64,000 nt of DNA from the NCBI GenBank assembly GCA_049276455.1, contig JBASWL010000224.1, positions 50,351 to 114,350 of the forward strand. The letters are read 5' to 3'. The notes below the pieces were generated by a model, which saw nothing but the letters and a program-made list of their open reading frames with translations, was not told where the DNA came from and made no database searches. Position 1 is the stretch's first letter, and the number at the start of each line of letters is the position of its first letter. Made by a program: the position numbers and the translations under genes. This stretch comes from Georgfuchsia sp. Lineage in GTDB: Bacteria > Pseudomonadota > Gammaproteobacteria > Burkholderiales > Rhodocyclaceae. Shown in pieces: positions 1 to 64,000 of the stretch.

Positions 1-26
1 CGAAGACAGTTCAATTCACGGAGGCC

Positions 27-869
27 GTGGGCCGGTCGCGTACCGTCGAGCAGCTGGTCGTCGGCAAGGCAACCTCCGATGGTGCCGGGGTCAAGCTGAC
101 CCGCGTGTTGTCGCAGCCGCTGCAAAGCCGGCTTGATCCTTTTCTCCTGCTCGATGCCTTTGGCAGCGACAAGTCGGATGACTACATTGCCGGCTTTCCC
201 GACCATCCGCATCGTGGTTTCGAGACGGTGACTTACATGATTGCCGGGCGCATGCGGCACCGGGACAGCGCGGGCCATGAGGGTCTGCTGGAAAACGGCG
301 GCGTGCAATGGATGACAGCCGGTCGCGGCGTGATTCATTCCGAGATTCCGCAGCAGGAAGACGGCGTGATGGAGGGCTTTCAGCTGTGGCTGAATCTGCC
401 GGGCAAGGACAAGATGGCGGCACCATGGTATCGGGATTTCGCTGCGGCCGATTTGCCGTACTTCATTACGGAAGCCGGCGTTGAGGTAACGGTGATCGCC
501 GGTGAGAGCCACGCTGTCCAGGGTGCGGTGCGCCGCGATGCGACGGCCCCGCTTTATCTGGATGTACATCTGCCCGCCGCGACGAGTTTTGCACAGCCGC
601 TTCCGGCAGGCCACAACGCCTTCATCTACGTGTATCGCGGCGAAGTGACCATTGACGGCGAGAAGATACCGGTCCGGCGCATGGCGATTCTTGCCAACGA
701 TGCCAAGGCAGACGGCGTGGTGATAGAAGCATCTGATGCGGCGAAGATCCTGTTGGTCGCAGGCCGGCCGCTGCATGAACCGATTGCTCAATACGGACCG
801 TTCGTGATGAATACGAAGCAGGAAATCTATCAGGCACTGAACGACTATCGCGATGGACGCCTGGCTTGA
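27..869 (+). CDS. Pirin family bicupin protein
   Basis: 280-aa ORF with the pirin N-terminal cupin metal-site block DHPHRGFETVTYM and downstream GVQWMTAGRGVIHSE / FQLWLNLP blocks. GTG start at 27 is preceded by GGAGG. Confidence 0.85.
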   Translation: MGRSRTVEQLVVGKATSDGAGVKLTRVLSQPLQSRLDPFLLLDAFGSDKSDDYIAGFPDHPHRGFETVTYMIAGRMRHRDSAGHEGLLENGGVQWMTAGRGVIHSEIPQQEDGVMEGFQLWLNLPGKDKMAAPWYRDFAAADLPYFITEAGVEVTVIAGESHAVQGAVRRDATAPLYLDVHLPAATSFAQPLPAGHNAFIYVYRGEVTIDGEKIPVRRMAILANDAKADGVVIEASDAAKILLVAGRPLHEPIAQYGPFVMNTKQEIYQALNDYRDGRLA

Positions 870-1347
870 GAATTTGAGCGAATGACGCCGGAACAATCCG
901 GATCTGCTTCAGTAATTATGCTGTCGCTATAGAGCGACAGCGATATCCCATGACAATACAACCAGTTAGATCATTCTAATGCAGGCCCTGCTGCTTCCCG
1001 GCGACAAGACTGGACTTTTCTTGCGCCATTAATTCATTTCAGATGCTGATTCGATTGAATAAACAGCGCTGGCATCGGTATTGCTAGAGCAATTGATCGT
1101 CACGATTACGCCATGACCACAGCCTGCTGGTTTTTTTGGCAAATGGAGTGGTAGGTGATCTTCGAATGGACTGAAATGAAGAGGACAAATTCTCTTGCAG
1201 AAACTGCTGTGACTATGCTGGCCATTGGGAAGTTTGCATTGCTGTCGGCGTGAGGCATCAGCCACTATGGCAGTGCAGCGTTCAAATTCAAGTCATGACA
1301 TTCGGTTCTGAGGAATCGCCGGACAAGCCTGTCATCGAGAGCCAAGT

Positions 1348-3561
1348 ATGGCGATCCAGCGCCTTAACGTACTAAAGAGGGCATTTCGCCTCCGCCTGGC
1401 TCGCATGAGGAAATCTTCAGGCGAGATCTCCTGTCGCGATAATTCGAGGTTTGCCAGGGCGCTTGCGGTATCGCTGCTGTTCCACGCCCTTGTGCTCATG
1501 GTTCACATCGGCATCCCCAGGCCAGACTCGCCTGGCCTCGATGCGCCTGGGCAGCAGCGGAGTGCCGGTGCCAATCCTTTGCATGTCGTGCTTGCCGCGC
1601 CATCCAGCCGCCCCGCTGTAGCCGCAAAGCCCAGCCGGGCTCCTCTCCGCCATGCACCAGCAAAGCCATTACCGTCGCCCCGCCGCAATTCCCCGCCGAT
1701 GACGGCACGGTCCGGTGTGGCCGCCAAACCGGTCAAACAGCCGGAATCGGTGGCCATGAATACAAGGGTTCTCGCGGTGGCTTCGGCGCTGGAAGCGGTA
1801 CGCAAAAAAGGGCAAAAGCCGGATAAAACCGTGGCTAGCCCAATAAATCACGCTGCACGCGTAAAAGCACATCCAAACATCATCGTTCAGAAGAACCCGA
1901 TTCGTGAAACGTTTACGGTGCCGAAACCTGTACCTGAAGGCACAGCGGATGTTGCTCGTCAGGGAACAAGGGAAGCGACAAGAACACAAGACCGCAGGCC
2001 AAAACGACCGAAGCAAAACAATAACGCAGTAATGGCATCCACCGCTGCTGAAACGGCTTCCCGCCGGGCTGCCAAGGCTGCTGTGAGACTGGCGCACAAG
2101 CAGGAACAGCGGTTGAAGGAAGCCGTGCGCCGCGCAAAGCAAGCGGAGAAGCGCAGGATTGCACGAAAGCAGAAAGAACAGAGGCTGGCAGCTGCCAGAT
2201 TGTTGGCCCAGCAGGAACGGGAGGCCCGGCGCCAGGCGGCCATGCGCCAGGCGCAGGAGGCCGAAGAGCGCAGACGCATTGAGCAGCAAGAGGCAGCACG
2301 GCAACTTGCAGCGGCGGCCGAGGCCAGAAAACAGGCAGAGGACGAAGTCCGCAGAATGGCAGAAGAGATGGATCGCCAGCAGATGGCGCTGATGGAAAAG
2401 CAACTATCCGAGCAATTGTCCGCAGCAGAATTGGCGGCACAACAGGCGCAGGAAATTGTGCAAGAAGAAGCCTTGCGTCAGGCACAGGCAGCGGAAGCCT
2501 TGAGGATCGAACAAGAACAACAGGAACAGGAAGCGCTTCGGCTGGCTGCGGAAGCCGAATCCCGCCAGCGCCTGGAGGAGCAACAGGTAGTGCTACAGCT
2601 GGCGGCAGAAACAGAAGCCAGGGAACAGGCAGTGTTGGAAGCCAGCATAATGGCAGCGGAGCTTGTCCGCCAGGAAGTTTCCATGTTGGAAAGCCAGCAG
2701 GAAGCTGCCTTGCAGCAGGCGCTTGCGGCACAAGCGCTCAGAGCTGACGAAGAAGCCGGGCTGCGGCAGGCCACGGAAGCAGCGGCACTGGCGCAAGCCG
2801 AGAAATCTGCCCGGCAGCAGGCTTTGGTGCTGGAGGCGTCTCGGAGTGCCGAAGCGGGCGGCGGTGAACGTAATGATGTGGGAACACAGGCGCCCTCCGG
2901 TACCGGCATGTCAGGTACCCAACTGGCATCGCGGGAGGGAGCGGCGGCTGGCGCCCGTTCTGCCGATGACAATCACGGACCGGGCGAAAACGGCAGCACC
3001 AATCCGGCGGGCAGTGGATCAGGCGGGCAAGCCAATGCCTCTGCAACGACCGGTAGCGGCTCGGCAAGTGGCGCCGGGCCGGGCAGCAAGCCGGCGAAGG
3101 GTGACGCAGGGAGCGGTCATGGCAATGATGAAATACGGGTGCCGAACCGCAAGGAAGGCAGCCGTCCTGGCGGCCAGACCGTCGTTGCCGGCAACAGCCA
3201 GCGCCGTGGAACATTGCTGGGCGGTTATCTGCCAGATGTGGAAGTCGTTATTTTCGCCGAGGTCTGGCGTCGCAACATCAATAGCAATGCGCCGTTCAGT
3301 CTGCTGCAGAAGGCGAAGGCAGAAGACTACAAAAATCCCTGGGTGACTGTTGCGTTGCGCAGCGACGGGAGCGTCGAGAACATCCGCTTCGATCACTCGA
3401 GCGGCGTGACGGCGATCGATGTCGCGGTTCGTCAAACCATCATGCTGCTGTCGCCCTATGACCCCTTTCCGCCGGAGTTGGCGGCGGAATACGACGTCAT
3501 CGACATACCGAGCATCTGGACCTTCAACAATGCCTTGCGCCTGATTTGGGGCGGTGGCTGA
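1348..3561 (+). CDS. Membrane-anchored TonB/TolA-like protein with an unusually long coiled-coil spacer
   Basis: 737-aa ORF. It has a basic N-terminus plus one hydrophobic helix (ALAVSLLFHALVLMV), then a Pro/Ala/Lys-rich segment. About 265 aa of E/Q/A/R-rich low complexity follow (aa ~235-500, nt ~2050-2850), then a Gly/Ser-rich linker. The C-terminal domain resembles the TonB/TolA C-terminal fold (VTVALRSDGSVENIRFDHSSGVTAIDVAVRQTIMLLSPYDPFP). Confidence 0.6.
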   Translation: MAIQRLNVLKRAFRLRLARMRKSSGEISCRDNSRFARALAVSLLFHALVLMVHIGIPRPDSPGLDAPGQQRSAGANPLHVVLAAPSSRPAVAAKPSRAPLRHAPAKPLPSPRRNSPPMTARSGVAAKPVKQPESVAMNTRVLAVASALEAVRKKGQKPDKTVASPINHAARVKAHPNIIVQKNPIRETFTVPKPVPEGTADVARQGTREATRTQDRRPKRPKQNNNAVMASTAAETASRRAAKAAVRLAHKQEQRLKEAVRRAKQAEKRRIARKQKEQRLAAARLLAQQEREARRQAAMRQAQEAEERRRIEQQEAARQLAAAAEARKQAEDEVRRMAEEMDRQQMALMEKQLSEQLSAAELAAQQAQEIVQEEALRQAQAAEALRIEQEQQEQEALRLAAEAESRQRLEEQQVVLQLAAETEAREQAVLEASIMAAELVRQEVSMLESQQEAALQQALAAQALRADEEAGLRQATEAAALAQAEKSARQQALVLEASRSAEAGGGERNDVGTQAPSGTGMSGTQLASREGAAAGARSADDNHGPGENGSTNPAGSGSGGQANASATTGSGSASGAGPGSKPAKGDAGSGHGNDEIRVPNRKEGSRPGGQTVVAGNSQRRGTLLGGYLPDVEVVIFAEVWRRNINSNAPFSLLQKAKAEDYKNPWVTVALRSDGSVENIRFDHSSGVTAIDVAVRQTIMLLSPYDPFPPELAAEYDVIDIPSIWTFNNALRLIWGGG

Positions 3562-4045
3562 TGGGCAGCGAAGGCAGGCGCTGACAGAGCCAGTGATCGA
3601 ATGAAAGCCGGCCCGGTCCGTGCAGCAGCGTCACCAGCAGCAGCATGCCCCATAGTATGTGGTCCTGAAGGCCAAGGTCCGATATGTCGGCAAACGAGAT
3701 TGCGGCGACCAGATTGACGATCGACAGTCCCGCTGCACCAAAGCGGCTGGCCAGCCCGAGCGTGAGCAGCAGCGGCAACCCCAATTCGCCCGCCGTGCCC
3801 ATCACTGCTGCGACATCGGGAGGCAGCAGCGGCACGTGGTACTCGTACTCGAACAGTTGCAGCGTTGTGCTCCAGTCGGAAATCTTGAGCCAGCCCGAGC
3901 GGAAGAAAACGCTGGCAACGTAGAGGCGAATGCCGAGATCGAACAGCGGCGTGATCCATTGTTCAATCCGCGCGATCACGCATTGTCCGAGCCGTATCGC
4001 CGTGCTTGCCGACAGTTTGCACAATGTTGCGTGGCAAGTTCTCAC
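3524..4045 (-). CDS. bufD: DoxX family inner-membrane protein (BufD/GigD-like)
   Basis: The frame is open from 4078. The best start is GTG at 4045, which forms a GTGA start/stop overlap with the upstream DUF2063 gene; alternatives are TTG 4024 and GTG 3979. Multiple hydrophobic helices and DoxX-like blocks are present (LGIRLYVASVFFRSGWLK, GELGLPLLLTLGLASRFGAAGL). It is the last gene of the DUF2282-DUF692-DUF2063 operon. Confidence 0.7.
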   Translation of the reverse strand: MRTCHATLCKLSASTAIRLGQCVIARIEQWITPLFDLGIRLYVASVFFRSGWLKISDWSTTLQLFEYEYHVPLLPPDVAAVMGTAGELGLPLLLTLGLASRFGAAGLSIVNLVAAISFADISDLGLQDHILWGMLLLVTLLHGPGRLSFDHWLCQRLPSLPISHRPKSGARHC

Positions 4046-4848
4046 GCCTGTCCCCCTTCCTCTTTTCCGGGCAGCCATGCCCGTACGAAGACACCATTAC
4101 CGGCGAAGCGTGCCAGCGCGGCGGCAAGATCGAATCCGGTCTCGGCTGCCTGCGCCGATGCGGCGGCAGTTTCGAGGCAGTCACTGCAGGCCAGCGCATC
4201 CAGAAATGCCGCTTCGCCGTGTGTCAGCGATTCGACATGGACCAGACCGTCGCGGCGCAGGATCGCCAGTCGTGCGCCCCGCGCGAAATCGACTTTCATC
4301 TCGCCGCCATAGCCCTCGGCATTGACGCGCCAGATGTCGGCCAGCGGCCACGCCGAGTCCATGCGCGCCAAGGCGGGGGTCAATGAGAAACACAATGCGC
4401 CATACTCCTCTGGCGGGCAGGCAGCGAGCCCGGACAGGTCGGTCTTCACATCGGAGGCGTAATAGACCTGCTGCACTTGCCATTCCAGCCGCGCCACGTC
4501 AGGCAGGTAGCCCAGTTTGCGGCCATGTGGCCATCCGGCGATGAAGTCGGCGAACGATTCGCCGTATTCGCTAAGGTCGCCGCTGACGCTGGGGTGTGCG
4601 CGGAAGTAGGCGCTTGCAACCTCGCGAAAGAAAGGCAGGCCGACAATCCGCGTCAGCACCGGATAGCTTGCTTGCAGCGCGCCGACCATGTTGCCGAGAA
4701 TGCTGCGGCGGTAGGCGGCAATGCGGCGGCGGCCGGTCTCGCCGGATTCCATCATGCAATCGAGCAACGCCTGTTCGGCATTCGCGCCGGCAACAATGCC
4801 GTCGTAAAAGCGCGTTTGCAGCTCAAATAGCTTAGGCAGCGCGGGCAT
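4042..4848 (-). CDS. bufC: DUF2063 domain protein, partner of the DUF692/MNIO enzyme (BufC/GigC-like)
   Basis: 268-aa ORF with N-terminal blocks (LQTRFYDGIV, AAYRRSILGNMVGALQASYPVLTRIVGLPFF, AYFRAHPSVSGDL) typical of DUF2063 proteins encoded next to DUF692. ATG at 4848 is preceded by GGGAGG and overlaps the upstream gene by 17 nt. Confidence 0.8.
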   Translation of the reverse strand: MPALPKLFELQTRFYDGIVAGANAEQALLDCMMESGETGRRRIAAYRRSILGNMVGALQASYPVLTRIVGLPFFREVASAYFRAHPSVSGDLSEYGESFADFIAGWPHGRKLGYLPDVARLEWQVQQVYYASDVKTDLSGLAACPPEEYGALCFSLTPALARMDSAWPLADIWRVNAEGYGGEMKVDFARGARLAILRRDGLVHVESLTHGEAAFLDALACSDCLETAAASAQAAETGFDLAAALARFAGNGVFVRAWLPGKEEGGQA

Positions 4849-5698
4849 GGCATGCCTCCCGCGTTGTGGTGAGCAGACGCTCGGCCTTGCCGGCCTCTGC
4901 CAGCAGCGTATCGAGCGCAGGAATATCGTTGTCCCACTCGATCAGGGTGGCGATCGGGCCGAAGCGGGCCAACGCATCGGCGTACAGTGCCCATACCGGT
5001 TCATAAACGGGGCGTGAATGGGTATCGATCAACAGCCCGTCTTCCTCCTCTTCGTAACCGGCGAGATGGATCTCGCCGACGCTGCCGACGGGGATCGCCG
5101 CAAGGTAGGCCTGTGCATCAAAACCGTGGTTGCAGGCATTGACATAAGTGTTGTTCACATCGAGCAGGATGCCGCAGCCAGTGCGCCGTGCCACGGCGGC
5201 GACGAAATCCCATTCCGGAATTTCCGCCCCGGCGAAGCGCAGGTAGCTCGAAACGTTCTCGACCAGAATGGTGCGGCCGAGAAAATCCTGGGTGCGGGCG
5301 ACGCGCTCGCACACATTGTCGAGCGCCTCCTGCGTGTAGGGTAGCGGCAGCAGGTCGTTGAGAAAGCGGCCGTTCACTGACGACCAGCACAGGTGTTCAG
5401 AGATCGCCGCCGGCTCGATGCGGCTGACCAGCGCCTTGAGCTTGTCGAGATGGCAGCGTGAAAGTTCGTCGACGGCGCCGAGCGAAAGCCCGACGCCGTG
5501 CAAACTGATGGGGTAGCGATCACGTACCATCTCCAGCACACGCAGCGGTTGACCACCGGCGCCGAAGAAGTTCTCGCTATGCACTTCGAGCCAGCCGATA
5601 TCGGGCGGCGTCTCCAGCACCTCGCGGTGGTGGGGCGCACGCAGGCCAATGCCGGCACTGGCGGGCAAAGTTGCAGCGGGTGTGTGCTGACGGTACAT
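4832..5698 (-). CDS. bufB: DUF692 / UPF0276 family multinuclear non-heme iron oxidative enzyme (MNIO; MbnB/BufB-like)
   Basis: 288-aa ORF with hallmark DUF692 blocks: GIGLRAPHH, WLEVHSENFF, ISLHGVGLSLG, SEHLCW, ILVENVSSY, GILLDVNNTYVNACNHGFD, GEIHLAG, LIDTHSRPV, LIEWDNDIP. It lies 17 nt downstream of the DUF2282 precursor gene. Confidence 0.9.
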   Translation of the reverse strand: MYRQHTPAATLPASAGIGLRAPHHREVLETPPDIGWLEVHSENFFGAGGQPLRVLEMVRDRYPISLHGVGLSLGAVDELSRCHLDKLKALVSRIEPAAISEHLCWSSVNGRFLNDLLPLPYTQEALDNVCERVARTQDFLGRTILVENVSSYLRFAGAEIPEWDFVAAVARRTGCGILLDVNNTYVNACNHGFDAQAYLAAIPVGSVGEIHLAGYEEEEDGLLIDTHSRPVYEPVWALYADALARFGPIATLIEWDNDIPALDTLLAEAGKAERLLTTTREACHARAA

Positions 5699-5715
5699 GA
5701 TGCCTGCCCGCCGGA

Positions 5716-6009
5716 TTACTTCTTCATGTCCATGGCGCCGTCGGGCATGGTGTTACCGCCCATCGTTTCGCAAGTGCCCTTGGGCACCAACTTGAAGTCA
5801 TTGGGATCGTTGTCAACCTTTGACTGGCCGGCGCAGGAATGCTTGCTGTATTTGCTGCTGCAGTCGTTCTGCCCGGCCTTGGCGACACCGAAGCATTTCT
5901 CCTTGGCCGCATCGTCGGCAAGGGCGCTGCCGCTGGCAGCGACGATGCCGAGCGCCAGCAGGCTGGCGACGGCAGACTGGATCAGGGTGTGTTTGGCTTG
6001 CATGTTCAT
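5716..6009 (-). CDS. bufA: DUF2282 family secreted Cys-rich precursor peptide (bufferin BufA1 / GigA-like)
   Basis: Trimmed to ATG 6009 (MNMQAKHTL...), which is preceded by AAGGAG. It carries a Sec-type signal peptide ending ...SGSALA. The core has four Cys in the DUF2282 pattern: [14 protein letters not shown]...SCAGQSKVD...LVPKGTCE. It sits immediately upstream of DUF692. Confidence 0.85.
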
Positions 6010-6107
6010 CTCCTTGAAGTTGGGTTGCTGAGGCACGCTTCGCGGATGCGAATCCTGTGTCTCTGCAAACTTCGTCGGAGTGCCCGCCGCTTCCTTACAC
6101 AGCACGC

Positions 6108-6137
6108 AAAAAAAATTCGCCGGATATTTAATCCGGA
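6108..6137 (-). terminator. Weak intrinsic terminator/attenuator between the anti-sigma gene and the precursor gene
   Basis: On the minus strand a CCGGAT-TAAAT-ATCCGG hairpin overlaps the anti-sigma stop codon and is followed by CGAA + T8. Confidence 0.4.
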
Positions 6138-6313
6138 TCAACGCCGCCGGGAAAATTGCGGCAGGCGACGCGCAGGAAATCCATCTGCCGCTCGAAAGCC
6201 GCGCAGGCGTTGCAAAGCATCATGTGGAAACGCAGGCTGATTCGCGCGGTCATGGACAGCCGCGAATCCTGGGCGCGGATCACCAGTTCGTGCACTTCCT
6301 TGCAATTCATCAT
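6128..6313 (-). CDS. Small zf-HC2 (ZAS-type) anti-sigma factor without a transmembrane segment
   Basis: 61 aa from ATG 6313 ([11 protein letters not shown]...). The H-x3-C-x2-C motif is present ([10 protein letters not shown]). The start overlaps the sigma-factor stop (ATGA). No hydrophobic stretch is long enough for a membrane helix. Confidence 0.7.
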
Positions 6314-6891
6314 ACTTTGTTGCCTCCGGGCTCGGCTCCGAACCATTTGAGTTGCAGGCACTCGCGCAGACGCATGCGCGCCCGATAAAGTACCACCCAG
6401 CAATTGGTCGTGGAAATGGCGAGTTCCTTACAGATCTCATCCGTCTCCAGGCCGAGAAACTCGCGCATCATGAATACGCGCGCCGTCTTCGCCGGCAGGA
6501 TTTCCACACAGGCCTCGAAGACATCGTAAAAACGCTTGTTCTCCAGTGTGCGCTGCGGGTCGCCCCAGTCGGATAGCGGCTCGGCCCAGTGGCCATCGGC
6601 ACGGAACAGCGCATCGAAATCGCGCTCCTCGCCATCGTCATCGATTGCCTGCAACGAAGGTTCGCGGGCACGACGGCGAATCTGGTCGACAATCTTGTTG
6701 CGCAAAATGGCGGTCAGCCAGGTGCGCAGAGAGGACTTGCCGGCAAACTGCTGTTCCCCGGTCAGGGCTGCGAGCAGGCACTCCTGCACGGCGTCCTCTG
6801 CCGCAGCCTCGTCGCGCAGCTGTAGGCGGGCAAACCGCAACAGCATCGGTCGCAGCCGGGCGGCTTCATTACTTAGGCTCTCATCGTCCAT
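6310..6891 (-). CDS. ECF (sigma-70 group 4) RNA polymerase sigma factor
   Basis: 193-aa ORF with region 2 (AEDAVQECLLAAL, SSLRTWLTAILRNKIVDQIRR) and region 4 (VFMMREFLGLETDEICKELAISTTNCWVVLYRARMRLRECL) blocks. Confidence 0.9.
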   Translation of the reverse strand: MDDESLSNEAARLRPMLLRFARLQLRDEAAAEDAVQECLLAALTGEQQFAGKSSLRTWLTAILRNKIVDQIRRRAREPSLQAIDDDGEERDFDALFRADGHWAEPLSDWGDPQRTLENKRFYDVFEACVEILPAKTARVFMMREFLGLETDEICKELAISTTNCWVVLYRARMRLRECLQLKWFGAEPGGNKV

Positions 6892-7098
6892 GGCGTGATT
6901 GTAGTCAATGACAGCGATATTGCCGATCCTTCAATTCCGTCAGGAAAACTGCAAGTTGCCTGATGGGTGAAACCACTGTTGTAATATGGCAACAACATGA
7001 GTGCCTGATGATGACAATCGCAGATAACCCTGATAGCATCGTCAATGCTGTACGGGTTTATTTATCTGGATTCATTAAATTCATATATGAGGTTATTA

Positions 7099-7626
7099 AT
7101 GAACATCACATTAACAAAGATTTCTGTTGCCATTGCTCTTGTCGTAGCCGCAACGGCTGCTAGTGCCCAGGTTTATGGCGAGGTTGCATACACCGGGCTT
7201 ACCTATGAAGAAGAGGGGGGCAAAGCCGATCTCGGCACGCTTGGCGCCACGATTGGCTATGAAATAAACAAGAATCTTGCGGTAGAAGGCATGTTTGCCG
7301 CAGGCGTCCAGGATGACGACGTTGATGTGGGTGGTTTCAACGTTAATGTCGACCTCAAGAACACCTATGGTGTCTTTCTGAAGCCGAAAGCAGAGCTCGC
7401 AGAAAACCTCGAGGTATATGCCAGGCTTGGTTGGGCCAAGAGCAAAATTGAAGCAAGCGCCTTCGGTCAGACGATGAGCGATTCGGGTAGTGATTTTGCC
7501 TACGGCGTTGGCCTGCAATACAGTTTCTCGCCTACGACTTATGTCACTGGCAGTTACACCAATCTCTACGATAAGGAAGGCACAACCATAGACGGCTGGG
7601 GTATCGGCATCGGCTACAAGTTCTGA
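7099..7626 (+). CDS. Small outer-membrane beta-barrel protein (OmpA-like transmembrane / porin family)
   Basis: Trimmed to ATG 7099, preceded by GAGG. The signal peptide ends AATAASA-QV. The sequence shows alternating amphipathic beta-strand pattern, a YGVGLQYSF block and a C-terminal aromatic residue (GIGYKF). Confidence 0.75.
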   Translation: MNITLTKISVAIALVVAATAASAQVYGEVAYTGLTYEEEGGKADLGTLGATIGYEINKNLAVEGMFAAGVQDDDVDVGGFNVNVDLKNTYGVFLKPKAELAENLEVYARLGWAKSKIEASAFGQTMSDSGSDFAYGVGLQYSFSPTTYVTGSYTNLYDKEGTTIDGWGIGIGYKF

Positions 7627-7647
7627 GTTCGTATCCAGCATCCCTCC

Positions 7648-7677
7648 AAGCCCACCGAATATCGGTGGGCTTTTTGT
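7648..7677 (+). terminator. Rho-independent terminator of the OMP gene
   Basis: AAGCCCACCG-AATAT-CGGTGGGCTT followed by a T-run, 20 nt after the stop codon. Confidence 0.7.
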
Positions 7678-7711
7678 TGCCAGCCGCAGCGACGGCAATA
7701 CATCGGCTCTG

Positions 7712-8074
7712 TTACTGGTGCGGAGCACCCTCTTTTGCAAACTCATTGACTTGTCCATGGCCTCCAACCCTTCGTGGTCGGTAGATGAATAACCCAACGC
7801 TTTGCCACGTTCCCGCCCCCAGTCGCCTGCACACACCACCGGCAATCCAAGGGCTTCGGCAAGCTGCTTTCCCTGCATCAGAAATGTTTGCTTGCCCCTG
7901 CTGCTGATCCAGCCAAGAATCTCTGCGGCGTTGTCCGGTGGTGAGCAGTTTGCGGGGGAGCCTTATCGACTCGGTCGAGACCAGATTGAGTCCTTGGTCG
8001 CTGCGCAACTCCATATAGAGACGCAGACTTTTCGATGGCGAACTGCCGCCGCCGTGGTCAGCGGTGCCTGAACC
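7712..8074 (-). pseudogene. Frameshifted remnant of an unidentified gene
   Basis: Two minus-strand frames carry protein-like sequence that can only be joined by a frameshift near 7930. One reads ...SKSLRLYMELRSDQGLNLVSTESIRLP...; the other reads ...DNAAEILGWISSRGKQTFLMQGKQLAEALGLPVVCAGDWGRERGKALGYSSTDHEG.... There is no start/RBS context and I do not recognise the family. Confidence 0.3.
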
Positions 8075-8087
8075 TTATGGTTTGGGC

Positions 8088-8414
8088 TTATGGCGAAGAT
8101 GAAAAGCGATTGGGCTCTTTGCCTTCCTGCACAGTCCACACAAGCAGGACAATCCAGCCGATTAATGGAATGAGCCAGAGGAGCAGGAACCATCCGCTTC
8201 TGTCGGTGTCATGCAGGCGCCGTGCCCCGACGGCCAGGGACGGTAGCAGAACGCCCAATGAAAACAGCGCCGACAGGGTTTGACTTACGATGCCGGCTGC
8301 CGCCGACGCAAGAAATGTAAACAGAAAAAACCACCAGAATTCAGCGCGGGAGGCGCGCCCGTCAAAGTCGGCATATTTTGAGAAACAGGTGCTAATGGCT
8401 TCACCGAACGTCAT
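8088..8414 (-). CDS. DUF805 domain inner-membrane protein (YhaH/YhaI-like)
   Basis: Trimmed to ATG 8414 (MTFGEAIS...). DUF805 blocks are present: FDGRASRAEFWWFFLF, AVGARRLHDTDRSGWFLLLWLIPLIGWIVLLVW. Confidence 0.8.
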   Translation of the reverse strand: MTFGEAISTCFSKYADFDGRASRAEFWWFFLFTFLASAAAGIVSQTLSALFSLGVLLPSLAVGARRLHDTDRSGWFLLLWLIPLIGWIVLLVWTVQEGKEPNRFSSSP

Positions 8415-8705
8415 TTGTATCTCCCTATTCAAGTCGATTGGAACAACACGGGTGTGGCAGTTTCGCATATCAGGCTATTGAGGTCAGCGACCCGAAAAAA
8501 ATTCGAAGTCGGTACCGAGCATTTTTTGCTTTTCTCATCGCAGCCCACCATTACTCGAATGGAATGAAAACCAGAATGACCTGATCTGGTCGATATCAAG
8601 AGCATGCGTCTGGTAGTCGTCTGCAATGCGGCGATACTGATATGCTAGGGGCAGCGCTCGCCAACAGTGTGATCGCCATCCTCCCTGCCACTACCAGCTA
8701 TCATC

Positions 8706-9581
8706 ATGATTACATTACCTCGCTTGATCGCGCGCTGCGCGCTTTCCCTGTCCCTGCTGCTTGGCGCAGCTTCCTGTCTTGCCGACACCCCGCCCAATAC
8801 CTTGCGCGTGTCGGCCATTCCCGATGAGTCGCCGACCGAACTCCAGCGCAAGTTCAAGCCGCTGGGCGAATACCTGGAAAAGGAAACGGGATACAAGGTG
8901 CAATTCACACCGGTCAGCGACTATGCGGCGGTGGTCGAAGGCCTTGCCGCGAAGAAGATCGATCTGGCCTGGCTCGGCGGTTTCACTTTTGTGCAGGCCA
9001 AACTGCGCACAAATGGCGAGGCACTACCCATCGTACAGCGCGTCGAGGACGAGAAGTTCACCAGCAAGTTCATCGTGCCGGTCGACAGTACAGCCCGGAC
9101 TCTGGCTGACCTCAAGGGCAAGAACTTCGCCTTTGGTTCGCCTTCATCGACTTCGGGCCACCTGATGCCGCGCTTCTTCCTGCTCAAGGCGGGCATTGAT
9201 CCGGACAAGGACTTCAAAAATGTCGCCTTTTCCGGCGCCCATGACGCCACCGTCGCCTTTGTCGCCTCGGGCAAGGTCGAGGCCGGCGTGCTCAACGCTT
9301 CGGTCATGGACAAGCTGATCGAGAAGGGCGATGCCAACGCCCAGCGCGTCAAGGTGCTCGCCATCACGCCGCCCTACTACGACTACAACTGGACCGTGCG
9401 GCCGGGCCTTGATCCGGCGCTGACAAAGAAGCTTACCGAGGCTTTTCTCAAGCTCGACCCGGCCAACCCGGCGGACAAGGCGTTGATGGATCTGCAACGT
9501 GCTTCGAAGTTCGTGCCGACCAGGGCGTCGAACTATGATGGCATCGAGCAGGCGGCCAGAAGTGCCGGTCTCATCAAATAA
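8706..9581 (+). CDS. PhnD-family (phosphonate/phosphite-type) ABC transporter substrate-binding protein
   Basis: 291-aa ORF with a signal peptide and a possible lipobox (LLGAASC). PhnD-like blocks are present: LRVSAIPDESP, YAAVVEGLAAKKIDLAWLGGFTFV, FAFGSPSSTSGHLMP. Confidence 0.8.
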   Translation: MITLPRLIARCALSLSLLLGAASCLADTPPNTLRVSAIPDESPTELQRKFKPLGEYLEKETGYKVQFTPVSDYAAVVEGLAAKKIDLAWLGGFTFVQAKLRTNGEALPIVQRVEDEKFTSKFIVPVDSTARTLADLKGKNFAFGSPSSTSGHLMPRFFLLKAGIDPDKDFKNVAFSGAHDATVAFVASGKVEAGVLNASVMDKLIEKGDANAQRVKVLAITPPYYDYNWTVRPGLDPALTKKLTEAFLKLDPANPADKALMDLQRASKFVPTRASNYDGIEQAARSAGLIK

Positions 9582-9626
9582 GCTGCACCTGACAAGACGC
9601 CACCTCAAGGCGGCGCGAATTTCATT

Positions 9627-10475
9627 ATGTCCTTCGTCACCCATCACATCGGACTTGAATACGGCAGCGGCCTGCGCGCCCTGCATGGCCTTGATCTGCG
9701 TCTGAAGCCCGGGGAGCGCGTCGCGGTGATCGGCCCCTCGGGCGCCGGCAAGACCAGCCTGCTCCGTCTGCTCGGCGTGGCCCTGCGTCCGACGACAGGC
9801 GGCATCGAGGTGCTCGGGGTGAATCCCTGGCAATTGTCTGCCGCCGGGTTGCGCCGCCTGCGTGCGCGCATCGGCATCATCCACCAGGCACCGCCGATTC
9901 CGCCGCGGCTGCGAGTAATCAACGCCATTCTTGCCGGACGCCTTGGCTGCTGGCCGGGCTGGAAGGGCCTGTTGTCGCTGCTTTATCCGGCAGACATCGC
10001 CGGGGCACGCCATGCGCTGGCGCGGCTTGATCTGGCCGAGCGCCTGTTCGACCGCTGTGACCGGCTTTCAGGCGGCCAGCTGCAACGTGTCGGCATTGCC
10101 CGCGTGCTTTACCAGCAGCCCGATCTGATCCTGGCTGATGAACCGGTAGCGGCGCTTGACCCCATACTTGCCGATGCGACGCTGGCGCAGATCGTGGCCG
10201 AAGCCGGGCAGCGCGGGGCAACCGTGGTGGCCTCGCTGCATGCCGTGGACCTCGCCCTCAAATGGTTCCCGCGCATCATCGGGTTGCGCGGCGGCGAGAT
10301 CGCCTTCAACCTGCCCACAGAGCGCATCACACAGGCAATGCTGCGTGATCTCTATGCCAGCGAGGGCTATGTCGTGCCGACCCAGGCCAGCGACCCCATG
10401 CTCTTGAATGTACTGGCCGACCCGCAGCCGGCGGCAGAGGTGCTGCATCTTGATGACTACCGGGGCCGCGGTTAA
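9627..10475 (+). CDS. PhnC-type ABC transporter ATP-binding protein
   Basis: Walker [13 protein letters not shown] signature [13 protein letters not shown] and Walker [13 protein letters not shown]. Confidence 0.9.
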
Positions 10476-10494
10476 CCGGCATATGAGCGCGTAG

Positions 10495-11337
10495 ATGGAT
10501 GTGAGCGCCTGCTCCGGCAGAATGCCACGGCGTGACCCGTTAGTGCTGCGGCGCTTGGGCGTTGCCATGATCGCGTTGGTCATTCTCTGGCCGCTGCTGC
10601 AACTTGCCGAATTCCATCCGGCAGTCTTGTTTGACGCCAGCAATCTGAAAGTGATGGGCGGTTTCCTTGCCGGTTTTCTGCCACCGGAGCACTCGCCCGA
10701 GTTCCTCGAATTGCTGTTCCAGGCAACGCTGGAGACATTGGCCATTGCCACCGCCGGCATTACGCTCGCCCTGTTCATCGCGATTCCCATGGCCATCATC
10801 GGCACGCGTGCACTTTCGATTTCCCGCATCGGGCCCGGACCGGGACGCTGGCGCGGTGAGTTGCTGCGCGGGATATGTCGTGTCGTGTTGGCCTTGCTAC
10901 GGGCGATTCCGGAAATCGTCTGGGCGCTGATGTTCGTGCGTGTTCTTGGCCTCGGTCCCGCCGCCGCCGTACTGGCGCTCGCCATTACCTACGGCGGAAT
11001 GCTGGGCAAGGTCTATACCGAAATCCTCGAATCGACCGATACGGCACCGGCGCGTCTGCTGCTCGAAGCCGGAAGCGGCCGGCTGCCCGCCTTGGCTTAC
11101 GGGCTGATTCCCAACGCCATGCAGGAACTCACCTCCTACACCGTGTATCGCTGGGAATGTGCGGTACGCGCCTCGGTCATCATGGGTTTCGTCGGCGCCG
11201 GCGGCCTCGGCCAGTTGATGGATCAGTCGATGAAAATGCTCAACGGCGGCGAGGCGAGCAGCATCCTGATGGTGTTCCTGCTGCTGGTGTTGCTCGCCGA
11301 TGCGATCAGCGGCTTCTTGCGCAGGATGATGGCGTGA
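10495..11337 (+). CDS. PhnE-type ABC transporter permease (first copy)
   Basis: 280-aa polytopic ORF. The EAA-like loop is EAGSGRLPALAYGLIPNAMQELTSYTVYRWECAVRASVIMGFVGAGGLG. Confidence 0.85.
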   Translation: MDVSACSGRMPRRDPLVLRRLGVAMIALVILWPLLQLAEFHPAVLFDASNLKVMGGFLAGFLPPEHSPEFLELLFQATLETLAIATAGITLALFIAIPMAIIGTRALSISRIGPGPGRWRGELLRGICRVVLALLRAIPEIVWALMFVRVLGLGPAAAVLALAITYGGMLGKVYTEILESTDTAPARLLLEAGSGRLPALAYGLIPNAMQELTSYTVYRWECAVRASVIMGFVGAGGLGQLMDQSMKMLNGGEASSILMVFLLLVLLADAISGFLRRMMA

Positions 11338-12125
11338 GGGGGGCGGTCAACAGCGCAGGCGATTTTTACCGGCGTTTCCTGATGACGGGTGGCCTGCTGC
11401 TGCTCGCCATCAGTGCCAGTTTCGCCTACCTCGATCTCGATTTCGCCTCACTTTTCTCGCGTGAAGCAGCAGCCGGGATGAGCGAATTCGCCATTTCCTT
11501 TTTTCCGCCGGCAACTGCGCCCGACTTCATCGGCAAGACCGCCAGCGGCGCCTTGCAGACTTTTGCTGTTGCGGCAGTCGGTACGCTGCTCGCCGCGCTG
11601 GCGGGAGTGTTGATGGCATTGCCCGCCGCCGGTCGCTTTGGTGGCGCGCTACGATTGCCGGTGCGTTTCGGCCTCAACGCCCTGCGCAGCGTGCCGGAAC
11701 TGGTCTGGGCAACCCTGATGGTGCTGGCTGCCGGTCTTGGCCCCTTTGCCGGGACGCTGGCACTGGCGCTGCACACCACCGGTGTGCTGGGGCGACTGTT
11801 CGCCGAAGCGATTGAAAATTCCCCGACTGCTGCAGAAACCTCGCTGCGCGAGGCCGGCAGCGGCAGTGCTGCTGCCTTCGTCTATGGCACGCTGCCGCAG
11901 GTCTGGCCGCAATTCATCGCTTACAGTCTCTACCGCCTGGAAATGAATATACGCATGGCGGCCATATTGGGCTTCGTCGGTGCCGGCGGGCTGGGCCAGA
12001 TGCTCTACTACCATCTGTCCATCTTCCAGCAGGCGGAAGCGGCGACGGTGCTGATCGCGATGCTGGCGCTGGTACTCGCCGTTGATGGACTCAGCTACCT
12101 GCTGCGCGGGCGGCTTACAAACTGA
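11334..12125 (+). CDS. PhnE-type ABC transporter permease (second copy)
   Basis: The frame is open from 10875, but the first ~150 codons overlap the previous permease out of frame. The likely start is GTG 11334 (GTGA overlap with the upstream stop) or ATG 11382. The EAA-like loop is EAGSGSAAAFVYGTLPQVWPQFIAYSLYRLEMNIRMAAILGFVGAGGLG. Confidence 0.8.
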   Translation: MRGAVNSAGDFYRRFLMTGGLLLLAISASFAYLDLDFASLFSREAAAGMSEFAISFFPPATAPDFIGKTASGALQTFAVAAVGTLLAALAGVLMALPAAGRFGGALRLPVRFGLNALRSVPELVWATLMVLAAGLGPFAGTLALALHTTGVLGRLFAEAIENSPTAAETSLREAGSGSAAAFVYGTLPQVWPQFIAYSLYRLEMNIRMAAILGFVGAGGLGQMLYYHLSIFQQAEAATVLIAMLALVLAVDGLSYLLRGRLTN

Positions 12126-12126
12126 T

Positions 12127-12387
12127 TTATTTCAAGAGCGGGTGATCTGCCGGAAGCTGTTTGGAATACCAGATGGCAATCTTGTGGCGCAGGCTTTTTT
12201 CGGCAACCTGGTCTTCAGGCAAAGGCTGAATTACTTTGTCATGAACCAGCAGGCGGTAGATATAGAGCAGCTTTTCGCTTGCCGAGTCGGTCGGCTCGAA
12301 CTCGACGACGCCACGATTTTCGGCATACTTCACGCCCGCCTGCAAGGCGGCTTTGAACAGCTCGTTTTCATGCTTAAGTTTCTTCAT
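12127..12387 (-). CDS. Small conserved-looking hypothetical protein (86 aa)
   Basis: Trimmed to ATG 12387 (MKKLKHENELFKAALQAGVKYAENRG...), preceded by GGAGG. No family is confidently recognised. Confidence 0.5.
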   Translation of the reverse strand: MKKLKHENELFKAALQAGVKYAENRGVVEFEPTDSASEKLLYIYRLLVHDKVIQPLPEDQVAEKSLRHKIAIWYSKQLPADHPLLK

Positions 12388-12502
12388 TGCAATGCCTCCG
12401 ATTTCACGCAGCCGGTACCGGCGAGGTACTGCCGCAAAACAATGAGGAAAGTATAGGCTACATGCTAGAGTTGGTTTTCCCAAGTCTGAGTTCCTTGCTC
12501 GT

Positions 12503-13135
12503 ATGTCCGTCATAAGTTCCCACGGGATTGCTCTTCACACCAGCCGGAGTGTGGCTGCATTACACGCGTTGCTACTCGCACTGGCCATTCTGCTGGCGGC
12601 CTGCAGCCCGGAACCCGCGCACTTTAATGCCATCAACGTAACCGGGGCCAACTGGGGCCGTGATTTCCATCTTGCCGATGCGAGTGGCAAGCCGCGTCAG
12701 CTGGCCGATTTCAAGGGCAAGGCGGTGGTGATTTTCTTCGGTTATGTGCAGTGCCCCGACGTTTGTCCTACCACCATGAACAAGCTGCACGAAGTGATGC
12801 GGCTGTTGGGCGACGAAGCGAATCGCGTCCAGGTGCTGTTCGTCACGCTTGATCCCGAGCGCGACACGCCGGAGTTGCTGGCGCAATACGTGCCTGCTTT
12901 CGATTCGCGCTTTCTCGGCCTTTACGGCAGTCTCGATGCGACGGCCGCGATGGCGAAAGACTACAGGGTTTTCTATCAGAAGCGGGCGGGATCAAAGCCC
13001 GGGCGCTATACGATCGATCATTCGTCGGGACTATATGCTTATGATCCGCAGGGCCGCCTGCGGCTTTTTATATCCAACAATGAAGAAGCGGCGAAGATTG
13101 CCGCCGACCTCGGGCAGTTATTGGCAGGACGCTGA
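12503..13135 (+). CDS. SCO1/SenC family copper chaperone (thioredoxin fold)
   Basis: It has a signal/anchor with LAAC, the CxxxC copper motif in FFGYVQCPDVCPTT, and a downstream conserved YTIDHSSGLY with His. Confidence 0.85.
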   Translation: MSVISSHGIALHTSRSVAALHALLLALAILLAACSPEPAHFNAINVTGANWGRDFHLADASGKPRQLADFKGKAVVIFFGYVQCPDVCPTTMNKLHEVMRLLGDEANRVQVLFVTLDPERDTPELLAQYVPAFDSRFLGLYGSLDATAAMAKDYRVFYQKRAGSKPGRYTIDHSSGLYAYDPQGRLRLFISNNEEAAKIAADLGQLLAGR

Positions 13136-13279
13136 TTTTCCAGATCAACCGGAAGCCGCAAGGCCGCAAGACTGTCTGCTGCAGTTGATTGTTGACGTCC
13201 CGCTACGCGTGGGTACGGAAACCTCAAATTGATTCACGTCAACAAAGTTACACATCACGCGAATTTTTTAGGCAACAAT

Positions 13280-14743
13280 TTATAAACCAAGGTCCGCCCA
13301 TAGCTCATCGATCCGCTGCTTTATCACAGTGTCCATAACGATGGGGCGACCCCATTCGCGCCGGGTTTCGGCGGGCCATTTGTTGGTGGCGTCAATGCCC
13401 ATCTTGCTGCCGAGTCCGGCCACCGGTGAGGCAAAGTCGAGATAGTCTATCGGCGTGTTGTCGGCGATGAGTGTGTCGCGCCTGGCATCAACGCGTGTGG
13501 TAATGGCCCAGACCACATCCTTCCAGTCACGGATATTCACGTCGTCGTCGGTGACGATGATGAACTTGGTGTACATGAACTGGCGCAGGAAGCTCCAGAT
13601 GCCGAACATCACGCGCTTGGCATGGCCGGGGTACTGCTTCTTCATGCTTACCAGGGCAACGCGGTAGGAACAGCCTTCGGGCGGCAGGTAGAAATCGGTG
13701 ATCTCGGGAAATTGCTTTTGCAGCAGTGGCACAAAGACTTCGTTCAGGGCGACGCCGAGCATGGCCGGCTCATCGGGTGGCTTGCCGGTGTAGGTGGAGT
13801 GATAGATCGGATCGCGGCGCATGGTCATGCGTTCGACGGTGAACACGGGGAATTCGGCCTGCTCGTTGTAGTAGCCGGTGTGGTCGCCATACGGCCCTTC
13901 CAATGCAGTTTCGCCGGGATGGATCACACCTTCGAGTACGATCTCCGCCCGCGCCGGCACTTGCAGATCTGAGCCGATGCACTTGACCAATTCGGTTTTG
14001 CCGCCGCGCAGCAGCCCGGCGAACTGATATTCCGATAGCGTATCCGGTACCGGCGTCACCGCGCCGAGTATTGTGGCCGGATCGCAGCCAAGCACCACGG
14101 CAATCGGAAACGGCTGACCGGGATTTTTTTCGCAATGATCGCGAAAGTCGAGCGCGCCGCCGCGCTGCGCGAGCCAGCGCATGATGAGCTTGTTTTGGCC
14201 AATCAGTTGCTGCCGGTAGATGCCAAGGTTTTGCCGTGTCTTCAACGGCCCGCGTGTGACCGTGAGACCCCAGGTGATCAGGGGCGCCACATCACCCGGC
14301 CAGCAGGTCTGGATCGGCAGACGCGACAGATCGACATCCTTGCCTTCCCACACCACTTCCTGACACGGCGCCGATGACACCACTTTCGGCGCCATGTTGA
14401 GCACCTGCTTCAGCAGCGGCAGTTTTCCCCAGGCATCCTTGATGCCCTTGGGCGGCTCGGGTTCCTTGAGATAGGCCAACAGCTTGCCGACTTCGCGCAG
14501 TGCGCCAATGTCTTCCTGGCCCATGCCCAGCGCAACGCGACGCGGCGTACCGAACAGGTTTCCGAGTACGGGAAGCGACGAGCCCTTGGGTTTTTCGAAC
14601 AGGATCGCCGGGCCACCGACACGCAGCACGCGGTCGCAGATCTCTGTCATTTCCAGTTTCGGATCGACTTCGACGGCGACGCGTTTTAGCTCGCCAATTT
14701 TTTCCAGTTGCGCGATAAAGTCGCGCAGGTCGTGATATTTCAT
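13280..14743 (-). CDS. ubiD: 4-hydroxy-3-polyprenylbenzoate decarboxylase UbiD
   Basis: 487-aa ORF with full-length UbiD-like blocks: [47 protein letters not shown]. Confidence 0.95.
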
Positions 14744-14805
14744 GTTGACGCGCAGCTTCGCAAGTGCCGCCTCGGCGGGAACAAATGCGCAAAGGCAAAT
14801 TGAAT

Positions 14806-14846
14806 GCCCCCCACCCCCATCCCCGCCCCAAGGGCGGGGTTACTGA
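14806..14846. repeat. REP-like C-rich palindromic element, copy A
   Basis: CCACCCCCAT followed by the perfect hairpin CCCCGCCC-CAA-GGGCGGGG and TTACTG. It lies downstream of ubiA. Related copies are at 44356 and 45621. Confidence 0.5.
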
Positions 14847-14893
14847 TTTGCTCACTGCGCTCGAATATCACAAGGCGCTCCGTTTTTGTATCT

Positions 14894-15778
14894 TCACGTT
14901 AGTAAATGTATGAGGTTGAGTTCCGCTACGATACCCGCAAACACCGCAGCACCGAACCAGTTGTTGTGCAGGAATGCCTTGAAGCAGCGTTGGCGGTCAC
15001 GGCTGCGGATCAGGGTGTAGTGATAGATGGCAATGCCGGCGGCGACTGCCAACCCGGCAAAGTAGGCGGCTCCATAGTGCAGCTTGTACCCTACGGTAGC
15101 CAGAATGCTTAATGCAATGAGGTAGCACAGCATCACCGCAACGATATCGTAGCGGCCAAAGGTAATGGCTGAGGTCTTGATGCCGATCTTGAGATCGTCC
15201 TCGCGATCCACCATCGCATATTCGGTGTCGTAGGCAATGGTCCAGAAGATGTTTGCCAGCAGCAGCGTCCAGGCAATCGGGGGTACATGTTCCAGTATGG
15301 CAGCGAAGGCCATCGGGATGCCGAAACCGAAGGCAACACCGAGATAGGCTTGCGGTATGGCGAGAAAGCGCTTGGTGAAGGGGTAGCTCACGGCGAGGAA
15401 AACGGCGGCAAAAGAGAGGTAGATCACCAACGGTGGCAGCCACAGGATCAGCAGCAGGGCGCAAAGCGAAAGACTGCCAGCCAGCCCCATAGCTTCCTTG
15501 GTAGACACCCGGCGCGCAGCGAGCGGCCGGTTTTTGGTGCGTTCAACAAGCGGATCAAAGTCGCGGTCGGCGTAGTCGTTGATCACGCAGCCAGCAGAGC
15601 GCATCAGCGCTGTGCCCAGCACGAAAACCCAGACGAGGGGCCAATAGGGGTGGCCTTGGCTGGCAATCCACAGCGCCCATAGCGTTGGCCACAGCAGTAG
15701 CAGGATGCCGATCGGTTTGTCGAGCCGCATCAGCTTCTCGTAGAGATCGAGGCGTTGCTTGATCACGGTGATGTTCAT
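14894..15778 (-). CDS. ubiA: 4-hydroxybenzoate polyprenyltransferase UbiA
   Basis: Trimmed to ATG 15778 ([36 protein letters not shown]). The UbiA motif [13 protein letters not shown] is present. The start overlaps the ubiC stop (ATGA). Confidence 0.9.
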
Positions 15779-16293
15779 GGTTCGAGCCGGCAGATTGCGG
15801 GCAGGAATACTTCGGTTACCAGTAGCGGCGCACCACGCTTGTAAAACGCCGAGCGGCGCGCCCAGAGCGGGAATTTGGTTTGTGGCAAGGCCTGCAGGAT
15901 GCGCTGCCCGAGCGGGTCGATCGCAGTTACAGCACGATAGTGCAGGGGATGACGCACTATGGAACGATCGGCGAACAGCAACTCGGCCAGCGGCCGCGAA
16001 CCGAGGCCACGGACCGCGCGCCACGGACCGCGCGTGCGGCGCTGCGAGACCACGCTATGAGCAAATACCAATGGCACATCGCCTTCCATTAGCAGAACTT
16101 CGCGCACCGTTACGCCGCGACGATGCCCCAACAGGACTCTCTCCTCCGGCAAGGCGGACATGCAACGCTGTACCAGCCGGCGCACGCGGAAGTCATGCCC
16201 GGCGCGGCGGATATGCGCCGTCAGCGAGCCTCCGGCAGCAAGCCAGGCCGCAAGGCGGCGATCGTGCGTAAGGTGAAGTGTCCAGTGTTTCAT
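15775..16293 (-). CDS. ubiC: Chorismate pyruvate-lyase UbiC
   Basis: 172-aa ORF immediately upstream of and overlapping ubiA. Chorismate-lyase-like blocks are present: [32 protein letters not shown]. Confidence 0.8.
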
Positions 16294-16305
16294 TGCCGCC
16301 GAATT

Positions 16306-17643
16306 TTATCCTGTGCGATTGGCAAGATTGCGAACCCAGGCCACAAAGCGTTGACCGAACTCCGGTGCGCTGTAAAACAAACCAGTTGCGACCAGGGCAT
16401 TGGCCAGTGCAGCCAGAGCAAAGAGATGCGGAATCGACATTCCGGTACCCAGCAGTGCGCTGGCGCCCAAGGCCCCGGCCACCATGAAGAAGGCATTCAT
16501 GATGTTGTTGGCGGCAATGATTCGGGCGCGCTTGTCTTCGGCGCTGCGCGCCTGCATCATGGCATACAGTGGTACGCAGAAGAATCCGCCAAAAGCTCCA
16601 AGCAACAGCAGATCGGCGAGGATGTGCCAGGTGCCGATCATGGAAACAAGCTGCGTTAGCGGTATCGGCGCATGATCCGACATATAAAACTGAACTGGCG
16701 AAGCCATCGCGAAATCCAGGCCGAACAGAGTGAGGCCGGCCGCGCCGAACGGCACCAGACCGAGTTCCACCTTGTGCCCGGAAAGCCGGTCGCTAGCGAG
16801 CGATCCGCTACCGATGCCGACGGTGAAAACTGCCAGCAGCAGCGTTACCAACAGTTCATCGCCACCCAGCACGAGCTTGGCATAAGCGGGGAACTGGGCC
16901 AGGAGCAGTGCCCCATAGAGCCAGAACCACGACAGACCGATGATGGCGATGAACACCTCGCGATTCTTGCGCGCATCGGCAATGCAACGCCATGTGTCAA
17001 TGACGGGATTGAAGCGGATCATCAGCTGGGATGCCGCAGAAGGCGCAGGCGGAATGCCGCGACTCGCGGCATAACCGGCAAGTGCGATCAACAATGCAGC
17101 TATCGAAATCCACATCGTGCCACCATCGAGTGCAGCAAGCAGTCCGCCGACAATGGTGCCGAGCAGGATGGCAGTAAAGGTCCCGGCTTCGACCAGCGCA
17201 TTACCCGCAACCAGTTCGTTCGGACGCAGATGTTGCGGCAGGATGGCGTACTTGACGGGGCCGAACAGCGTCGATTGCAAGCCCATCAGAAACAGGGCGC
17301 CCAGCAACACTGCGAGGCTGTGCGCGGCAAAGCCGATGCCGGCCAGTGCCATGATGGCAATTTCCATTTGTTTGGTAAAACGCGCGATGCGCGCCTTGTC
17401 GAGCTTGTCGACGAGTTGCCCGGCAGTGGCCGAGAACAGGAAAAACGGCAGGATGAAAATCCCTGCGGCGAGATTGCCAAGCAGTTCCGGCGCAAGCGCA
17501 GTCCAGCTCGCGGCCTTGAAGATGAGCAATACTACCAGCGCATTCTTGAACAGGTTGTCGTTGAACGCGCCGAGGAACTGCGTGATGAAGAGGGGCAGGA
17601 AGCGGTTTGTGCGCAGCAGACTGGATTGGATGGAGTTTGCCAA
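16306..17643 (-). CDS. MFS transporter, LplT (lysophospholipid transporter)-like
   Basis: 445-aa 12-helix-type ORF. The N-terminal block is NRFLPLFITQFLGAFNDNLFKNAL. The TTG start lies 1 nt after the recG stop. Confidence 0.8.
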   Translation of the reverse strand: MANSIQSSLLRTNRFLPLFITQFLGAFNDNLFKNALVVLLIFKAASWTALAPELLGNLAAGIFILPFFLFSATAGQLVDKLDKARIARFTKQMEIAIMALAGIGFAAHSLAVLLGALFLMGLQSTLFGPVKYAILPQHLRPNELVAGNALVEAGTFTAILLGTIVGGLLAALDGGTMWISIAALLIALAGYAASRGIPPAPSAASQLMIRFNPVIDTWRCIADARKNREVFIAIIGLSWFWLYGALLLAQFPAYAKLVLGGDELLVTLLLAVFTVGIGSGSLASDRLSGHKVELGLVPFGAAGLTLFGLDFAMASPVQFYMSDHAPIPLTQLVSMIGTWHILADLLLLGAFGGFFCVPLYAMMQARSAEDKRARIIAANNIMNAFFMVAGALGASALLGTGMSIPHLFALAALANALVATGLFYSAPEFGQRFVAWVRNLANRTG

Positions 17644-17644
17644 T

Positions 17645-19672
17645 TCAGGCTTTCAGCAATTGTTCGCGCCCTGCCATCCAGCGTTGCAGATGTCGCTCGG
17701 CGAAATCAGGATAGTCGCACAACATTTTGTCGGCAGCGGCACGCGCTGCTTCTACCATTTTCGTATCGTCGAGATCAGCATAACGCAGCAAGGGCATGCC
17801 GCTTTGGCGCGCGCCGATGAATTCTCCCGGGCCGCGCAGTGCCAGATCCTGGCGCGCGATCTCAAAACCGTCGCTGGTTTCATAAATGGCCTTGAGGCGC
17901 TGGCGGGCAGTTTGCGACAAGGGCGAGGCATATAGCAGGATACAGACCGAATCTGCAACGCCGCGCCCGATGCGGCCGCGCAACTGGTGAAGTTGGGCGA
18001 GGCCGAAGCGTTCGGCATGTTCGATCACCATGAGGCTGGCGTTGGGTACGTCGACGCCAACTTCGATTATCGTCGTTGCCACCAGCACCTGTATCTCGCC
18101 GCGCGTGAAGGAATCCATTGCCGCGGCCTTTTCTTCGCTGCGTAGCCGTCCATGAACCAGTCCGATGCGCAAGTCCGGCATGTCGGTCGTGAGATGCGTG
18201 AAGGTTTCTTCAGCAGTCTTGAGTTGCAGGGTTTCACTTTCTTCAACCAGTGGGCAGACCCAGTAAGCCTGGCGCCCCTGTTGGCAGCCTTCACGCACCC
18301 GGGCAATGACCTGGTCGCGCTTGCCTTCGGTCACGAGCTTGGTCTTTACCGGCGTCCTTCCCGGTGGCAGTTCATCCAGTACCGATACATCAAGATCGGC
18401 GTAATAACTCATCGCCAAGGTGCGCGGAATCGGCGTAGCCGACATGGTGAGTTGATGCGGTGATGCTGCTTTCTGCTTGAGTGCGAGGCGCTGGCGCACA
18501 CCAAAGCGGTGCTGCTCATCGACAATGGTCAGCCCCAGTTTCGCAAATGCGACATCGTCCTCGATCAGCGCATGCGTGCCGACCACCAGCATGGCGTCGC
18601 CGCTGGCAATGGCTGCGGCTATTTCGGTTTTCTGCTTTTTCCTGAGACTGCCCGACAGCCACGCTACTTGCATGTTCAGCGGGTCGAGCCAGGAACGCAG
18701 CTTGCGATAGTGCTGCTCGGCGAGGATTTCAGTGGGCGCCATCATCACCGCCTGATAACCGTTCTCCGCTGCCTGCAACATGGCGAGTGCAGCAACGATG
18801 GTCTTGCCGCTACCTACATCGCCCTGCAGCAGGCGTTGCATGGGGTACGGTTGCGCCAGGTCGGCGGCGATTTCGCACCACGACTTTTGCTGGGCACGCG
18901 TGAGCTTGAACGGCAGCGCCGCGAGCAGCTTTCCGGTCAGCCGGTTTTTCGCTGGCAGATACGGTGCGCCACGTGTCCGACGGGCAGCATAAGCACGCCG
19001 TAGCGAGAGCTGTTGTGCCAGCAATTCGTCGAAACGAATGCGCTGCCAGTAAGGCTGCAAGGCTCGGGTCAATTCATCCTCCGAAGCAGCCCCCGGCGGT
19101 TGGTGCAAATGGCGGATGCTTTCGGAAAACCCGTGCAGCGTGCCGCGTAGCTCGTCGGGAACTGTGTCGTCAAGCGCGTCCTGTTGCAAGGTATTGCCGA
19201 TCAGCTTGCGCAATGTCGTCTGGCCGACACCGGCAACCGTCGGATAGATCGGCGTCAATGCTTGCGGCAAGGGCTCTTCTCCACGCAAGACGTGAAAACG
19301 TGGATGGATCAATTCAGTGCCAAAGAACCCGCCGCGCACTTCGCCAAAGGCACGCAAGCGCGCGCCGGGTTGCAAGGCTTTTTGCTGGCTGGGGTAGAAA
19401 TTGAGAAAGCGCAACAGCAGCGTGCCGCTGCCATCGCGAACATGACACAGCAATTGACGTCGCGGCCGGTAGGCAATCTCGGTGGAGACGACTTCGAGTT
19501 CAAACTGCGCCGCCACGCCCGGCACCGCGTCGCGCACCGGTGTAATGCGGGTCTCGTCTTCATAACGCAGCGGCAGGTGCAGCAGCAGGTCGGCGTTGCG
19601 ATGCAGCCCCAGTTTTTCCAGCTTGGCGGCGAGCGCCGGCCCTGCGCCCGCGATTGGTGGCGTGTTACTCAA
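17645..19672 (-). CDS. recG: ATP-dependent DNA helicase RecG
   Basis: 675-aa ORF with a wedge domain plus helicase motifs: GDVGSGKT, DEQHRFGV, MSATPIPRT, HGRL....VLVATTIIEVGVDVPNA, QLRGRIGRG. Confidence 0.95.
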   Translation of the reverse strand: MSNTPPIAGAGPALAAKLEKLGLHRNADLLLHLPLRYEDETRITPVRDAVPGVAAQFELEVVSTEIAYRPRRQLLCHVRDGSGTLLLRFLNFYPSQQKALQPGARLRAFGEVRGGFFGTELIHPRFHVLRGEEPLPQALTPIYPTVAGVGQTTLRKLIGNTLQQDALDDTVPDELRGTLHGFSESIRHLHQPPGAASEDELTRALQPYWQRIRFDELLAQQLSLRRAYAARRTRGAPYLPAKNRLTGKLLAALPFKLTRAQQKSWCEIAADLAQPYPMQRLLQGDVGSGKTIVAALAMLQAAENGYQAVMMAPTEILAEQHYRKLRSWLDPLNMQVAWLSGSLRKKQKTEIAAAIASGDAMLVVGTHALIEDDVAFAKLGLTIVDEQHRFGVRQRLALKQKAASPHQLTMSATPIPRTLAMSYYADLDVSVLDELPPGRTPVKTKLVTEGKRDQVIARVREGCQQGRQAYWVCPLVEESETLQLKTAEETFTHLTTDMPDLRIGLVHGRLRSEEKAAAMDSFTRGEIQVLVATTIIEVGVDVPNASLMVIEHAERFGLAQLHQLRGRIGRGVADSVCILLYASPLSQTARQRLKAIYETSDGFEIARQDLALRGPGEFIGARQSGMPLLRYADLDDTKMVEAARAAADKMLCDYPDFAERHLQRWMAGREQLLKA

Positions 19673-20045
19673 CGAGAATTACGGCGTCGGCCTCCACCAG
19701 CGCCCCGCGCGGCAATTCTTTCACGCCTACTGCTGCGCGCGCCGGATAGGGCTCGGCCACGTAGAGTGCCATGACCTCATTGACCTTGGCGAAATTGGCG
19801 AGATCGGTGAGGTAGATGTTGAACTTGAGGGCGTTGTTGAGCGATGTGCCGGCAGCTTCGGCCACGGCCTTGAGGTTGTCGAAGACACGCACAATTTGCG
19901 CGTCGATGCCATCGACCATTTGCATGGTTCTCGGGTCGAGGCCGATCTGGCCCGACACATAAAGCGTGTTGCCGGCAAGTACCGCCTGTGAATAGATGCC
20001 GATGGCCGACGGAGCATTCGGGGTTGAGATGATGGTTCTTGTCAT
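19665..20045 (-). CDS. ridA: RidA/YjgF family reactive-intermediate deaminase
   Basis: Trimmed to ATG 20045 (MTRTIISTPNAPSAIGIYSQAV...). The C-terminal PARAAVGVKELPRGALVEADAV block is present. Confidence 0.9.
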   Translation of the reverse strand: MTRTIISTPNAPSAIGIYSQAVLAGNTLYVSGQIGLDPRTMQMVDGIDAQIVRVFDNLKAVAEAAGTSLNNALKFNIYLTDLANFAKVNEVMALYVAEPYPARAAVGVKELPRGALVEADAVILVE

Positions 20046-20085
20046 GGTACTTTTGCGCCAAAAGCGCAAGGATACTGTGTAAAAC

Positions 20086-20700
20086 CTAGTGGTGGATTGC
20101 CATCAACAAACCAGCATTGAGACCCATTGCATTCAGTTTGGTACGGGCTACATCTGCCTCCGCCTTGGTTCTGAATGGCCCCACCTGAACGCGGGCTTCT
20201 ATCTGGGCCGGAACACCGATCTTCTGCAATCTGGCGAGCAATTCCTGAGCATTATCGACATTGTTGAATACCCCCATTTGCAGCACAAAATGGCGCTCCC
20301 TTTGCGCATCCTGCGCCAAGGCACGAATGGGAGTCGGTTTTGCAAGCGGGTGCAACTGCTTGGGTAACGGTGCCGAAGCCGAGGAGCTTTCTTCCGGTTC
20401 CGCAGACATCTTGATGGTTGGGACAGCTTGCGGCTGCGGTGGCTCGGGCGGTATCGTAGCCTCCGGTGGTACGGCAACAGCATCAATCGGCTTCAAGGCA
20501 TCAGTCATGATGGGCGTTACGACAATCTTGGCAGAGGAACTCGCGGGAGCCACGTACAAGCTGTCAATGACTGCGAGTCCGCCAAGCAATACCACAATGG
20601 CAACCCCGGCAAGCGCAATACGATTGATCAGACGCCGCCGCAGCGTGTCTTCATCAAGGCTATCAGGCTGCAGCTCGGTATCCGTCATGTCGCTTTTCAC
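20086..20700 (-). CDS. SPOR domain-containing membrane protein
   Basis: It has an N-terminal membrane anchor, a Pro-rich linker and a C-terminal SPOR-like domain (FVLQMGVFNNVDNAQELLARLQKIGVPAQIEARVQVGPFRTKAEA). The start is uncertain (20700 or 20688). Confidence 0.7.
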   Translation of the reverse strand: MKSDMTDTELQPDSLDEDTLRRRLINRIALAGVAIVVLLGGLAVIDSLYVAPASSSAKIVVTPIMTDALKPIDAVAVPPEATIPPEPPQPQAVPTIKMSAEPEESSSASAPLPKQLHPLAKPTPIRALAQDAQRERHFVLQMGVFNNVDNAQELLARLQKIGVPAQIEARVQVGPFRTKAEADVARTKLNAMGLNAGLLMAIHH

Positions 20701-21211
20701 TCTCTACTGGGATTTGCGCCAACTCATCCTTCGCAAGGCTGCAATTCTTGGGATCGCGAGCAAGCACAGCTACCAGTTCCGCCTCGCTCATTGAAATGCC
20801 ACACCGGGAAGCGATTCCATTTGCACTGAAGCCGCTTTTGGCAAAGCTCATGGCCTCGTTGTAAAACGCAGCCCCACTCCGGCTACTGCGCTCATTGCGC
20901 AATAGCTTGAGTTCATTCCGCGTTGCTTGAAGCTCCGTGCGCAGGCGTTCGACTTCAATATCCAGCCGTTTCAACCCAGCCTCGATGCCGATCTGCCTCA
21001 GTTGATGGGGGAATGACGGATCGTCCGGCGACTGTGTGTCCGTGTCGGGCAGCAGTTGTCTTCCCACCCAGGGTTCGCGCGCGTGGGTAATGGCTGGTCT
21101 GTTGCGCTTGAGTTGCATCAGTTGCAGTACGGCGACAATGAGATATATAGCAGAAACCCCGGCGCAAAGCAGGATGGCATCATGTAATTCGGGCGCCGTA
21201 GTTTCCATCAT
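20663..21211 (-). CDS. DUF2802-like membrane-anchored coiled-coil protein
   Basis: 182-aa ORF with an N-terminal hydrophobic helix, a coiled coil and a C-terminal HTH-like GIASRCGISMSEAELVAVL. The family assignment is tentative. Confidence 0.5.
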   Translation of the reverse strand: MMETTAPELHDAILLCAGVSAIYLIVAVLQLMQLKRNRPAITHAREPWVGRQLLPDTDTQSPDDPSFPHQLRQIGIEAGLKRLDIEVERLRTELQATRNELKLLRNERSSRSGAAFYNEAMSFAKSGFSANGIASRCGISMSEAELVAVLARDPKNCSLAKDELAQIPVESEKRHDGYRAAA

Positions 21212-21440
21212 CGGGGCATCTCGAAATGCTTAGCTGGTGGCATGCCGGCATCTTAGTCGTCGGCTGATACCTGATAAACAAGGATCAAGAGAGGGTTTCG
21301 CCCATGTTTCTGCTCAAAAATTCACTCTCCCTGGCGCTTACTGACTTCCTTCTGCCGGTTCTGGCAGTGGTCGTGCTGTTATTCGTTATTGATGGCGCAA
21401 GCTCACGCGTCGCTGCTGCGTAGCGCACTTCCGGTCAGTC

Positions 21441-22631
21441 TCAGGTAAGCGTTATGCGCGCGAATTTGCGCTTGCCAACCTGCAGCACTACAGCGCTACC
21501 TGCCGTTAGCTGTAATGCCTTGTCGCTGACTTTCTCGCCATCGGCACGCACGCCACCAGCTTCGATCATGCGCATCGCCTCCGAGGTGCTTGTCACTAGT
21601 CCCGCTTGCTTGAGCACTTGCGGAATCGCACCGGCAGCTATTGTCAGTTCGAGCATATTCTCCGGAATCTCACTGCGCTGGAAGCGCGCGATGAAATTCT
21701 GCAACGCCGTTTCGCCTGCTTGTGCGCCGCCGTGGAAACGGCTGACGATCTCTTTGGCCAATTCGAATTTGATATCACGTGGATTAGCCCCGGCTTCAAC
21801 CTGTTTTTTAAGCGCGGCAATTTCAGTGACCGATTTAAATGAGAGCAGGTCAAAATAGCGCCACATGAGAGTATCCGATACCGACATCAGCTTGCCGAAA
21901 ATTTCGTCTGGCGCTTCGCTTATGCCGACATAATTACCCAGCGACTTCGACATCTTGTTGACACCATCCAGACCCTCAAGCAACGGCATGGTCAGGATGC
22001 ACTGCTGCGACTGGCCATACTGCCTTTGCAATTCACGTCCCATGAGCAGATTGAATTTCTGATCGGTGCCACCAAGCTCAACATCCGCCTTCATCGCAAC
22101 CGAGTCGTACCCCTGTATCAGAGGATAGAGAAATTCATGAATGGCAATCGGTTGCTTATTGCTGTAGCGCTTTGAAAAATCGTCCCTTTCCAACATGCGT
22201 GCCACAGTATGGTGCGAAGCCAGACGAATCAGCCCCGCCGCGCCCAACTCTTCGCACCAAGTGGAATTGAAACAGATCTCGGTTTGGGCTGGATCGAGGA
22301 TCTTGAACACCTGCGCCTGGTAGGTCTTGGCATTTTCCGCCACCTGTTCATGCGACAAAGGTGGACGCGTGGCGTTCTTGCCACTCGGATCACCGATCCT
22401 GCCCGTGAAGTCCCCGATCAAGAACATGACGTGGTGCCCCAACCCCTGAAAGTGGCGCAGCTTGTTGATAAGTACTGTGTGGCCAAGATGCAGGTCGGGT
22501 GCGGTTGGATCAAAACCGGCCTTGATGCGCAAGGGAAGACCTGTCTTGAGCTTGTCGACCAGTTCAGCCTCGATCAGCAATTCATCGGCGCCGCGCTTGA
22601 TCAGCGCCAGTTGGGATTCGATATCGATCAT
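21441..22631 (-). CDS. tyrS: Tyrosine--tRNA ligase (type 2)
   Basis: Trimmed to ATG 22631 ([19 protein letters not shown]). Class I motifs are HLGH (DLHLGHTV) and KMSKS. A C-terminal S4-like domain is present. Confidence 0.9.
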
Positions 22632-22706
22632 TGAAAAAGGAGCTGGGGTTGTCTGGAGCCGCGTTTTTGTTAAACTCGCCAATTCCGACGCTGGCCCAAC
22701 TAACTG

Positions 22707-24038
22707 ATGATTGAAGAAAAGGGTTCCATTTTAGCCTACCTCCATAGCCGCAGAACGGGGCGGGGCCGTCATATGCTGCCAGGTCTGGCTGTTGTTATTG
22801 TTGCTTGCTTTGGCGTGGTTGCCGCATTTGGCAACGTTTCCAGCGGGAAGGAAGCCAACATAGCGCAGCAGAATATTATTGAAACGTTGGCGCTTTCCCA
22901 AGCTACTTTGGTCGATGAGAATCCGGGCTTGTTCATCCGCGAGGAAAAGGTTCATCCTGGAGATACCGCCTACGAATTGCTGGGTCGCCTCGGCGTAGAA
23001 GACGTCAGCATGATCGACGCCGCGCGAGCAGATCCCGAGGCTCGGGCAGTTTTTCGCCAGTTGTCTCCCGGAAAAATAATCACGGCTTACTTGGACCGCG
23101 ACGGCCAACTGCATTCCCTGATCTTTCCGCTTAATGACAGGCAGGATCAGGTACTGGAACTTGAGAACGCGAAAGAGGGCTTGCGTGTTTCACAGAAAAA
23201 CCTTCCGCTCGAGACGCGCATAGCAGTCAAATTTGCCGACATCAATTATTCGCTGTTTAGTGCAACCGATGCGGCAGGCATTCCCGACAACATTGCCACC
23301 CAGCTGGTAGATATATTTAGCGGCGACATAGACTTTCATCGCGATTTGCGCAAGGGAGACCGCTTCTCCGTTGTGTATGAGTCGGTCACGCATAACGGAA
23401 AGTCCGTGCGCAGCGGCCGGATTCTTGCGGCCGAATTTATAAACAATGGCCAGAATTTCAAGGCAGTCTGGTTCCAGGACAGCAAAGACAGAGGCGGCTA
23501 TTACACACCTGAAGGCAAAAGCCTGCATAAGGCTTTTCTACGTTCACCACTGGAATTCTCGCGGGTCACCTCGGGCTTTTCAATGTCGCGCTACCACCCG
23601 ATTCTGCATAAACGGCGCGCCCACACGGGCGTTGATTATGGCGCTCCCATTGGCACACGTGTCAAGGCGACCAGCGATGCCATCGTTGAGTTCGCCGGTA
23701 CCAAGGGCGGCTATGGCAAAGTAATCATACTGAACCATCAGGGGCCTTACACAACCGTCTACGGCCATCTTTCGGGCTTTGCCAAGGGACTTCGCAAAGG
23801 GAAACGCGTTTCGCAAGGTGATGTCATTGGCTATGTCGGCATGACCGGTCTCGCTACAGGGCCGCATCTGCACTACGAATTCCGTATCAACGGCGTTTTC
23901 AAGAATCCATTATCCGTAGTGCTTCCTGGCTCTCCGCCCTTGTCCAGCGCGCAGACAGCTCGTTTCCATAGCGAATCTGCTGTATGGTTGGCCAGACTCG
24001 ACGCAGTACAGAGTATCAATCTAGCTTCGGCAGATTAA
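22707..24038 (+). CDS. M23 family peptidoglycan metalloendopeptidase
   Basis: 443-aa ORF with a membrane anchor. M23 catalytic blocks are [14 protein letters not shown] and [12 protein letters not shown]. The start could alternatively be ATG 22773. Confidence 0.85.
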
Positions 24039-24286
24039 TTGCTCGACATAGCGAGCCTGGATCGCCTATCGACTTGAAGTCCGGTACCCGTCTGGATGGA
24101 GTCGGGGCGGTACTTTCACCTTTGGTGACAACTCCCTACAAACGCTTGCTTCCTGCCATTTGCTTTTCCCGGTACAAATACGCAAGGAGGGTCTAGCTCT
24201 TCAGCATGCGGGGCACAACGAGTTGCATCGCGCCGCTTTGCTTGGCAATTAACTCGCCGCCATCTACCTCGCGCTATCAGAAAGCA

Positions 24287-24325
24287 AAAGGGCGCAACGA
24301 GCTTGCCCCCTGCGCCCTTTGTTTC
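24287..24325. terminator. Bidirectional terminator-like hairpin between the M23 peptidase gene and erpA
   Basis: AAAGGGCGCA...TGCGCCCTTT has T-rich sequence on both strands. It lies about 20 nt downstream of the erpA stop. Confidence 0.45.
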
Positions 24326-24341
24326 GGGAGAAACTGAAGAC

Positions 24342-24692
24342 TCAGGCCGAGAATGATGATCCGCAACCACACGTACTAGTGGCGTTGGGATTCTTGATCA
24401 CGAACTGCGAACCTTCCAATCCTTCGGTGTAGTCTATTTCTGCCCCTACAAGGTACTGATAGCTCATCGGGTCTATCAACAGGGTAACGCCGGATTTTTC
24501 CAGCACAGTGTCATCCTCGTTGCTGACTTCGTCGAACGTAAACCCATACTGAAAACCTGAGCAACCGCCGCCACTGACAAATACACGGAGTTTGAGTTCG
24601 GGGTTGCCTTCTTCGGCGATCAAATCCCTCACCTTGTTCACGGCATTGTCGGTGAAGTTAAGGGGCATGGGCATTTCGGTCTGTGCATTCAT
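24342..24692 (-). CDS. erpA: Iron-sulfur cluster insertion protein ErpA (HesB/IscA family)
   Basis: 116 aa with [23 protein letters not shown] and a C-terminal CGCGSSF. Confidence 0.9.
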
Positions 24693-24727
24693 GTGATTCT
24701 CCTTTCTGATGCTGTGGGCTGGATTCC

Positions 24728-25129
24728 TTATTTGGTGTTGGCCAGCTTTAATTCAACTGATTTCGCCGAGGCGCCCTGGTGGATCAGCCGCCCTTGAACA
24801 ACGGCGCCAAGGTGTATTTCTATCGTATTGTATTCCACATCTCCTGTTACCCGGGCCTTGGCCTGGAGTTCCAGAAAACCGCTGGAATGTATTGGGCCGA
24901 CCACGGTGCCATTAACAACCAGATGCGAAACGGTAATTTCGCCTTCGATGCGAGCCTGCTCACTGATAACCAGTGTGCTTGACTGGTCACCTGTCGCCAT
25001 GACATTGCCGCAGATTTCGCCGTCGACACGCAATCCGCCAGTAAAAGCGACATTACCCTCCACCTTGGTACCAGCACCGACAAGGCTGTCAATCCGGCTT
25101 GGGGTCTTGTGAGAATTCTTCGAAAACAT
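24728..25129 (-). CDS. Bactofilin family cytoskeletal protein
   Basis: 133 aa with a repetitive beta-helix pattern: [23 protein letters not shown]...[22 protein letters not shown]...ARVTGDVEY. Confidence 0.85.
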
Positions 25130-25150
25130 GGCAATGCCCTCCTGTTTGGC

Positions 25151-25885
25151 TTATACCGTCACTTGTTGCGATGCCACTACAGTCAAGCCCTGCATCAAGC
25201 GCACTTCGAGTTTCTTGAGAACAGCGTTGGCCGGGAGCATAAAGCTGCCCTCAATACGGCGGAAGTACTTGAAGCTGACTAAAAATCTCTGAGGATCTGA
25301 TGCATCAGTGTCGGAAATGTTCACGGTAACAGTTTCTCCGCCCTGCTGAATTGTCGCTACCATTTGCAGTCTCCCCTTGAATTCCCGGGCCGGGCGAGAT
25401 ACCGGTGCCGCCAGAAAGAATCGGTAACGACAGGCATCCCCCGCGGTTGAGGCAGGTATCACCCGCATGCGGTGAATGCTGACAGCATTATTTTTCGTGT
25501 CACCCGAGGCAAGACTCTCGAATGCTGCCATATCTTCACGCAAGCGATTATTCTCAGCCTCCAGCCGTTTTACCTGCTCGCTGAGTTTCTGTTGTACTGT
25601 ACGTTCAATCTGCAGCGAGGCCTCGCTACCATTGCTAATTGAACGCAAATGCTCCGCTTCGGTTTCCAGCACCTCAACGCGACTGCGGAGACTGCCTACC
25701 AGCTCTGCCGAGGTATTGTCAAAGCCGGAATAACGACTACTGATGACATAAATCCAACTTACCAGTAAAGCAGTTGCAATTAACAGCAGAATTGTAATCA
25801 ATGCGCGCCAATGCCAAGGAATATGGGCACGTACTGTCACCCGCGGCGCTGACATGCCGAATCTGCTCCGCAGACGGCGCAGCAT
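25151..25885 (-). CDS. Membrane-anchored coiled-coil protein (DUF6776-like)
   Basis: The frame is open from 25921. The preferred start is ATG 25885, which shares one nucleotide with the argC stop (TGATG). It has one hydrophobic helix (LITILLLIATALLVSWIYV) and then a coiled coil (LETEAEHLRS...VKRLEAENNRLRED). Confidence 0.55.
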   Translation of the reverse strand: MLRRLRSRFGMSAPRVTVRAHIPWHWRALITILLLIATALLVSWIYVISSRYSGFDNTSAELVGSLRSRVEVLETEAEHLRSISNGSEASLQIERTVQQKLSEQVKRLEAENNRLREDMAAFESLASGDTKNNAVSIHRMRVIPASTAGDACRYRFFLAAPVSRPAREFKGRLQMVATIQQGGETVTVNISDTDASDPQRFLVSFKYFRRIEGSFMLPANAVLKKLEVRLMQGLTVVASQQVTV

Positions 25886-26913
25886 CAAGGAAGAAGGGGA
25901 ACGTGCGAAAGTCCGGTACATTCGTCGAAACCAAACATCAGGTTCATGTTTTGTATCGCCTGTCCCGCAGCGCCTTTGACAAGATTATCGATCACGGAGA
26001 GCACCACCAGCGTATTGCCATTTTGTGGTCTATGCAAGGCAATTCTGCACATATTCGAGGCCCTTACCGAACGCGTTTCGGGATGCGATTTGGGTGGCAG
26101 TACGTCAATAAATGGTTCCCTCGCATAGCGCTGCTCAAAGATTGCCTGAAAATCGACTTCCCTGGTGATGCGTGCGTACAGAGTTGCGTGAATTCCCCGA
26201 ATCATCGGTGTCAGATGTGGCACAAAAGTTAAACCAACCTCACGCCCTGCCGCCAAGGCCAAACCTTGGCATATCTCAGGCAGGTGGCGATGCCCTGGCA
26301 CTCCATAGGCTTTAAAATTATCGGCTGCTTCGGAAAACAGAATATGAGTTTCAGCTTTGCGTCCAGCACCCGACACGCCAGATTTGGCATCGGCGATCAG
26401 GCTGTTAACGTCGATGCATTCCGACTCTACCAAGGGTAGGAAGCCAAGCTGTGTTGCTGTCGGGTAACAACCGGGATTGGCAACCAAGCTGGCTTTCCTG
26501 ATTGCTTCCCGATTTACTTCTGGCAGACCATAGACCGCTTCGGCCAGCCAGTGTGGGCTCGCGTGCGGCATGCCATACCATTCTTCCCACGCACTGGCAT
26601 CCTTGAGCCGAAAGTCCGCTGCAAGGTCAATTACCTTGATACCTGCATCAAGCAGTGCCGGCGCCTGTTGCATGGCAACCCCGTTAGGGGTCGCAAAAAA
26701 AACGAGGTCGCATTTTTCGAGCGCGGCAGACGCGGGATCCGAGAAGGCCAATGAGACGCGACCGCGCAGGCTGGAGAACATATCCGCTACCGGCGTACCA
26801 GCCTCACCGCGAGAGGTAATAGCAACCAAATCCACTTCAGAATGCTGGGCCAGCAGCCTGAGCAGTTCAACTCCTGTATAGCCGGTACCACCAACAACGC
26901 CTACCTTGATCAT
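25885..26913 (-). CDS. argC: N-acetyl-gamma-glutamyl-phosphate reductase ArgC
   Basis: Trimmed to ATG 26913 ([21 protein letters not shown]). The active-site block is ANPGCYPTA. Confidence 0.95.
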
Positions 26914-26955
26914 TGCAAGCTCCGTAAAGTCTTGGTGAGATAGTAGCGCACAGAC

Positions 26956-26982
26956 CAAAAAGCCGCCTGCAGGCGGCTTTTT
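26956..26982 (-). terminator. Rho-independent terminator after rpsI
   Basis: AAAAAGCCGCC-TGC-AGGCGGCTTTTT is a palindrome with U-runs on either strand, about 20 nt downstream of the rpsI stop. Confidence 0.7.
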
Positions 26983-27003
26983 GGAAGCATCGAAGCGGGA
27001 ATT

Positions 27004-27396
27004 TTAGCGCTTCGAGAATTGTTTGCGGCGACGTGCCTTGTGGAAGCCAACTTTCTTACGTTCGACTGCGCGCGCATCGCGCGTTACAAAACCTGCTTGA
27101 GACAAAGCAGGCTTTAGGGTTGCATCGTATTCGATCAGGGCGCGTGTAATGCCGTGGCGCACTGCACCTGCCTGGCCGGACTCGCCCCCACCCACCACTG
27201 TAACCATGATGTCGAAGGTGCCCGAATGCTGCGTCAGTTCAAGCGGTTGACGCACGACCATGCGGCCGGTCTCGCGCGAGAAAAAATCGTCGAGCGGCTT
27301 GTTGTTGACAATAAACTTGCCACTGCCCTGCTTCATGAATACACGTGCGATCGCAGTCTTGCGACGACCGGTGCCATAGTAGTAATTGGTGGCCAT
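27004..27396 (-). CDS. rpsI: 30S ribosomal protein S9
   Basis: 130 aa: [14 protein letters not shown]...[19 protein letters not shown]...[17 protein letters not shown]. Confidence 0.97.
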
Positions 27397-27398
27397 AC

Positions 27399-27827
27399 TT
27401 AAATCTCCAGTGCCTTGGGCTGCTGTGCGCTGTGCGGATGTTCAGTGCCCGCGTAGCACTTCATTTTCTTCAGCATTGCATAGCCGAGTGGGCCCTTAGG
27501 CAACATGCCCTTGACGGCTTTTTCCAGTACGCGCTCCGGGAAACGCTGCTGTAGCTTGTTGAAGTTGGTTTCATAAATCCCTCCGGGATAACCAGAGTGA
27601 CGAAAATACTTTTTATCCTCGGCTTTGTTGCCGGTTACGCGCAGTTTATCGACATTAACCACGACGATGTAGTCACCGGTATCAACGTGAGGGGTGTATA
27701 CCGGCTTGTGCTTGCCGCGCAAGCGTTTTGCAATTTCAGTCGCAAGACGTCCAAGCACCTTGTCAGTTGCATCGACGACGAGCCAGTCGCGCTGGACTTC
27801 ATGCGGCTTGGCAGAAAACGTTTTCAT
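27399..27827 (-). CDS. rplM: 50S ribosomal protein L13
   Basis: 142 aa: [20 protein letters not shown]...[34 protein letters not shown]. Confidence 0.97.
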
Positions 27828-27892
27828 GAGGAAACCTCGGTTTTAATGAGCCTAGGGAAAAACCCCCATGGGCAGAATGCGGAAAGCCGCGC

Positions 27893-27922
27893 ATTGTATG
27901 TCAGCCATTACAGCAGTGTCAA
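27893..27922 (-). promoter_or_regulatory. Candidate sigma-70 promoter of rplM-rpsI
   Basis: The minus strand reads TTGACA-18 nt-TACAAT, about 65 nt upstream of the rplM start. Confidence 0.55.
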
Positions 27923-27948
27923 ACCTTTGCCGAACCACGCATTGCAAC

Positions 27949-27976
27949 AAAAAAAACGCAACCCCTAGGGGTTGCG
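27949..27976 (-). terminator. Strong orphan rho-independent terminator upstream of the rplM promoter
   Basis: The minus strand reads CGCAACCC-CTAG-GGGTTGCG followed by T8. There is no annotated minus-strand CDS immediately upstream. Confidence 0.6.
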
Positions 27977-28257
27977 CAGAATTCGCCCCCTTTGCGGGGA
28001 CGAGGAGGAGAAGTTGCTGATGCTGAAAAATTGCTACAGCGATCAATGTGGAGTGATCTTAACCATTATTTTGTTGCAGTGCAAGAATATCTTGCTCTCT
28101 TTTGATAAACATCAAGAGACTATTTAAATACATGATTTATATAAACATAATAAAATATAGGGTTATTTTGGTAGCGGGTAACAATACATAATGAATACTG
28201 CCTTAAGGAATGAAAAAATAGGGTCGGATACAATTCCATGCATCGAATTCAAGCAAG

Positions 28258-28686
28258 ATGGAGTGGGTTATGGAATGCACGGTTCGCTGGCATGATGGGA
28301 TGAGTTTCATTGCTGAAACCGGGAGCGGCCACCTCGTCGCGATGGATGGCGCTCCAGAAGCCGGCGGGCGCAATCTCGCCCCGCGCCCGATGGAACTGTT
28401 GCTGGCAGGCGCTGGCGCTTGCACGGCATTCGATGTCGTGCTGATTTTAAAGCGTAGCCGGCAGGAAATTTCCGGTTGCGAAGCAAAGCTGCTAGCCGAG
28501 CGCGCCGAGGTTGATCCAAAAGTCTTTACCAAAATCAATTTTCACTTCGTGGTAACTGGTCGCGGGCTAAAACCGGAAACCGTGGAACGTGCGATCAAGC
28601 TATCTGCGGAAAAGTACTGTTCGGCATCCATCATGCTCGGCAAGACCGCCGAGATAACCCATACTTGGGAAATCGTTGATGGCTAG
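28258..28686 (+). CDS. OsmC/Ohr family peroxiredoxin-like protein
   Basis: 142 aa with both conserved Cys (LLAGAGACTAFDVV and KYCSAS). The start is 28258 or 28270. Confidence 0.85.
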   Translation: MEWVMECTVRWHDGMSFIAETGSGHLVAMDGAPEAGGRNLAPRPMELLLAGAGACTAFDVVLILKRSRQEISGCEAKLLAERAEVDPKVFTKINFHFVVTGRGLKPETVERAIKLSAEKYCSASIMLGKTAEITHTWEIVDG

Positions 28687-29306
28687 AGATAGTAGGCGGT
28701 ACGCGTCATCGCGCCGGAAACCACACGCATCGCGCACTTGAACGGTGGCGGTAACTCCTTTGCGCCTAACCGCCGTGCCGTTTCGGCATGGCCGATTTCG
28801 TCCATCTTCATCTGCTCGATAATTTTGCGTGATCGCTCGTCCTGCAATGGCAGGCTACCAAGGTGACTTTGCAAATGCTGTTCGACCTGTCGTTCGGTTT
28901 CGACAAGAAAACCAAGATTCCATTCGTCGCCACATTTGCCGGCTATGACACCCATCGCCAGCGAGCCCACATACCAGAGCGGATTGAGAAAGCTCTTGCG
29001 GCTGCCAAGCTCAGCTAGGCGGCGCTCAGTCCAGTTAAGGTGCTCGGTTTCCTCGAAGGCTGCGTATTCCAGAGCTTGTCGCATTTCTGGATTGTGCGAA
29101 GTCAAGCTTTGGCCCTGATAGAGTGCCTGCGCACAAATTTCCCCACAGTGATTGATGCGCATCAGCGCTGCAGCATGGCGCTTCTCGGCCTCGTTTAGAT
29201 CGGCCTCTGGCAAGGAGGCGCCGGGAACTTCGCGACGACTGGATGCAGGTACGAATACCGTGCGCAGCGCCTTGTCGAATTCAGTAATCAGTTGGTCCAG
29301 CATCAT
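28683..29306 (-). CDS. coq7: Demethoxyubiquinone hydroxylase Coq7 (di-iron)
   Basis: 207 aa: AALMRINHCGEICAQALYQGQ, EETEHLNW, DEIGHAE (E-x-x-H di-iron motifs). Confidence 0.9.
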   Translation of the reverse strand: MMLDQLITEFDKALRTVFVPASSRREVPGASLPEADLNEAEKRHAAALMRINHCGEICAQALYQGQSLTSHNPEMRQALEYAAFEETEHLNWTERRLAELGSRKSFLNPLWYVGSLAMGVIAGKCGDEWNLGFLVETERQVEQHLQSHLGSLPLQDERSRKIIEQMKMDEIGHAETARRLGAKELPPPFKCAMRVVSGAMTRTAYYL

Positions 29307-29854
29307 GGTGCATCCGGATGTTTGCCTCGGCGCAAGGCAGCTCGCGCATCGGCGCCATCACGTGGCGCATGGCCGGCAGGGCAAAGAAAGTCGCGGCTCA
29401 ATACCGCATGATGCTGGTTAATAAGCTTGTTTTCGATCGAATGCCATTGAGGATTCAAGACTTTGCTCCAGGTTCCATCAGAGCGTCCGAGCGCAAACAG
29501 CTTGAGTTCATGCGTATCACAGCGCATGCCTTCGAGACTGACATTGCTGGCGCCGCCAGATGTTTTCAGCACAAGCACATAGCGCACGATGCCATCAGCC
29601 CCAATATTGATGGAGCTGCCATCGACGAAAAACCGGTTGTGCTCGGTCGGACCAACATAAAATTCAATGAGGTTTCCTTCGGCGGGGAACCCTGGAATTT
29701 GCGTCGCAACTTCCAACCAAGGCTTCTCTACGAAATCATAAGGCTTTTCCTGGTCGGCCAGCGCATTATTCGCCATGCAAACCAATGCCAGAAAACCAAC
29801 AACAATTGCGGCGCGCGCCATCATTGCGATTCTGCGCCGCTGCAATCCGGCCAT
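29303..29854 (-). CDS. CNP1-like periplasmic family protein
   Basis: It has a signal peptide and CNP1-like blocks: [61 protein letters not shown]. The start is 29854 or 29824. The stop overlaps the coq7 start (ATGA). Confidence 0.7.
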
Positions 29855-30348
29855 TTAGGCTGGCGCTCTGCGGGATGGAAAAAAAGGTGACGCGCCAGTT
29901 CAGTGAGCGCCTTCTCGTATACCGCGCGCTTGAAATCAATAACTGAGTTCAGCGGTATCCAGTAGTTGTTCCAACGCCAGGCATCGAATTCTGGATGGCC
30001 GCTAGCGCGCAGCGAAACATCTGTATCACGGCCGACCAGACGCAGCAGAAACCATATCTGCTTCTGCCCCTTGTAGCTGTTGCGCCATTCACGACTAACC
30101 CATTGTTTGGGTACGTCGTATCGCAGCCAGTCACGCGTGCGCCCTAGAACCTCGACATGTTCCGGCCTGAGCCCAACCTCTTCATGGAGTTCGCGATACA
30201 TCGCCTCCTCGGGCGATTCGCCGCGCTTGATACCCCCCTGAGGAAACTGCCAGGAGTGCTCACGAATACGCTTCCCCCAAAAAACCTGGTTGAGACTGTT
30301 GGCCAAGACAATGCCGACGTTCGGGCGATAGCCTTCACGATCGAGCAT
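29821..30348 (-). CDS. rppH: RNA pyrophosphohydrolase RppH (Nudix)
   Basis: Trimmed to ATG 30348 ([15 protein letters not shown]). The Nudix box is [23 protein letters not shown]. Confidence 0.9.
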
Positions 30349-30459
30349 GTTGCAACCTTCCAATAACTTACTGCGGCTGATTCTTTCACAATTGTGTGCG
30401 GCTGGAAAGGCCGATCGGCGCAGTAGAATCATGCTTTACCTTAGTTTCAGATCATAATC

Positions 30460-32166
30460 ATGCGCGCCTCAAGGTTTTTTATCGCCACCCAGAAGGAAGC
30501 CCCCGCCGACGCGGAAATCATCTCTCACAAATTGATGATGCGGGCCGGCTTGATTCGCCGTCTGGCAGGCGGCATCTACACCTGGATGCCGATGGGGCTG
30601 CGCGCCCTGCGCAAGGTCGAAGCCATCGTGCGCGAGGAAATGAACCGCAGCGGCGCCATTGAACTCTTGATGCCGGCTGTGCAACCTTTCGAGTTGTGGG
30701 AAGAATCGGGACGCGGTCCGAAATACGGCCCGGAACTGCTTCGCTTCAAGGATCGCCACCAGCGCGACTTCGTTATTGGCCCCACCCACGAGGAAGTCAT
30801 TACCGACGTGTTACGGCGCGAAGTGAAAAGTTACAAGCAGTTGCCGCGCCATTTTTACCAGATCCAGACCAAGTTCCGCGACGAGATCCGGCCGCGTTTC
30901 GGCGTCATGCGCGGGCGTGAATTTCTGATGAAAGATGGCTATTCCTTCCACGTCTCGTACAGTGATCTGGAGCGCGAATACCGCAACATGCACGAGACTT
31001 ACACGCGAATCTTCACGCGATTGGGCCTGCAGTTCCGCGCTGTAGCGGCAGATACCGGCTCCATCGGCGGCACCGGCTCGCACGAGTTCCATGTCCTCGC
31101 CGATTCGGGCGAGGACGCCATCGCCTACTGTTCCGGCTCGGATTACGCGGCGAATGTCGAACTCGCCGAAGCGCTCGCGCCAACCGCACCGCGTGCGGTA
31201 GCGACGCAGACGATGCAAAAGGTGGCGACACCGGGCAAGATCAAATGCGAAGACGTCGCGACATTTCTTGGTGTTCCGCTACAGAAGATGGTCAAGGCGG
31301 TCGCCGTGATGCGCGCGGAAGGCGGCTTTGCCCTGCTGCTGTTGCGCGGCGACCACGACCTCAACGAAGTAAAAACACAAAAAGTGATCGGCGAATTTCG
31401 TTTTGCGCGAGATGAGGAAATCGTCGCTGTGCTCGGCTGCAAGCCAGGTTACATCGGTCCGGTGAGTGAGAGCAGGATCGCCGTGTTCGCCGACCGAACC
31501 GTTGCCACAATGAGCGATTTTATCTGTGGCGCGAACGAAGCAGGCTTTCACCTGACCGGCGTCAACCTCGGCCGTGATCTGGCAGAGCCCGCACAGATAG
31601 CCGATCTGCGCAACGTCGTCGAAGGCGACCCCTCGCCCGACGGCAAGGGCAGCCTCGAACTCTGCCGTGGCATCGAAGTCGGGCATATCTTCCAGCTTCG
31701 CACCAAATATGCCGAAGCACTGAAGTGTCAATTCATCGACGAGCAGGGCAAGGAGCAAGTCATGGAAATGGGCTGCTACGGCATCGGCGTTTCGCGCATC
31801 GTCGGCGCTGCCATTGAACAGGGCAACGACGAGCGCGGCATTGTTTTCCCCGCTGCCATTGCGCCTTTCGAAGTTGTCATTGTGCCGATGGGTTATGCCA
31901 AAAGTGAGGCCGTGCGTGCCGCCGCCGACCAACTGCTGGCCGACCTGCTGGCTGCCAACATCGATGCAATCCTTGATGACCGCGACGAACGTCCGGGTTC
32001 GATGTTCGCCGACTGGGAACTGATTGGCATACCGCATCGCATCGTGGTCGGCGAGCGCGGCCTCAAGGAGGGCAAGCTCGAATACAAAGGCCGCACTGAT
32101 GCTGAAGTTCAGATGTTGCCCTCGGGTGAAGTGCCGCGTTTCCTCAAACAACGCCTATGCGGCTGA
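30460..32166 (+). CDS. proS: Proline--tRNA ligase (bacterial type with editing domain)
   Basis: 568 aa: [44 protein letters not shown], with class II motifs and an INS editing domain. Confidence 0.97.
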
Positions 32167-32759
32167 TACTGACTTTTGCGCTTCTGGTGTGGGCGCACAA
32201 CGTCCATGCCGGCGCGCAGCAATACGAACCTCTGGCGGCGAGTGTGCAGGCCGTACTGCACGAAGCGGTGTCCGACATGGCATCGCCGGAGCCCAAATTC
32301 TCCAGCGTTGTGGAGAAGGTTGATTGGCTCACGGAAATGTCACGACGGCTCTCAAAACGCATGCCGGATCGTACGGCGCGCCTCGAATTTCTCAAGACAG
32401 TCTATTACGAAGCCCAGCGTGCCGGCCTTGATCCGCAACTGGTGCTGGGCCTGATCCAGGTGGAAAGCGGGTTCCGCAAATACGCCGTTTCAGGCGCAGG
32501 TGCGCGCGGCTATATGCAGGTGATGCCGTTCTGGACAAAACTCATCGGCAAAAAGGGCCAGGATCTTTTCCACATGCGCATCAACCTGCGCTATGGCTGC
32601 ACCATCCTGCGCCATTATCTGGATATCGAAAAGGGTGACCTTTACCGCGCCCTTGGCCGCTACAACGGCAGCCTCGGCAAGCCCGAGTATCCGAACATAG
32701 TGCGCGCTGCATGGGAAAAACAGTGGGCTTGGCCACCCAAGACCGAGCAATCGCCTTGA
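32157..32759 (+). CDS. Lytic transglycosylase domain protein (Slt family)
   Basis: It has a signal peptide and the catalytic block [30 protein letters not shown]. It overlaps the proS end by 10 nt. Confidence 0.8.
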
Positions 32760-32947
32760 GTAATAACAAGCTGCTGACCAGCAAAAAAATGTTGGTGCCA
32801 AGATAACTGCCGCTGAAATCACTCGCTATTGCAGTAATAGCGGTAGCGCCAACAAATAACCGGACCCCATCCCAATAATGTATTTCGATTTGCGCTTGCT
32901 TGGGCTAATGTTATCCTTACAATACAAAGCGCTATAAGTCGCTACAT

Positions 32948-34303
32948 CTAGCGCATCCCCGGCATCATCCCTTTCATGCCACGCATCATCTTCGCCATTC
33001 CGCCCTTGGAGAACTGCTTCATCATCTTTTGCGTCTGCTCGAACTGATTGAGCAGACGATTCACTTCCTGCACTTGCACGCCAGCGCCGGTGGCGATGCG
33101 GCGCTTGCGCGAGGCCTTGATGAGTTCGGGCTTGCTGCGCTCCGTTGGCGTCATCGAGTTTATGATGCCCTCAATGCGACGAATGGATTTGTCTTCAACC
33201 GCACCGCCAGCCTGTTGTGCAGCCTGGGCGAACTGTGCCGGCAGTTTGTCTAGTAGCGAAGAAACGCCCCCCATCTTGCGCATCTGACCGATCTGTTCCT
33301 TGAAGTCGTTGAGATCAAAGCCCTTGCCGGACTTCATTTTCTTGACTAAATCCTTGGCCTTGTCCTGGTCGACGCCACGCTGTGCCTCTTCGACCAAGCC
33401 GAGAATGTCACCCATACCGAGAATGCGCGAAGCCATGCGCTCGGGATGGAATTCTTCCAGCCCGCCCAGCTTTTCGCCCACACCGGCGAACTTGAGTGGT
33501 TTGCCGGTCACATGGCGCACCGACAGGGCGGCACCGCCGCGCGAGTCACCGTCGAGCTTGGTGAGAACGATGCCGGTGAGAGGTAATGCGTCGGCAAAGG
33601 CCTTGGCCGTATTCACGGCATCCTGTCCGAGCATGGCATCGACCACGAACAGTGTTTCTATCGGCTTCAGTTGTGCATGGAGTTCGCGAATCTCGGCCAT
33701 CATCATTTCGTCGATCGCCAATCGTCCGGCGGTGTCGACAAAGAGCACATCGTAATAGTGCTTCCTGGCGTAATCGAGTGCAGCGGCAGCAATGGCTGAC
33801 GGTTTCTGCTCACCCGTGGAGGGAAAGAAATCGATGCCGGCCTGCGCCGAGACGGTCTTCAACTGCTCGATGGCAGCAGGGCGATAGACGTCACAGCTTA
33901 CTGCCAGCACTTTCTTTTTTTGCCGCTCCTTGAGCCACTTGCCGAGTTTCGCCGTGGTGGTGGTCTTGCCTGCGCCTTGCAAACCGGCCATGAGAATGAT
34001 CGCAGGCGGTTGTGTGGCGAAATTAAGGCCGACCGACTGGCCGCCCATCAACTCTGTCAATTCACGATGCACCACGCCGACCAGAGCCTGGCCTGGCGTG
34101 AGCGATCCTATGACCTCCTGGCCTAGCGCCTTTTCCTTTACCCGGGCGATGAATTCCTTGACCACGGGTAGCGCGACGTCAGCCTCGAGTAGGGCCATGC
34201 GCACTTCGCGCAGCATGTCGGTAATGTTGTCTTCGGAGAGCCGGGCCTGGCCGCGCAGGGATTTGACGACTTTGCCGAGACGCTGGGTAAGATTGTCGAG
34301 CAT
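32948..34303 (-). CDS. ffh: Signal recognition particle protein Ffh
   Basis: Trimmed to ATG 34303 (MLDNLTQRLGKVVKSLRG). The GTPase blocks are GLQGAGKTTT, DTAGR and TKLDGD. A Met-rich C-terminal M domain is present. Confidence 0.97.
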   Translation of the reverse strand: MLDNLTQRLGKVVKSLRGQARLSEDNITDMLREVRMALLEADVALPVVKEFIARVKEKALGQEVIGSLTPGQALVGVVHRELTELMGGQSVGLNFATQPPAIILMAGLQGAGKTTTTAKLGKWLKERQKKKVLAVSCDVYRPAAIEQLKTVSAQAGIDFFPSTGEQKPSAIAAAALDYARKHYYDVLFVDTAGRLAIDEMMMAEIRELHAQLKPIETLFVVDAMLGQDAVNTAKAFADALPLTGIVLTKLDGDSRGGAALSVRHVTGKPLKFAGVGEKLGGLEEFHPERMASRILGMGDILGLVEEAQRGVDQDKAKDLVKKMKSGKGFDLNDFKEQIGQMRKMGGVSSLLDKLPAQFAQAAQQAGGAVEDKSIRRIEGIINSMTPTERSKPELIKASRKRRIATGAGVQVQEVNRLLNQFEQTQKMMKQFSKGGMAKMMRGMKGMMPGMR

Positions 34304-34362
34304 GAATAATTTGCCGAAGAAGGGGAACGTAAGGATACGGCGGGTTGCGTTAAACTTCGCCC

Positions 34363-35196
34363 ATGCTCGGAATTTTAATGCATCTCCTTGCGGCAACCCT
34401 ATACGCTGCTCTGGCGGCCCGCTTAGTGCAAACCCGCTGGCGTGGCCTGCAGACCCCCCGTTCTGCCCCAAAAGGATTGGGTGCTCTTGAACGCGTGCTG
34501 CTGCTTGCAGCGCTCGTTGTTCATGGCATCACACTGGGCCGCGATATTTTTTATGGTGACGAGATTCACTTCGGCTATGCCATTGCGCTCTCCTTCATGC
34601 TCTGGCTGGCAATAGCGTTCTACTGGCTCGAGAGCTTCTATACGCATATGGAGGGACTGCTGATCATCGGACTTCCTGCCGCTGCTGTGGCCTTATTGCT
34701 GCCGAGCCTGGTTTCTGAGCACCACGTGCTTGTATATGCCGGTTCAGCGGCTTTCCGCCTGCACTTCCTTATTGCCATGCTGTCGTACAGCCTATTCACA
34801 CTGGCGGCCTTGCATGCGCTGTTGATGTCGGCTGTGGAGAAATACCTGCATCACGGCCGACTCTCGCCCCTGCTTTCCGGCTTGCCCCCCTTGCTGGCCA
34901 TGGAAACCATGCTGTTCCGGGTGATTCATGTTGCCTTTGTCCTGCTCACGTTAACAGTGATCTCTGGTATCGCATTTTCCGAGACCTTGTTTGGCAAAGC
35001 CCTCACCTTCAACCACAAAACCGTGTTCGCCATCCTGTCCTGGCTGATTTTCGCCGGACTCCTGCTGGGACGACATTTACGTGGTTGGCGCGGACGTATC
35101 GCGCTGCGATGGACACTGGTCGGGTTTGTCGTTTTACTGTTCGCCTATGTGGGGAGTCGTTTCGTACTCGAAGTCATTCTCGGCCGTGCCGGCTAA
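34363..35196 (+). CDS. ypjD: Cytochrome c assembly (CcsA-like) family inner-membrane protein YpjD
   Basis: 277-aa polytopic ORF, divergent from ffh as in enterobacterial ffh-ypjD-yfjD synteny. Confidence 0.8.
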   Translation: MLGILMHLLAATLYAALAARLVQTRWRGLQTPRSAPKGLGALERVLLLAALVVHGITLGRDIFYGDEIHFGYAIALSFMLWLAIAFYWLESFYTHMEGLLIIGLPAAAVALLLPSLVSEHHVLVYAGSAAFRLHFLIAMLSYSLFTLAALHALLMSAVEKYLHHGRLSPLLSGLPPLLAMETMLFRVIHVAFVLLTLTVISGIAFSETLFGKALTFNHKTVFAILSWLIFAGLLLGRHLRGWRGRIALRWTLVGFVVLLFAYVGSRFVLEVILGRAG

Positions 35197-35212
35197 GCGA
35201 CCCGATTGACGG

Positions 35213-36478
35213 ATGGACGACATCCCTCTTTCTGCGCAGTTCTGGGTCTTGGCCCTTCTGGTGCTCTGTTCCGGCTTTTTCTCCATGGCCGAGACAGCCA
35301 TGATGGCCTCTAACCGCCATCGCCTGCGCCATCTCGCCAAGGAAGGGAATCCTGGCGCGGCATTGGCAGTAACGCTGCTGGGAACGACTGACAAACTGCT
35401 TGGCGTCATTTTGCTCGGGAACACCTTGTTGAATGCGGCGGCTGCAATGATTACCGGCAACATAGCGCTTACCCTGTTTGGCGAGGAGAAATGGGCGCTC
35501 GAAGCCGGCGCAATATTCGTCACATTCTGCCTGCTGGTTTTTGCCGAATTCACACCGAAGGTAGTCGGAGCAACGCATCCTGACTGGCTGGCACAGCGCA
35601 TCGTTTTTGTCCTCGCACCACTACTGCGGATTACCTATCCGCTGGTCTGGGCCGTGAATTTGCTGGTAACCGGTCTGCTTAAATTGTTGTGTCTACAGCC
35701 CAAGCCAGGGCATCAGGAATTGCGTATGTCGGCCGAGGAACTGCGCAGCCTTGTACTTGAATCAGCACATGGCATTCCCAACCAGCACCGCGCCATTCTG
35801 CTTAATTTGTTCGACCTGGAGGACATCACGGTCGAAGACATCATGCGCCCACGTGGAAGCGTCGAAGCTATTGACCTGCAGGCGCCACTCGAGGAAATTC
35901 GCCAGCAACTCGCTACCAGTTACCACACGCATCTGCCGGTATATGACGGCGATCCGGGTAATGTGATCGGCATTCTGCACCAGAGGCGGTTGCTGTCGCA
36001 CGTTATGGCCGGCGAGTGGAACCACGATACCCTGCGCCAGCAACTGGCTGATCCCTATTTCATTCCTGCCGGCACCCAAATTTATTCCCAGCTTCAGTTC
36101 TTCCAGGAAAACCGCCAACGTCTAGGGTTGGTGGTGGATGAATACGGAGAGATACAGGGCCTTGTCACCCTGGAAGACATCATCGAAGAAATCATCGGCA
36201 AATTTGCCACAGGCCTGCCAGGGACAGACAATGAACTGCATTGGAGCGCAGACAATACCGTTCTGGTCGAAGGCAGAAAGCCCCTGCGTGAAATAAATCG
36301 ATCGCTGGACCTGGATTTGCCGCTGGATGGACCTAAAACCTTGAACGGATTGATGCTCGAATACTTTCAGGATATTCCCGAAGCAGGGATCAGCGCCAAA
36401 ATCGGCGGCATTGTCATGGAAGTAGTGCAAACTCAGGACAAGGCGGTAAAAATTATCCGGCTCAGCAGGCCAGAATAG
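35213..36478 (+). CDS. yfjD: HlyC/CorC family transporter (DUF21-CBS pair-CorC_HlyC), YfjD-like
   Basis: 421 aa with an N-terminal DUF21 membrane domain, CBS region (EDIMRPRGSV...) and a C-terminal transporter-associated domain. Confidence 0.85.
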   Translation: MDDIPLSAQFWVLALLVLCSGFFSMAETAMMASNRHRLRHLAKEGNPGAALAVTLLGTTDKLLGVILLGNTLLNAAAAMITGNIALTLFGEEKWALEAGAIFVTFCLLVFAEFTPKVVGATHPDWLAQRIVFVLAPLLRITYPLVWAVNLLVTGLLKLLCLQPKPGHQELRMSAEELRSLVLESAHGIPNQHRAILLNLFDLEDITVEDIMRPRGSVEAIDLQAPLEEIRQQLATSYHTHLPVYDGDPGNVIGILHQRRLLSHVMAGEWNHDTLRQQLADPYFIPAGTQIYSQLQFFQENRQRLGLVVDEYGEIQGLVTLEDIIEEIIGKFATGLPGTDNELHWSADNTVLVEGRKPLREINRSLDLDLPLDGPKTLNGLMLEYFQDIPEAGISAKIGGIVMEVVQTQDKAVKIIRLSRPE

Positions 36479-36615
36479 TGGAAGTACTGAGGATTTTGTC
36501 ATAGTCCGGGCTTTACAAACCTCCGCCAGCCGGGCATCATCATTGGTGGAAAATCGAATTCCCGAGCATGAGCGGTTAGCTGCATACATGGGGTTCGATT
36601 AGGGGAGACGTCTCA

Positions 36616-37839
36616 ATGGCAACTGCGAAAAAGGCCGCGAAAAAGGAATTCGCCTACTCTTGGGAGGGTAAGGATCGTACAGGGAGAGTTGTGCGTGGCG
36701 AAATGCGTGCGGTGGGCACAGAGGCAGTATTGGCCACATTGCGTCGCCAGGGAATTATCGTTACCAAAGTCAAAAAGCACTCGGCAAGCGGCAGTGGCAA
36801 GGTCGAAGATAAAGACATTGTTCTTTTCACGCGCCAGCTGGCCACCATGATGAAGGCCGGGGTGCCCTTACTGCTATCTTTCGATATCGTTGCCAAGGGA
36901 TCGAGTAATCCTGCAGTAACCCGGCTGTTACTTGACATCAAGATGGAAATTGAAACCGGATCCAACCTGAACTCCGCCTTTCGCAAGCATCCCTTGCTGT
37001 TCGATGATCTCTACTGCGATCTCATCCAGGCCGGAGAGCAAGCAGGGATTCTTGAGTCCATTCTCGACCGCCTTGCCACCTACAAGGAAAAGTCACTCGC
37101 ACTGAAGAAAAAAATCAAGGGTGCCATGAGCTACCCGATTACCGTCCTGGCAGTTGCGGGCATCGTGACTGCAATCATCATGATTTTTGTAGTGCCCCAA
37201 TTCAAGGCCGTCTTTGCCAGTTTCGGCGCCGATCTGCCCGGACCAACGATGGTACTCATCGCATCATCGGAATTTCTTGTGAGCTATTGGTACATTCTGG
37301 CTGCCTGCATTTTTGGGTTCTTCTATACGTTCTTTTTCTTCTGGAAACGCTCGCTCGCGATGCAGATTTTCATGGACAGGCTGATGCTGAAGCTACCTAT
37401 ATTTGGGCCCTTGCAGGAAAAAGCCATTATTGCGCGCTGGACCAGAACACTGGCGACCATGTTTGCTGCAGGCGTGCCCTTGGTCGAATCGCTTGAATCG
37501 GTGTCAGGCGCTGCTGGAAATTACGTATATCGAGTTGCCACCAAGCAGATCCAGAACGAGATCAGCACGGGGAACACGCTTGTTTCCTCGATGATTAACT
37601 CCAATGTCTTCCCGAGCATGGTGTTGCAGATGGTTGCGATTGGAGAAGAATCCGGCGCATTGGACAGTATGCTGGGCAAGGTGGCTGATTTCTTCGAGGC
37701 GGAGGTTGATGAAGCCGTCGAAAACATTACGGCCTTGATGGAACCTCTGATTATGTCGGTTCTTGGTATCGTGATCGGCGGGATGGTGGTCGCTCTGTAC
37801 CTGCCGATTTTCAAGCTCGGTTCCGTCGTCGGCGGCTGA
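36616..37839 (+). CDS. pilC: Type IV pilus assembly platform protein PilC (GspF family)
   Basis: 407 aa with two GspF repeats: FTRQLATMMKAGVPLL and WTRTLATMFAAGVPLVESL. Confidence 0.9.
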   Translation: MATAKKAAKKEFAYSWEGKDRTGRVVRGEMRAVGTEAVLATLRRQGIIVTKVKKHSASGSGKVEDKDIVLFTRQLATMMKAGVPLLLSFDIVAKGSSNPAVTRLLLDIKMEIETGSNLNSAFRKHPLLFDDLYCDLIQAGEQAGILESILDRLATYKEKSLALKKKIKGAMSYPITVLAVAGIVTAIIMIFVVPQFKAVFASFGADLPGPTMVLIASSEFLVSYWYILAACIFGFFYTFFFFWKRSLAMQIFMDRLMLKLPIFGPLQEKAIIARWTRTLATMFAAGVPLVESLESVSGAAGNYVYRVATKQIQNEISTGNTLVSSMINSNVFPSMVLQMVAIGEESGALDSMLGKVADFFEAEVDEAVENITALMEPLIMSVLGIVIGGMVVALYLPIFKLGSVVGG

Positions 37840-37842
37840 TCA

Positions 37843-38718
37843 ATGTCAATGTTTTCTGCGGCCGGTGGTGTGCCGGAACCAGTCCTGCTCATCACGTTTG
37901 CCTCGCTACTGGGCCTGCTGATCGGCAGCTTCCTCAATGTTGTGATCCATCGTCTGCCGAAGATGATGGAACGCGACTGGCAGTATCAATGTGCCGAATT
38001 GCGCGGCGAAGTGCCGCCGGAAGCCGAAAAATTCACCTTGATTGCCCCGCGCTCGCGTTGTCCGCATTGCCGTCATGCGATTTCGGCGATCGAAAATATT
38101 CCCGTCGTCAGCTACCTGTTCCTGCAGGGCCGCTGTCGTGAGTGCAAGGTGACAATCAGCCTGCGTTATCCGCTGGTGGAACTGCTGACCGCTGCGCTGT
38201 TTGGACTCGCTGCATGGCGATTCGGTTACTCTGCCGCGACACTGGGTGCGATGTTTTTTTGCGCTACTGCAGTCGCCCTGACTTTCATCGACTTCGACAC
38301 CCAGTTGTTGCCCGACGATCTGACTCTGCCACTGCTCTGGGCCGGCCTGCTGTTCAATCTGTGGGGCAGCTACACGAACCTGGCCAGTGCGGTGATTGGA
38401 GCTATTGCCGGCTATCTCTCGCTGTGGTCGGTCTACTGGGGCTTCAAATTGATCACCGGCAAGGAGGGGATGGGCTACGGCGACTTTAAACTGCTCGCCG
38501 CCATCGGCGCCTGGGTCGGTTGGCAGGTGCTGCCCTTGACGATATTGCTCTCTTCTCTTGTCGGCGCACTAGTCGGCATCGCCCTGATCGTGGCGGCGCG
38601 TCACGGCCGCAATGTGCCCATTCCTTTTGGGCCTTATCTCGCAGCGGCGGGTGTCCTTGCCCTGTTCTGGGGAAAACCGCTGACGCAACTTTATTTGGGC
38701 AGCGTGCTGCGGGGTTGA
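37843..38718 (+). CDS. pilD: Prepilin peptidase / N-methyltransferase PilD (A24 family)
   Basis: 291 aa with Cys-motif pairs (CPHCRH...CRECK) and catalytic Asp blocks (FIDFDTQLLPD, GMGYGDFKLLAAIGAW). Confidence 0.9.
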   Translation: MSMFSAAGGVPEPVLLITFASLLGLLIGSFLNVVIHRLPKMMERDWQYQCAELRGEVPPEAEKFTLIAPRSRCPHCRHAISAIENIPVVSYLFLQGRCRECKVTISLRYPLVELLTAALFGLAAWRFGYSAATLGAMFFCATAVALTFIDFDTQLLPDDLTLPLLWAGLLFNLWGSYTNLASAVIGAIAGYLSLWSVYWGFKLITGKEGMGYGDFKLLAAIGAWVGWQVLPLTILLSSLVGALVGIALIVAARHGRNVPIPFGPYLAAAGVLALFWGKPLTQLYLGSVLRG

Positions 38719-38809
38719 AAGAGCGCCGTCCCGCCCCCATTTGCTCTGCTCGGCGGCGCCTTTTGCCGCAGACCCTTACGCTATAATCCTTCCTTTATTG
38801 GGGGCAACC

Positions 38810-39079
38810 ATGCCTATTTACGCTTATCGCTGTACAGCTTGCGGTTTCGAAAAAGACGTTCTGCAAAAGTTGAGCGACGCACCACTCAACACCTGTCCCG
38901 AATGCCAAGCCGCCAGCTTTGCAAAGCAGTTGACGGCCGCTGGTTTCCAACTCAAGGGCAGCGGCTGGTACGCGACCGACTTCAAGGGCAGCAGCAAGCC
39001 GGCAGCAGAATCCAAGCCCGAAGCTGCCGCGCCGCCTTGTCAAGGTGGTACCGGTACCTGCCCTGCTGCTTGCAGTTGA
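38810..39079 (+). CDS. FmdB family zinc-ribbon regulatory protein
   Basis: Trimmed to ATG 38810: MPIYAYRCTACGFEKDVLQKLSDAPLNTCPECQ (CxxC...CxxC). Confidence 0.8.
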   Translation: MPIYAYRCTACGFEKDVLQKLSDAPLNTCPECQAASFAKQLTAAGFQLKGSGWYATDFKGSSKPAAESKPEAAAPPCQGGTGTCPAACS

Positions 39080-39099
39080 CAAATCCCGGCTAGACAGTT

Positions 39100-39726
39100 T
39101 TGGCCCTGAAAAAATATTTCATCACCGGCCTGTTGATCTGGGTGCCGCTGGCGATCACCCTTTGGGTGCTTGCCATGATCATCCGCACCATGGATCAGTC
39201 GCTGCTGCTGCTGCCGGAAGCGTTGCGCCCCGAGCATCTGATGGGTTTCTACCTGCCCGGTATCGGCGTCGTACTGACGCTGCTTGTGGTTCTCTTCAGT
39301 GGCGTCGTGGCGACCAACATTGTCGGACAGCGGTTGGTTTTGTTCTGGGAGAGCGTCCTTTCCCGTATTCCGGTTGTCAAATCGGTTTATCACAGCGTCA
39401 AGCAAGTCAGTGACACGCTTTTGGGTAGTAGCGGCGAGGGTTTGCGCAAAGTGCTGCTGGTGCGCTATCCGCATCCGGAAGCCTGGTCGATTGCCTTCCA
39501 GACCAATGTCCCTGTCAGCGAAGTTTCCGCTGCATGCGAGGGGGAACTGGTCGGCGTCTTCATTCCGACCGCCCCCAGCCCGGTCAACGGATTTTTCTTT
39601 TTTGTACGTAAACGCGACACGATAGAACTCGATATGAGCGTTGATAGCGCGCTCAAGTACATCATTTCAATGGGTGTGGTCGCTCCGACCACGAAGCATC
39701 CCGCCAATCGTACCCAGAACAAATAG
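39100..39726 (+). CDS. DUF502 domain membrane protein
   Basis: 208 aa with a TTG start. DUF502-like blocks are [31 protein letters not shown] and [14 protein letters not shown]. Confidence 0.8.
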
Positions 39727-39773
39727 CCCCGGCGCTGGCACCGCCTGCGCCTTTTTCATCTCATGGAATCAAT

Positions 39774-41573
39774 ATGCGTACTTACTACTGCGGCCAACTC
39801 AATGCCGGACTGATTGATCAAACCGTCACCCTCTGCGGCTGGGCTCACCGCCGCCGCGATCATGGCGGCGTCATTTTTATCGACCTGCGCGACCGCGAAG
39901 GTCTGGCGCAAGTCGTCTGCGATCCGGATCGCGCGGAGATGTTCGCGCTGGCAGAAAGTGTGCGCAACGAGTTCGTTCTGCGCGTTACCGGCAAGGTGCG
40001 CCACCGCCCGGCCGGCACCGTGAATGCCAATCTCGCCTCCGGCGAAATCGAAATCCTTTGCCATGAAATCGAAATCCTCAATCCCGCCGTCACGCCGCCC
40101 TTCTCGCTTGACGATGACAATCTCTCCGAGAACGTGCGCCTGACGCATCGCGTCATCGACCTGCGCCGTCCGCAGATGCAGAAAAACCTGATGTTGCGTT
40201 ATCGCACCACCATGGCGTTCCGCCGCTTCCTCGATGCCAACGGCTTTATCGATATCGAAACGCCAATGTTGACCAAGAGTACGCCGGAAGGCGCGCGAGA
40301 CTATCTGGTGCCGTCGCGTGTGCAGCCGGGGCAGTTCTTCGCTCTGCCGCAATCACCACAACTGTTCAAGCAGTTGCTGATGGTGGCTGGCTACGACCGC
40401 TACTACCAGATCGTCAAATGCTTCCGCGACGAAGACCTGCGTGCCGACCGCCAGCCTGAATTCACCCAGGTCGATATTGAAACCTCGTTCATGGACGAGC
40501 ACCGGATCATGGCCCTGATGGAGGCAATGATCCGCGAGGTGTTCAAGGAAGCGCTTGACGTCGAACTGCCAAATCCCTTCCCGCGCATGAGCTATGGCGA
40601 AGCCATGCAGCGTTACGGTTCCGACAAGCCCGATCTGCGCGTGACGCTGGAACTGGTTGATGTCACCGATGCCGTAACCGATGTCGCCTTCAAGGTGTTC
40701 AGCGGCCCTGCCACCTCAGGTGGTCGCGTCGCAGCCCTGCGTATTCCGAACGGTGCCAGCCTGACCCGCAGCGAGATTGACGGCTACGCCGAATTCGTCA
40801 AGATCTACGGCGCCAAGGGTCTGGCCTATATCAAGGTCAACGATGCATCGAAGCTTAACGAGGAAGGCCTGCAATCGCCCATCGTCAAGAACCTCCACGC
40901 AGATGCGCTCAAGGCCATCGTCGAGCGCACTGGTGCACAAAGCGGCGACCTTATATTCTTTGGCGCCGACAAGACCAAGATCGTCAATGACGCCATCGGT
41001 GCCCTGCGCATCAAGCTCGGCCACGAGAAGGGCCATCTCAACGGCAAGGCTTGGGAACCACTCTGGGTGGTGGATTTCCCCATGTTCGAATACGACGAGG
41101 AGGGCAAGCGCTGGAATGCCTGCCATCATCCATTCACCGCGCCCAAAGACGGTCACGATGATTTTCTCGAAACCGATCCGGGCAAGTGTCTGGCCAAGGC
41201 CTACGACCTTGCCCTGAACGGCTCGGAAATCGGCGGCGGCTCTGTCCGTATCCATCGCGAGGAAGTGCAGAGCAAGGTGTTCCGCGCGCTCGGCATTGGC
41301 GCCGAGGAGGCGCAGCTCAAGTTCGGCTTCCTGCTTGATGCCCTCAAGTATGGCGCGCCGCCGCACGGCGGCCTCGCCTTCGGCCTCGATCGCATCGTCA
41401 CCATGATGACCGGCGCCGAGTCGATCCGCGACGTGATCGCCTTCCCCAAGACCCAGCGCGCGCAATGTCTGCTCACCAATGCGCCGTCGCCGGTCGACGA
41501 AAAGCAGCTGCGTGAATTGCATATCCGCCTGCGGCAGAAGGTGGAAACGCAGGTCGAAGTCGAAAAATCCTGA
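39774..41573 (+). CDS. aspS: Aspartate--tRNA ligase
   Basis: 599 aa: MRTYYCGQL...[22 protein letters not shown], with class II motifs ([28 protein letters not shown]). Confidence 0.97.
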
Positions 41574-41592
41574 GCAATGCGGCAAGCCCGGT

Positions 41593-42036
41593 ATGAAATA
41601 CAAAATACCGGTCTCCGTGCTCGTGGTGATTCACACCCCCACGCTCGAAGTGCTACTACTGGAGCGCGCCAGACACCCTGGGTTCTGGCAATCGGTCACG
41701 GGCAGTATTGAAGAAGGCGAAGTGCTGCCTGAAACAGCGCGGCGCGAAGTGCTGGAGGAAACCGGCATCGAGGCGCCCGCGAGCGATTTCGTGGCATGGA
41801 ATGTTGTCAACAACTTCCGCATCTCGCTCTTGCCGGAGCGCTTCGCACCGGGTGTTACCCATAATCGGGAAAACGTTTTCAGCCTGTGCGTGCCTTCAGC
41901 GATGCCGATACAACTGGCGCCCGACGAGCACCTTGCCTATCGCTGGCTGCCCTGGCGCGAAGCGGCAGCGGAATGTTTCTCGTGGACCAACCGCGATGCC
42001 ATCCTCATGCTGCCTTTGCAGCAAGCAACTCCTTGA
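41593..42036 (+). CDS. nudB: Nudix hydrolase, dihydroneopterin triphosphate diphosphatase NudB-like
   Basis: Trimmed to ATG 41593. The Nudix box is GSIEEGEVLPETARREVLEETGI. aspS-nudB adjacency matches E. coli. Confidence 0.7.
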   Translation: MKYKIPVSVLVVIHTPTLEVLLLERARHPGFWQSVTGSIEEGEVLPETARREVLEETGIEAPASDFVAWNVVNNFRISLLPERFAPGVTHNRENVFSLCVPSAMPIQLAPDEHLAYRWLPWREAAAECFSWTNRDAILMLPLQQATP

Positions 42037-42193
42037 GGCATTGGGGGCAGTAGCAGCCCCCCGCTTCGGCGCCGGCATCGGCCAGTACCGGCAACGCCAT
42101 GCACCAGCAGGTTTTTTCACCCGTTTTCGCGCCACAACGAAACTCGACACCGCACTTCGGGCAGCGGTTGTTTTCATGCATTTCAGAAGACAT
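42005..42193 (-). CDS. Cysteine-rich CWC family small protein
   Basis: Trimmed to ATG 42193: MSSEMHENNRCPKCGVEFRCGAKTGEKTCWCMALPV...GGCYCPQCLKE has eight Cys in 62 aa. The 3' end overlaps the nudB 3' end by 32 nt. Confidence 0.6.
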   Translation of the reverse strand: MSSEMHENNRCPKCGVEFRCGAKTGEKTCWCMALPVLADAGAEAGGCYCPQCLKELLAAKAA

Positions 42194-42240
42194 GGCGGAG
42201 ATTGTGGATGCAAATGTTCGCGAGGGCAAGGGGCTCCAGC

Positions 42241-42270
42241 ACTTGAAAATTTGCGGGGCATCCCGATCTA
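42241..42270 (+). promoter_or_regulatory. Candidate sigma-32 (RpoH) heat-shock promoter of the hsp20 gene
   Basis: CTTGAAA-13 nt-CCCGATCT compares with the consensus CTTGAAA-N13-15-CCCCATNT. It lies about 55 nt upstream of the hsp20 start. Confidence 0.55.
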
Positions 42271-42322
42271 TCCGGTACGCGGCAATGACGCCGCACCCAT
42301 TAACTGAAACAAGGAGAAACAC

Positions 42323-42736
42323 ATGAGCAACCTGAAACGCTATGATCCGTTTGACGATCTGTTTCGTGGTTTTTTCGTGCGCCCCGTGGATTTCGGCCAG
42401 GGCCACGAAGCGCCCGAGATGCGTGTCGATGTGAAAGAGGACGAAAAGTCCTACCAGGTTCATGCCGAGTTACCGGGAGTAAACAAGGAAGATATTCACG
42501 TCGATATTGATGGTGCCATAGTGGCAATCAGCGCCGAACGCAAGCAGGAAAAGGAAGTTAATGAAGGCAACCGTTTATTGCGTACCGAGCGCTACTTTGG
42601 CAAGGTGTCACGCAGTTTCCAGCTGGCGCAGGAAATCGACGAAAGTCAGACCGTCGCCAAGTACAGCGATGGTGTGCTGGAACTGACACTGCCGAAGAAG
42701 GCCGCTGTGCAGGCCAAACGCATCAATATCCAGTAA
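42323..42736 (+). CDS. Hsp20/alpha-crystallin family small heat-shock protein
   Basis: 137 aa with an alpha-crystallin domain: DVKEDEKSYQVHAELPGVNKEDIHVDIDGAIVAISAERK...YSDGVLELTLPKK. Confidence 0.9.
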   Translation: MSNLKRYDPFDDLFRGFFVRPVDFGQGHEAPEMRVDVKEDEKSYQVHAELPGVNKEDIHVDIDGAIVAISAERKQEKEVNEGNRLLRTERYFGKVSRSFQLAQEIDESQTVAKYSDGVLELTLPKKAAVQAKRINIQ

Positions 42737-42754
42737 GCAGTAAGCGATAACTCA

Positions 42755-42785
42755 GGGCACGTAGCTGACTGCGCGTGCCCTTTTC
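42755..42785 (+). terminator. Rho-independent terminator after hsp20
   Basis: GGGCACG-12 nt-CGTGCCC followed by TTTT. Confidence 0.6.
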
Positions 42786-42823
42786 CTGCCGGCGCGGATA
42801 AAATGCTGGCTTCGATCGTTTAA

Positions 42824-43726
<903 letters not shown>

Positions 43727-43753
43727 GCGCCAGCGTCAAAAAGGGGGAACAAA

Positions 43754-44329
43754 ATGACCGCGAAACCGGGTGAGCGCAAGCTCCAGATACTGCAAACCAT
43801 CGCCACCATGCTGGAAAATCCAGCGGGAGAAAAGGTCACCACAGCGCTCCTGGCTGCCAAACTGGATGTTTCGGAAGCAGCGCTTTACCGCCATTTCGCC
43901 AGCAAGGCGCAGATGTACGAGGGACTCATCGAGTTCATCGAAAACGGCATTTTTTCGGTGCTGAACCAGATCAGTGTGGATGAGGAATCCGGCCTGAGGC
44001 AAGTGGAACTGATAGTCGCTACCGCCCTGCGCTTCGCACAAAAAAATCGCGGCCTGACGCGGGTGCTGGTTGGCGACGCATTGGTGCATGAAAGCCCGCG
44101 CCTGCAAGTGCGCATCAATCAGGTCACTGATCGCATCGAAGCGTCGCTGAAGCAAAGCCTGCGTATTGCCGTAACGCAGGGAAAGTTACAGGCTGGGCAC
44201 GACGTCGGCGTTCACGCATCAGTACTGGTGAACTATGTCATCGGTCGCTGGCACCGCTTCGTCAAGAGCGGATTCAAGCTCGACCCCATGGACCAGTGGG
44301 AACAACATTGGTTATTGCTAAAACAATAA
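43754..44329 (+). CDS. slmA: Nucleoid occlusion factor SlmA (TetR family)
   Basis: 191 aa, closely parallel to E. coli SlmA blocks: LQILQ..A.MLE, TTA.LAA...VSEAALYRHF.SK..M...LIEFIE, GLTRVL.G.AL. Confidence 0.85.
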   Translation: MTAKPGERKLQILQTIATMLENPAGEKVTTALLAAKLDVSEAALYRHFASKAQMYEGLIEFIENGIFSVLNQISVDEESGLRQVELIVATALRFAQKNRGLTRVLVGDALVHESPRLQVRINQVTDRIEASLKQSLRIAVTQGKLQAGHDVGVHASVLVNYVIGRWHRFVKSGFKLDPMDQWEQHWLLLKQ

Positions 44330-44355
44330 CCAGTTGGATCAATCTGAACCCTTGC

Positions 44356-44388
44356 CTACCCCCTCTCCAAGGAAGAGGGGGATTACTG
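44356..44388. repeat. REP-like C-rich palindromic element, copy B
   Basis: CCTACCCCCTCTCC-AA-GGAAGAGGGGG followed by ATTACTG. It lies between the convergent slmA and hemB 3' ends. Confidence 0.5.
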
Positions 44389-44411
44389 GGCCGTAGCGAC
44401 AGGATTGCAGC

Positions 44412-45422
<1,011 letters not shown>

Positions 45423-45620
45423 CTAAAATTAATTACGGAACTATTTTACTTGTTTCCTATCTGAGTAAGCAGGTGGCCCTCCGCCATCTCCCGCTGTCCT
45501 CCCTAAGCGGGGACCTTGATCATAAATCGAGGCATTATGCCCCTGGTTTCCTCCCCTTTTAACCAGGGGCTTGTTTTTTGCGCAAGCGCAATAAACAAGC
45601 CCTTTGGGCAAAATAATGAG

Positions 45621-45652
45621 CCATCCCCCTGCCCCTTCCCGAGGAAGGGGCG
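45621..45652. repeat. REP-like C-rich palindromic element, copy C
   Basis: CCATCCCCCTG followed by the hairpin CCCCTTCC-CGA-GGAAGGGG, 3 nt downstream of the engB stop. Confidence 0.5.
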
Positions 45653-45653
45653 A

Positions 45654-46271
45654 CTATATCGGCTCGCTACGCTCGTGGTTTTGATCCAGCCATGCGCCAA
45701 TAGCCGCTTCCGCTTCGTCCATGCCTGTTTTCTTCAGGCTGGAAAACAACTGCAATGTAATCTTGTCGCCAAACTTTTTCGCCTCTGTCTTTGCGGCGCT
45801 TAAGGTCTTGGCCTGTTCCTGCCGCGTCAGTTTGTCGGCCTTGGTCAGCAGGCAATGTATCGGCTTGCCGGTCGGCGCGAACCAGTTGATCATCTGCTGG
45901 TCGAGCAAGGTGAACGGTCTCCGCGCATCCATGATCAGCACCAGGCCGGCCAGATTGGGCCGTAGCGTCAGATACTTTTCCAGCAACACCCCCCAATCGC
46001 GTTTCACTTGCAACGGCACGGCGGCATAACCATATCCGGGCAAATCCACCAAAGCTGCGCCATTCTTCATGCGAAAAACATTAATTAACTGCGTCCGCCC
46101 CGGTGTCTTGGACACGAAGGCGAGACGTGTGTGGCCGACCAAGGTGTTGATGGCCGAGGATTTGCCGGAGTTCGACCGCCCCGCAAATGCAATTTCAGGC
46201 GCAAAGGGAGGCGGCAAACCTGAGGGATTTGCAACCGAAATCTCAAACTCGGCGTGGCGGAACAGGGACAT
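45654..46271 (-). CDS. engB: Ribosome biogenesis GTP-binding protein YihA/EngB
   Basis: Trimmed to ATG 46271. The G1 block is GRSNSGKSSAIN. Also present are SKTPGRTQLINVF, DLPGYGYA and LTKADKL. Confidence 0.9.
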   Translation of the reverse strand: MSLFRHAEFEISVANPSGLPPPFAPEIAFAGRSNSGKSSAINTLVGHTRLAFVSKTPGRTQLINVFRMKNGAALVDLPGYGYAAVPLQVKRDWGVLLEKYLTLRPNLAGLVLIMDARRPFTLLDQQMINWFAPTGKPIHCLLTKADKLTRQEQAKTLSAAKTEAKKFGDKITLQLFSSLKKTGMDEAEAAIGAWLDQNHERSEPI

Positions 46272-46383
46272 AAGATGCCAACCATAGTGGCAAACACACG
46301 GCAAGTACGGAAGCGCGTGTGAAAAATTAGGCCGCTAGTATAGAATAAAGCGCTCCAAAAACCGCCCATTATCAGGAGCGCCC

Positions 46384-47046
46384 ATGAGGTCGAAGCATTT
46401 CCTGCTGCTGTTGCTGATCCTGCTCGCCGGCACACTTGCACAGGCCAATGAGCCTGCCAAGACAGAGCCATCAGCGGCCTTCAAGGCCGACCCGATCAAG
46501 GGTAAGCAAATTGCGAGTGGCGTTTGTGCCACCTGCCACAATGCCGATGGCAACAGCAATATCTCCACCAATCCGAAGCTGGCCGGACAAGGCGCCGAAT
46601 ATCTCTACAAGCAATTGAGGAATTTCAGGCCGGTCGATGGCAAGCCTGCCGAGCGTCCCAATGCGGTGATGGGCGGTATGGTAATGACACTCTCCTCGGA
46701 CGAGGACATGCGCAACGTCGCAGCCTGGTTCGCCTCGCAAACCCAGAAGGGTGGTCAAGCCAAGAACAGGGACACAGTTGAGTTTGGCCAGAAACTCTAT
46801 CGGAGTGGCGACCTGACCAAAGGCCTGCCCGCCTGTGCCGGTTGCCACGGACCCGCTGGCGCCGGCATTCCCGCGCAATATCCCCGCATTGGCGGCCAAC
46901 ATGCAGACTACATTGAAGCGCAATTAAAAATATTCCGTTCGGGTGAACGCGCCAACGATCCAAACAAGATGATGCGCCTGGTCGCAATCAAGATGACGGA
47001 TGCCGAAATCAAGGCGGTGGCCGATTACATCGCCGGCCTTCATTAA
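46384..47046 (+). CDS. Dihaem cytochrome c4
   Basis: It has a signal peptide and two CxxCH motifs (CATCH, CAGCH) with downstream Met ligand regions. Confidence 0.85.
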   Translation: MRSKHFLLLLLILLAGTLAQANEPAKTEPSAAFKADPIKGKQIASGVCATCHNADGNSNISTNPKLAGQGAEYLYKQLRNFRPVDGKPAERPNAVMGGMVMTLSSDEDMRNVAAWFASQTQKGGQAKNRDTVEFGQKLYRSGDLTKGLPACAGCHGPAGAGIPAQYPRIGGQHADYIEAQLKIFRSGERANDPNKMMRLVAIKMTDAEIKAVADYIAGLH

Positions 47047-47096
47047 ACCGGCGGCCCCCAGTCATGGCGGGTAAAGCCAGCAAACTGGTTTGGCGT

Positions 47097-47858
47097 TCAG
47101 ACTGATAGCCCCCTAGGCTTGCGACCTGCGCGTGCGGCAAGCCGGTCGTAGATCGCATCCGGCAGCAGGCGCATCAGGGTAGCGACGACGCCCATTTGCC
47201 ACGGCACCACGCTGCGCCGCGCACCGCGATCAATGGCACGCAGCATGCGTTGTGCTGCCTCCTCGGCGTCAAGCAGAAAGGGCATCGGATACTCGTTCAC
47301 CGCTGTCATCGGCGTCGCGATATATCCCGGCGCTATGGTGACAACCTTGACACCGCAATCGCGCATCTCAATGCGCAAGGCTTCAAGATAGGCAAAGGTC
47401 GCCGCCTTTGAGGCCGAATAGGCGCCGGCACCAGGCAGGCCGCGTACACCAGCCACCGAGGCGATGCCCACCAGCCGTCCGTTGCCGCGCTGGCGCATGG
47501 CGGCGGCAAACGGAGCAAAAGTGTTAACCATGCCCATGACATTGGTCGCGAAGATGCGCTCGAAGGTCTTGAGGTCGCTGGTTTCTTCGGTCAACGTACC
47601 GGCCGAGACGCCCGCATTGGCGATCACGACATCGGGCAGCCCGGCGCGGGAAATGAAGTCGTTTGCAGCTGTCTGCAGGGCTTCCGCGTTGGCAACATCA
47701 AGCGGGTAAATGAAGCTTGGTACCGACAGGGCCGCCGCCAGTTCGCTCAACACGGCTTCACGCCGCGCCACGAGCGCCAGCGTTGCGCCGCGTGCCGTAT
47801 AGGCGCGCGCCAGAGCAGCACCGATTCCCGATGAGGCGCCGGTGATGAAAACGCGCAT
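47097..47858 (-). CDS. SDR family short-chain oxidoreductase
   Basis: TGASSGIG Rossmann motif, NAG, and YSASK catalytic motif. Confidence 0.85.
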   Translation of the reverse strand: MRVFITGASSGIGAALARAYTARGATLALVARREAVLSELAAALSVPSFIYPLDVANAEALQTAANDFISRAGLPDVVIANAGVSAGTLTEETSDLKTFERIFATNVMGMVNTFAPFAAAMRQRGNGRLVGIASVAGVRGLPGAGAYSASKAATFAYLEALRIEMRDCGVKVVTIAPGYIATPMTAVNEYPMPFLLDAEEAAQRMLRAIDRGARRSVVPWQMGVVATLMRLLPDAIYDRLAARAGRKPRGLSV

Positions 47859-47873
47859 CGATGGATTGACGGA

Positions 47874-48509
47874 TTATTTTTTGCTGGCGCGGGCCATGTC
47901 GATGATCTGGTCGGTCAGCGCCAACAGATCGTCATAGCTCTGGATGGTGTCCTTCAGCACAATGTAGCGGCCATCAACCACGATGGTCGGCACGCCGCTG
48001 ATCTTGTGCGAGGCTGCCAGTTTCTGGGCGTGCTGTGCCTTGGTCAGGATGCCGAAGGAATTGTACATATCATTGAACTTCTTCGCGTCGAGACCCTTCT
48101 TCGCTACCCAAGCCTTGATCGCCGCTTCATCGTTTATGTTCAGCTTCCTGTCACGGTGAATCGAGGCGAAAACGTCGCCGCGCATCTTGTCTTCAACTCC
48201 CATTGTCTGGAGCGAATAGAACAGCTTGGCGGCGGGCTCCGCCTGTCCATCCGCGAGTGGCACATGGGAAAAACTTACGTCCTTGGGTAGTTTCTTGACC
48301 CAGGGATTGATGAAAGGTTCCAGGTGATAGCAGTGCGGACACCCATAGGAAAAGAACTCAAGGACTTCAATCTTGCCCGGTGCAGCATCGGTCGGCTGCG
48401 GCGGGCTGATGAGATCGTAGTGCTGACCTTTTTGCAAGGATGTGGCATTGGCAGCGGCCAGAAAAACGAAAAAACCGACAGCAGCGAACAAGGCTTTCAC
48501 GATACGCAT
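47874..48509 (-). CDS. dsbA: Thiol:disulfide interchange protein DsbA
   Basis: It has a signal peptide and the active site FFSYGCPHCYHLEP. The GVPTIVVDGRY cis-Pro loop is present. Confidence 0.9.
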   Translation of the reverse strand: MRIVKALFAAVGFFVFLAAANATSLQKGQHYDLISPPQPTDAAPGKIEVLEFFSYGCPHCYHLEPFINPWVKKLPKDVSFSHVPLADGQAEPAAKLFYSLQTMGVEDKMRGDVFASIHRDRKLNINDEAAIKAWVAKKGLDAKKFNDMYNSFGILTKAQHAQKLAASHKISGVPTIVVDGRYIVLKDTIQSYDDLLALTDQIIDMARASKK

Positions 48510-48526
48510 GAGGATATCTCCAATCT

Positions 48527-49162
48527 TTAGGGTCTATCAGTTTTCGACTCGGCATCCGGCATTTGATTTCCGGTATCCCTCATCTTGATCAAGGTGGCCT
48601 GCACGCCATTCTGCGCCATCAACGTGCGCACCTGATTCATTTCATTGGGCGTGGCATAGGGTCCGGTTCGTACCCGATGCAACGTTCCCTTGTCAGGTAT
48701 CAGCACATCCTGCACACTGGCTTCGACGCCGATCAGCGCCAGCCTGGCCTTGATATTGTCAGCATCAGCTGCTTTCTGAAAAGCCCCGACCTGCAGGTAG
48801 AACTGTTGCGCAGGTGCCTGAACCTGGCCCGGTTCCTGGTCATCGGACGGCGAAGAGTTTGCTGCATTATTGTTCGGCGCAGGTTCCTGCGTGCCGGGCA
48901 GTATCTTGTAGAACTCGAAACGCGGTTTCTCGATTGGCTTGTCACCTGGCTTGCCCGGCAGAGGAAGCGCGTCCTGTCCATTGCTCGTGGTGCCGTCATA
49001 ATCCGGCCGGCCACTTTTTTCCAAGAAGGGCAATGGCGCCTTGTTGAGGTAGAGCACGACGCCAAAGGCGATCAGCACACCGATGATGAGGCCGACGAAA
49101 CCGCCGAGCAGCAATTTGCTACCGCTGCCGCGTTGCCTGCCATTGTTAGTCGTTTTACCCAT
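48527..49162 (-). CDS. SPOR domain cell-division protein (FtsN-like)
   Basis: It has a membrane anchor, a Pro/Gln-rich linker and a C-terminal SPOR domain (FYLQVGAFQKAADADNIKARLALIGVEA...HRVRTGPY). The start shares one nt with the argS stop (TAATG). Confidence 0.7.
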   Translation of the reverse strand: MGKTTNNGRQRGSGSKLLLGGFVGLIIGVLIAFGVVLYLNKAPLPFLEKSGRPDYDGTTSNGQDALPLPGKPGDKPIEKPRFEFYKILPGTQEPAPNNNAANSSPSDDQEPGQVQAPAQQFYLQVGAFQKAADADNIKARLALIGVEASVQDVLIPDKGTLHRVRTGPYATPNEMNQVRTLMAQNGVQATLIKMRDTGNQMPDAESKTDRP

Positions 49163-50934
49163 TACATCGACTCCGGTGCAGATACGCCAAGAAGTTTCAA
49201 CCCGTTTGCCAACGTCCGCTTTACCGCCAATGCCAAAGCGAGTCGCGCCTGTTTGAGCGCCTTGTCTTCGACGAGCAGACGTTCCGCGTTATACCAGCCA
49301 TGAAAGCAGGCCGCCAGTTCCTTGAGATAGAAGGCAACCCCATGCGGCGCATAGTCGCATGCGGCGTTTTCGATGACCACGGGGAATTCGCGCAACTGCG
49401 CACACAGCGACAGTTCGTGCGAACTGGTCAGTAATGCCAGATCTGCATTCGCCAATGCAGCCACGGATTCCTTCCACTCGGTGCCCGGCCAGCCTGAAAG
49501 TACCGAGCAGATGCGTGCATGCGCGTACTGCACGTAGTACACCGGATTGTCGTTCGATTGCGAAGTGGCAAGGTCGAGATCGAAATCGAGCGCAAGATCT
49601 GACTTGCGCAGCATGTAGAAAAAGCGGCATGCGTCGTTGCCGACTTCCTCGCGTAACGCGCGCAGGGTGACGAATTCACCGGAGCGGGTCGACATCGAAG
49701 CCTTCTCGCCGTTGCGATACAGGCTGACGAATTGCACCAGCGACACGTCGAGCTTGTCGGCGTCCAGGCCGAGCGCGGTCAATGCACCCTTCACGCGCGG
49801 GATGTAACCGTGGTGGTCAGCACCCCAGACATCGATGACCTTGTCGAAACCGCGCTCGAACTTGTCGAGGTGATAGGCGATATCGGAAGCGAAGTAAGTG
49901 TAGAGGCCGTTGTCGCGCTGCACGACGCGATCCTTCTCATCGCCGAAGGCGGTGGACCGGAACCATTTGGCGCCGTCCTTGAGGTAGATGTGGTTCTGCT
50001 GTTCGAGGCGCTCGACGATGCGTTGTACAGCACCCGAGGTATACAGCGAATTCTCCGAATACCAGACGTCGAAGTCGACGCCGAAGGCTGAGAGATCCTG
50101 CTTGCAGTCTTCCAGTTGCTCGTTCAGCGCAAATTGGTGGATGCGTTGCCAGCCGGCACCGAGCAGGCGCTTGCCGGCGGCGATGAGGCCGTCGAGACGC
50201 GCCTCGATGTCGCCATCGATGGGCGGCAAACCATCGAGCACTGCATTGGTGGCCCGCACATGGATGTTGCCATCCGCCTGCTTGATGCCGAGCGCCATGC
50301 CGCGCACATAATCACCCTGATAGGCATTGGGTGGAAAGGGAACCGATACATCATGCATTTCGAGATAGCGCAACCAGGTCGACACGGCAAGGATGTCCAT
50401 CTGCCGGCCGGCGTCATTGACGTAGTACTCACGCGTCACGGCATAGCCGGCAAAATCGAGCACGGCAGCAAGGCTGGCGCCATAAGCCGCGCCACGACCA
50501 TGGCCGACATGCATCGGACCGGTGGGATTGGCCGAAACGAATTCCACTTGTACTTTACATCCCGCGCCCAGCTTGATGCGGCCGAAATCTGCGCCCTGTG
50601 CCAGTACTTCACCAATCACGCTGGTACGCGCCGCTGTGGCAAGCGTGAAGTTGATGAAGCCAGCGCCGGCAATCTCGGTCTTCTCGACCAGATCCGAGGC
50701 CGGCAGCGCGGCGAGCAGCTTCTGCGCAATCGCGCGCGGATTGGTCTTTAGCGGGCGGGCGAGCTGCATGGCCAGATTACTGGCGAAATCGCCGTGATTC
50801 GCCTGCTTGGGGCGTTCAATCAGAATGTCCGCCGCGGCAGTATCGGACGCAACTTCAGGCGCCACAGAGGAGAGCGCTGCATGCAGCAGTTGCGCAATAT
50901 GCGCTTTGAGGTCGGGAGGAGAGTTGGAGGACAT
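49162..50934 (-). CDS. argS: Arginine--tRNA ligase
   Basis: Trimmed to ATG 50934. The class I HIGH-type motif is ANPTGPMHVGHGR and the MSTR block is SMSTRSGEFVTL. A C-terminal DALR anticodon-binding domain is present. Confidence 0.95.
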   Translation of the reverse strand: MSSNSPPDLKAHIAQLLHAALSSVAPEVASDTAAADILIERPKQANHGDFASNLAMQLARPLKTNPRAIAQKLLAALPASDLVEKTEIAGAGFINFTLATAARTSVIGEVLAQGADFGRIKLGAGCKVQVEFVSANPTGPMHVGHGRGAAYGASLAAVLDFAGYAVTREYYVNDAGRQMDILAVSTWLRYLEMHDVSVPFPPNAYQGDYVRGMALGIKQADGNIHVRATNAVLDGLPPIDGDIEARLDGLIAAGKRLLGAGWQRIHQFALNEQLEDCKQDLSAFGVDFDVWYSENSLYTSGAVQRIVERLEQQNHIYLKDGAKWFRSTAFGDEKDRVVQRDNGLYTYFASDIAYHLDKFERGFDKVIDVWGADHHGYIPRVKGALTALGLDADKLDVSLVQFVSLYRNGEKASMSTRSGEFVTLRALREEVGNDACRFFYMLRKSDLALDFDLDLATSQSNDNPVYYVQYAHARICSVLSGWPGTEWKESVAALANADLALLTSSHELSLCAQLREFPVVIENAACDYAPHGVAFYLKELAACFHGWYNAERLLVEDKALKQARLALALAVKRTLANGLKLLGVSAPESM

Positions 50935-51021
50935 GGGGTGTAAAGCAGTAGCGGGCCGGGGTTCTGTCTGCATAGCCCTTGGCAAAGGCAGCATTATAGC
51001 GGCCCAACCTTTCGCCACGTC

Positions 51022-52611
51022 ATGAAAGCGGGTAAAGTCCCGGCTCCTGCGCTATTTGGATTTGTTGCCTTGCGTCTCTTTCGTTTCGTCAAAATCGTTC
51101 ACATCGGCCTGCGCTACGGGCTTGACCAGATGGTGCCCGAGTTTGCTTCCCCGTTTGTTCCAGTGAGCTGGCCCAAGCGTGTGATGCGCGGCTTGCTGTT
51201 CTGGCGCAATCTCTCCGCTCCACGTGGCGAACGCCTGCGCCTGGCGCTGGAAGCGCTGGGGCCGATTTTCGTCAAGTTCGGCCAGCTGCTGTCGACACGG
51301 CGCGATCTGTTGCCGACTGATATCGCCGATGAACTGGCGAAGCTGCAGGATCAGGTGCCGCCTTTCCCCACCCGGCAGGCCATCGACGAACTGGAGCGCG
51401 TTTACGGCAAGCCGCTGGCTGAAGTGTTTGCCACTTTCGATCAGGAAACGGTAGCTTCGGCCTCGGTCGCGCAAGTCTATATGGCGACCTTGTTCGACGG
51501 CCGCGAAGTGGCAGTAAAAATACTGCGCCCCGGCATCGTTCATGTGATCGAGCATGATTTATCGCTGATGCGCAGCGGCGCCAGACTGCTGGAAAAGCTC
51601 TGGCCCGAGGCACGTCGCCTCAAGCCGCGCGAAGTGGTGGCGGAATTCGACAAGTACCTGCATGACGAACTCGACCTGATGCGCGAAGCGGCCAATTGCT
51701 CCCTGCTGCGCAGGAACTTTGCCGGCTCCCACCTGCTACTGGTCCCGGAAGTACATTGGGATTTTTGCTCCACCTCGGTGATGGTGATGGAGCGCATGCA
51801 TGGCACGCCGATTTCGCAGAAGGATGAACTGATCCGTCAGGGCGTCGACATTCCGGCGCTGGCGCGCGCCGGCGTCGAGATTTTTTTCACCCAGGTATTC
51901 CGTGACGGCTTCTTCCACGCCGACATGCATCCCGGCAACATTTTCGTCGCGACGGACGCGGCCAATCGCGGCAAATACATCGCGCTCGACTTCGGCATCG
52001 TCGGCACGCTCTCCGACCGCGACAAGAGCTATCTGGCGCGGAATTTCCTTGCCTTCTTCAAGCGCGATTACAAGGATGTCGCCGAATCCCATGTCGAATC
52101 CGGCTGGGCACCGGCCGATACGCGCATCGACGAGTTCGAATCGGCGATCCGCTCCGTGTGCGAACCGATATTCGACAAGCCATTGAAGGAAATTTCCTTT
52201 GGCCGCGTGCTGCTGCGCCTGTTCCAGACCTCGCGCCGCTTCAATGTCGATATCCAGCCGCAACTGGTACTGCTGCAAAAGACGCTGCTGAACATCGAAG
52301 GCCTTGGCCGCCAGCTCGATCCCGATCTCGACCTGTGGAAGACGGCCAAGCCCTTCCTCGAACGCTGGATGAGCGAGGAGCTCGGCTTGCGCGGCTTGGC
52401 CGCCAGCCTGAAAAAAGAGGTGCCGCGCTGGGCGAAGATTCTGCCCCAGTTGCCACGCCTGATGCACCAATCGCTGCAATCGCGAGACGACAGCGCACTG
52501 CGCGAAGAACTGCGCCTTCTGCGACAGTCGCAACGGCGTCAGGGCTGGTTTCTGACCGGATTATTCGTGATGGGTTTGACCGCTCTCGGCTTGTACTTCT
52601 TTGCGATTTGA
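51022..52611 (+). CDS. ubiB: Ubiquinone biosynthesis regulatory protein kinase UbiB (ABC1/AarF family)
   Basis: 529 aa: [58 protein letters not shown], plus C-terminal membrane helices. Confidence 0.9.
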
Positions 52612-52681
52612 AACTGCGCTGGTCCGGTAGAGAGTTGTGTTCGCCGAACACCCGGGCACAGCCACATGCCGTCCACCATCC

Positions 52682-54505
<1,824 letters not shown>

Positions 54506-54605
54506 ACGGGTTCTGATTTGCCGCTCAAGTGGGAATCCAGAATTAACCATCCGTTGCTGCCAAGGCTTTCGGTGCCATTCGGGCCGAGATTTTGCCGAAA
54601 GACAT

Positions 54606-54666
54606 CGTCATCTCGCGGGGATTCCCGTTGGTCATTGCGAGGAGGCGTAGCCGACGCGGCAATCCA
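54606..54666. repeat. Degenerate REP-like relics (GTCAT...CGCGGGGATTCCC and GTCATTGCGAGG...GCGGCAATCC types)
   Basis: TCGTCATCTCGCGGGGATTCCCG is followed directly by GTCATTGCGAGGAGGCGTAGCCGACGCGGCAATCCA. Both resemble short intergenic palindromic repeat families widespread in proteobacteria. Confidence 0.45.
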
Positions 54667-54794
54667 TGCAGTTGTTATCACCGTCGCTTTTCTTCTGATA
54701 GCGGAGTAGTCAGAGACCACGGTTTATCAACATTGACGACTGCATAAATCTTCCGCGTCCACACGCTGCACAAGATCGCCTGCCCCGTCCCGCT

Positions 54795-54820
54795 GGATTC
54801 CCGCTTTCGCGGGAATGACG
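54795..54820. repeat. REP-like palindrome ATTCCCGC-TTTC-GCGGGAAT
   Basis: Perfect 8-bp stem flanked by GG...GACG, followed by GTGTTTTTT. It could also act as a distal terminator for recQ. Confidence 0.55.
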
Positions 54821-55043
54821 TGTTTTTTATGAAATGTTTCATCAAGAATGAACACTACCCTGGTAGGGGAATTATTCCTTGCGATCCAGAGCTTTAGTAT
54901 TGTGGCTGGATCAGGTTCATGCTGATAGACTTAGCTGATCCGCAAGTCTGCGTCTTTCCCTACGGCATTTGTTTCGTGTCCCGGAGGACGCATGGTTTGC
55001 CGTTTTTACTTGACCGAAGCTCAACGATTCCGGGGGTATTTGA

Positions 55044-55940
55044 ATGACCATCAACAAGGTAGGCATCATCGGCTGCGGCACCATGGGATTGGGCATGGCG
55101 CACGTCATGGCTCAGGCGGGAATCCCTGTTGTCCTGGTCAAGGCGACCCCCGGCTCCACCGAGCGCGCACAGAAATCGCTGAGAGCGTCGCTGGACAAGA
55201 TGGTCGAGCGCGACAAACTGGAAGCGGCACAAAGGGACTCCATACTCGGACTGATCCGGTTTTCGGACAAGGAATCGGTGGTATCCGATTGCGATATGGT
55301 GGTCGAATCCATCGTGGAGGATCTTCCAACCAAGCTCGATCTGTTCCGGAGACTGGAGACAATCACCGCTCCGGAGGCTATCCTGGCGACCAATACCTCG
55401 ACCCTGTCGGTGACCTCGATGATGGCGGTGTGCAAGCACCGCCAGCGCGTCGCCGGTCTGCACTTCTTCAATCCGGCACCGGTAATGAAACTGGTCGAGA
55501 TCATTCATGCCTTCGAGACCTCGGAAGAGACCATCGAGCGACTAAGATTGTTCTGCCAGAAACTGGACAAGGATCCGGTCGTCGTCCAGGACACCACGGG
55601 CTTCATCGTCAATCGCCTGCTCACACCCTACATGCTGAGCGCCATCCATCTGCTGGAGATGGGTACCGGTACCATCGAGACAATCGACTACGCCATGGTA
55701 GCGGGGGCGGCACACCCGATTGGGCCCTTCGCGCTGGCGGACTTCATCGGGCTTGATGTCGTCAAGGCCATGGCGGAGAACATCTACGAGGACATGCACC
55801 AACCTCACGTTGCCACGCCCCATACCTTGCAGCGACTGGTGTCGCTGGGCTATCTGGGCCGCAAGGTTGGCCGCGGGTTTTACGACTACTCGGTTAAGCC
55901 CCCGGTGCAAAACCCTGACCTGCGCCGGCCGGTTTCCTGA
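55044..55940 (+). CDS. 3-hydroxyacyl-CoA / 3-hydroxybutyryl-CoA dehydrogenase
   Basis: 298 aa: VGIIGCGTMGLGMA Rossmann motif, ATNTSTLSVT, GLHFFNPAPVMKLVEI, GFIVNRLL. Confidence 0.85.
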   Translation: MTINKVGIIGCGTMGLGMAHVMAQAGIPVVLVKATPGSTERAQKSLRASLDKMVERDKLEAAQRDSILGLIRFSDKESVVSDCDMVVESIVEDLPTKLDLFRRLETITAPEAILATNTSTLSVTSMMAVCKHRQRVAGLHFFNPAPVMKLVEIIHAFETSEETIERLRLFCQKLDKDPVVVQDTTGFIVNRLLTPYMLSAIHLLEMGTGTIETIDYAMVAGAAHPIGPFALADFIGLDVVKAMAENIYEDMHQPHVATPHTLQRLVSLGYLGRKVGRGFYDYSVKPPVQNPDLRRPVS

Positions 55941-56189
55941 TTCAGGCAAGACGTGACGGCGGCTCGGCCAGCGCTGTCACGCCAAAGAGGCAGAGACTTC
56001 TGACTTTCTGAAACAACAAAAAATTGTTGATGGGACATTGCGGTCGCAGGCAGTTCGAAATCGCCCTGCCACCCGCAACAAACTGTTTGCGGCGATGCCA
56101 GGACGAAGCGCCAAACGTATTATAAACGGCCCTATAATTTGCCGCATAGTGCCGCCAGCGGCTGTTCTTCAACGACTCAGGGTCATGTC

Positions 56190-57683
56190 ATGCTTCTCTG
56201 GTTTGTCATCATCTACTGGCTGATTTCCGTTGCCATCGGCCTCTACGCCGCAACGCGGGTGCATAACACCAAGGATTTCGCCGTCGCCGGTCGCCACCTG
56301 CCTTTCTACATGGTTACGGCCACCGTGTTTGCCACCTGGTTCGGTGCGGAAGCCGTGCTCGGCATTCCCGCCACCTTTCTTGATGAAGGCTTGCGCGGCA
56401 TCGTTGCTGATCCCTTTGGTTCCTCGCTGTGCCTGATCCTGGTCGGATTGTTTTTTGCGGTGCCGCTCTACCGCATGAATTTGCTCACCATTGGCGATTT
56501 CTACAAAAGGCGCTATGGGCGAACCGTCGAAATCATGACCACGCTGGCCATCGTGGTTTCCTATCTGGGCTGGGTTGGCGCCCAGATCACTGCGTTGGGC
56601 CTGATCTTCAACGTTGTTTCCGATGGCGCCATCAGCCAGGTCACCGGCATGTGGATCGGCTCTTCGACGATTCTGGTCTATACGATATTTGGCGGCATGT
56701 GGGCGGTGGCGATCACTGACTTCCTGCAGATGATCGTCATCGTGCTCGGCATGCTCTGGATCGGCGGCGAGATCAGCGATCAGGTCGGCGGCGTCGGCGT
56801 GGTCATCGGCCATGCGCGCGGTGCAGGACTGTTCGAGTTCTGGCCGGCGCTCGACATCAAGGAAATCATTGCCTTTGCCGCCGCCGGAATGACCATGATG
56901 CTGGGTTCGATTCCACAGCAGGACGTGTTCCAGCGCGTGCAATCGTCGAAGTCTGAAAAAATTGCGATGTGGGGGTCGGTACTCGGCGGTTCGCTCTATT
57001 TCGCCTTCGCCTTCGTGCCCATGTTGCTGGCCTATTCGGCGACGCTTATCGATCCGGATATGGTGGCCAGACTGAAGCAAAGCGATTCGCAAATGATCCT
57101 GCCCACCCTGGTCCTGCAACATGCGCCACTGTTTGCGCAGGTGATGTTCTTTGGTGCCCTGTTGTCCGCCATCAAGAGCTGCGCTTCTGCCACCTTGCTT
57201 GCGCCTTCGGTTACCTTCTCGGAGAACATCCTGCGCCCGATGTTCCCTCGCCTGTCAGACCACAAACAGTTGCGGATGATGCGCATCGTGACCTTCAGTT
57301 TCACCATCATCGTCACGTTTTACGCGATCTACTCCGAGGCCAGCATTTTCAAGATGGTGGAGAACGCCTATCAGATCACCCTGGTCTCGGCCTTCATCCC
57401 GCTGGTGTTCGGCATCTACTGGCGGCGCGCCACCAATCAGGGCGCGCTGGCGGCGATTTTCCTCGGTGCGGCGATATGGATCTCCGTGTTGATTGCCGGG
57501 CCCGAAGAACCCTTTATTCCGGCCCAGTTTGCCGGCCTGATCGCGAGTTTTTTTGGCATGATCGCTGGCTCGCTGATGCCGCAGTTCGTGCATCACGATC
57601 CCCATATTCATGACCAGTTGCGCCACGGCCACCATGCCGCCACGCAGGCCCACCACGCGGAACCCATTCACCACCACACGTAG
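56190..57683 (+). CDS. Sodium:solute symporter family (SSF) transporter with His-rich C-terminal tail
   Basis: Trimmed to ATG 56190 (MLLWFVIIYWLISVAIGLYAA...DFAVAGRHLPFYM). It is polytopic throughout. The last 30 residues contain 12 His. Confidence 0.85.
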   Translation: MLLWFVIIYWLISVAIGLYAATRVHNTKDFAVAGRHLPFYMVTATVFATWFGAEAVLGIPATFLDEGLRGIVADPFGSSLCLILVGLFFAVPLYRMNLLTIGDFYKRRYGRTVEIMTTLAIVVSYLGWVGAQITALGLIFNVVSDGAISQVTGMWIGSSTILVYTIFGGMWAVAITDFLQMIVIVLGMLWIGGEISDQVGGVGVVIGHARGAGLFEFWPALDIKEIIAFAAAGMTMMLGSIPQQDVFQRVQSSKSEKIAMWGSVLGGSLYFAFAFVPMLLAYSATLIDPDMVARLKQSDSQMILPTLVLQHAPLFAQVMFFGALLSAIKSCASATLLAPSVTFSENILRPMFPRLSDHKQLRMMRIVTFSFTIIVTFYAIYSEASIFKMVENAYQITLVSAFIPLVFGIYWRRATNQGALAAIFLGAAIWISVLIAGPEEPFIPAQFAGLIASFFGMIAGSLMPQFVHHDPHIHDQLRHGHHAATQAHHAEPIHHHT

Positions 57684-57692
57684 AATCAGGCG

Positions 57693-58751
57693 ATGGCCGA
57701 CCGACACAACGCCCTTGCGCGCCACCTTGCCATCGCCTTTACCCTGCTGGTGGTCTATGCCAGCCTGCATCCGTTCAGCGGCTGGCGCGATCTCGGTGCC
57801 CCGCTGCTGGCATGGCTGACCACAGGCTGGCTGCGCTATTCGACCTGGTTCGACATTGTCATCAATGTGGTCGGCTACCTGCCCTTCGGTTTTCTGTGGA
57901 CCACGGTGCTGCAACAACGCCTCGGACGCTTGCTGGCCATCGCTGTGGTGACCTTGCTTGGCGTCTTGCTGAGCGGGACCATGGAGACGATACAAAACTA
58001 TTTGCCGCGCGTGCCCTCCAATCTCGATCTCGCCGGTAACACTCTGGGCGCCTTGTGCGGCGCCATCCTGGGTGTGCGCTGGGGCAGCGCACTGCTTTAC
58101 GGCGGCCGTCTCGCCGCGCTGCGCGAACGAATCTTTTTGCCGGGCTTTGCCGGGGACAGCGGGTTGGTGTTAATGGGCTTCTGGCTGCTGACGCAGGTGA
58201 ATCCCGAGTCGCTGCTGTTCGGCAACGGCGACCTGCGCCGTGCGCTTGGCATCGAACCGACGCTGGCTTTTGATGTATCGCACTTCTCCCACATCGAGGC
58301 CGCCATCGCCGCGATCAACACCTTGGCGACCGGGTTGGTGCTGGCGGCATTGGGATTGAAGACGCGCGCCGTATTTTCCGTGCTGCTGCTTGGCATGACG
58401 ATACGTACGCTGGCAGCAGCGATTCTGGTCGGCCCGGCGGCTTCCCTGCACTGGATGACGGGTGGCAATGCGAGCGGTGTCGCCATCGGCTGCCTGGCCC
58501 TGCTGCTCGCGGTTGGCCTCGTGCCGGCATTGCGCCGTACGCTCGCCGCGCTGGCCCTGCTGCTGGCAACGGTGCTGGTGAACCTTGCACCGCTGAATCC
58601 CTATCTTGCCGAGGCCGCTCAGATCTGGCGCGCGGGGCATTTTCTCAACTTCAACGGCCTGACCCGACTGCTGTCGATGTTGTGGCCATTTCTTGCGTTA
58701 GCATGGCTGCTACTACCGGACCGGGATCCATGGAAAGCAAAGACAAAATAA
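57693..58751 (+). CDS. VanZ-like family membrane protein with extended C-terminal membrane domain
   Basis: 352 aa. The N-terminal ~130 aa is VanZ-like (LLVVYASLHPFSGWRD, NVVGYLPFGFLW, DLAGNTLGALCGAI). About six further hydrophobic helices follow. Confidence 0.6.
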   Translation: MADRHNALARHLAIAFTLLVVYASLHPFSGWRDLGAPLLAWLTTGWLRYSTWFDIVINVVGYLPFGFLWTTVLQQRLGRLLAIAVVTLLGVLLSGTMETIQNYLPRVPSNLDLAGNTLGALCGAILGVRWGSALLYGGRLAALRERIFLPGFAGDSGLVLMGFWLLTQVNPESLLFGNGDLRRALGIEPTLAFDVSHFSHIEAAIAAINTLATGLVLAALGLKTRAVFSVLLLGMTIRTLAAAILVGPAASLHWMTGGNASGVAIGCLALLLAVGLVPALRRTLAALALLLATVLVNLAPLNPYLAEAAQIWRAGHFLNFNGLTRLLSMLWPFLALAWLLLPDRDPWKAKTK

Positions 58752-59059
58752 TCCAGTTGCGTGATGCCCTGCGCAAATTCACCGCCGCGCGCGACTGGCG
58801 CCAGTACCATACGCCGAAAAACCTTGCCATGGCGATGATTGTCGAAGCGGCCGAGCTGGTCGAGCAGTTCCAGTGGATGACGCCAGAACAGAGCCTGGCG
58901 CTGTCGGATCAACAACACGCCGCCGTGCGCGACGAAGTGGCCGATACGCTGATCTATCTGATCGAACTGGCCGATGTGCTCGACATCGACCTCATCGCTG
59001 CAGCACACGACAAGATGGCGAAGAATGCGATCAAATACCCAGTGAGGTGTGAGGGGTGA
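58730..59059 (+). CDS. MazG-like nucleotide pyrophosphohydrolase
   Basis: Trimmed to ATG 58730. FTAARDWRQYHTPKNLAMAMIVEAAELVEQFQW and RDEVADTLIYLIELADVLDIDL carry the EExxE/ExxD-type motifs. It overlaps the vanZ-like gene end by 22 nt. Confidence 0.8.
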   Translation: MESKDKIIQLRDALRKFTAARDWRQYHTPKNLAMAMIVEAAELVEQFQWMTPEQSLALSDQQHAAVRDEVADTLIYLIELADVLDIDLIAAAHDKMAKNAIKYPVRCEG

Positions 59060-59111
59060 GGAGGCAAGCCAGCGTGCTGGCGCGTGATGCGTCGGGGTTT
59101 CTCCTCACTCC
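59053..59111. repeat. Nested inverted repeat at the mazG-like stop codon
   Basis: The outer arms GGGGTGAGGAG / CTCCTCACTCC are 11 bp with 1 mismatch. They enclose a perfect inner hairpin GCCAGC-GT-GCTGGC (59068-59081). Confidence 0.4.
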
Positions 59112-59147
59112 TGACGACTTGCTCCTCAAGCCTTTCAGGGAATTCGA

Positions 59148-59456
59148 ATGAGTCATTACAAGCGTCACGTCTTTTTCTGCACCAATCAGCGTGCGAACGG
59201 CGAAGCCTGCTGCCAGAATCATGGCGCCGACGAAATGCGCGCTTATGCCAAGGAACGCATGAAGGAACTGGTGCCGAAATCCGTAGGGCGCATGCGCATC
59301 AATTCCGCCGGCTGTCTTGACCGCTGTAACCTGGGCCCGGTGCTGGTGGTCTACCCTGATGGCGTCTGGTACTCGTATAGCGACAAAAAAGACATTGATG
59401 AAATCATCACCGAACATCTGCTGCATGGCCGTATCGTAGAACGGCTGAAGATATAG
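59148..59456 (+). CDS. Thioredoxin-like [2Fe-2S] ferredoxin domain protein
   Basis: 102 aa: HVFFCTNQRANGEACC...INSAGCLDRCNLGPVLVVYPDGVWY, with the four-Cys pattern of the thioredoxin-like 2Fe-2S family. Confidence 0.8.
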   Translation: MSHYKRHVFFCTNQRANGEACCQNHGADEMRAYAKERMKELVPKSVGRMRINSAGCLDRCNLGPVLVVYPDGVWYSYSDKKDIDEIITEHLLHGRIVERLKI

Positions 59457-59463
59457 AAAGAAA

Positions 59464-60111
59464 ATGGCACACGAACGCATGCTGATCCCGGGACCGTCGG
59501 ACGACATCGAGGTTTTCGTCGAGTCACGCGAAGCGCCGCAAGGCATGGTGATCGTCGGCCACCCGCATCCACTGTTCGGCGGCAGCGCCGACAACAAGGT
59601 GGTGACGACATTGGCGCGCGCCTTTCGCGAAATGAATTGCGTCACTCTACGGCCGAATTTTCGCGGCGTTGGCGCATCAAAAGGCGAGCACGATCACGGC
59701 ATCGCCGAAACGGATGATCTGCACGCGGTTTACGAATTTGCCCGGGCGCGGTTTGGCAACCTGCCGCTTTATCTTGCCGGCTTCTCCTTTGGGGCCTTCG
59801 TCATCACGCGCCTGGCCAAGCGCCTTGCCGACGAGGGGGCTCCGGCACGGCGACTGGTGCTGGTCGGCACCGCGGCCGGTCATGTTGAAGGCGCTCGCAG
59901 CTATGAGATGAGCGCGGTGCCGCAAGATACTATCGTCATACATGGTGCGAAGGACGAAACCGTGCGCCTGGAAAACGTGCTGCAATGGGCCGAGCCGCTC
60001 GAACTGCCGGTCATTGTGGTGCCCGGCGCCGACCACTTCTTTCATCGCCGGTTGCATATCATCCGCGCCATCGTCCAGCGCAGCTTTCGTCCGCTGCCGG
60101 TTGGAGAATGA
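59464..60111 (+). CDS. Alpha/beta hydrolase fold protein
   Basis: 215 aa. It has a nucleophile-elbow-like GFSFGA and conserved HPHPLFGG and HGAKDE..., PGADHFF blocks. The stop overlaps the ovoA start (ATGA). Confidence 0.7.
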   Translation: MAHERMLIPGPSDDIEVFVESREAPQGMVIVGHPHPLFGGSADNKVVTTLARAFREMNCVTLRPNFRGVGASKGEHDHGIAETDDLHAVYEFARARFGNLPLYLAGFSFGAFVITRLAKRLADEGAPARRLVLVGTAAGHVEGARSYEMSAVPQDTIVIHGAKDETVRLENVLQWAEPLELPVIVVPGADHFFHRRLHIIRAIVQRSFRPLPVGE

Positions 60112-62246
60112 TTGTGGGTAATATCCTGTTCCCACGTACGCCGCTACTGGAGGGGAAAGATGTCGAGGCCAAGCGCGCCGAGATTCGGCATTATTTCCAC
60201 GCCACCTGCGACCGCTACGAATCGCTGTTCGAAGTGCTCACTTGCGACGAGGCGTATTACAAGAAGCCGATCTCACTGCGTCATCCGCTGATTTTCTATC
60301 TCGGCCATACCGCGACTTTCTTCATCAACAAGTTCATTCTGGCCGGGCTGATTGACAAGCGCATCAACCCCAGGTTCGAATCCATGTTTGCCGTCGGCGT
60401 CGACGAGATGAGCTGGGACGATCTCAACGAAGCGCACTACGACTGGCCAACGCCTGCGGAAGTCATGGCCTATCGGAGCGAGATGCGTGAGGTCGTGGAT
60501 CGCGTCATCGCGGAAACGCCACTGACATTGCCGATAGGCTGGACGCATCCATTCTGGGTCGTGCTGATGGGCATCGAACATGAACGCATCCATCTGGAAA
60601 CCTCGTCGGTGCTGATCCGCCAGCACGACATCAAGTTCGTGAAACCGCATCCGGCCTGGATGCCTTGCCGTCAGTCCGGCGCTGCGCCACAGAACGATCT
60701 GGTGGCGATTGCGGCCGGAACCGTCAATGTCGGCAAGCCTTTCGACGACCCCATTTACGGCTGGGACAACGAGTACGGCCAGCATGAGGCCGAAGTGCCG
60801 ACTTTCCAGGCCAGCCGCCATCTCGTCTCGAACCAGGAATTCCTCGCCTTTGTCGAAGCGGGCGGCTATGCCGACGACAGCGTATGGGAAGAGGAGGGCC
60901 TGCACTGGCGTCAGTTCGCACGGGCTACGCAGCCGACCTTCTGGATCAGGCGTGGTGCCGATTGGCACTTGCGCCTGATGTGCGAAGAAGTGCCGATGCC
61001 GTGGGACTGGCCGGTGGAAACCAACTATCACGAGGCCAAGGCTTTCTGTAACTGGAAGGCGCGTGCGACCGGCCTGCCGGTGCGCTTGCCGAGCGAAGAC
61101 GAATGGTACCGGCTCTACGATAGCGCCGGTCTCAGCGATCCAGCCAGCGATGATGTCGTCGCGGCCAATTTGCATCTCGACCAATGGGCCTCGTCCTGTC
61201 CCGTGACACAGTTCCGTCACGGCGATTTGTACGATGTGGCCGGCAATGTCTGGCAATGGACTGAAACACCGACCTATCCCTTCGACCATTTCGCGGTGCA
61301 TCCGATCTACGACGACTTCACCACGCCTACCTTCGATGGCCGTCACAACCTGATCAAGGGCGGCGCATGGATTTCCTGCGGCAACGAATCTGTGCGCGCC
61401 TCGCGCTATGCCTTCCGCCGCCATTTCTTCCAGCACGCGGGCTTTCGTTATGTCGTGGCTGAACATGCACCGGCCTCTGCGGCCATCGGCTATGAAAGCG
61501 ACCGCTCGCTGAGCGAGTACAGTGAATTCCACTACGGCGACGAATATTTCGGCGTACCGAACTTTCCCCGCGCGCTGGCACAGGTCGCCATTGAGGCGAT
61601 GGGCCAGCGGCCAGCGAGGAGGGCGCTCGATCTCGGTTGTGCCACGGGCCGAGCCAGTTTCGAACTGGCGCGCCATTTCGAGCACGTTCATGGCATCGAT
61701 TTCTCGGCACGCTTCATTGGTGTCGGGGCTCGCCTCGCCGAGCAGGGGGTGCTGCGCTACACACTCGCCGAGGAAGGCGAACTGGTGCTCTACAAGGAGC
61801 GCACGCTGGCCGAATTCGGGCTGGACGCAGTGCGTCACAAGGTCGAGTTCCATCAGGGCGATGCCTGCAACCTGAAGGACATCTTTACTGGTTACGATCT
61901 GGTGATTGCCGCCAACCTCATCGACCGCCTCTATAGCCCGGCGAAATTTCTGCAATCGGTGCATGAGCGCATCAACCCCGGCGGCCTGCTGCTGATCGCT
62001 TCGCCCTATACCTGGCTTGAAGAGTACACGCCGCGTAGCGAATGGCTGGGCGGCTTCAAGCGCGATGGGGAGAGTTTCACCACGCTCGACGGCCTGAAGC
62101 AAATGCTCGATACGCATTTCCGCCTTATCGAAGGTCCGCGCGAAGTGCCCTTGGTGATCCGCGAAACACGGCACAAATTTCAGCACAGCCTGTCGGAAGT
62201 GACGATCTGGGAAAAACGAACTGAACAGGATCAGGCCGGGGGATAG
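60108..62246 (+). CDS. ovoA: 5-histidylcysteine sulfoxide synthase / 4-mercaptohistidine N1-methyltransferase OvoA
   Basis: Trimmed to ATG 60108 (712 aa). The N-terminal DinB-like region carries the iron-binding H-x3-H-x-E motif (GIEHERIHLE). The central domain is FGE-sulfatase-like (GNVWQWTE, GGAWISCG). The C-terminal domain is a SAM methyltransferase (ALDLGCATGRASFELA). Confidence 0.9.
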   Translation: MIVGNILFPRTPLLEGKDVEAKRAEIRHYFHATCDRYESLFEVLTCDEAYYKKPISLRHPLIFYLGHTATFFINKFILAGLIDKRINPRFESMFAVGVDEMSWDDLNEAHYDWPTPAEVMAYRSEMREVVDRVIAETPLTLPIGWTHPFWVVLMGIEHERIHLETSSVLIRQHDIKFVKPHPAWMPCRQSGAAPQNDLVAIAAGTVNVGKPFDDPIYGWDNEYGQHEAEVPTFQASRHLVSNQEFLAFVEAGGYADDSVWEEEGLHWRQFARATQPTFWIRRGADWHLRLMCEEVPMPWDWPVETNYHEAKAFCNWKARATGLPVRLPSEDEWYRLYDSAGLSDPASDDVVAANLHLDQWASSCPVTQFRHGDLYDVAGNVWQWTETPTYPFDHFAVHPIYDDFTTPTFDGRHNLIKGGAWISCGNESVRASRYAFRRHFFQHAGFRYVVAEHAPASAAIGYESDRSLSEYSEFHYGDEYFGVPNFPRALAQVAIEAMGQRPARRALDLGCATGRASFELARHFEHVHGIDFSARFIGVGARLAEQGVLRYTLAEEGELVLYKERTLAEFGLDAVRHKVEFHQGDACNLKDIFTGYDLVIAANLIDRLYSPAKFLQSVHERINPGGLLLIASPYTWLEEYTPRSEWLGGFKRDGESFTTLDGLKQMLDTHFRLIEGPREVPLVIRETRHKFQHSLSEVTIWEKRTEQDQAGG

Positions 62247-63787
62247 GCTGGCAGCAAGGTGAGGCGCAGGTCATCCAAAGCGCCCCCGACAGTGAAGTGA
62301 TAAAGGCTTTGCCAAGCGCTTCCTTGCAAGCCAAGCAGCGCATGCATCTCGTCGTCGAGGAAGCAGCCGATGCCGGTACCGCGAATGCCGGCTGCTTCGG
62401 CCTCCAGATAGAGCACCTGTCCCAGCATGCCGCACTCCCAGTGCAGCGTGCGATAGCGCCACGGCGCTTCTTCTGTGATCTCGTAGTGGGCCAGCATCCC
62501 CAAGGCAAAGCACGAATCTGCGGCGATATCCTGGTCGCATGAAATGCCGCGCGCAACATCACGCAGGTCATGGGGAACCAGCAAATAGAGTGGCAGAGCG
62601 GGCGGGCCGACTTTCTGCCAGAGCCAGTCCGGCCGCAGTGTTGCCTTCAGCATGGCTAACGCCTGTGGATTGCGGACCAGTAGGTACAGCCCCGGATCCA
62701 GGTTGTCGACCCGATGCACGAAAACAGCCAGATGGACTTCTGCCTGCCACGGCCAGGCAGACCAGAGCGGCGCGGCAACGTGGGGCAGGGTGGCGTCAAG
62801 CATGGCGAAGAACTTGTCGGCGCTGATCCGCGTCGTCGCATCATAGCTGACCGCACTGCGGCGTTGTCGAATGAGGGTTGCCGCAGGGATATCGTTTTCC
62901 TCATCTGTTGAAACAGGCGCATCCGTGATGGTTCCCGCTTTGTCCGACAGTGGTTCCAGATGCGGCTTGACGGTGACCCGGACGACCTGTTCGATATCGG
63001 GCCAATCCACATGTTCGCGGCTCAAGCGATTCGGCGTGCCATGGAATTGTGCCGGGGGAGGCGGCAGCGCAGGTGATTCGCCGGGGCCGATCCACAACAG
63101 GCAATCTGGCTCTTCATGCTCGGCAAGGCCCATGTCGCGGTCAAGCCCGAGCAGCGCCGCGATCTCGGCATCTGATGGTGCGGCCAGCAACCGTGCGCGC
63201 CAGCCCAGTGCCGCTGCGGCAAGACAGACGGCGGCAAGCGCATGGCCGCAATCCTCCTGGCAGTAGCGAAACGCGCGCATGCCGTACTTCCATGCCTCGC
63301 GCCAATGGATGCTCGTCAGCCCGATGAATATGCCATTCAGTTCAGTCGGCGCATCCCGGACGCCACGCTGCTCAAGCACATGATCGCGGCTTGCGTAGTG
63401 ATAAACGCCCGCAGCAAGACCCGGAATGTTCCCGGTGACAAGATAGCCTTCGGTCGGATGCAAGTTGCCGCTGGAAGGATTGCAGCGCAAGGCCCAGGAA
63501 GCGTCGCCTTGAGATTTCCAGGCAGAGATTGCCAGCGACAATTCAAACAATATCCCGATCGAGTCAACGTCGAGCGCGCGCGGCGGCGGCAGGTTTCCAT
63601 TGCGCAGCGCGCCGTAGCGCGTCTTGAGCCCATCTGCGCCAAGCGGCAGGTCGATACGCCGGGCGCCTGCGTAACAACGGAAAGGATCCGGCTGATTGGC
63701 CCAGTCCAGCCATCCCGGCCCTGCCGCATAGCGACCCGGACGATGCTTGCTGCGCTGGTGGTAATCGGAGAGCAAGTAGTCTGTCAT
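62231..63787 (-). CDS. SagB/ThcOx-type tandem nitroreductase-fold dehydrogenase
   Basis: 518 aa. The N-terminal block is DYHQRSKH...PG.LDWANQPDPFR. Two nitroreductase-like halves are present (ALRCNPSSGNLHPTEGYL ... and WECGMLGQVLYLEAEAAGIRGTGIGCFLDD). Confidence 0.75.
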   Translation of the reverse strand: MTDYLLSDYHQRSKHRPGRYAAGPGWLDWANQPDPFRCYAGARRIDLPLGADGLKTRYGALRNGNLPPPRALDVDSIGILFELSLAISAWKSQGDASWALRCNPSSGNLHPTEGYLVTGNIPGLAAGVYHYASRDHVLEQRGVRDAPTELNGIFIGLTSIHWREAWKYGMRAFRYCQEDCGHALAAVCLAAAALGWRARLLAAPSDAEIAALLGLDRDMGLAEHEEPDCLLWIGPGESPALPPPPAQFHGTPNRLSREHVDWPDIEQVVRVTVKPHLEPLSDKAGTITDAPVSTDEENDIPAATLIRQRRSAVSYDATTRISADKFFAMLDATLPHVAAPLWSAWPWQAEVHLAVFVHRVDNLDPGLYLLVRNPQALAMLKATLRPDWLWQKVGPPALPLYLLVPHDLRDVARGISCDQDIAADSCFALGMLAHYEITEEAPWRYRTLHWECGMLGQVLYLEAEAAGIRGTGIGCFLDDEMHALLGLQGSAWQSLYHFTVGGALDDLRLTLLPAYPPA

Positions 63788-63814
63788 GGCGCAAGTGCAA
63801 GTACGGAATTCAGC

Positions 63815-64000
63815 TTAGCACGCCGCTTTGTGCCGGCTTGCCGGATCCTGACGATAGAACAGCGCGAGTTGCTCATAGACCGCCGGGAACTGATGGCGCA
63901 AGGCATGCGGATCGGCGAAGAAATATTCACTCGTCACGGCGAAGAACTCTTCCGGCGCTGTCGCGCCATAGGCATTGATACCGGGATGCCCCTCCTCCTG
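63815..64000 (-). CDS. mtfA: M90 family peptidase MtfA-like, C-terminal fragment (gene continues beyond the window)
   Basis: Not in the ORF track because it has no start in the window. The minus-strand translation is ...GINAYGATAPEEFFAVTSEYFFADPHALRHQFPAVYEQLALFYRQDP...* and matches the conserved MtfA C-terminus. The stop is at 63815-63817. Confidence 0.75.
   Translation of the reverse strand, partial: QEEGHPGINAYGATAPEEFFAVTSEYFFADPHALRHQFPAVYEQLALFYRQDPASRHKAAC

Follow-up and report, generated by a model that had tools for sequence, protein, structure and literature searches.

A probable Buf1-type bufferin cluster with its own ECF sigma factor and zinc-binding-type anti-sigma factor in Georgfuchsia sp.

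Bufferins are small exported peptides that are enzymatically turned into periplasmic copper binders. For Buf1 of Caulobacter, a pair of thiooxazoles plus a disulfide and the binding of copper have been established (PMC11626156), and sigma factor genes have been counted inside Buf1 clusters (PMC12452194). ECF control of such clusters has already been demonstrated experimentally, since the Neisseria operon NMB2140-2145 is controlled by sigmaE/MseR (PMC2893595) and the HOCl-induced DoxX cluster of Haemophilus influenzae depends on RpoE2 of the RpoE2-HrsE pair, which has been called ECF group 13 (PMC7907618). The locus described here lies in a 64-kb stretch of Georgfuchsia sp. DNA, referred to as the window, and is very probably a Buf1-type cluster (bufA-bufB-bufC-doxX) combined with its own ECF sigma factor, which is inhibited by a 61-aa cytoplasmic ZAS anti-sigma factor. 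A preliminary description of the sequence had taken the gig and buf operons as precedent. The core families are indeed shared with them, but the Neisseria sigmaE-MseR operon has the same six gene families.

Six genes on the minus strand occupy positions 3524–6891 in the order sigma to doxX, with all ORFs at the coordinates first given for them. The ECF sigma gene (6310–6891) encodes a protein of 193 aa, limited to regions 2 and 4, and is followed by the gene for the anti-sigma factor of MseR/HrsE type (6128–6313; 61 aa), the bufA precursor gene (5716–6003; 95 aa), bufB for the bufferin maturase, a multinuclear non-haem iron oxidase or MNIO (4832–5698), bufC for its DUF2063 and RRE-like partner (4042–4848) and doxX, or bufD, for a DoxX-family membrane protein (3524–4045). 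The same DNA has also been annotated independently in a public gene call, with identical sigma, anti-sigma and BufA proteins (193, 61 and 95 aa). Three overlaps can be read directly in the sequence: ATGA between sigma and anti-sigma genes (6313–6310), 17 nt between bufB and bufC (4832–4848) and GTGA between bufC and doxX (4045–4042). The tight packing originally noted holds for these junctions but not throughout, as bufA and bufB are 17 nt apart and a gap of 124 nt, containing a hairpin, a T8 run and a promoter motif, separates the anti-sigma gene from bufA. The bufC ATG has GGGAGG 6 nt on its 5′ side, and doxX is preceded by a GGAAGGGGGA Shine-Dalgarno sequence at the GTGA junction; relatives likewise show an N-terminal extension of 20–33 aa at bufC/doxX, where the junction is also tight. 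Of 80 related genomic loci, essentially all show the order bufA-bufB-bufC(-doxX) again, so the arrangement is far beyond chance, and 22 of the 80 have a homologous sigma gene adjoining the buf genes.

Profile searches matched all four families proposed for the core genes, DUF2282, DUF692, DUF2063 and DoxX, above curated thresholds. The precursor BufA scored 87 bits against PF10048 (DUF2282/BufA1; cut-off 22), a search for homologues returned 1871 sequences, and its start is placed at the second ATG, which is supported by relatives lacking the first. It has the features of a Buf1 precursor (80–120 aa, Sec signal peptide, four conserved Cys), with an AxA motif, cleavage predicted behind residue 29 (ALA|DD) and a core of 66 aa that carries Cys37, Cys48, Cys57 and Cys78. 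None of the four varies among 120 relatives, and 119 of these have exactly four Cys. The residue directly after CysII is Ser, where 94% of relatives have Gly, and this difference in sequence would count against the preferred reading. The current Pfam label for the DUF2282 family is BufA1.

BufB matched the MNIO_BufB equivalog NF050167 over its full length (395 bits, cut-off 310; profile positions 1–261 of 262) and PF05114 (MbnB_TglH_ChrH) with 365 bits; its relatives in the PDB are 3BWW, TglH and MbnB. BufC combines an N-terminal DUF2063 domain (PF09836, 72 bits) with a C-terminal RRE-like domain. The best fold match of its AlphaFold2 model (pLDDT 95.2) was TglI (8HCI_A, E 3e-5), and comparison with NGO1945 (3DEE) gave E 9e-3 and a TM-score of 0.66. 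DoxX scored 63 bits against PF07681 and 57 bits against the HvfX equivalog model, under its cut-off of 80; this slot is filled at the same position in most related loci, and DoxX is dispensable in Caulobacter. The earlier reading of an ECF-controlled bufferin cluster is therefore supported by curated HMMs, a high-confidence model of BufC and synteny in 80 loci. Two other peptide clusters were considered and rejected. A methanobactin (MbnABC) locus does not fit with 66 bits against the MbnB equivalog TIGR04159 (cut-off 325) and a precursor that is DUF2282 rather than MbnA, nor does an HvfA/oxazolin cluster with 249 bits against the HvfB equivalog NF003818 (cut-off 360) and a BufA without EGKCG repeats.

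The sigma factor matched Pfam Sigma70_r2 and Sigma70_r4_2 as well as TIGR02943 (266 bits, cut-off 162) and NF009173 (265 bits, cut-off 255), and its family assignments are limited to NCBIfam TIGR02943 and PRK12520. The soluble anti-sigma factor, encoded directly after it, matched NF052368 (antisigmaE) with 63 bits (cut-off 50) and Pfam zf-HC2 weakly. Its ZAS residues Cys4, His30, Cys34 and Cys37 (C-x25-H-x3-C-x2-C) are kept in 76 of 77 unique homologues and stand at positions identical to those in MseR (PMC2893595). Regulation of the Caulobacter SigF-NrsF type was rejected: a Pfam profile search found no match to NrsF (DUF1109, PF06532) among the proteins of the locus or its neighbours, and the anti-sigma factor is a ZAS peptide.

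The motif GTAAGGAA-N13-CGAC has two exact matches in the 64 kb, against 0.14 expected. One forms the predicted sigma-dependent promoter of bufA (6070–6098, minus strand; GTAAGGAAG-N12-CGACGAAG), from which transcription would begin at A 6064. It fits the Neisseria sigmaE consensus GTMAGBWTT-N12-13-CGTCTAAH, including an A 6 nt downstream (consensus from PMC2893595). In the intergenic alignment, TGTAAGGA and CGAC.AA are the sole invariant blocks besides the Shine-Dalgarno sequence and the ATG. The motif also lies 5′ of bufA in many related loci, and all 22 loci with an adjacent homologous sigma gene have it upstream of bufB.

The other match, a putative promoter, lies inside the sigma ORF (6403–6431, minus strand; GTAAGGAAC-N12-CGACCAAT), in the coding sequence of region 4, where it spans the codons C-K-E...T-T-N; the anti-sigma start follows ∼85 nt downstream. 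Among 95 unique sigma homologues, the Cys codon is TGT in 91 (34 expected, z 12.2), codon 161 is NCG in all 95 while the residue varies among T, A, P and S (z 12.1), and the Glu codon is GAA in 80 (z 9.2); all three rank among the sigma gene's four strongest third-base constraints. Such codon usage indicates that the internal motif is kept by synonymous-site selection across the homologues, and its position is the one expected of a candidate promoter driving the anti-sigma gene. In the closest relative, L081, the motif is lost (TGC; ACG GCC), so the internal site is dispensable there.

Further control elements were predicted around these sites. A sigma-70-like promoter (6898–6926, minus strand; TCGGCA-N17-TACAAT, 9/12 matches) precedes the sigma gene, and no Shine-Dalgarno sequence was found before its ATG at 6891. 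With 6 nt between the end of the −10 element and the sigma ATG, the sigma/anti-sigma mRNA looks leaderless; the layout of a −10-like hexamer, 6 nt and then ATG is found also in L081 and L017. Across the anti-sigma stop codon lies a terminator-like match, the hairpin CCGGAT-N5-ATCCGG with its T8 run (6106–6136, minus strand), which folds no better than shuffled sequence (z −0.63) and is ambiguous: it could be an intrinsic terminator or serve the bufA promoter as an A/T-rich UP element. A small hairpin in the bufA 5′ UTR (TTCGC-ATCC-GCGAA; 6039–6052, minus strand) is kept in L002 (TTCGCA-ct-TGCGAA) and L081 (TTCGC-gctt-GCGAA) and matches no Rfam family.

Together these elements suggest how the locus might work. 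A weak sigma-70-type promoter would give the leaderless sigma/anti-sigma mRNA, and the ATGA overlap would couple translation of the two genes, so that sigma would be produced together with its inhibitor. A stress that reacts with thiols, for example HOCl, chlorite or H2O2, or else a thiophilic metal like Cu(I), would attack the zinc site at Cys4/Cys34/Cys37 and free sigma, a step modelled on MseR, RsrA and HrsE. RNA polymerase carrying sigma would then recognize the motif twice: the bufA-proximal site would give transcription of bufABC-doxX, and the site within the sigma ORF would give transcription of the anti-sigma gene, plus the buf genes by read-through. As the internal site would raise the inhibitor and not sigma, negative feedback and fast shut-off are proposed. 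By analogy with Caulobacter Buf1 (PMC11626156), BufC would bind the precursor in the cytoplasm and BufB, dependent on iron and O2, would turn the central Cys48 and Cys57 into 5-thiooxazoles; the peptide would be exported by Sec, cut after Ala29 and closed by a Cys37-Cys78 disulfide, to give a 66-aa periplasmic chelator of Cu(I)/Cu(II).

Because sigma-type promoter motifs precede bufA and lie inside the sigma gene, the six genes probably do not form one simple operon, contrary to what the preliminary description had implied. Transcription from a single promoter upstream of sigma, with the positive autoregulation seen in Neisseria, would suit six co-directional, closely spaced genes, and in Neisseria a single sigmaE promoter drives co-transcription of all six. 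This arrangement is nonetheless improbable here: upstream of the sigma gene, neither this locus nor its relatives have a sigmaE-type motif, and those regions lack conservation; the 124 nt that separate the anti-sigma gene from bufA contain a conserved sigma-type motif and a hairpin with a T-run; and the region upstream of rpoE2 in H. influenzae is itself barely RpoE2-dependent (PMC7907618). There is a lesser but real chance that the internal GTAAGGAA...CGAC is not a promoter and instead reflects a by-product of the conserved region-4 peptide, codon context or a signal at the RNA level. The peptide ICKE..(S/T)x(T/S)NCW is highly conserved in itself, the codon counts are not independent given the shared ancestry of the homologues, and TGC replaces TGT in L081 and in four loci of convergent arrangement. 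However, codon 161 ends in CG whatever its residue, the TGT spelling runs against the preference for TGC elsewhere in the same genes (38:13), the third-base constraints are among the strongest in the whole gene, and sequence and spacing are the same as in the intergenic bufA promoter and the Neisseria consensus.

The function of the cluster can also be read differently. Its main role could, somewhat doubtfully, be to protect the envelope from reactive chlorine or oxidative stress, with copper binding secondary or serving to block copper-catalysed oxidative damage. The RpoE2-HrsE system of H. influenzae is induced by HOCl/H2O2, its homologous DoxX cluster being HOCl-induced via RpoE2 alongside msrAB (PMC7907618), DUF692/DUF2063 mutants of three bacteria are chlorite-sensitive (10.1101/072470), and the anti-sigma factor belongs to the RsrA-like thiol switches. 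That copper acts as the inducer is for these reasons unproven, and the locus may instead be triggered by thiol-oxidative stress; MseR of Neisseria showed no response to H2O2, diamide or singlet oxygen (PMC2893595). Against a primary role in stress defence, the direct biochemistry and growth phenotypes of Buf1 concern copper (PMC11626156) and metals induce the gig/buf operons of Cupriavidus, Legionella and Caulobacter, although the two roles are not mutually exclusive. Older work, drawing on the NGO1945 structure (PMC2954202) and fitness data, proposed a signalling or regulatory function for BufB and BufC, with DUF2063 as a DNA-binding protein or anti-anti-sigma factor. Published biochemistry on homologues, in which BufB and BufC install thiooxazoles on BufA1 in vitro, has largely refuted this idea, and with BufB matching its equivalog and the BufC model resembling TglI, the partner of the MNIO TglH, it is hardly credible here. 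Bufferin maturation remains the preferred explanation. The described Georgfuchsia species is a strict anaerobe, whereas MNIO catalysis requires O2, and this counts against it.

SCO1 and a cytochrome had been brought forward as copper context. The SCO1 gene is real (12503–13135) but lies ∼5.6 kb away among UbiD/UbiA-type genes, and the window does hold a dihaem cytochrome c (46384–47046), but at 40 kb from the cluster. Both are unlinked to it, and neither is evidence for a copper island.

Compared with known systems, the locus has its four-gene core in common with the gig operons of Cupriavidus metallidurans and Legionella, which are induced by Au and Cu, have a regulator of other or unknown type and contribute in a minor way to resistance in Cupriavidus. 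Caulobacter vibrioides buf1ABCD shares the DUF2282 precursor with Sec signal peptide and four Cys, the MNIO, the DUF2063/RRE protein and DoxX, but is governed by SigF and the membrane anti-sigma NrsF (DUF1109), in place of which a ZAS peptide is found here. With RpoE2-HrsE of H. influenzae, which controls a DoxX/COG3767/DUF692/DUF2063 cluster homologous to the buf genes, it shares a small cytoplasmic ZAS anti-sigma factor, co-transcribed with sigma there and predicted to be so here. That cluster is unlinked to its sigma gene, whereas sigma adjoins the buf genes here, and its regulon includes msrAB, which does not occur within the window. We take its COG3767 precursor to be of the HvfA/oxazolin type. 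The precursor in Haemophilus is COG3767 (PMC7907618), that of the present locus DUF2282.

The operons of Neisseria meningitidis and N. gonorrhoeae (NMB2140-2145/NGO1948-1943) have DoxX, DUF2282, DUF692, DUF2063, the ECF sigma and the small ZAS anti-sigma in common with the locus, and their promoter motif, GTAAGG(T/A)T-N12-13-CG(T/A)C, is the same. Their order is doxX-bufA-bufB-bufC-sigma-antisigma behind one autoregulated promoter, whereas here it is sigma-antisigma-bufA-bufB-bufC-doxX, with motifs before bufA and within the sigma ORF and none upstream of sigma. Closest to such a promoter, internal to the sigma gene and feeding the anti-sigma gene, would be the sigmaE-dependent promoter within rpoE that drives rseA in Escherichia coli; that pair belongs to another ECF group, has a membrane anti-sigma factor and carries a further sigmaE-dependent promoter upstream of rpoE. 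The locus is not new in kind: it belongs, with good support, to the bufferins, a family described only recently, and is ordinary among them. Its fresh detail is the putative promoter of the sigma/anti-sigma switch itself, a conserved copy hidden within the sigma gene.

Six open reading frames, all co-directional, were read on the minus strand of 3400-7100. They encode an ECF sigma factor (6310-6891, 193 aa), a ZAS anti-sigma factor (6128-6313, 61 aa), the bufferin precursor BufA (5716-6003, 95 aa), the maturase BufB (4832-5698), its partner BufC (4042-4848) and DoxX (3524-4045). The overlaps claimed in the preliminary description are all present in the sequence: the sigma and anti-sigma genes share an ATGA (6313-6310), bufB and bufC overlap by 17 nt (4832-4848) with a ribosome-binding site GGGAGG, and bufC and doxX meet in a GTGA (4045-4042) with the ribosome-binding site GGAAGGGGGA. 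The row of genes is broken by two gaps, 17 nt between bufA and bufB and 124 nt between the anti-sigma gene and bufA. An independent public gene call on the identical contig also gives 193, 61 and 95 aa for the sigma factor, anti-sigma factor and BufA.

The family memberships, motifs and conservation described here were observed directly in the window and its relatives. Curated profile searches back every family named from the sequence, including DUF2282, DUF692, DUF2063 and DoxX. The sigma factor matches Sigma70_r2 and r4_2 and scores 266 bits with TIGR02943 (cut-off 162); the anti-sigma factor scores 63 bits with NF052368, 'antisigmaE' (cut-off 50). BufB reaches 395 bits with the equivalog model NF050167, MNIO_BufB (cut-off 310), and falls far under the cut-offs of the HvfB, ApyH, MbnB and ChrH models. 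BufA, BufC and DoxX match PF10048 (87 bits), PF09836 (72 bits) and PF07681 (63 bits), respectively. Among the best 120 of 1871 BufA homologues the four cysteines are invariant, and 119 of these 120 have exactly four. Residue 49 of BufA (5857-5859) is a serine (NDCSS), directly after the second cysteine, which is predicted to be modified; glycine occupies this position in 94% of the 120 relatives. BufA ends in a methionine-rich tail (5716-5760), which could provide extra Cu(I) ligands, and similar M-x-M-K-K tails are common in the same clade. No PDB relatives of BufA or the anti-sigma factor were found by sequence. BufC, searched alone and with profiles A1 and A3, gave nothing significant in the PDB by sequence (3DEE, the structure of NGO1945, E 0.92). 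An AlphaFold2 model of BufC had a pLDDT of 37.6 from the single sequence versus 95.2 from 56 homologues. The folds closest to the 56-homologue model were those of TglI (E 3e-5), which partners the MNIO TglH, and of NGO1945 (E 9e-3, TM 0.66). As modeled, BufC joins DUF2063 to an RRE, the architecture that a bufferin partner should have (PMC12452194).

The surroundings of the cluster were compared in 80 genomic loci, each encoding a BufB relative with an identity of 52-81%. The order bufA-bufB-bufC is present in nearly all of them, in most cases with doxX next. A sigma factor at least 45% identical to that of the window is encoded adjacently in 22 of the 80, upstream and co-directional in 17, downstream and convergent in 4 and divergent in 1. 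Searching with the sigma factor gave 80 metagenomic loci, and in nearly all of them a ZAS anti-sigma gene stands directly 3′ of the sigma gene. Of these loci, 43 extend 1.5 kb or more downstream, and none of the 43 has bufA there. The pair is thus a module of its own, joined to bufferin genes in some lineages only. A few sigma loci have, after the pair, an EGKCG-type precursor and a more distant MNIO gene, and one regulator family therefore serves different MNIO peptide clusters. EGKCG-repeat (oxazolin/HvfA-like) precursors lie 3′ of the pair in the comparison loci L084 (5256-6065), L085 and L092 (2385-3630); the distant MNIO in loci of this type is 29-39% identical to BufB.

Promoters of Neisseria sigmaE have the consensus GTMAGBWTT-N12-13-CGTCTAAH and, six bases downstream of it, an A. 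A motif of this type, GTAAGGAAG-N12-CGACGAAG, lies in the 124-nt gap before bufA (6098-6070, minus strand), and position 6064 is an A. When five relatives were aligned with the window, the only invariant intergenic blocks besides the ribosome-binding site and start codon are TGTAAGGA and CGAC.AA. Many loci, some with no sigma gene nearby, have the motif ahead of bufA; it is found upstream of bufB in 22/22 loci with an adjacent sigma gene versus 13/58 without one. In four loci without a nearby sigma gene, extra copies stand 1.7-3 kb from bufA (L003 2803-2829, L005 2827-2853, L001 5278-5305 and four sites in L052) and may mark further regulon members. The stop codon of the anti-sigma gene lies within a hairpin that is followed by a T8 run. 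This hairpin folds no better than shuffled sequence, so its reading as a terminator is ambiguous, and the element may instead be an UP element. A small hairpin, TTCGC-ATCC-GCGAA (6039-6052, minus strand), lies in the bufA 5′ UTR and is kept in L002 and in L081, the closest relative, with loop and stem bases changed. No Rfam family matched within 3300-7300, this hairpin included.

Allowing up to one mismatch, the 64-kb window has exactly two occurrences of GTAAGGAA-N13-CGAC, where 0.14 are expected. The second copy (6431-6403, minus strand) lies inside the sigma gene, over the region-4 codons C-K-E...T-T-N and ∼85 nt before the anti-sigma gene begins. Nearly every sigma homologue has it at the equivalent place (L002, L007, L008, L011-L014, L017, L019, L020, L022, L024-L026, L028, L043, L056, L065 and most of L082-L160), and it is also kept in sigma/anti-sigma pairs with no bufferin genes nearby. 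Codon choice was counted in 95 unique, phylogenetically non-independent, sigma homologues. The cysteine codon is TGT in 91/95, against a TGC:TGT ratio of 38:13 elsewhere in the genes; the lysine codon is AAG in 95/95; and the glutamate codon is GAA in 80/95, where 36.7 are expected. At the codon that contributes CG to the -10 element, ACG, GCG, CCG and TCG all occur: the encoded residue differs between homologues, and the third base is G in 95/95 (38 expected). When third-base conservation was ranked over the whole gene, the cysteine, -10 CG and glutamate codons came 1, 2 and 4 (z 12.2, 12.1 and 9.2), and neighboring synonymous sites vary freely. TGC replaces TGT in the four loci of convergent arrangement and in L081, where the -10 element is changed too. 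Protein sequence alone does not explain why the site is conserved. This conservation at synonymous positions argues for a sigma-dependent promoter, which we consider the best reading of 6431-6403.

Such an internal promoter would raise the anti-sigma factor, read through toward bufA in this locus and leave the sigma factor unraised. A sigmaE-type motif was looked for upstream of the sigma gene and none was found, and the upstream regions of sigma genes show no conservation. A degenerate TGAAGGAT...TGTCAT near 6915-6888 was considered as the sigma promoter and dropped as unconserved. A sigma-70-like TCGGCA-N17-TACAAT ends 6 nt before the sigma ATG (6891-6926, minus strand), and the sigma start has no Shine-Dalgarno sequence. 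L081 (∼700-730) and L017 (∼3800-3828) share this geometry, the -10-like hexamer 6 nt before the ATG being TACAAT, TAGAAT or TAGAGT across the three, which suggests that the basal sigma transcript is leaderless. The usual pattern for ECF sigma factors is positive autoregulation. Whether, family-wide, a selected internal promoter boosts the anti-sigma factor (here also the buf genes) and not sigma, giving a negative-feedback or pulse design with a leaderless basal sigma mRNA, is in our judgment evenly balanced. No description of an internal promoter in this sigma family was found in the searchable literature.

The flanks of the locus are ordinary chromosome. doxX converges on an open reading frame for a 737-aa protein with a weak TonB_C-type C terminus (1348-3561, plus strand), the two overlapping by 38 nt (3524-3561); the long middle of this protein is repetitive and rich in Ala, Glu and Gln. 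The other flanking genes are a divergent one for an OMP β-barrel and those for DUF805 and a phosphonate-type ABC transporter, and the remainder of the window, as sampled, holds housekeeping genes. The SCO1 gene noted earlier at 12503-13135 is genuine. Its neighbors are UbiD and UbiA-family genes (SCO1/SenC in the 12503-16024 region adjoins UbiD and a UbiA-family prenyltransferase on the opposite strand), and the region has the look of a respiratory-chain assembly or quinone setting with no link to buf. A functional tie of SCO1 and cytochrome c4, a dihaem cytochrome c at 46384-47046, to the locus was rejected because of distance and neighbors. No copper island is indicated by any of these surroundings. 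The described Georgfuchsia species is a strict anaerobe, and MNIO enzymes require O2; COQ7, an O2-dependent ubiquinone hydroxylase, is encoded in the window at 28683-29306.

With chemistry, signal and promoter activity taken from homologues, the most likely working cycle can be outlined. The sigma and anti-sigma factors would be made together at a basal level until thiol-reactive or thiophilic stress disables the zinc site of the anti-sigma factor, and the freed sigma factor would fire the bufA and internal promoters. Cytoplasmic BufB and BufC would put two thiooxazoles on BufA, Sec would export the peptide with cleavage after Ala29, and the 66-aa disulfide-bonded product would buffer copper in the periplasm, the switch being reset by the extra anti-sigma factor. 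The physiological trigger and role may concern copper, stress by reactive chlorine or oxidants, or the two together. The locus, from a Georgfuchsia-like Rhodocyclales metagenome genome, is one more uncharacterised bufferin in a family of thousands, and the conserved putative promoter within the sigma gene is its sole element that might reward experimental work. If real, that promoter would account for RpoE2-type sigma genes being hardly autoregulated and would offer a simple, testable design rule for the reset of such switches.

The interpretation as a bufferin cluster under ECF control proved right, on the profile matches and on published homologous systems, and this kind of system, ECF control included, is already established in the literature. 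The locus is a clean example tying together two literatures so far not joined explicitly, one on bufferin/MNIO peptides and centered on copper, the other on Neisseria/Haemophilus sigmaE-MseR/HrsE and centered on HOCl and oxidative stress. In Caulobacter bufferins, BufB and BufC turn the two central cysteines of BufA1 into 5-thiooxazoles, a disulfide joins the outer cysteines and the Sec signal peptide is removed; Cu(II) and Cu(I) are bound very tightly, and DoxX is dispensable (PMC11626156). A 2025 survey includes sigma factor genes and NrsF among the parts of Buf1 clusters (PMC12452194), and transposon fitness data tie DUF692/DUF2063 to chlorite resistance (10.1101/072470). In H. influenzae, RpoE2 and the 67-aa ZAS anti-sigma factor HrsE respond to HOCl and H2O2 and control msrAB and a DoxX/DUF692/DUF2063 cluster; the region upstream of rpoE2 depends hardly at all on RpoE2 (PMC7907618). 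The Neisseria sigmaE operon NMB2140-2145 encodes a protein resembling DoxX, three others that were then unknown (one of them NGO1945/DUF2063), sigmaE and the ZAS anti-sigma factor MseR, whose functional residues Cys4, His30, Cys34 and Cys37 are present at the same positions in the anti-sigma factor of the window (PMC2893595).
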